The position numbers and the translations under genes were made by a program. A stretch of 55,422 nucleotides of DNA, counting the filler, from Bipalium vagum (lineage: Eukaryota), in NCBI GenBank assembly GCA_037834085.1. It is 3 parts of 3 records of this genome, joined end to end, with 100 filler letters (N's around TTAATTAATTAA, not from the genome) between each part and the next. Parts side by side here need not be neighbours in the genome. Positions count along the whole stretch, not along the records: positions 1 to 20,165 come from JBBMKC010258966.1; 2 more parts are not named here. One strand, 5' to 3'. Below the pieces are notes generated by a model. That model worked only from the letters and a program-made list of their open reading frames with translations. It had not been told where the DNA came from and ran no database searches. Shown piece by piece: positions 1 through 55,422 of the stretch; the first letter of the stretch is position 1, and each line of letters opens with the position of its first letter.

Positions 1-1377
1 AATGCGTGTTCTGAGATGACGCTGTGTCTCTCCTATGTATAGATTATTACATCCATGACATGTAAATTGGTACACGAAATTAGCTCACAACACTATTGGT
101 GTATGGCTTTTGAATTTTAAATAATTTCTAGTTTTCGATGTCATATAAATATAAATTTTAATTGCAAGACTTGAGGTATAAAAATTCTCTGAGATTTAAT
201 TGATATTTGACATATTACTTTTTTATATTTATGACAGTTTCGAAGCAAATGTAAATTTATTAAATAAGTTCGTAAAACAAAACAATTTTATTTGACAGAA
301 TTAATTAATATTACAAATTGTATTTGTAATTTAATTATTTAAAATATTTTTAAGATATATAATATTATTTTATTTTATTATTTTTAGAAAAATAAACTAA
401 TATGTTTTCAAATATAACTTTAAGATAATTAGTTTAGTTGAGTTCTGAATATATTATTTATTATTATTATATATATTTTATTACTTTTTTTCAACATTTC
501 AAAAAGAAGGAACTGTAAAATATAAATTAATTAAACCTCAGATAAAATGTGTCTTTCAGCAATATATATGTCGAAGATTAAAATAGTATTAGTCTTCGCT
601 CATACCGTTCAAAGCTATGTTTGCCATTGACTTCATATCCTAAACTCCTATGACTTATTTGTTGTCAACAAAGATCACATTGAATCGACGAATAGAATTG
701 CACCATTTTTGTGATAAACCTATATTCTCTTTTTGGCAAACTGATGCTTGAGGGTGAGACATAATCGTGGCTTTTGACAAAATGTGGTATTATGTTATGG
801 AGTGCCATATTCTTTGGATTTCTGTCACCCCTTGTATTTACTAAATTTAATTGGAATGATCTTGGATGCATTGGTGAAATGTGAAACCAGTAATATTTCC
901 ATTAATGGAAACACTCCCACACAAAATTCCAATTGTAATTCTTACAATTAGAATTAATAAAATGACAATTATATTTACAACACTTATAACCTATTGAATA
1001 TCCATTGTACATATTGATAGTAGTAATAATTGATAGTAAGCTATGGTATTCTATTGGTACTCCTTAAAAATTGGATGAATTAAAAAATCTACTTCGACAA
1101 ATATGGAACAACATAACTAAATGTGAAATAAATCCTCTAATTAAAGCCACGCCAAGACAAATCCAAAACTGTGTAGTAAGATGTTGAGATATGATTGGAT
1201 ATTGATATCTCTCTGTTTTCCATTTAAATTTATTAATTTCATAAAATTTGGTCAAGTACATTTAATGATTTAATTTGTTCAGTTTTATTACTTCTAGTGG
1301 TGCTTTTTTATTGAAAATGATTATTTTACAGCCAAATACATTTATAAAAATCCAAGGTTTACGGTAAAAATTTGATA

Positions 1378-4300
1378 TTAGATAAATCTCATAAGGTCAA
1401 TGAAAGAAATATCATTATTCACCTTCAAAGAATCCAATTGCTCTTCAAAAGTCTGATTTGGAGAAAATCTATAAGAAACTAATTCTTTATTGAAAATTTC
1501 CATCAAGTCATGAACAATAATCAAAAATATTTTTTCGATTTCATTTAATTTCTCATTTAATTCATGACAAGATCCCATAAGGTTATTGACAAGTTCAGAG
1601 GTCTTGTTAAGTTCCATTTCTGTTTCGAATGTCGTTGAATCCGTTACTCGTGTGTCTTCCAATAAATACAAATTCTCTAGAGATGAGAGATGATTCCTCT
1701 CTATTATTTTAATATTGAGAGACATTTGTATTCTCTATACATTTCAAATAAGATTTTTATAAAAAGTAAAAAATCCATACTTTTAGTTCCATTAAATTTT
1801 TCTGAACGAAAGATCTACTAATATTGGTTTCTGATATGAAATTTAATTTCTCTTTTAACGGTTCTAAAAATTGATCGATATTCTCAGGGATATTTAATAC
1901 TTGATTGTATGCTTTAGAAATTTTCAAAAAACCCCTCTTTAAATTTTCTATTAAATTTTTGATATTAATAGAACCATAAGTACTGTTTCTATAGTTACTA
2001 AATTTATTACTGAGATTAGAATCAATCATTTCCAATTGTATTTTAAGCTGTTTAATTCTTTCTATTAATTTATTTCCATTGTTAATGTGGCTAAAAAAGT
2101 TTTCTGCGGTCAATTCTTTAGACTGACTTAAATACTGTTCTAAGTCCCTCTTTGACACTGAATGCAGTACCATATCCTTCGAAGCGTCCAACCATGATTC
2201 ATAATCGGTCACCGTTTTGGATAAATCCAATTCCAGTGGATCTCGTAATGTATACATATTGGATATTTGGATTTCAAATTGGATTTCCAATTGACCATCA
2301 AATATTTCCAATGTTTTCCTGAAATCTACAACTTCTTTACAAACGAGCTCTTTCTCTATGTCAACTAAGTCTTCAATCAAATCCCAATTTGAAATTCTGA
2401 TAAAAATTACTTTATCCAATGCTAATTGGATTTGGGTGAAATCGTCTTCAAACCTACCTTGAGGCATCTTTCCATCATATTTTAAAAAGGAAAATTTCTT
2501 CTTAAGCTCACCAGACGTGTTTTGATTTGTGAGGATAATCTTCCAATTTCTTGACAAATTCTCCTTCCTCAAAATCATTTTCTTATGGGAAGCTGACATC
2601 AAAATCCTAAATTCATCATCAGTCAATACTTCGGGCTTAGTGATGGTCTTGTGGTAGTCAACTAAAGTGTCCAACATTCCAGATATTTGTGAAAAAGAAA
2701 GATTCCAACTTTCTCTATCAGTACATAACATATCAAACCTATTCAGTTTTTCCTCGCAATCATTAATATGGTTGCATATTGATTCAATTGCTCTTTCTTT
2801 ATTCATCATTGATGACTTCTTATTTTGGACAGTCTTTAACGCTAATTCCAGGTCCCTCTCGAATTCTTTTACACAAACTTTTTTCTGATGGTCTTCATTG
2901 AATTGTTCAATATATTTTTCAGAATTGGAGATGAAACCTAAAATATTAACCTTCAAGATTCTCAAGGTTTCTAGGTTTATTAGCAAAGATCTGTTATCAG
3001 AAATTTTTTCAATTTCTAAAGATCTAATTGCAACTTTTATAATAGGCTTATTTTGGATCAAAATTTCCAAAAAGTCGGAAATCAGCTGTTTGAGTGCTAA
3101 TTCGATACTCATTAAGTCTCCTTCCATATTCTCAACTGAGCCTTGCCACTTTGACAATTCTTCCTCTGAAATTTCATGCTGATTACTTTTTACTTGCTGA
3201 ATAATTTGTTTTAATGCTACTCTTGCAGACTCCAAGATTTCTTTTATGTGTATGAAGAGTATCGGTGACGTTTTAATTTGAAATATTTCTTGTAATTTAC
3301 TGATATCCGATCTTAAGTCTTCTATTCTCAACATCAACAGATCTCGTGGTAATGAAGTCATCGTTAAGTCGTCCAAATCGTAAAGCATTTGTTTTGGTTT
3401 CGTTATTGTGGTATCTATATGATCACAACAGTTGCCATCATTTAGCATATTTTTAAGGTTTTCTAATTTATCCAAATATTCCATTATATATTTCTGAATG
3501 GTTTTGAAATCATTAAGAGTTTTCAGTTTTATTAAATCTCCTTCTTTAAACCTATCGGTAAGATAGATTTCAGTTAGATCCTCAAAATCAAAGGTCTCTA
3601 ATATTTTCATTAGATCTATATCATTGCTTTCCATTTTTCTTTTTATTCTTTCATATTCAGTCATCATTTCATCATTGGTCCTGCCTTCTTGATATTTGTC
3701 AATTTCACCTGTTAATAGATCTAAAGAGTCTTTGATACAACCAAGATCATTTATCACATTCTTCAAAGTGTTCTCTTCAATTGTAAAGTTCTTTATGCTA
3801 TAAAAGACACTTTCGATTTCAATGATTTTCCATTCTACCTGATCTTCTTGCAATTGTTTCATTATATTGATAATCAATTGTTGATATTTTTCAACAAAAT
3901 CTTTTTTTGTCACACTTTGCAAAACTGCTTCTCGACATTTGATATCTACTACGACCTTATGCAATTCAAAACATTCCAGTCCATGGATATATGTTTCAAG
4001 TCTTTTGATCTTTTCAAATGGATCTTTCATAGGAATTATATCATTATATAAAAGTTGTTCAGCGGACTCAAGTCGATCTTTGAAAAGATCCAGTATAATT
4101 TGATTTTGTTCTAATTGTTTCCAGCATTGGATAATCTCCAGTTTTAAACATTTTAATTGATCAAAATTTATTTGGACATTTCTCAAAGCTTCGTAACGAT
4201 TTCCATGGATTTCCCACGTTTCATAGAAATCCACGATACACTGGGCTGCTTTATCGATTCTTGAACTGATCTCAATGTATGCCAAAAGGTTTTCAGTATT

Positions 4301-7300
4301 TCTCATTGCATTGTTCAGAAACTGAATATCAAATGTGGTCTTCTCTAAAATTTCTTTTGATCCTTGCAGTACTTTGTGGAAGGTGACTTTCTCCAAAATC
4401 ATGTCTATTGTTTTTGATAAAGTACGGATCCTGTCAAGTTCTTTTTCAATTAATTGATCAACTTCTAACTTTTCGCAACAAACCCATTGATCGTTTGTCC
4501 ATTTGGACAGTAATTTTTTCTCAGATTCTTTTATTTGAAGAGATAATTTCTTGAGATCATTAATTCCTTCCTCAGACATTTCCACAGGATCTTCATCATT
4601 CAATAATTCTTTCTCAGGAGTTTTAACAGTTGACTGGGAGTTGGATAAAATAGATTGTATCATCATTATATCAACTTTCAACTGGTTAACATCAATATAG
4701 AACCCTTCAACTCTACTCTCGAATTCTAAAATTCTTTTTTCAGATTCATTCAAGTTCCTTCTTAGAATCCTGTCATTTCCATTATGTTTCAGTGAATTTA
4801 TTTCTTGCTTGATTTCTTCTATCTTTTCTTCTATTATATCAATGGGTATCGAAGATTCTGAAGACGTACATAGGTCCATTAGCTTTCCTAAACGATTTTC
4901 AATCTTTTCAAGACTGGAATGAAAATTCGACTGAGAATCCTCCAGTTCTTCTTTATCTTCTTCTTGTCCCCAAATTTTAAAATTAAGAAATGAAATATTT
5001 TTCCGAAATTTACTAACCAAATTATTTCTCTCTTTATCAAGAATAGTGAGCTCTTGGAAATTATATGCATTTTCTATCTGGACCATATTAAGCTTCTGTT
5101 GTACGTTCAACAGGACTCGTCTTTTGATCAATAGATCATCGGACAATTTCCAATCATTATTGTTCAAATGGACATAGCATTCTTTAATCATTTCCTCATA
5201 GATTTTGTTGATTTCATCGATCATTTCACTTTTCTCCTTGATTGCTTGCAATATTGTATAGAGTTTTTTGTCTAGATCACTCTTCAATGAAGTCAACATA
5301 TTTACTTTTGATACACATGAAATGCCAATATCCTCATTCAGCTCTGAAACCTGAGCCATGATCTTTCCAATGGTTTTCAAATCGGTATTGGTTTCGTCCA
5401 ATATTTGGTGAAGTTCTCCCAGATGTAAAGAGTTTTTACTGTCTTTCATTCTTTCTAAGAAGATCTCCACATTTTTCATAGATCTATTGTGAATGTTTTC
5501 AAATAACATCACTTTGGCCTTTACATGATCTTCGATTTTCAGCAATTTCAGATTGGACTTGTTCGATTCCAACTCTTTTAATATTATTTTATTTTTCATA
5601 CAAGTTTCCAGCAGGTCGTGAACTTCACGAATATCTAACACGGTTTTGCACATCTGTCCATTGTGTTGGATCTCATTCAACTTGGTCATAATCTCATTTA
5701 TTTTGATCAAATCTTTATTTGTCAGTTCTAAGAAATAATTTTTTATGTAAGTTTGTTCAAACAATTCCATCTCTTCCACACATTTGACAAGGTTAGTCTT
5801 TTGTTCAAGAAACTGATGGACTGCATTGAAGATGGGTCGGATTACAGATTCCACCTTTTCATTACATTCATCGATTGTTTGGCAAATTTCACGTTTTTGT
5901 AAAGAATTAATGTTATCCTTGGCATATGGATCTGGTAGATTAAAACAATTCTGCTGAATTTCTGTGATCAATTGACGATATATCTTTATATCCTTCAATA
6001 ATTTATTTATCTCAATGATTGATGTTTCAGTTAATCGTACTCTGTTACTCAAGTCTTCACAAGCCTGAAGAACCTGTCCAACAAAGAAATCCAACTGCGA
6101 GGATAATTCCTTTGACCCTATCTTCAGGGTATCAATTGCTTCTCTGCAAACTTCTTCTGATCCTCCTTCAGAATTCATTGATTGGATAGTGGCATTTATT
6201 TTTTCATCTAACAACATTGCTCTAGTCTTCAGAGTTTTCATACTTTCCGAATCCGAAACTGAATTTCTCTCTAATATCACTTTTAGTTGATGTCTTAACT
6301 GATGAAGTTTATCTTTTGTCGCCATTGCTTCATTTCCTGAATAATTATCAAGGGAAACGTTTATGACCTTTTTCAGGTCACCATAGTCTAAGAATATGTC
6401 GTCTATTTTCCAGCTTTCTTCTTGGACATTTTTCATGATTTCATACTTTTTCACTATTTTATTGATAAGAAATCGGATATTTTCTACATCACATTGACAG
6501 TTGGAAGCAACTTCAGTATCTAATTCTTGGATTTTCTCCATTGTATTTTTCATAATTTCCAAACTGTTTCGAGCTTCGTCCAAGACTTTTTCGGTGTTTT
6601 GCACATGGGATTCTTTGAAATCGTCAGTAAATTCATTTAAGAAATTGTTCATTTCCAATGATGATTTTTCATGAATATTTTTGAAGATCTTCAAGGATTC
6701 ATGAATTCTTTCTTTATTTTCTGTTATCTTTAATTTCCGATCGGCCATACTTAAAACGATCTTCGTTAATCTATCTTTATTTTCAGTGGCCGTCAGACAA
6801 AGATCACTTATTTCTTGGACATTTAATACAATTTTGCACATATCCATACTTTCTCGGATATCCGTCAAGTTTACCATGATATTGTTAATCTCTTCTAATT
6901 TCTGATCAAATTCAATGTCATCCACCAACTCCTGTTCCAAAACATCAATTTTCGACGAAAGATTTTTAATGATTTTTTCATTAATTTGAAACTGTTTGAT
7001 GGCTTCATCAAGAGGGTTTTTAACGGTTTCAGCACATTTCAAGCACTCGTTGATCTTTCTACTCAAAGAGGATTGCATCTGAATAATTTGGTCATTGAAA
7101 ACTGGACTGACAATGTTTAGACTGTTCGATTGGATCTCGGAAATTTTATTAAGGTTTCTGTCTATGGATCCTATTAACAAGTTGATATTGACAATTGATG
7201 AGTGAGAATTTTTGACGATCTTTTCCAAATCCGAAAATAGATTATTGGAAATGGATTTCACTTCCCCAAAGTAGCTGATCAATTGGTTCTTCAGCTCATT

Positions 7301-10300
7301 AAACTTTCTTCGTTTCACTCTTTCTTTCTCCAGATCCACGTTAATGGGTTCCGTTTCTTTTTCTATTTTTCTTTGTAAAGCCAAGGCTTTTTCAACAACG
7401 CCGTCAATCTCTTCAAATTTTGGATATGTTTTATTATTAATTATTAACAAAATCTGTTTGTCCAATCTTAGAAAATTTCCCTTTCGTCTTTCTAATATCT
7501 CCATTAAATCAACGTCTGAATCTATTGGATTTTCATTCTCGAACTCTCCAACCAACTCATCAAACTTAGAGTTGATTTCATCCAATTTCTTGTGTCCTTC
7601 TTCAATAACCTTACCAATTTCTTCATATTTTCTATTCACTATTTCAATGAGAGAACTGACGTTTTCTATTTCCACCTTGAACGGTGAAACATCGTCTATG
7701 CTCATCTCGTTGGCACTTTCTAACGTAGTTTTCAATATCTCTAATTTCTCACCAGACTCGGTCAGGACCTGTTTGATTTTTTCTTCACTACACGTTGCCT
7801 TTTTACATTGGATCATATCCAGATATAGTTTCAAACTGGAGGAAGCCTCATCTGCAACCTTCATGAACTTTTCCTTAAAGTCTTTCCTTTGGTTTTCCAG
7901 TTCTTTCAGCTTTGATTGATAGTCGACCATTTCTGAATAAAGATTTTTCAACTTGTCTTTATTTTCTGTAATATTATTTTCCAGATGATGAACGTCTTGG
8001 ACATCAAACTTCTGATTATAAGCGATCATATTTTCCAAAAGCTTGTCTAACCTATTTTTTATATTATCAATTTCTATCAGCTCTTTATCGATGCCTACAA
8101 CGTCTTTCTTTTCATTGGAGTTTTTATTCAAACTGTCGATTTCTTTGGACAATTGTTCCAAGATTTCCTCATCTTTTTGAATTTGAATACAGAATTTATC
8201 AATGGGGTTTGCTGTCTTTTCTACAGATCTCAAACATTCAACAATTTGTTGAGATATAAAAATTTCAGTTTCAATAAATATATTTGGAAAAGAGGACTCT
8301 TCAAATTTTATTTCTCGAGAATGAATGATTCTCAATGACGAGACCCTTTCAACGATTAATGCCAGAACAAATTCAACATCCTTTATTGATTTCGACGGAG
8401 AAACAATTATATTTTCCAAGTCAGAGATGAGATTGTTTAATTGTGATATTATGAGTTCTACTTCTTTGTTTAAATCGACAATTTTTCTGTTTTTGTCAGT
8501 TAATTCGTTCAACAAGTTCAAAGAATCATTCAATGATCTGTGGAACAATTCTTCACCATTCTTTTCATTCTCTTTGGTCTTGATCAATTTTTGTAAACTT
8601 TCACTTATTAGTTTAATCGAAAATTTTATCAGCTCAGTTACTTTCAAGTGATCTGGGAGCTGTTCCTTATTTACTTCTTGGTCAGAATGAACAATATCAA
8701 GAAGGTCATTCTCCATGAATTTCTGATAATCTGTGATACCACAATATTTTAAAATTAAATCCAGAATATCTTGAGCTCTAGTTTTATTTTCGGAACTATC
8801 TTCAATAGGGTCAAGGTCTCTTGAGTGATGGAATAATTTGTGAATTTCTTTCGTTTCTTCATAGAATTCCAAAATCTTTAAATAATTATTAGTTATAACG
8901 TCTACATCATTACTGTTCCAAATATTTTTTTCAAACCAACTATTTTTTACCTGGGGGTCAGATATCGGTTCAATGTTTGGATCGTTACAATCTTCTGGAT
9001 TTTCTTTCAAGATTAAGAAATCTTCAATTATTTGTTTTTTATTTTGATATTTTCTGACCACTTGATCTAACTTCTCCTCCATTAAAGATTCAAATACCAT
9101 TTCGTTTTCTTCAAATCTTTTCTTAACATCCTCTAGTTTTCGACCCAGTAATGACAAATGTTCTGTAAATAATTTACTTAATTTATCTTGAACATCAAAT
9201 ATTTTATCACCTCCTAAAAACTCTACATCAATCTCATTCAGATTCTTTTCTACATCATCAATATTTACCTGGAGATCATCTGTTTCACTGATCAAATCCA
9301 GTTTTGTTTGTGAGGTGACCATCAGTTCCTTACAAAGTTGCAAAGCTTTGTCCAATTCATTGAGAGATACGTCGTGTATTTCTGAACTTTCAAAAGCTTC
9401 AAGGAGCTTTCTTGTTAACAATATCTCTTCATGAACAGTCTTTAGATTCTCACAATTCGACTGCAGCTTATGAACGAGTGATTCTGATGATTTGTCATTG
9501 ATTCTCAAAATATCTTCAGATATCTGTAAAGGAATGTTATCTAAGATTTCATTATGATTCTTAATTGTTCGTTGGACTTCATTAACAAGTAGAAAATCTA
9601 TGGAACGACAAAGTCCATCAATGAGTTGCTGAACTTCTTCTTGAAGTGGGTTCTTGAAATTTCCTAATAATGATAAAGCATCTGGATTTTGAAGCTTAAG
9701 AAATTTTTCAATCAGTTTGTCAAAGGTTCTCTTAATTTCCATCAATTCCTCTCTGTCTTTGATGTTGCTGTTATCCACTGACTTTTGCATACCTTCCAAA
9801 CCACATAAAACTTCATTTAAGCCTTCTGTTTGCTTAGCGTAATCTTCTTCTATCACACCCATCTGTAAATATATTTCATTCAAATTGGAGTAGTCTAATT
9901 CACGAAGACTTTCTGACAACTTTCCATTTTCAGACAAAAATTTCCCGTTTTTCACATTTCTTGAAAAGAAGAAGGCATTGTTCACATTCACAAAACATTC
10001 GAATTTCCATTTCTTTAGATCTTCCATATTTTGAATCCTGGAAATAAAGGGATTTTCACTATGAAGATCAGTTAAAAAGCTTTTCGTTGTCTCGTATTTG
10101 AAAAGCATTTCTGTCAGGGCCTTTTCGTTTCTTTTATGGTAATTAAAATCTTCTAAATTGCAATTCACAATAATAATTTGTTGCAGATCTTCGTTTATGA
10201 ATTCTAATGCCTCTTCTATTGCCTTACTACAACACATTTTATGGTCCAAGAGAATATCTTTTGCCATTGAAAAAGAATTTCTGTAATTATTCTCATCTAT

Positions 10301-13300
10301 AAATTGCAGGTTGCACTCAATATTTTCTATACAGGCTTCCATTATTTCTTTAATCGTTGTGGTTACTGCCTTACTCCCTTGTACATCAACACGATCAGAA
10401 TTTTTTTCCGATTCAGAAAAATGCTCATGTAAAGAATTCATGGACTGGGTATTTTGTCCATCAATAAAGTCTTCCACCTCTGTTTCTTCTGAAGAATCTC
10501 GACTTTTGTTCAAATCTTGTCGCTTACATAAACACGATGTGACAAGTAAATTATTTTGACGAAATAATTCCTCAGCCTCCATTTCCATCTTATCACATAC
10601 GGAATTAATACTTTCAATTGTTCCCATTAACATTTTTGCAACATTCACATCCTTGGATTCTATTTCTATATATTTGGCTTCAGCAAAAGTAGCAGTAGTT
10701 TTATGGAGAACTTTCATTTGTTCTACAATTCTTTCTTGCTGCTTCAATTCCATCAACAAATCGTCTTCCGACTTTAAATCCACCTCTTTTAAGCTCGTGA
10801 ATTGTGAATGTAAATCCATAACTGATTTCATGCTACTTGAGATTTCTTCTTTGTATTGAAGAGCTTGAGACACGTGGAGTCCTGCAAATCATAAAAATGA
10901 AATGAAATTAAAAATAACAACAACTGATATTATAAATGATCTGTGAAAGATTCTCAAGATAGTTCTTTGGTCACACTAAAATAATGACAGTCTTTTAATT
11001 CGCATTTCACTGTTTCAAAATATAAGAGAGAAATTTAAAAGAAATGTTTTTAAAATGAAATTTCTAAACAATTTTCGACAAGATGTTTTACTTAATGTTC
11101 GATTTAAATCATGAACTGAAATTAATTGAGTTAAAAAAGGACAAAAATCTTATAATTTATTGGTTTTAATAAATATCTACTGCTGCTGTTTATCTTCAAA
11201 TGTTTGATTTAATTCCAGTGAAAATCATTGGAGTAATATTGGCAATTTCCATACCATATATTTTGAGTCACGTGATATGAAAAATTCTGATAATTTATGA
11301 TAATTATGATAACACCCGGAAATCATACTAATCTAAACATATTCAGTACAGATGACAATTGATATACGGAAAATATAACAAACATCGAAGTTTAATCAAA
11401 TGTGAGTCTCTGAAATTATTTCGTTTTATTATTTTAATATGCATTGTTGCAGTAAAAATATTCTAGTCTCATAATGTTACAGAGGATTATTACTAGATCA
11501 CAATGAATCGTGGGTAAATTCTTATCTACTATAATAAGTATAAATTGTATTATTATTGGAGAAAAGTAGCTTCACAGTCCATTGGGATTCGAAACCCATT
11601 AAAATATCCATAAGTAAGTGGAGCCACTTTTAGAAAATATAAAAGAATCTTTAGACGATCTGTAATTTTTTGAGACGTAACAATCCCATATTTTTAAAAA
11701 ATATTTTAAAAAATATCTTTTCTACAGACATAGAAAGAGATTTGAAAGAGAAAAGTCGAGTTTTGTACAATGTTTAGCTAATTTTATTTTCTCATTATAT
11801 TATATTTTTAGTCACTGTTTTGAGCTAAATGATTTTCCAATCAGATTAATTAACTCAGGATAATTAGAAAAATAAATATTTAAATAAATAATTTTCTATA
11901 TCTACATAAAAGTGATAAACAAAACGAAACTTTAAATGCTGATCTTGTGATTTGTTTTACTCATTTTTGAGGTCTTATATAAAATGGTTGTATTTTTGAT
12001 AAAGTATACATTATTTCTTATTAAATTAATTTTCTAATATAAAATTATTCATTTTGAAATATTATTCTAATTATTTTTCTTCAATTTTATATTTTTTATA
12101 TAATTTTATAAAATTCTATATCTTTTGTATATAAATCTTTCAAGGCTAATATTTAGTAATCAAAATCCAAAATCACATTAAAATAGGTAGTGTTGCATAA
12201 GCGATATATGAATTTTAAGTGTCATATTTAAAGTTTTAGAAAAATGCAGAAAGAATAAATACATGCAGTAATTAAATATTTGAATATTAAAGGATTAAGT
12301 TGAATGGCAATATGCAACATTAAATGAATAATCACTCACATTAAAAACTGTTTAAAAGTGGGTTTTATGAATTTAGTTGTGGTGGTGTGAGCATTAAAGG
12401 TGCACCACAATCTGGTAGACCAAAAACAGCAACCGAAGAAATGGATACAAATATCCAAGAAATCGTGTTGACATACAGTAGATTAAAATTGATTCATATT
12501 GCTGAAACTACGAATATCTCAAAAGAACGTATTCACCACATTTTGCATGAAGAATTAGGTATGAGAAAGCTGTTTGCAAGATGGGTATCCCGTTTAATAA
12601 CACGTCTCCAAAGACAACGTTGTTTGGCAACTTCGGAGCAGTGCTTGCAGCTTATCATCCAGATTTCCTTTAACAATTTATTACTGTTCACTAAAGCTGG
12701 CTTCATCATTACATGTCGGATACAAAATTTTAATCTTTGCAATAGGCAGGAAAGGGTGAAACTACTTGATAAATTGATCCAGCATATTCTTGAGAAATGT
12801 CCAAATCTGTCGAGGAAAAAAATTTTTTACTTCATGATATTCGAAGTATCATGAAAAACATCACACATCTAGTTGGAAAAAATTAAAAATCTGCACTTTG
12901 AATTAGTTCCACACCCACCCTATTCTCCGGATCTGGCCCCGTCATATTTTCGAGACCTCGATAAATTGGCCTACAATAATGGCATAAAAAATTTTGAAAA
13001 AGTTTAATAAGGTGTATTCAACTTGTAAGAGACTACATTAAAAAATAATTTGTTTTTATCTTTTGATTTGATTTTTTTCATATTTATTCACTAAACTTTT
13101 CAACCTACCCTCCTAAATATTATAAAACTTTTTAAAAATATTTAATTAAATAAATAATGAAAACATATGAATCAAAAACATTCAAACTTTCACATAAAAA
13201 TTAAATTAATAGTACTTTAAAATAAAAAAAAATAGTATATTATATTAATGTACGAATATTTATAAAAATAAATTAACAAGTTTAAATATAATTTTAAATT

Positions 13301-26800: not shown

Positions 26801-28876
26801 AATATCTTGAATCTTAGATTAAAAGGAAGAGATTTAACTATTATTGAATATTAATATTATTGAATTTCAAGACAATCTTAGAGCATTCATAGCCAAACTG
26901 CAAAACTAGCGAAGTAAAATGGATACAGGAAACATGATAATGTTTGAAAAACTATCCAGTATAATAGAAGAAATTAAATGCGAAACCAATGTCCATTTAA
27001 AAAAAGAGATCACAAAACACCTTCAATCTTTTGAAAATGAGCTTGTGTATTATTTCCATGAGTTGAATAAGGAAGGAGCTTTACTAGTACGATATCCATT
27101 TTCTGATTCTATTGATATATCCAGTATTCCTGATGATGAGCAAAATGAATTTTTGGACTTTTGGAAAGATTCTGCGGCTCACCACTTATATGACGAAAAT
27201 CTGCTAACTCAGTTCTGGTGTGCTATGTATCACTCATATTCAAAAAGTCACAATAATTGCGTTTAGAATTTTACTTCCCTTTGCTTCAATAAATCTATGT
27301 GAGAGTGGATTTTCAACACTTCTGCATTGAAAACCAAAGCAAGAAACCGACTAAATGTTAATGCCGAATTGATGTTGGTATTAACACAAACGCAACCACG
27401 TATTTTAAAGCTAGTCAATGAGTTACAATATCCCCAGTCTCATTAAGATTTGGTGATTGAATAAATGTTTTGTTATTAATAATAAATTATTAGTAGAGTT
27501 AATTGTTATTGTATTTATATATAGTGGGGTCGCCAGTATTTGTTTGGTTCAAAAATGGGGTCGCCATACCAAAAAGGTTAGGAAACCCTGAATTATATGA
27601 TATTTTTGCTTAAAAATCAATTCAATATAAATTAGATATATCTGCAAACAAAATTTTTATTATCATTTAAAAAACAGCCGGAGTCATAGTTGTATACCTA
27701 ATATATTTATTTTTCCATCATTAACAATTGAATATTTTAATTAAAAAAATTTTTATGATCAATAAAATCAAATTTCTTTGTTTTACTAAAGACAAGGTGA
27801 ATCTATGGTATATCAGATCCACTGTCTAAAATTTCTGATATAAAAATAATATTTCTTCATAAATAATACTAAATCTACTTTATATATATATATATATATA
27901 TATAACTAATAAAAAATATATTAATAATCCCTAGGAAATGCTTTATTAATATCAAAGTTATGGTCAGAATTCCAATTAGATTAATTTTTCTAATTGTGAC
28001 TTCTCTGATTTCTCTTTATCAATTGTAAATTTTTATTTTTAAAATTAAAAAATGAGTTTTTTGAATATTTTTTTATTTGGAAAAAAATCATCCTTAAAAT
28101 TAAAAAAGAAAATTTTATAAAAAATATTTTAAAAATTTAAATTAAATTTTAATAATTAAACTTACTTTCTTAATTTTGAAATTTTGATTTAGGAATATAA
28201 TATTTTTATCATTTACTTTTTAAAAAATTGCAGAAAAATACCATAATTTAACTTATTTTACATTTTTTTGCTTAAATTTAAAATAAATCTTTCATACCAA
28301 TTAATTAAACCAAAGTACAAATTTTTAAAAATATAAAATTAATTAAAATAAAATTTAATTAGAAAAAATAAATAAAAATTGTAAGAATTCATTGAAGAAT
28401 AATTATATTAATTAATTATTAATATCAAATCACCAAATGAGTTTAATTAAAATGTGACTAAACAAAACGTACATATTTTGACACTTATTATTCATACCGT
28501 AATTCATATTTAAGTTATGCTGTGATAAAAATGATATTTTTTATGAAGAATTTTTAAATGGAGAAGCATCTCTTAATTTATTTAATTAGGAATTTGCTTA
28601 TAGACTAGTACAGCTTATCATCCGTCTTGCACATGTAAAATGGGTTCTTCTAATAACAATGATGTAGTCACGGATCCTCAATGTCGAGTGGTAGGTCTTG
28701 AAAATTTACGGGTAGTTGATGCCTCTATAATGCCAAGTATAATCAGCGGTAATACCAACGCTCCAACTATGATGATAGCAGAGAAAGCTGCTGATATGAT
28801 TCTAGGTCGTGACCCTTTGCCAATGATGAAAGATGTTCCAATTTACATACCAAAAAACATATCTAACGAGAACTAA
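20807..28876 (+). CDS. CHDH: Choline dehydrogenase-like GMC oxidoreductase, 5'-partial, 6 exons
   Basis: Exons 20807-21003, 21539-21730, 21782-21970, 24484-24702, 24751-25002, 28604-28876, all GT-AG and in phase. Motifs [80 protein letters not shown]-terminal GxGxxG exon(s) are absent from this contig. Confidence 0.92.
22072..23552 (+). mobile_element. Degenerate Tc1/Tc3-like element with imperfect TIRs, in a CHDH intron
   Basis: TA|CAGTGGGAGAAAAATT at the left end and AATTTTCTATCGCATTG|TA at the right end. Internal remnants SDEKKF, GGGSLM and [14 protein letters not shown]. Confidence 0.7.
23687..24412 (-). mobile_element. Internally deleted maT/DD37D-like (DUF4817-type) element with intact TIRs and TA target duplication
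   Basis: TA|CAGGGTCTTCCAAAAGAAGCTT...AAGCTTCTTTTGGAAGACCCTG|TA (22-bp perfect TIR). N-terminal [17 protein letters not shown] and C-terminal [17 protein letters not shown] are joined without the catalytic core. Confidence 0.9.
25100..25600 (-). mobile_element. Mos1-like mariner 5' half; its probable 5' TIR is displaced to ~27675-27701
   Basis: [42 protein letters not shown] resembles the Mos1 N-terminus, followed by FLHRIITGD. Confidence 0.8.
25620..27590 (+). mobile_element. hAT Buster-type (ZBED8/SCAND3-like) transposon, near full length, inactivated
   Basis: [47 protein letters not shown] and LCESGFSTL motifs with stops and frameshifts. Right TIR GGTTAGGAAACCCTG with two GGGGTCGCCA subterminal repeats, followed by AATTATAT (NNNTANNN). 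Left end decayed. Confidence 0.9.
27881..27904. repeat. (TA)n microsatellite
   Basis: About 12 TA units. Confidence 0.9.
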
Positions 28877-29762
28877 TAATGATGATAATAAAGATTGATG
28901 ATTGGGCGCACCTTAAAAATAATTATTTAGTTTACTTATTTTAATAGAATTTTTTTTGTTTTTTTCATTTTTTTTAATAAAAAGGTATTTATTTAATCAT
29001 TTTGGATTTTTAATATTTACTTCTTCTCTATTTAACCTATTGTTCCGCTATCATAAGGAATCTAGTAATTTACTCTCTTATTATTCTCTAGCCTCAGAGG
29101 AAAAAACATTTTATAAAAAGACTTTTACTTTTATATCTTAATATTTAAGAAAATTATAAAATATTTAAAGGTAACAGATAAAATAAAAATTTTTTAGATT
29201 TTATGGATATGAAAAGATATTATTTATGAGAAATCTTAATATTCACGAATTTTATAAAAAAATATTTTAAAAAAAATATTTTATCATTTTTATAAAACTT
29301 AAAACATTGAAAAACAAGAAAATCAGAATTTTTTACTGTGAGTATTTGAACATATTTTTGAACTTTTAAATTTTTATAAAGTGTCCTTTTTAAAATTTGA
29401 TATGAATATTCATTACTTTAATGTATTACTTAATTTTAAAATATCTTTTTAAAAAATAATAAAAGAGACACTTTATTTAAAATTAATTATTTAAGGAAAT
29501 TTGTTTAAGTATTTTTATTTTTATTGGAACAATAAAATTTTTGAAATCATGTCTGAGTTTATTGAAATAGCTGCTAACATTTATCTCTTTAACTTTTAAC
29601 TTAATTTTTCATTTAAATTAAATACTCTTTGTTTTAAATTCTGAATTAAATCAAAAATAACAGACGTTTAACTCAAATTTCAACATTTTTTACTGTAATT
29701 AGAAGAATTGACGAAATAAGCAAGAACCCCGATGTTGAATTGTATTATTATTATATTTTAAT

Positions 29763-30272
29763 TTGGGTGTCAAGAAAGTTCGTGTGCTTTTAAATGAAAA
29801 GAAAAATTCAGAATATTTTATTGAAAAAACAATTAATCAATTATATGCTAATCAATATCATTAATGATCTTTCTCCTAAATTCATGATGCCACTCTCGTA
29901 GAACTCCGGGTTAATGGGCAAAAAATTGTTAATGAGCCTTTCAGCACACTCATCGTTATTGAATGTTTTCAAGTTCAAATAATTCTGCAGAGACCGAAAA
30001 AATTGATATCAGTAGGAGTTAAGTCTGGTTAGTATGGAGGATGAGGCAAAACAACACACTCAATAATTTGTTTCAGGTGACCAAAGATATATGAGACCTT
30101 GCATTGTAATGTTCTTAGAGAGCATAAAATAAAACAACAAAATCTTGCATAATGATATTTTAATTATCGCATTAGACTTCATAATTTAAACAACAGCTGA
30201 ATGATTAATTTATAAAAATTTGATTTAAGAATTCCAATATTAAAAAGCGCACGAACTTTATTGCCAACCCAA
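29763..30272 (-). mobile_element. ~510-bp non-autonomous mariner derivative with TIRs
   Basis: TTGGGTGTCAAGAAAGTTCGTGTGCTTTT / AAAAGCGCACGAACTTTATTGCCAACCCAA. Internal LPHPPY*PDLTPTDI..FRSLQNYL remnant. Confidence 0.85.
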
Positions 30273-30619
30273 TAATATTTGGACCCTGGAAAATTTTAAT
30301 GTAATCTACTTCGATAAAAGATAATTTTCAATTCTGGGATGCATTTCTGGTTAAATGGATTTACTCGCTTTATCATAATAATAAAATAAAAATAAAATCA
30401 CGAACAATAAAAATTATCAAGCCTATCAATAATAAATGACTTGGCCATTTATCTTACCCACAACAATGAGTCTTTAAATAATGTCAAATAATTAAATGAA
30501 TCAATAAGTTAAAAATGATTAAAATAATCGACCAATAAAAAATGAGTAAATTGTTAAGTTCCTAAAAATGTGGGTTGAATTTAAAAGACTTAACTCTGCT
30601 TTAGGTCACTTAACAAAGT

Positions 30620-31500
30620 CTGTGCTATCAGAAGGATTTACGGATGAACGTTTGAAGCACTAGGGTTACTGACACAATATAAAAATCGAACACAAATAAG
30701 AACAAAGAGAACACAATTTTTAAAAAAAAAATCTTTATTGAGAAATAAATTCTTTGGCAAAGTTTTAATTACAAGGGTTGCTGAGATTTTGTGCTGATTT
30801 ATCAGAATCTTTAAACACAGGCTTAGTCTAGTGTGTTAAAGCCCTCAGGAAGTTCACCTGCTAGCGGCTGTGTAAACTTTAAACAAAAAAGGAAAAAATA
30901 GAAAAACACGAAAAACTTTTATTTGATCAGCGGTGAAGAACTGAGTAATTATTTTCAAGGAACAAATTAATTAAAAGCTTACGTCAATCGGTAAGGATTG
31001 TGCAAACTGTACGTGATGAGTTATTTAAAATTAAAACAAGATTATATGCTTCTGTACTCACAGAGATTTGAATCGTGATAATAGTAAGATTTATAATAAT
31101 ATTAATAACAACAATAGTTAACAATTTACTTTCTTTTGTGCTATTACACTTTTTATTAGATCCTCCAAACGGTTGAATTCCTGGTTACTGTTCTGTTTTT
31201 TCGTGTTTAACGACACTGCTTAAATAGTAAAATTTTTGGCGTCTTTATGTATGTCTACTTTGATTGGAATGTGACTGAATGCTTTTCTGCTATTGGAATT
31301 TTTGTAGTAATGATGATCTGTTGCCTTTCAGTTATTAGTCTGCTTTTTCCAATGTTCACTCTAATGTATTCCTTGTGGTGCTTGAATGCAATTGCTTGAG
31401 TTTTTCTTTTTTGTCGTCCTAATGTTCTGTGGTGAGTCCTTTTATATTATTTATTTTTTATACATTTTTAATTTTAGTAGTATTTGATTTCCTTTTGTTA
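30620..31500 (-). mobile_element. Possible solo LTR
   Basis: Non-coding and more complex than its flanks. TATAAAAGG at 31446-31438, internal CGTAAGCTT, TTGTGTT-rich 3' part; same layout as the 53-kb LTR-like unit. No TSD confirmed. Confidence 0.3.
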
Positions 31501-33439
31501 GAAATTACTATATTTTTTTATTTATCTAAAAACTACTTTTAGTAACCTGTATAATTTTATTTGTAAATTAAATTGCATACTTTTGACTTTAATCAAACCA
31601 TAAACAATTTATTTTATAAAAATAAGCTCCACTTAAGTTTTGTGAAATAAAATGTAATCTGATTTATTTGAAATTCAGTAACCTTCAGTTGTTTAAATGA
31701 ATCATTTTAAATTAATTTTTTTTGAACTACAAATCAAGTATTAGTGGAAGTGAATCTCACGAAAGTCTTTTCAGGAAAGGTAATTATTTTTAATAAAATC
31801 TTTATAGATTATCATGTTCCAGGGAAAAATATTTTTTTGAAAAAAGATTATTAGTAAAAAAATATTAATTTTATAATGAAGCAGGGTAACAATAATTTTT
31901 TTTCAAATTTAAACTAATAATAAATGACTTTATTAAAATCGTTGAGATTTATAGGCAGAATGACGACAAAGCTAAAATCAAAATTATCGTCCTAGTGATT
32001 GGTTAAAAATTAAAATTAATTTTTTAGAAATAAATTAGATTTTTTAAAAAAAAATTTATGTTAAGATATTTTGAAATAAAAAAATTTTAAAAGATAAATT
32101 TAACAATTTCTTAATTTTTATGAACTTTTCTTTAATTAAAGCATTTTAAATTAATTAATTTTTTTGTTTTTCAGTTATTAAATAAAAAATTAAACTTATA
32201 AACTTTTAAATTAAAACAATATTTTTGGAATAATTAAAAATTTAAAAGAAAATCAAATATAAACCAAGTTATTCTTTTGGAGTCCACGTTTATTTATTTT
32301 ATCAAGGTCTTTGATACTTCGTTTTGACAGTTTTGTTAAAGATCGTATTAATCGTCGATCTGCTTAAAAGATTAGACTTCATGTTTGTTTAAATTTGGAA
32401 GCACAGAATTTTCATTGACCCTTGTAACAAAATAATCGAATTAGGACTACAAGGCTCGATGAATGAGGTAACAAGTTTTGGATGATGGGATGGATAAAGT
32501 TTTTAGCCTGTTTAAAAATGAGTCACCATGTATCATGAGTAGACTACATTTAATATCAAAATGCTTTAAAGAGTAAAGGGTTACGTTTATATATTCGCAT
32601 TCCAAATGTTAACTTTTTATTCAAACTGTAAAAAGAGATAGGAGAATTGAAAATGAAAGCTATTACACATCAACTCCCACGGGATTATAATACATCTGAA
32701 CGAAACTGGGTAAGTAGAGAATCATATTTGAGTTCATGAAAAAATATATGCTGGGTGCCGACCAAGCCTCATAGAACTGCGCACATTTCATAAGCACATA
32801 AATAGACATGCCTTAAACAGGTTTGAGTTCTCTGTTACAATAATTTCATGTTTTACTGAAAGCTCATCTTCGGAACGTCTTTGTAGCGACTCTCCATCAA
32901 GAACGTCGTTTGCGCCCAAGACTGAGAACCAATCCATTAGGGCACCGAAATCTTGGTAAAAAAAAATAAACGATCTTCTGATCACGGCAGAAGTAATTTT
33001 TGCTGTTCTAACGGGATGGAATTATGAAATTATTTTTATTTTCATTATTGCTATAAGGGACAAAGCTCGACGATTTTCGATATATTTTTCAATGTAATCT
33101 TAAACTAACAATGAAGACGATTTTAATAAGTACCGGGTTTACTTTTATATATTCAGAAAATCGTGCTAATATTCGGATTTCCAACTTTCAACTCATTGTG
33201 ACACGATGTACCTTTTACACAATACTGGATTTATTGAAAGCTTCAAAGTCTTACGTGGATTTGGCGGTCTTGAAGCTTATTTATTCTCAAAAATCAAGTG
33301 TTCTTTGCCATTAGCCAAATGCCGAAATTTTCATCGTGGATCTAGTTTGAACAAATTGTAAGAAATTTTAAAATATCATCGGTATTTTAAATATCCTTGC
33401 ATTGCTCCAGATAAAAAACCTTATGAAATGAATAAATTA

Positions 33440-35164
33440 TTAGGGTGAGTCATAAGTACGTTTCGATTCGTTTTTGAAATAATGAAGAGCGAAGTAACGT
33501 AAGTAATTTTTTAATTTAAATCTCAAAGTAAAAACTTTTGAACTAAATTTTTTAAACTCATCCACCTGTCTGTTGTTCCTTTCCGCGATGATACCATTTT
33601 TTAAACTTTTTTTTCCACATTGCCCGAATCATTAAAAGAAATGTGACATTGCTCGTAAAAGATGATAATCCAATGGAGCCAGGTAAGGACTACATGTAAG
33701 ATAAGTTAAAAACTGAACAGATTCAAATTCTTTGGTTTTCTCAACTTTTTTGTTCGCTGTAGTCTGGAATTATCTTGCTGCAGGTATATCCTATTTCTAT
33801 TGATCAGTGACGCGTATTTTCGCTGTATCTTTTCATACATTCGATATAAATGTGCACAATATTAATCTGCGTCTTACCTCTTGCTGTTCTAAATTAATTC
33901 AAAGCGAATGAAGTCTTCGACATTCCAACAAACACACAATAGTACCTTTTTTGAGAACAGTAGTTTTTTGATTTGGCTACCTAACCTATATTCACCGTTG
34001 ACCCTTTTCGTCAAGATTGCTGACATAGATCCATGTTTCATCTGATGTAACAATTTGTTGAATAAAACGGTCATTACTTGTATTTTCAAGCAGTTTAGTG
34101 CACTTCAATACGTTTCATTGCTTGATATTCTGTTAAATCATGAGGTATCTCCCTACAGCATCCATATACCTTACCTTTAGCCTTTTCATTTTGGCAGCTC
34201 TGCCGGAATGTTGTTGATCCTGAAGGCTGTTCTCACGGTGAATTTTAGTGTAGTACAAAGAGACATTGTCATGAAATGATCGAATTCGAATAATACAATT
34301 GTAAATTAAATGCACAATCCAAGATACATGAAACAGTTTTGGATAGAGTAATCGCAATGTTTTCCTTGCACCACTCATGTATCGATCTGTATCAATCAAC
34401 AATAAAACAGGCATTCCCCTATTAACTCCTTAACGATTAATGATATCTTCAATTATATTTATCATAAATTGAGAATAAGATGCCTCTGAAACTGGAATAC
34501 ATTCTACTACATAAGATTTATGATGGATATTCAATGACCCAACTAGAACATTTTAAGGGATAAATCTAATTCATCAATAATCAACAAAATTTACTTATCT
34601 TCAAGTAAAACCTCCACTGTCATCATTTCTCTATCACATCTCCCCAGAATAATGGATTTAAATAATTGCTCATTAAGAATATTTTACTAAGTGTTTTCAA
34701 AAGCTTTCGAATGTTTTCATTCCTCAATTTCCACATAAACGAAAGCCTTTTTAAATCTTTTTTGAACTTGTCTTTTGGGAATTGTATAACCTTTTGAGTT
34801 GTTGCTTTTGATAATGATTTCATTCCAATTTTTTGCCTTGTAACATTTCGGTGACTATCAATAAAAAAGTTTTGATTTGTTTCATAAACGTACCAAATAA
34901 TTTGCAATAGAACTTACTATCCTCAGTTCTTACGATTAAGAAACATTCCTTCGTTTGGACATTATTAGATTTTGCAAATTTAGAAATTTTAGAAAAAATC
35001 GCTATTATTAAAATCAATATATTTATTTTATTTTTAATTTAAATTGATCTTATTGACTTTTAAAATTCATTAGCATTTTTGACTTAAATATTTGTTTTAC
35101 TTTTAGTTGAAAGTCAATATTTTTCTTTTATTGACTTTCGGGGCTCTACTTACGACTCACCATT
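33440..35164 (-). mobile_element. Mariner (TIRs GGTGAGTCRTAAGTA) carrying an internal hAT/CGGBP-DUF659-like transposase fragment
   Basis: TIRs at 33440-33458 and 35148-35164. Mariner remnants SLQDQQHSGR, QIVTSDETWI and KKVLLCVCWN at 33500-34240. hAT-like LLLIDTDRYMSGARKTLRLLYPKLFHVSWIVHLIYN and FYCKL..FFIDSHR at 34250-35020. Confidence 0.7.
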
Positions 35165-35819
35165 ATCCATGAAAAAAAACGTATTTTAAATGTCATTAAG
35201 ACTAACGGAGCTCAAACGGGATATTAAAGTTCAAAAACAACTATAATTTATAATGATGTTTGTAAAGATAAATGTAATGGAAGTAATTTTATTTCGCTGT
35301 TAAAATAGAAAAATTATTACATATATGTTTAGGAGATTGGCCTTATTTATTTATTTATCTATTTATATTTATTTATTTTTATATTATTATCTTATTTGAT
35401 CTCTATTATTTTTAAACTTTTTGCACTTGCAAAAAAAATATTTAGTAAATTTCTTCAAAAGAATTTTCAAAAATATGTGTGGAGGGTAATTCAATTTCGC
35501 CCACTTTATATTTATGCAGAACGAGACTTTACTCCACAGAACATAACTTATTTTTCCAAGTACCTTTTAGAATTGTTTTTTAATGAGTTCATATCTAAAT
35601 GAAAGTTATCGTATTTATAACCAAAAATAAAATAAAATATGATTGTTGAAAAATATTATTTATTAAATAAAATATATTTTATAATAATAATATAAATATA
35701 AAATAAATAATATATTGATTAAATGGCATGCTTTATTTTTAGATCAATTATAAAAATAAGACAATATTATTAGCCAAAAATAATATTATTTTGTTTTTTA
35801 CTTACAGTTTCTCAAGAAA

Positions 35820-36350
35820 TCTGCTTATTAATGATTTGCGACTTTAGCCCAGGACGGAGAATAAAATTTTAGGGCAGTCAAAAAAATTAAGAAAAGATTA
35901 AGGTCCAATGACAATTTTTATATAAATCAATATCAAGCACTTAAAAATGGAGTGAACATTGTATATGAACAAAGTGACCTACCATAAACTTTTACAAAGC
36001 CCACAGGAGTGATGGAGATTCCAGGAAAATGCTTTGATAAGATCCAGAAAGAAAAGCATCAATCAAATTGTGAAATGTTTCTTACGACGTTCTCATTTTT
36101 GCATTAAATTGTAAGTGATGATGAAAGGCAGGTGACATGAAAACCCTTTTGCATAAAATCATAGAATCTTTACCCGGTGAATCATCAAGATCAACAACAC
36201 AAAATGGACTGAAAAGGGTAAGAAAATATAGTATGAGGTCAACTATTGGATCAATATATGGATTGATGTGAAGCTAGCAACTGACGCCGTTGAAAGCTGT
36301 GCAAAACTGTCGAAAGATGATCTACGGATGTGATTGACAACATTGGTTGA
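35820..36350 (+). mobile_element. Very degenerate mariner remnant
   Basis: FLH*IVSDDE (FLxRIVTGDE-like) in a region of many stops. Confidence 0.4.
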
Positions 36351-37079
36351 AATAAATGCTTCGTTATTTTAATATATAAAATATTTATCTAAAAAGAGCA
36401 GTGTCCGTGAAAAATGTGCTGATCATTGTCAAAATTAGTCTAATTAATTATTGCAATCCTTCAAATAAAAGATTCTCAAGCACCATGGTCATGGTTTTAA
36501 ATAGAATACCCTTAAGTCTGAAACTTGCAAGGATTATTGATTTTTTTATCGAATTTTATTCATTTTAAAGGTTTTTACATGAAAGGTTATGGATTTAACT
36601 TATTTGAAAGGTGTTATTTGAGCAATGTCAGAATTCTTGTTTTGAGCCTTTAGCAATGAAAAGTTTAATTTAGGACCAATGGTGCCAGATCACCATTTGT
36701 TCCGTTGATGATGAATCCAATTATTGTTCTGAATATTCTGTTTACTGCCAAATGATTGATGAATTTAAAGTTCATAGGTCGACATGCTGCATTTGACTTC
36801 ATTACCGAGACATACTTTAAGGTAATGGTTCACTTACTGTCATTATTATTCTATGTAGTAAGATACCCTTTCATTAAAATATCAAGGCAGAATGGTTCAC
36901 GTATTGATTTGTATCTCGTCTTTTATATAGAGATGATTTAATACAGTCGTGACAATAAAGGTAGCATATTTTTAAAAATTAATTAAAATTAACAAAATCT
37001 TAAATACCAGGTTGAGTCAAAAGTTATTAGCGTTTTTTTAATAAATTGAAATTGTTTTACTGCTTCATTATTACTATAT

Positions 37080-37179
37080 NNNNNNNNNNNNNNNNNNNNN
37101 NNNNNNNNNNNNNNNNNNNNNNNTTAATTAATTAANNNNNNNNNNNNNNNNNNNNNNNNNNNNNNNNNNNNNNNNNNNN
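37080..37179. other. Assembly gap/linker N44-TTAATTAATTAA-N44
   Basis: Identical to the linker at 20166-20265. Confidence 0.97.
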
Positions 37180-38714
37180 AACACATTTTATTTAAATAAT
37201 TGTTAAATTATTTAACTTTTATTACCAAAATTACAAATTTGTGGATTTTTTAAAGGTGTGGACAATTCGTTGGACCAAACTCTAATATCTGATGGCTTAA
37301 ATTTTAAAGTTTTGAAATAATTTTTTCTAATAACAACTTGAATATTTAAATAAATTTTAATTTTTAAAAACGGACATTTTATTTTACTATGCATTTAAAA
37401 AATATTATTAATAGTTAATATTAATATAATAGTTAATTAATATAACTAATATAATATTAATATTATTAATAACTAATTTTTTAAAATTATTATACTTCTC
37501 TCATTTACTTAGTTCTTTTTTAAAATATAACTTATGAGTTGTTCAGCTATTTCAAGAATCACTGATATTGAAGAAAGGATTGTTTATCATATGCACAGGT
37601 GATCGTCCAACTATTCATAGACGGACAATATCTGATCGCAAAGTTCTGATTATTGTTGCAAGTAAGTTTGCGAAAACACTCACGTATTTCTAAATTCTGC
37701 ACGACGGTGGATCCATCAACACTGACAGATACCAACAATTCCTGTAGAATATGATTTCAAGCTTTCAAACAAGGCTTATTTTTAGCATGTCGACTTTGGT
37801 TAGCAAAAGATCGCGTCACACTCACCCGATACAAACCTCATGGATCACGTTATCTTCAGAAACTACGAGTGTTACTGACACGGAAAAAACTTCATTAATT
37901 CAGGAGAGGTGAGCAATGATTTCCTCCAACATCTGGAGTCAACATCTGAGGCCAAGATTACAGATGATTTTCAAAATTTTACACGTCACCTACAGAATTT
38001 TATTGAAGTTGATTGAGACTTAGACTCTTTTATGGTTTTTAACACTTTTAGTCTAATTGTACATGTGATTTTTACAAATAAATGTTTCAAGTTGTATGTT
38101 TTTGTTAAATGCCAATAGGATTCATCGACGCAGAAAAAAGAAATTTTTGTCGGCCTCTATAAATGATACCTAAACATGCATTTTGAGAGCAAAAAACTGG
38201 TAATCAAATTTCAAATCTAGCGAACCAGTCACTAATGTGTACAGTGATTCTGGAAGACCATTGATAGTTGATAAAGATATTTTAATCAACTCTGAAATAA
38301 TAAAACATATTGGCTAATTTCTAATTGAAGTACATTTATTTTCATTCTAAATATTTGTTTTATTATTTTTTTTCTAATTGCGGAAAGACATAATTTTGAA
38401 GTCGAGATTAGCTAGTATTTTTTAATATTTTTTATAATACAGAATTAATATTAATAATAAATGATTTTCTTAATTAGTGACATATCATTGTTATTATTCA
38501 GACTATATTGTGATCTTTAATTACTTCCTTTTAGAATTTAATCAGGTTCGTTAATTTGTTATTATAAAATCAATGAAACTTTAAGAAAAATCCAGCATAA
38601 AGTCTAAATAATCTAGAAAAATTTATTAAAATTTTTATTATTATAGTTAATGAAAAAGATTAACTCTTCTCAATTTAAGTTCTATGTTAAATAAGATAAT
38701 CAGTAAGATTATAC

Positions 38715-40367
38715 TTGTAGTCTACTGTCCAAGACAACCATTTTTGAATTATCTGGCATCATGTCATAGCAAGTACTGTGTTGAAAGAATGCATAGAATG
38801 ATTCAGCTTCATCTGGCAATATAATTAAACAATAAATTAAAAATAATTGTTCAATTTTTAATTATTTCACGAAATAGAATATTTTTCCAAACTTTTAATA
38901 CTAAAATAAATAAATGCATGCACATTGACTGCTCTAACCGCTGAGCTACATAACCCGACTAATTTTCAATATATCTCACACCAATGATATAAGTTTATCC
39001 AGAATTTTGAATGTAAAAAAATTCGGGTTATGTTCTTTTGAATGGAACCTTGATCGAAGAAACTTTATTGACAAAAAAATCATTCATGTGTTTGAGCAGA
39101 TAGTCTGATGGTGACAAGGCTGGGCAAAAAGGAGGATGAGGCAAAACCTCTTACTGCAAGTAAAGTAATTTTTGTATATTCATTTAAAAAAAAAGAGGTC
39201 TTCCGTTATCAAGAAGCAAAATAGACCCCTTTCGATTTATCAAACTGTTTTTTCGCAAAGTTTTCTATACATTTTTTTCTATAATATAAGTTTTCTATAA
39301 CTATTTTTTTTCATAATTTTTTTGGCTTTCTAAATTTCTTACAATACCCATGAAATATGAAAATCTCCCGCTGTTAATTGTTTCTTTTGAAGATTCTGAA
39401 ATATATTATTGATAGGTTTAAATATTGATAACGTGTTCTCAATAAGGCACTAAAATTCATCACACAGCTCTTTAAAGTCAACCGAGTACTTTATAAAAAT
39501 TCTTTGAGATCTATAAAAATCGACCACATGCACATGTGGAATTCTACAATGTGACACAATCTAAATTTAGCTTCTTATATTTTTCAGATTTTAAAAATTA
39601 AGCAGCATGATGGTTTTGAGTTTTTAACTACTCTCCTAGCAGAATTAATAATGAAATGAAAACTTCGAAAAAGGTTTTTTGTAAATAAAATCAAGTTGAA
39701 ATATAAATTTTTCAATATTATTTATCAATAAAAAAACAAAAAATATTACTTAAGGTATGAAGTCCCTCAGCCAAGAAAGTAGATGCGTCCTAAAACGATA
39801 AAATAATCAGCATTGATATTTAAAATTTCAATGAAAAAATTCTGAAATATAATAATAAAATGAAGCTTTATTGAATTGAACCAAAATTTTACTGATTAGC
39901 AAGAAGTTTTCACACTAGTTTAGAGTTATTTTCTAAAGTCTTATTATCTTATACTTGAACTTTTTTACTTTATATTGAATTCTGTCTGTAAATATTCTAT
40001 TACCAATTTATGAATTTCCTAAAATAAAAGAAAATGCCATGAATTAGTATTATTGATTTATTTGCTGTGTAATATTAACTTAATAAAATATGAGTAGGTC
40101 TTTGAAATAATCAAGAGATTTCATAATCAATTCGAAAACACTTTTAGTAAAGAATAATACATACCCTGGTGGACGATTTACTGAGAATGACATACTGATT
40201 GTTCTCTGTAATTCTGTTAACTCCAAACCTATATGCTGCTTCAATTGTCTCATTTCCAAGATCCAGAGTTGGTCTGGCTCCACAGAGCGCGTCAACAATT
40301 CTTTTCGACGTTTCAGATACAGTAAGATTTTGCTCTGATTTTGATATTGAGCTTCTGACCATTTTTT
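38715..40367 (-). CDS. AMP-activated protein kinase gamma subunit (PRKAG/SNF4A-gamma-like), three internal exons leading into CBS1
   Basis: Exons 40367-40165, 39789-39750 and 38812-38715 splice in frame to ...SKSSTR|DASTFLAEGLHTL|NEAESFYAFFQHSTCYDMMPDNSKMVVLDSRLQ|. This matches the AMPK-gamma motif [26 protein letters not shown]. Downstream CBS exons are not found in this contig. Confidence 0.85.
38926..38957 (-). pseudogene. tRNA-like 5' fragment (acceptor 5' strand + D arm) or SINE head
   Basis: Reverse strand CGGGTTATGTAGCTCAGCGGTTAGAGCAGTCA has an A-box and a GCTC/GAGC D stem. No anticodon arm or T arm follows. Confidence 0.5.
39030..39600 (-). mobile_element. Degenerate mariner fragment
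   Basis: KGSILLLDN and EVLPHPPFCPALSPSDYLL motifs. Confidence 0.7.
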
Positions 40368-40749
40368 CTAATCATATAATATGAAATAAAAATACTCTAA
40401 ATGTCATTAACCAGTCCATATTTCATGGATTGGGTAGGTTTATAACTTAGTTTATACTTGTATTTATGAAATTTCAAAATAAATCATCCTCAAAATTTTT
40501 GAATAAAATAATCTTTTAATTAGATAAAACCTTTAAAAGAATATTAAAGGCCATTAAATGTAGTTTTCATATAGAATTTTTTTATAGATAAACCTTTTAA
40601 ATTATTATTATTATATATACTCATAAAAATTAATAAATGTAAAAATTCTTTATAGTATCAACAAATTATAAAATTTATAATAAATAAGATAATCTTGTTA
40701 TTTCTATTTTTTCAATATATGATGATTTTGAAATAATTAAAATAATCAA

Positions 40750-41280
40750 CAGTGAACCTCTTAAATCTCTTCCTAAATCTAAGTTGCACCAACGGAAGAG
40801 TTTAGTGGTGTTCCACTAACCTGGTCCATTATAAATTCTTGAAATTTGGTCAAAAAATTACTGCCGAAATGTATCAAAACCTGAAGTGCATCTTGTTCAA
40901 TAGAAAAGGACTATTGCTTCTTCATGATAACGCTAGAGCGCAATCTACCGTACAAAATTTGAATCAGTTTGATATTGAAATTCTGTCTCATGCAGTCTAC
41001 TCACCAAACGTTTCGACTACTGATTATTATTTCTTCAAACATTTTCAAAACTTTGCGAGAGTGCCTAGTACAATAATTATTCTGTCATTAAAACCATTGA
41101 CAATTTTGTAACATTTAGAACTCCTGATTTTTAATGAATCGGAATGAATAGGCTTCTGACTCATTGATAGAAATGTGTAAAGTTTAATGGTTTCTATTTT
41201 GATAAAAGAGATTTTGCTTAAGCTGTGATTTATTCATTTGCAGTTCAATGTTAAAAACCATCATTTATTTCTTCAAAAAC
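40750..41280 (+). mobile_element. Mariner 3' fragment
   Basis: PKSKLHQRK, NRKGLLLLHDNAR and HAVYSPNVSTTDYYFFKH motifs. Confidence 0.85.
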
Positions 41281-42079
41281 TAACTGTAAAAAAAACTAAC
41301 TTTCTAACTTTAAGTGAATGAAATGTTATAAATTTAACTTTGTAATTAGAATCTCCTTTTCAAGGACTTTTAAATGATACTATTTTTTTCACATTAATAA
41401 CATTATTAAATGATATGGTAAAACAAGAACTTTAAATAACTAAAAAAATGAATAACTTTTGACTCAAATTGATATACTAATAACTTAAAACAAAGTACCA
41501 ATAATTAAGCTTTAAAATTACAATGGAAATTCAAATTTGGAACAATTTCTGATTTGGATCAACTTCAAAATTTGAACAATTAATTTGTAATAATCATATT
41601 TCTCCATAAATATATAAAAAATTAAATCCTTGATCAAAAATTTTTTATGTTTTGATAATGATTAAAAATATATATAGTAGTTTTATCTAGTTTAAATTAA
41701 CTTAAATATTGGCTTATGATCTTATGTCACATGATGCTATAATTTCTAATTTGTTTTTCATATTTATTTTTATAGCCATCTAAGAATTTCTAAAGAAACA
41801 TATTAAAATACAAATAAAAAATGTGTATTTAAACAAAACTAAATATTATTATTGCTATTAAAAGAAATGTGAATTTTTTATTTAGGAAAAAATGGCGTAC
41901 AATTAAGCAAATTGGGCTATAAACTTAAGGGAATGGCTACAAATCATCCTGATGGAATAGGGTTTCAGAATTTGAGGGCTAATAAACGATATGTGTATTA
42001 AGCGACGTACTATTAAGCGGCTTCGATTGTAAGATAAATATGATAAATTAAAATTTTCACTATGTACATTATTGGTACA

Positions 42080-43150
42080 TATTTGGTTGTTCGGAAAGTA
42101 GTTGCGTTTTTTTGATAAAAAAGTCAAATTATTGTGGTATACATATATTTTAATCAATTACATATTGATCGTTCTGGTCCAACATACTTTGCCATCTTTG
42201 TGAGAGTTGCAGAATTCCACGTTCATAACAGGTTACATCTTTACTCACGAAAAACTGATCCAAGTGATTTTTCACCTCATTTGAACTGAAACTTTTACCA
42301 TCTAAAAAATTGTATAAGAACCGAAAGAGGTAATAATCAGAAGGTGCCAGATCTGGTGAGTATGGTGGATGTGGCAACATATCCCATCCAAACTATAACA
42401 GCTTCTAACGAATGTACAAACTTGTATGAGGTAGGACATTATCCTTCTGGAATATCACACGTTTTCTGTTATCTCAATTCTAACCTTCTTTACTTCATGG
42501 TTTGTTTCATGGTCCATTTGATTGCAGTACGCTATATAATCTATTGTAGTTTTGTTCGGTAGAAGATGAAAGTAAAGTATTCCTAAAAAATCACACAAAA
42601 CAGAGAGCATTATTTTCTTTTGATAAATATTGGCTTTGGGAGTACTTTGAACCGACTCACCTTCTGTACGCCATGGTCGTTTCCGTTTTACAATGTTGTA
42701 TAAAATCTATTTCTCGTTGCTGGTTACTAGGCGGTACAAAAAAAATCATTTTTGACGTTGCAGAAGCAATTCACAAATGTCAATCCGACACACCAAATCT
42801 CGTTCTTTAAGAAATTGAGGTACCCATGTATCCTGCTTTGAAACAAGACCAACCCTTTTCAAATGATTATGAACTGTTTAATTTGATAAATTTAATGTTG
42901 TAGCAATCTCTCGTGTCGTAATTTGTCTTTTTTCTTCTACCAATGCCATTATTTTACCTTCATTAGCCTCGAGTGGTCTGACACTAAGTTGTGCATCTTC
43001 AATATTGAAATTACCGGAACGATATTTTTGAAACTAGTATTGGCATTGGCAAATTTAGAGAACATCATCTTCATAAATTTCTATCATTATTTTCCTTGCT
43101 TCATTTGCCTCTTTAAATTTTCGGAAATAATAAAGTAATATATATGACAT
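42080..43150 (-). mobile_element. Degenerate near-full-length mariner (DD34D)
   Basis: LPHPPYSPDLAPSDYYLFR intact, TWVPQ upstream, and TIR-like TTGGTTGTTCGGAAAGT at ~42082. Confidence 0.9.
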
Positions 43151-43906
43151 ATTTAAAAAAAAATATAAATATAATAAACGTATATCAAATTAAGCAGTAC
43201 TTCTTTCTTAAAATTCGTTTGATCAATTTTTTATTTTTTAATAATCTTTATATATTATAGTATGTATCTATATATCTCAAAACCATGATAAGCTTGTGTA
43301 ATATAAAAAATTATTTTCATTATGAAATATAAAAATAATACATAAATAAACTAACGAAAATAACCGTGTCCAAAATTTGTGGATCCATTAACCCAGTACT
43401 AGAAATAGATTAAAATTAACAAAATTCAAATGCTAATATAAATAATTCTAATGGCCTATTATATTAATAATTTTCAAATATTAAGAGTATTTAAAATTGC
43501 TGTTTTTTTCTATAATTTTATTATTGAAGTTTGAAAAATATATTAAATTTTTAATCAAAAAATAGGCTTAACTCAGTTAATCATGGAAAACATAAATATA
43601 TGAAAATAAAACATGAATAATGATGTTTACAAATAAGCCAAAAAATTAAACATTCAATTAATTTTTACAAAATGATATTAAGAATACAAGCCTGAAAATC
43701 GATGAAAAAAACTAATCAAATTTTGAAAATCAATAATTTTTAATTAAATTAAATATAATAATTAAAGATAATTGAATAAATAATGATATTTAATTATATA
43801 AATAATAAAAGATACATCTAAGACAATACATATGTTAAAAATATTTGTAAAGAATTTTAAACATTATTGTATTATTTAAATAAAAAAACAGTACAATTAC
43901 ATTTAC

Positions 43907-43986
43907 TTATTCTGGGTTCACCCAAAGACACCTCGCAAGATAATTTGGGAAGAGGACCACAAGGAAGGTCATGACCAATAATAAAA
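43907..43986 (-). CDS. Probable upstream exon of the AMPK-gamma gene
   Basis: ttcttAG|...|GTaaat, 80 nt, open (FIIGHDLPCGPLPKLSCEVSLGEPRI). Ends in phase 1, matching the 40367 acceptor. Confidence 0.55.
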
Positions 43987-45069
43987 CTAAGAATAATAAA
44001 TAAATACTACCAATAAAATTTTAATTTGAAAAAGTAGTGTCGTCATATTCATATTACAAATCGAATTACATTTTATCTTTTAAGTGTTTGGGATTTCTTA
44101 TTCATAATCTAACTCATTTGTTCTCTTTGGTGAACTATTAATGTTTTTTTCGTTTACATAGTTGTCTTTTCATTAATCAATTGTTTGATATAATTGATCC
44201 AGTCGATTAGGATAAAGGGAACTGGTATTTTTGGAAAATTTTATATTTGTGTAAATCATTGTGTTGTCAATTTTTGCCGTTTTATTACTGAACTGATTAT
44301 TTTTCTTAAATCATTAATACAAACCATTTTGTAAGGGGAAAGATCAACTTAAAGATTAAATATTACTTACTTAAGTAATACTACTAGTTTAAAAACGTTT
44401 ATAAAAATAAATATAAAAAATAATTTCATTAAATTAAAAAAACTAGATACATGTGAATCATGTTTAAAGTAAGACATTAAAAATATCTAAATATTGATTT
44501 TTAAAAAATTAAACAATTAAAATAGTTTATATGCATATAATATAATAACTGAAATAAATTAAACAGAGCATCCAGGATCTGAATAGTAATTGAATAAAAA
44601 AAAATAAATTGAACTAATTGCTGAATTTTTTATTTTACTTATTATAAATTTATGTTAAATCAATTTTTTGAGTATATCATGCCTACAAATAAAAATTGGT
44701 TATCGGCAATATTAGAAAATAAGACTTGTCAATTATAATCATTCAATAAATATTAATCCTTTTTCAAAAGAAAATTTATAGCTTCTCTGTATTAAAAAAT
44801 AATTATCGTACTATTATTAGATTTTCAGAGTATTATAATCTTTAATTTTTAAAAACGTAATAATAAATAATAGTTAAATAATTTACAAACTCGAAAATGA
44901 TATATATGAATATGAAATAATAATATATGAAAATTTATCAATATAACCAATTTTATAATATATTTATAATTAATAAATATAATTAATATATTAACTTTTT
45001 CAATTTATTTTTCAATTCTCTCACTGTCAGAAAATCAGCCTAAAATTTTTATATAAAAAATATTCTAAG

Positions 45070-46380
45070 TCATATTGGACGTAAACAAAGAAAAAAAAGA
45101 AGACGAAAAACCGTTAACATCAACATTGGGAAACGATAGAAACATGAAGGACCATCAGACCTTGAAGAACTCAAATAACATCGTCGTACTGTTTTCCCAT
45201 TCAACTTCACAAAAATCATCCAGGTCAATGGAATGCAACATAGAGAGAAAGACCAACTTCTAGAATGGCTGGATAGCATCAAGACTTCCAGACTCCAAGA
45301 AAAAAATCTACAATCCTAGACCCACGAAACTGGTAATCTCCGATTGAGCTCAAATAAACAAGCTCAGAATTAATTCAATTTCAGCCGTCATCTTTAACAT
45401 CTCTTAGAGAAAATAATGTTAGAAAGAATGATGCCAAGAAGATTTCAAAAATTCTTATGGTAAAAAGAAAACAATGTTCAAAAATCAATATAAGCTCTAT
45501 CCTATGCAAAATAACTAGAAGATTGGATTTGTGACGAGAAGCTGATATACAAAATCTGAAATCATTAGAAACTTAGATTAGACACATCAGGAAATTCACA
45601 CTAATTGTGAAATTCGAGAATGTCAAATCAATGTGTTATCGATATGCAGACGTATTCTGGTCTGAGTTATCATAGGTATACTAGATAGACACAAAAGTAT
45701 GAGAAAAAGCTCGACAAATAATGTAAGACTGCCACATCGCAGCATTCTGCGATACCGCCAATAGTTTATTGAAGGTTGAAAGGGGATTAAGACATGGTAA
45801 TCGTCTATTTATGTAACTTTGTAACAACGATAAATACCATGCTGATAGAAAACAAACGAAATTTCCTTCAGATGGAATTTGCAGTACTGGCATCGTTACC
45901 AGCAACACCCGAGATCTTCAAAATATGGTGAAAATATGCGATTGGTGTTATACAGTGATCAGGAAGGACAGCCAGCGCCTACAAATGCGAGTTCTTAAAT
46001 CTTTCCAAGAAAAATGATGGCAAAATAAATAAAAAACACAGCTCTAAACCAAATACATAATGCCCATTGTGCGAAAAAGACTGTAATTTACTTGATATCC
46101 TGGTTAATTTGTTATGAGCACTTAAAGACGAATGAGAAATACACTCGACAGAAAATGATTTTTACAAGTCAAAACCTAATTCATGATATACAATTGGTCA
46201 ACAAAGAGCTAAAAAGATATAATTATTGACCTCGAACTAGGAAGAACATGGTACTATGAGCTCAGAACATTTATAATCGGATAAGGAGGATTGTGGAGTC
46301 CAACAAACTACCAAGTAATTGATACATTAGGAGACAAGCATCTAAAACTACCACATGTCAATAATAACCATATCTTATAT
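45070..46380 (+). mobile_element. Degenerate non-LTR retrotransposon, REL-endonuclease (R2/NeSL-like) type
   Basis: RGLRHGN (RGxRQGD-like RT motif), DLQNMVKICDW, CPLCEK..LLDILVN (CCHC-like) and FIIG*GGLWSPTN..IDTLG (REL C-terminus-like). Many stops and deletions. Confidence 0.6.
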
Positions 46381-49119
46381 TTGAAATAAATCAACGTTTA
46401 AACGTTATTTTTATAAGTTTATTCTAAATTAATTTCTTTATCAAATTGCAAAAATTTACTCGATAATCAGAAATAGGTTCAATATATTTATTTCAATTGA
46501 CAAATACAATAGTCTACAACCATACAACAAGAGTCTAACAAGGTTTTAATTTTAATTTTTAAAAAAAAATTATACAAAGAAAGAAATTAAGATCAGAAAG
46601 AAGGAAAATAAGTTTACAATTTAATCATAATTTATTTTATTTTTTGCAAGATTCTTTTACATCACTTATTTTGTAGTTTAAGAAATGGAATATATGATGT
46701 ATGACATACACAGGTACTCGCAATAAACTCAAAAACACTAATCTAGAATATCCTTTGAAAACTGAAGATATTAATCACTAAGAGAATTATGTGAATAAGT
46801 TAAAACAAATAACGAATTCTCATGACATTTCGCAGAACGTGAACAATTAAAAAACATCGTATTAAAATGATTAATTTCAGGGGTTAAGCAATTGCAAAGG
46901 TATGGTACAAAACTACCAAAATAATTAATCAATAATTCTCAATTAAATTTACATCATAATAAGCAAGTCCGATTAATTAAAAAATCGCAGTCATTCCAAA
47001 ATAATGACATTGTCATAGTTTTAACGGTTTATCAGTTTCAATTTATCTTTTAAAGAAACTTTATTTCTATAAAATTGTAATATGATGAAAATTAAACCTA
47101 CGTTTATTCGAAAACTGAATAATCTTAGAAGACAATATTAAAGTTCTCATCAAATAATTCTGTAAAATAACTTTAAAAATTCAAATTAATTTAATTTTAT
47201 AATATCCAAAAGGCTTTAACTCCTAATTACAAATGTACTGTTGAATGTTTTTTATAAGACTTACACTGGCAATATAATTCTACCAGTGAAAGTACATGAA
47301 ATCCAGACTAAACACCATAAAAAAAGTAAAACGGAATTTCATTAAGTCTTAACTCTGAATCAGCCACGGTTTGCTTCATAGAAAGAGTTAGTCATTCCAT
47401 TTCTAAAAATATTCTCTAGTTTTTGATATACAGACAAATTATTTTAGACATATTTTTATTATTTAGAGTCGATAATATTAATAAAAGTTACCTTGTAACT
47501 AAATGAATAATATAAATTTATTATAAAAAATAAGGTAAATTGTATATGTTTCTCGAAATATTTTTGTTGTTGAAACCTTATATCACTCCAAAATAAAATT
47601 GTTATTTAAATTTGAACGCCCTTGAATAGATTAAGTTAACATTAAAAAATAATTTAATAAATAATTATCTGCATGGTCAGAAATTTTCTATAAAATATTT
47701 ATTTGTTTTAGTTTTATAGTTATCACAAGTATAGAAAAGATAAAGATCCTCATTTGTGACAAATAAAAGTTTTGAGAATATGTATTGTAATAATTATTTT
47801 AAAAATTCTGGTTTTCATATTAAAGTGCTACATAAAATTATAATAAATTATCTTTTCGCTAAAATTAAAACAATAAAATATCTAAATTTAAAACAATGAA
47901 CTATATATTTACCGATATGAAAACAATATAAGTATCTGGCAATCACGATACCTATATTTGTATAACTTTGATTTTAAGAAAAACCAAGTAACCAGTTTTG
48001 AAAATATTGATTGAAATAATCTTGTTTAAGAAAATAATTATAAGTTTGTTAATTGTGTCATTTATTGAGTGTTAACATTTCAACACCATATTCTGTTTCT
48101 TATACAATATCTGCAAAAAGTATTCGTACGATCACTATTTCATAATTAAAGTTAGATTTTTCATAGCAAATTTCATGGACTTCTTAATTTTTTTTCTGTA
48201 TTAGTCTAAGCACTTTTATCCAAACTACGTATATACTTGATAGAAAATTCATAATTTATAAGTAGGTCAAGCAATAAGTAGGATACTCATAGCGAATAAA
48301 TTGTTGTGAAAAAATCTGATTTCTATTTTTCTTTAATATTTAGAATCAAAAATCTTTGTAGCACAGAAATAAAAATTAAAGATGAACGAAAATCAAATTG
48401 AAAAATTATTCCCCAGTCATTTGATTTAAGAAACTGAAAATTATATTGACAGTATATTGACTTTATATTTATTTCTAAAATCAGTAGTACTTGACTATCA
48501 CATCATATGTACTATTACTTTATTCAAAAGGGCATAACGGAAACAAGTTTGATACATTTATTGGATTCATGTTGAAAACCCAACACAATCCTCTGTTATG
48601 ATCTCCTATACTTGTCTGTCATACTTTAAACTAATCTTTTTAAAATTTTTATAAAATAAAAACCTAATTGTATTGATTTTCTAATAATGATAATAAAATT
48701 CTGGGAATATAAAAGAAATCGTAGGCGGCAAATAGGTTTAATATTTGATTTCTAATTTGGCTTGATTTAGCTGTGAGAAATCTATTAATATTTTCTGTAA
48801 CAAAATTAGAATTCCTTCTTATTACAATTTTAGAAAGAGATGGTGGGGATGAAGATGGGCAATACTAAACAATTAATTTCATTTTTAAAATTTTTACTTA
48901 CACTGAATATCAAATGGAATATCGAGGAAGAACAGAAAAAGTTTTTCTGAGATAAGTGATAATCAAGAATAAATAAATGGAGATGAGAAAAATGTTAAAA
49001 TTTTTTTCAATTTTAAATTGGAAAAAATCTGTTTTTCATTTTATATCTAATTTAGTAAATGAGTTTTTTGTTTTCTTAGATTGTTCAGAACATTTTGCAC
49101 ATTCATTTTAAAACAGCAT

Positions 49120-50104
49120 AAGGTAGCTGAAACAAAAGATTTATTCATTAAAATAAAAAAACATTAGCGTTTACACAATTTTCCCAATGAATTGGTAGAT
49201 TTTCCATTAGTATACTACCTTGAGTCAATGAACTGTTCCAATTCCATTTTTAGCACCTCTTTGTATTGAAATCTTTTTCCATTCAAATAATTTTTTAAAT
49301 GTTTGAATAAATGGAAATCAGGAGCGAGAAATCAGGTGAGGAAGGTGGATGTGGCAAATTTCATAATGTAGGCTGACTTTTCAGTTTATCCATAGTTTGC
49401 TTTGCTATGTGCGATCAGGCATTGTCATGCAATAAAATCCGGCCTTTCTATAGATCAATGCTGGATACATTCTTTTCAACTTTTCTTACATAATATCAAT
49501 TTCTAGGGATTATTTCTCAGTTGTTATCATTTCTCCATTTTCCAAGTAACCCTTATGAATCACTCCTTTTGAACATTACAATACCGTAACCATTATCTTT
49601 TTATCGAGTTGACTCGGTTTTGGGTAGGACATCATATGACTGGAAACGGTTCCAATACTGATATCTAGACTTTTGGCAAGTTTTCTTATTGTTATTAGTC
49701 TAACCTATTCTACTAGAGCCTTTAAATCCTTGACATCAAGTCTGAAAGGACAACCATATCGTTCTGCATCTTCAAGGTATATATCTCCATTACGGAACTT
49801 CTGGTACCGACATCGTACTGTTGACTTATTTACACTACCATGGTTCCGAACTTCATTAACATTTTTTTCAGCTGCTTTTGTCGAAACTCATAAAAATAAA
49901 TTTTGTGCAAATCGCGACACGAAATCTTATATTAAAATGGGAAAAAGGTAGTCAAAATTTAATTTAAAATCCAAACAGATGAATACTTTAAATAGAGCAA
50001 TATATAGGCTTCTAAATAATATATAATATTAAATAATCTTAAATTAATTATTTAAAGTTCTAATGCACATAGACAAAAACGTGTAAAACTTTCTCGGCAA
50101 CCTA
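49120..50104 (-). mobile_element. Degenerate mariner
   Basis: VRCRYQKFRNGDIYLEDAERYG, ILLHDNA and LPHPPSSPD motifs; TIR-like TTAGGTTGCCGAGAAAGTT at the right end. Confidence 0.85.
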
Positions 50105-51255
50105 AAATTTTTCACTTTGTATTAGAGGTAATCGAACTTAATCATGAAATTAAAGCAGAGTAATTTAACCTCTTTTGAAAACAATTTTTAACAGAACTCA
50201 TCATAAGTTTTATGTAGTATCTATTTTATATATATTATAAATTCCTTACCTGTCTTTTACCACCTAATTATTAATTAAATTAATTATTATTAGTAATTAT
50301 TAAATAAATTAAGAAAAAATGAATTATCTGTTATTCTTTTTAGTAGAAATATTATTTCCATTTCTGAAAATAATTATTTTAATTAAAGATAACTATCAGG
50401 GTTTTCATAGGCAGAATTCTTAAAATTCTCTAAAATATTAAAACACTATAAAACAAAGAATAATCAACGAATAGGAAGCAAATTTTCATTTTACAATAAC
50501 TAAAAACAAACAAAATTTGATATAAAATTCGTTTATGATTTTAGAACAATAGACAAAATAAAAATTAGAGAAAAGTCAAAGAAATTGTAAATTTTGTTTT
50601 CTGTTTTAAAACTATTTTATATTAAATATGAAATGAATTATTTTTAGATAAACACAACTAAAAAAATAAAGTAATTAACTTCTTCAGAAATTTAAAAATA
50701 TTTATAAATTATTATAAAACGTTAGTTTTTGTAATATTTAATTTAAATATTTTTAAAAATAAAATTATAAAATATTAAAAATGTTACACATGACATTCCT
50801 TATCCCAAAAATAATATCTTTCGTTTATTTTCCAGATGTATTAAATTAATCATTTTTGCGAGCCATCATAATTGAATTAACAAATGAAATTTACTAAAAT
50901 TATTAAAAATTTATTTCAAATAAACATGTACATGAGAATGAAAAAAATTTTAATTGATAAATTAGAAAATTTTTTTGATTTCAGAGATATTATTAACCTG
51001 AATAAAATATAGGCGCAACTAATTCTTCGCACTTTAAGGCAATCATAAACAAATTTCAAAATATAAAGATTTCGAGAGTTAAATTATCAAACTGAAAACA
51101 ATTTTTATTAAAAGGATCAAAGGTCCTTTTTATATAACCAATGTAAACAAAGACTAATTTTCGGATTCTCTTATCAGACAGGGGTAATAATAATGACTTA
51201 TAACAATAAAATCCATAGTTAAATTTTCCATTAAAAAAAATGAAAAAAGCCGTAC

Positions 51256-51876
51256 TTGATCATCGTGCGTACTTTTCAAAGGGCTCCGACAAAACGTTAA
51301 AGAACTTTTCGGTTCGTATTCTGGCAACGAAGTTGGATCAGGAAGCTTGAAATGTTTTCGATCACAATGAGGTCCGGAATTTGATCTGATTCGAAATGTA
51401 CCATCAAATAATTTATCCTTCGTCATTTTATCACTGGCAACATTTCCAGTTTTGCTTTGTCTTTTCAGTTTAATGTAATCGGGTATATTGCTTGTTAAAT
51501 CATTGTGATTACATTGATTACCAGTGAGCTCTTTCTTCTGGAGAATAGTGAACAATTGTGGGTTACAGAATTCGTTATATTTTGACGATTTTGGTGGAGG
51601 ACATTCTAGGCAACGGTTTTGCAATTGGGAATAAAGCATTTTTGCCATTGGTTTTTGGAAAACATTTGGCGTTATTGTTAACGACTCAGATTTCGGTCTT
51701 TGTTTACCGATGTTTTGTATGTTTTTGAACAAATTCCCTCGTCTTGTTTGGGTACTTTCCGATAATTGATTGATGAGTTTTTTGTCTTCGGTTTTCAAAT
51801 TTGTGTTTATATTTACATTCTTTAAATTAAGTTCCGATGGTTTTGGGATTTTGGAATTACCGTCCTTATTTGACAT
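51256..51876 (-). CDS. First coding exon (207 aa, low-complexity K/N/S/P-rich); possibly the N-terminus of the long AMPK-gamma isoform
   Basis: Acceptor ttgttcgcAG|ATG, 621-nt open frame, donor CAA|GTacgg. A GTAAGT donor at 52087 could supply a 5'UTR exon. Linkage to AMPK-gamma rests only on strand and position. Confidence 0.65.
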
Positions 51877-53099
51877 CTGCGAACAATAGAGTAAAACAAA
51901 TTGTTTATTTATTTGACATTAATATAAACTCGGTAATTCAATAACTTTGAAATTAAAATATTAAATCCAAAAAAAAGTTAAATTTTCACATAAGATTTGG
52001 CAAAATCACTCTTACGAAATTATAATATGAAATTATTTTACATTTAATTTGCAAAAATTCTCAATTATTTATAGAAAAACAACTTACTTTGACTATATAA
52101 TTTCCTATAAAATCAATAATTTTTAAAATATAAATTTTATAAGATGAAATTAGAATTAGCCAATCAAAGATTGTCTACAATTCTTTTTCTATGTCATTCA
52201 AAAATAGGTTACTGACTTATTTTCTTCTCTTCAAATTATTATTATATAGAGTATTTGGATGGTTTTTCATGTCTCATTTTTTCGAAACCAAAAGTTTGTA
52301 AAATAATGCTTTTAACAACAAGAGAATGTAATATTTGTCTGGTTGAAAAATCTTTAAATTGACAGTATCTAGTTTATTAAGTAATTTTATTTTCATTTGT
52401 TTTATAAAATTTATAAATTAAATTATTATTAATTATTAACATTTCAATTATATAGTGTATTATTTAAAATTGTGTATTTATGCAATTAAAGTGCTTTTTA
52501 TGTTCACTGATATTTTTTGATTGAAATATAGCTCTAATCAGTATGAAAAACTATGTAAATTTAATATGTACGCTATTTGAGATAAAAGTTCTACGTCTTC
52601 TTAGTCAAGCTTAAATAAATTTTAGTGTAGCATATTTAATTATAAAATTATATATAACTATTTAAATATAATTGTATAAAATCTTTCTAAAGGTTTTCAA
52701 AAAGTTAATAATGAGAAATTAGCAATAATTTGTCTATTTATGAGATTTTAATGATATTAATGAGTTAAAGTTGGGAAATTAAAATTTATTGATATTCACT
52801 CATTTGTCAATAATGTGTTCCTAAATAATTAAATGAAAACAATCACAATAAAACTTATTTCGTCAGCACACGGTACACAAATGAATTTCCGATAAAATTT
52901 TGGAAAATAAATGAACAAATCGATCCCAATTCGTAAAAATGTCCCCCAACAATCAATAAATATAAAATGAATATATTGTCGGGTATACCCAAAACACATA
53001 CCCGTCCCAAATGAAAATTGTAAAATTGTGCTCAAAATAATAAGAATAATAATAATAATATTTGTGAAATTGTGCAAAAAATAACAAAAATAATAGCAA

Positions 53100-53859
53100 T
53101 CATAATATTAAGAATAATACTAAGAATAATAATTTTGGCTAATTAAAAAGGAAAAAAGGCAATAAAATATTTTTTTGGGATCTAATCTTGACAAACCAAA
53201 ATTGCCAAGATTAGATCAGGTTCCATAAGGAGAGACCGATTTAGAATTGTTGATCCAAAAGGCGAATTGACATTTCCCATTAATAAAAATGGTCTACGAC
53301 TGATAAGTCGTCGACCAGAATACTATAAAAGGAGAAAAAAATCCGGCCTCAACTAGAAACAGTTATTGTGTTTTAGAAGACCTTATTTGCTGGACTATCG
53401 TGAAGACTAACCAGTTCTGAAACCCAAGTACGTCGATAAAATGATATTTTGCCTTCGATTGTGTTTGAGCTCCCCACCAGATGGCTATTTCTGAGAAACT
53501 GTAAAGGATCAGCTAATAGTCCGGGAAGTTTAAACAAAGTTAACTCGTAAGCTTGTTCAATTTTTTTATCATCTTAATTTTATTTTTGGTTAAAAATTAT
53601 TACATATTGATTTGATTGTTGATTAACGTTAAGTATCTATTTGTGTTTCTTGACTCGATATTATTGAATTTTGTGTTTGATCGACTACCCCAGACAATTG
53701 CAGACATTTCAGACTTTAATGTGATTCCTTTCTCTAGAGTTTGACGATTTTTGTGTTATTTTTTATCACTGTGATTTTGTGTGAATTTTGTGTTATAAAT
53801 ACAAGTTATTGCTTTACTGATGAGAATGAGTCCTTGGTCGTTAGATGCGCCCGAACAGG
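53100..53859 (+). mobile_element. LTR-like unit followed by a tRNA-Lys(UUU)-type primer-binding-like site
   Basis: TATAAAAGG at 53324. GCGCCCGAACAGG at 53847-53859 matches 13 nt of the Lys3 PBS TGGCGCCCGAACAGGGAC. The 5' boundary is uncertain. Confidence 0.6.
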
Positions 53860-54033
53860 TATCTTCATGAACGCTCTAACAGCACATGACCCATTGTTGG
53901 TTTCATTCGCATAGCAATAGGCACAAATAAATAAATATTATATGTTTCTTCAAAGGATGAAAAATCTTCTGTCACGGCTTCTTGAACGTAATAATAATTC
54001 AAGAAAAAATCTGTATAATTTTGTGACAGTCAA

Positions 54034-54198
54034 TTGAGGACTCCAGTGCCTTTTATACTGAAAATAAAACTAATCAGTCGTAGATCAGTATACTTAATTG
54101 GAAATGTCAATTCCCTTTTAAAGCACTTATTTTTAAATCGGTCCTTTATTGCGAATCCTTATCAAGTCTTAGCAATTCGACATTTTCAAGATTAGATC
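54034..54198 (-). repeat. Inverted diverged copy of the promoter block at 53179-53352
   Basis: Reverse complement shares GATCTAATCTTGA, GACCGATTTA, GAATTGACATTTCC, TCTACGACTGAT, TATAAAAGG and CCTCAA in the same order and similar spacing. Confidence 0.85.
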
Positions 54199-54549
54199 AT
54201 TAAAAATAAAAAATTTATAATTTTATTATTATCATTATATTTCTGCAGTCCCTTTAGTGGTGTTTATAATTTGAAAGATTGAATAATTTGAACTGATTGT
54301 ACCTTTGGCCAAACCGACAGGTTAAATAAGCCTTCCTAATGTTACTCTGAATGATCATAATTTTTTGAGTTTAAATAAAATATTAATTAATTAACGACCA
54401 ATATTTAAACTGAAAATAAGTAAAAATATAAAATGTTCACTTGCATTGTATCAAATGTTAAGCAGCAACATTTATATTTAGACAGCAGTTGCAACTTGAG
54501 AGTTCAAGTTTTATCTAATTTTTCTGCATTAAATAAGAATACCGAATAA

Positions 54550-55278
54550 ATTAATGGAAGACGACTTCAAGTCTTAGGATGAATTTCTCGGGTTAAACGA
54601 AAATGATGCCCATTCTAAGCAAACAGCATCAGGTGAGAAACTGGAAATATTCTCAGGAGACACTATCTTATCAGACTGACTGAGAAATATAAAAAGCACC
54701 ATAAAGAAGAACTCTAAGATTTGGAGACAGTGGATGACCAAAGCATAATAAGACGATTGATAAATTTGATGTATCTTTTAAATAATTTAGAACTCTGGAC
54801 ATTTTTAGAAAATACAAAAAGTACTTATAGATGTTGTTGATTTTGTTAATGAACAAAGTAACATAAGCAATGATACGGTCCTCGAATACTCAATATAAGG
54901 AGCAGTAGATAAACAGAAAGTTTTAATCAATGATATTGCAAAGATTACTTATGATAAAGAAAGAAGGTTGAGGACAAAGCCTTGAGAAAAATGATTTCCT
55001 CAAACCGCGGGTCAGATTACTTAAAGGATAGCAATGAGTTTTACTCTCAAAACAAGAAAAATCAGAACGATAACAGGAACAAAGACATACATACTCAACG
55101 AATCGAAGACAAGATTATACAAGAGATACGGAAAACAGAGATGATTCAGATTGTCAGAAACTTAGAAGAACCCCCTATAGCTGTAGAAGAAAGCCTTAGA
55201 GATCAGAGAGAGAAAACCATTAAATATGTGGTTACCAATGACGATATACCGATGGTCAATTTTTTGACACACCTGTGA
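54550..55278 (+). mobile_element. Decayed coding-like segment, possibly gag/ORF1-like
   Basis: Purine-rich coding-like composition with stops, a 98-aa charged ORF, and a position next to LTR-like sequence. No diagnostic motif seen. Confidence 0.25.
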
Positions 55279-55422
55279 TTTACAAATCTAAGAAAATTGT
55301 GTTGAAATATTTTTTTTAATTTATTACTAAATGAGTTAAAAGTTTTAAATAATTGAATTTAAAAGTTGTTTGCAATATTGTTTTACGATAATATTCAAAT
55401 TTATTAAAATATGCAAAATGAA

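Follow-up and report, generated by a model that had tools for sequence, protein, structure and literature searches.

Giant tandem repeats are known from nesprin rods. In the passages cited here, the C. elegans nesprin-1/2 ortholog ANC-1 is described as carrying six tandem copies of 903 aa that are nearly 100% identical in DNA (PMC8139857), and isoform PE of Drosophila Msp300 as containing a 108-aa repeat in ~20 copies and a 101-aa repeat in 19 (PMC11230431). Repeat proteins in general usually expand several domains at once, in mid-region and often within one large exon (Bjorklund 2006, PMC1553488, in excerpt). We report here on a 55,422-nucleotide window of Bipalium vagum DNA (GCA_037834085.1), whose positions 1-20,165, from record JBBMKC010258966.1 (C258966), hold a giant coding exon (Table 1). 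On balance, its repeats are probably best explained as old tandem blocks, each predicted to comprise four helical bundles, within the rod of what is likely a giant tether of nesprin-like type.

Table 1. Features of the giant exon and its surroundings, in window positions
Feature	Position	Strand	Remarks
Small probable upstream exons (~4)	14750..15802	-	clustered; introns 45-55 nt
Giant coding exon	1781..10881	-	9,101 nt; stop-free frame, splice-like ends, depth
N-terminal exon flank	8492..10881	-	~800 aa, outside the repeat; collinear with paralog
Repeat unit 1	7316..8491	-	exon-frame aa 800-1191; partner, paralog unit A
Repeat unit 2	6134..7315	-	aa 1192-1585; no clear paralog partner
Predicted bundles of unit 2	~7315-7019, 7018-6725, 6724-6431, 6430-6134	-	AlphaFold2
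Repeat unit 3	4949..6133	-	aa 1586-1980; partner, paralog unit B
C-terminal exon flank	1781..4948	-	1,056 aa; all-helical prediction, low confidence (pLDDT 42)
Probable next exon	1381..1734	-	from splice signals: frame opens directly after AG, phase 0

Consistent with a preliminary description of this DNA, which had proposed three tandem super-repeats of ~395 aa, we found all nine of the motifs it quoted in a single stop-free frame, with the E codons of its anchors at 8239, 7048 and 5869 (motif starts 8245, 7054 and 5875) spaced 397 and 393 codons apart as claimed; the extent it gave, 4900-8450, was roughly right and is corrected to ~4946-8491, slightly wider at the gene's 5' end. The three units measure ~394 aa each and share ~26% protein identity. 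Among 1,480 offsets (20-1499), the four highest-scoring 40-residue off-diagonals lie at 396, 397, 394 and 392, and the fifth at 788. Smith-Waterman scores between the units (346, 285 and 191) exceed those of all controls, which reach at most 143 (60 shuffles each of 10-residue windows, 7-residue blocks and 21-residue blocks, plus one reversal), and the remaining 18 of 21 exon tile pairs score 41-124. With phmmer, unit 2 retrieves unit 3 (E 1.0e-22) and unit 1 (E 2.1e-20) from the 441-Mb genome (272,664 contigs). We therefore hold it to be practically certain that the three units are a real duplication. That this intra-exonic tandem duplication is old, as had also been proposed, follows from the lack of any off-diagonal match in a default BLASTP self-comparison and of any useful DNA similarity between units (best match 28 nt, E 0.07). 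A profile of five units, these three and two from a paralog described below, found no further copies in either of the paralogous exons (best other score 2.7 bits); a degenerate fourth unit upstream, suggested by a tile score of 124 against a shuffle maximum of 120, was rejected as unsupported by that profile.

An AlphaFold2 model of unit 2, built from an alignment of the five units only, has a mean pLDDT of 85 (82-85 across five models) and a pTM of 0.59. Its nine helices (2-34, 41-65, 74-129, 136-163, 167-228, 236-265, 267-321, 327-353 and 357-393) form four chained three-helix bundles with a period of ~98 aa, at the upper end of the three to four first suggested; along the unit, a helix A and a short helix B would be followed by a long helix common to C and the next A, four times over. 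The predicted model displays what defines the spectrin-repeat fold, a chain of three-helix bundles, each ~100-110 aa, in which C runs unbroken into the next A. When 48,161 chains were searched by structure, the joint best matches were a four-repeat desmoplakin fragment (Z 13.4, rmsd 9.7 over 351 aligned residues) and plectin repeats 7-9 (Z 13.4, rmsd 7.3 over 289), and spectrin-repeat chains made up eight of the ten top rows; nesprin-2G (Z 12.1, 192 residues) also matched. A second comparison gave the four-repeat alpha-actinin rod (Z 12.3-12.6, 364-365 aligned, rmsd 13.8-13.9), so that spectrin-repeat chains lead the structural matches over 285-365 residues. Z values of 12-13 are borderline for helical folds. 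By the search tool's own warning, values near 13 are commonplace for helical bundles, and unrelated single bundles tie with the top rows (CorA, Z 13.3; BAG, Z 13.2). Foldseek returned no match to the unit model at E ≤ 0.001. Homology among the four ~98-aa bundles was not detected: in none of the six pairs did the margin over controls exceed 0.1 score units. Pfam assigned no family anywhere in the giant exon, the best spectrin match (PF00435 in unit 1, E 2.7) reaching 9 bits against a cut-off of 29.9, and no spectrin match in the paralog's units. The block is visible only as a super-repeat because its single repeats have diverged beyond Pfam's reach. We consider it very likely that the unit consists of four chained spectrin-type three-helix bundles. 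The suggestion of an unannotated repeat family holds in that no database family matches the unit, but these are most likely four diverged spectrin-type repeats rather than a new kind of domain.

What is new here is a two-unit paralog of the three-unit exon, collinear with it across its entire length, on another contig of the same genome (G000:C83438). Its exon ends and splice phases are identical to those of the giant exon, its units have the same period, and BLASTP aligns the two proteins at 26-27% identity over 1,425 and 1,865 columns, with a jump of the diagonal by one unit. In a tree of the five units, unit 1 groups with paralog unit A (bootstrap 91) and unit 3 with paralog unit B (bootstrap 100); trees favour neither gain nor loss as the direction of the change. 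No third paralog carrying the repeat was present among the 19 and 12 candidates scored in this genome. Since the sister gene has just two copies, the copy-number change looks like an ordinary change in rod length.

The stop-free frame around the giant exon runs from 1760 to 10888 on the minus strand (3043 codons), and the exon is bordered by a phase 1 acceptor (TTTGCAG|GA) and a phase 0 donor (AAA|GTATGG). One contig spans it at flat read depth, in reads that are probably the assembly's own source and so not independent. E, K, L, I and N are abundant in the encoded protein. Its N-terminal flank scores 62-117 against the five units and 254 against the corresponding paralog flank; the C-terminal flank is 25% identical to its counterpart. 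The intron before the probable next exon is 46 nt long, and the 3' boundary given for that exon is provisional. The small upstream exons, presumably spliced to the giant exon, encode Trp-bearing helical repeats of spectrin type, with a weak Pfam Spectrin_7 match below cut-off (E 0.038) and a counterpart of 40% identity on contig C232870. The gene runs off its contig: walking between paralogs toward the gene ends led no further than two small contigs, C232870 (1.6 kb) and C218491 (2.4 kb), the 5' end is absent from both as well as from C258966 and C83438, and a 371-aa exon of the paralog had no counterpart that we could find.

The searches run found no homologue outside this genome: a three-unit profile had no match at E ≤ 0.001 among 1.84 billion representatives, the five-unit profile none among 7,987 scored proteins of 693-2,000 aa, the whole exon none among 7,537 of 1,667-5,305 aa, and a two-sequence upstream-exon profile none among 984 of 152-2,000 aa. 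These blanks carry little weight because the size-limited searches reach up to 2,000 or 5,305 aa, whereas giant nesprins are longer. The PDB gave no sequence match under E 0.01. Among the papers listed in our literature searches, none dealt with this repeat or with a flatworm nesprin rod, and the excerpts of PMC3646009 hold no passage on duplication.

We favor, as the somewhat likelier identity, the rod of a nesprin-like giant tether of Msp300/ANC-1 type over that of another spectrin-repeat giant; because neither a CH nor a KASH domain could be connected with it, the nesprin label, drawn from architecture, is only likely. A genome search for KASH (PF10541), in a highly fragmented assembly and for a motif that an intron can split, brought none of 14 candidates over cut-off, and none of the five best candidates was KASH-like on inspection; Spectrin_SYNE1 had no match over cut-off, and none of the genome's 81 CH matches falls on C258966, C83438, C232870 or C218491. 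No sequence relation to ANC-1 emerged beyond a Spectrin_Anc-1 match at E 0.61 in a downstream exon of the paralog. That the genome search found no KASH would suit a spectraplakin such as Shot/MACF1, a protein of dystrophin/utrophin type or a rod confined to this lineage and lacking KASH, as would the leading structural matches, which are plakin-domain and spectrin chains rather than nesprin. When the C-terminal 2,038 aa are compared by language-model features, spectrin/plakin clusters rank first (0.83, a lead only), with PLEC and dystrophin-like clusters among the leads, the same atlas being uninformative on a single unit (best 0.75). However, structural rank is unable to tell spectrin-repeat families apart, and PF00435 readily sees the spectrin-family rods of this genome (135 matches) but neither the giant exons nor those adjacent. 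Moreover, nesprins typically combine extreme divergence with a giant exon. ANC-1 is described as likewise divergent, with a giant exon (PMC8139857, in part). We thus regard a different spectrin-repeat giant as the rather unlikely identity.

How a nesprin-like rod might acquire such blocks can be envisioned as follows. In-frame unequal crossing-over within the exon would first have yielded two units, a state that would precede the gene duplication because both units occur in both paralogs, and one unit would later have been added or removed, giving three versus two; such events would be tolerated since a whole number of bundles preserves frame and rod. Each unit may act as a passive elastic spacer, ~20 nm long at ~5 nm per spectrin repeat, and the paralogs would then differ by ~20 nm in the giant exon. 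Alternatively, the four-bundle block could be a super-repeat under selection for a function of its own, as a ruler or a periodically placed binding module in the style of nebulin or titin, with copy number tuning the paralogs to different tasks. The four-bundle period is indeed preserved in all five units, as are 12 invariant positions (including Pro101, within the first long helix, and Asp29-Leu30), and between paralogs the repeat region is conserved at least as well as the flanks (scores of 440-445 vs 254-325). However, the five units are just 24-30% identical, most of the invariant positions are hydrophobic, as a bundle core predicts, the copies number only two or three, and multi-domain duplication is usual without special function (PMC1553488, in excerpt), so that we find this alternative improbable; equally doubtful is a lineage-specific nesprin family in which a fixed ~20-nm module has its own conserved binding face and copy number, two versus three, sets different tether lengths in the paralogs, as a spectrin-repeat analogue of the nebulin and titin rulers. 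The composition of the protein and the silence of default BLASTP could even suggest that the similarity stems from heptad periodicity, biased composition or faulty assembly, but heptad-block and 21-residue-block shuffles and the exon flanks score far lower than the units, which lack misleading DNA similarity, lie in one contig at flat depth and recur in the paralog, and we give that possibility almost no credence. The locus is a clear example from nature of a giant cytoskeletal rod whose length differs by one four-repeat block between paralogs, and the five-unit profile offers a way to detect and annotate this rod in the genomes of relatives, for which standard tools give no result. Should unit number prove fixed and functional, whether tether length itself matters in nesprin-like proteins would become testable.

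The event itself is of a kind already published, both as block duplication in rods and as giant nesprin repeats (ANC-1, Msp300-PE, Bjorklund 2006, as excerpted). As in multi-domain block duplications of repeat proteins, for example the seven-domain unit of nebulin, the duplicated piece is multi-domain, central and confined to one large exon; unlike those cases, the single domains are too diverged for detection by sequence and only the four-domain block shows. Like the predicted unit, the rods of desmoplakin (3R6N), plectin (5J1I), alpha-actinin (1HCI/7A8T) and nesprin-2G (6XF1) chain ~100-aa bundles so that each helix C continues as helix A of the following bundle, but the unit has only 6-12% sequence identity to them, no Pfam spectrin match over cut-off and an rmsd of 7-14 A over 3-4 repeats. 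Msp300-PE, judging from the same excerpt, similarly has lineage-restricted tandem repeats, with homology confined to close relatives, but each of its units is one acidic module of ~100 aa and the copies resemble one another closely, in contrast to the old four-bundle block found here. The analogy with ANC-1 that had been drawn for this locus stands as to outcome only: in both, as far as the cited passages on ANC-1 go, large tandem super-repeats occupy a giant helical rod that sequence fails to recognize as spectrin, and pieces are predicted as spectrin-like bundles. It does not extend to the homogenized state of the copies, for ANC-1 has 903-aa copies of near-identical DNA and bears CH and KASH ends, whereas three 394-aa units with ~26% protein identity are found here, in an exon to which neither end is linked.

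The three-copy repeat of about 395 residues that the preliminary description had proposed within the giant exon is real, and every motif and coordinate quoted for it proved correct: local alignments of the units against one another scored 346, 285 and 191, whereas the controls (the reversed sequence and three kinds of shuffling, in 10-residue windows, heptad blocks and 21-residue blocks, 60 of each) never exceeded 143. Of the 1,480 offsets scanned, those with the strongest ungapped 40-residue diagonals were 396, 397, 394 and 392, and the remaining 18 of 21 tile pairs in the exon scored 41–124. Neighbouring units share 28% identity over 318–383 columns and units 1 and 3 share 21%; when unit 2 was searched against the whole genome (a 441-Mb assembly of 272,664 contigs), the other two units were matched at E 1.0e-22 and 2.1e-20. 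At the DNA level nothing was found between units beyond one 28-nt match (E 0.07), and one public contig, probably the source of the present DNA, covers the repeat region at flat depth with no differences. Because of this lack of DNA similarity and the flat spanning contig, misassembly fails as an explanation of the repeat, and the shuffle and tile controls rule out composition.

The exon occupies most of a stop-free minus-strand frame of 3,043 codons (10888 to 1760) on the 20,165-nt contig G000:C258966, the whole of which forms the first of the three stretches of the window, and the probable neighbouring exons encode Trp-bearing helical repeats. The gene content is that of an animal. Tc1/mariner remnants at 12–14 kb sit in the intron upstream of the giant exon. 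The myotubularin-like sequence on this contig is a single frame lacking evident introns, with three in-frame stops (TAG, TAA, TGA) and an active-site stretch, FGEDGWDRT, that lacks the catalytic Cys; it is probably a pseudogene or retrocopy, and may sit in one of the giant gene's introns or be arranged head-to-head with that gene.

Features of the window, with strand and basis
Feature	Position	Strand	Basis
Giant exon, 9,101 nt	10881-1781	-	acceptor TTTGCAG|GA, phase 1 (start 10881); donor AAA|GTATGG, phase 0 (end 1781)
Unit 1	8491-7316	-	
Unit 2	7315-6134	-	
Unit 3	6133-4949	-	
Probable next exon	begins 1734, after 46-nt intron	-	sequence reading
Small probable exons upstream, introns 45-55 nt	14750-15802	-	sequence reading
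Decayed Tc1/mariner transposase remnant	17524-18021		DDE_3 E 2.4e-7
Decayed Tc1/mariner transposase remnants	12345-12851, 14044-14394, 23805-24218, 40806-41108, 42153-42706		judged from translations
Myotubularin-like sequence	19196-20165	+	Pfam matches, GRAM-like and phosphatase pieces
GMC oxidoreductase exons, choline-dehydrogenase-like	20758-28873	+	Pfam GMC_oxred_C E 9.5e-9 and further pieces
254-codon open frame, resembling a low-complexity first exon	51157-51918	-	no Pfam match

The genome search with unit 2 also returned another giant frame (2,672 codons, E 7e-28), which lies on contig G000:C83438. This paralog matches the window exon collinearly along its full length (27% identity over 1,425 columns, 26% over 1,865), and the splice phases are identical at both exon ends. 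Within the repeat region the alignment diagonal shifts from about +35 to about -360, and the paralog therefore has two units (A and B) against three in the window gene, a difference that is new to the preliminary observation. The paralog exon was computed at 7,919 nt, 1,182 nt (394 codons) shorter than the window exon; that the difference equals exactly one unit owes something to chance, because smaller indels outside the repeat cancel out. Two short contigs, C232870 (40% identity) and C218491, hold counterparts of the small neighbouring exons, and the repeat region did not turn up a third time among the 19 and 12 candidates scored in the genome. Downstream in the paralog lies a second large exon (L007:2848-3960, a stretch of G000:C83438), a 371-codon frame that resembles Spectrin_Anc-1 only faintly (E 0.61) and for which a search of the rest of the genome found no counterpart.

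In a tree of the five units, built with no outgroup, A is joined to unit 1 at bootstrap 91 and B to unit 3 at bootstrap 100, and thus at least two units predate the gene duplication. Unit 2 has no partner. Over the whole unit, the AU test rejects unit 2 as the sister of unit 3 (p 0.004) but not as the sister of unit 1 (p 0.057); the best tree for the first 105 columns unites units 2 and 3, non-significantly, and this grouping is rejected for the columns after 105 (p 0.003). Unequal crossing-over would give such a split signal by generating a hybrid middle unit, but a history in which the paralog lost a unit accounts for it equally well. On these five sequences, without an outgroup, the change may have been a gain or a loss.

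Neither the exon nor its units nor the paralog gave a Pfam match that passed the cut-off. AlphaFold2, run on the five-unit alignment (mean pLDDT 85, pTM 0.59), returned nine helices, short ones (25–33 residues) alternating with long ones (55–62), and the unit is accordingly predicted to form four three-helix bundles of about 98 residues, the last helix of each running into the first of the next, as in spectrin repeats. When the model was compared by structure with 48,161 chains, spectrin-repeat chains, including alpha- and beta-spectrin, made up 8 of the top 10 rows; plectin repeats 7–9 (289 residues, rmsd 7.3) and a four-repeat desmoplakin fragment (351 residues, rmsd 9.7) both reached Z 13.4, a level (near 13) commonplace among helical bundles, and unrelated single bundles tied for the top while covering only about 90 residues. 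The four-repeat rod of alpha-actinin aligned over 364–365 residues (Z 12.3–12.6), nesprin-2G fell below the top rows (Z 12.1), and Foldseek found no match to the model at E <= 0.001. For the C-terminal 2,038 residues, language-model features pointed towards spectrin and plakin clusters (0.83), a lead only, and the C-terminal flank was modelled as all-helical at low confidence (pLDDT 42). The anatomy first proposed was close. The unit is unannotated sequence, but most probably consists of four spectrin-type repeats in a block, ordinary ones that have diverged very far. No sequence relation was detected among the four bundles of a unit, and the single repeats are therefore far older than the block duplication.

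In-frame unequal crossing-over within the exon would add or remove only complete bundles and so keep the rod folded. A spectrin repeat is about 5 nm long; each unit would thus lengthen the rod by about 20 nm, as a passive elastic spacer between the partners of its two ends. A less likely alternative is that the units are a ruler maintained by selection: 12 positions do not vary among the five units, which are conserved between paralogs as much as the flanks, or more; however, the invariant positions are mostly hydrophobic, a pattern that the core of a bundle would show in any case. As to the gene itself, a nesprin-like tether fits the architecture best (a giant exon, a rod too diverged for Pfam and Trp-bearing helical repeats in neighbouring exons), and we lean towards a nesprin. 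The genome's canonical spectrin rods were readily detected (135 matches), but the giant-exon rod was not among them. The contigs do not reach the ends of the gene: there was no CH match on those of the window gene and paralog or on the two short ones, no KASH match over cut-off anywhere in the genome and nothing over cut-off for Spectrin_SYNE1; four homologue searches with the repeat, the giant exon or an upstream exon found none, three of them being blind to giant proteins. On five other contigs (C37201, C140563, C220209, C267989 and C183864) a CH domain accompanies a frame of about 1,000 codons of canonical spectrin repeats; judged by sequence these would represent an expanded beta-spectrin-like family, which together with the giant-exon pair hints at widespread old gene duplication.

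No publication on the repeat was found in the portions of the literature that our search reached. Repeat regions mostly grow by several domains at once, in mid-region and in many cases inside one large exon (PMC1553488), and Msp300-PE has lineage-restricted repeats of 108 and 101 residues (PMC11230431). ANC-1, to which the repeat had been likened, is described as having six 903-residue repeats predicted to form spectrin-like bundles; its copies are near-identical in DNA (PMC8139857), whereas those of the window exon share no DNA similarity beyond 28 nt.
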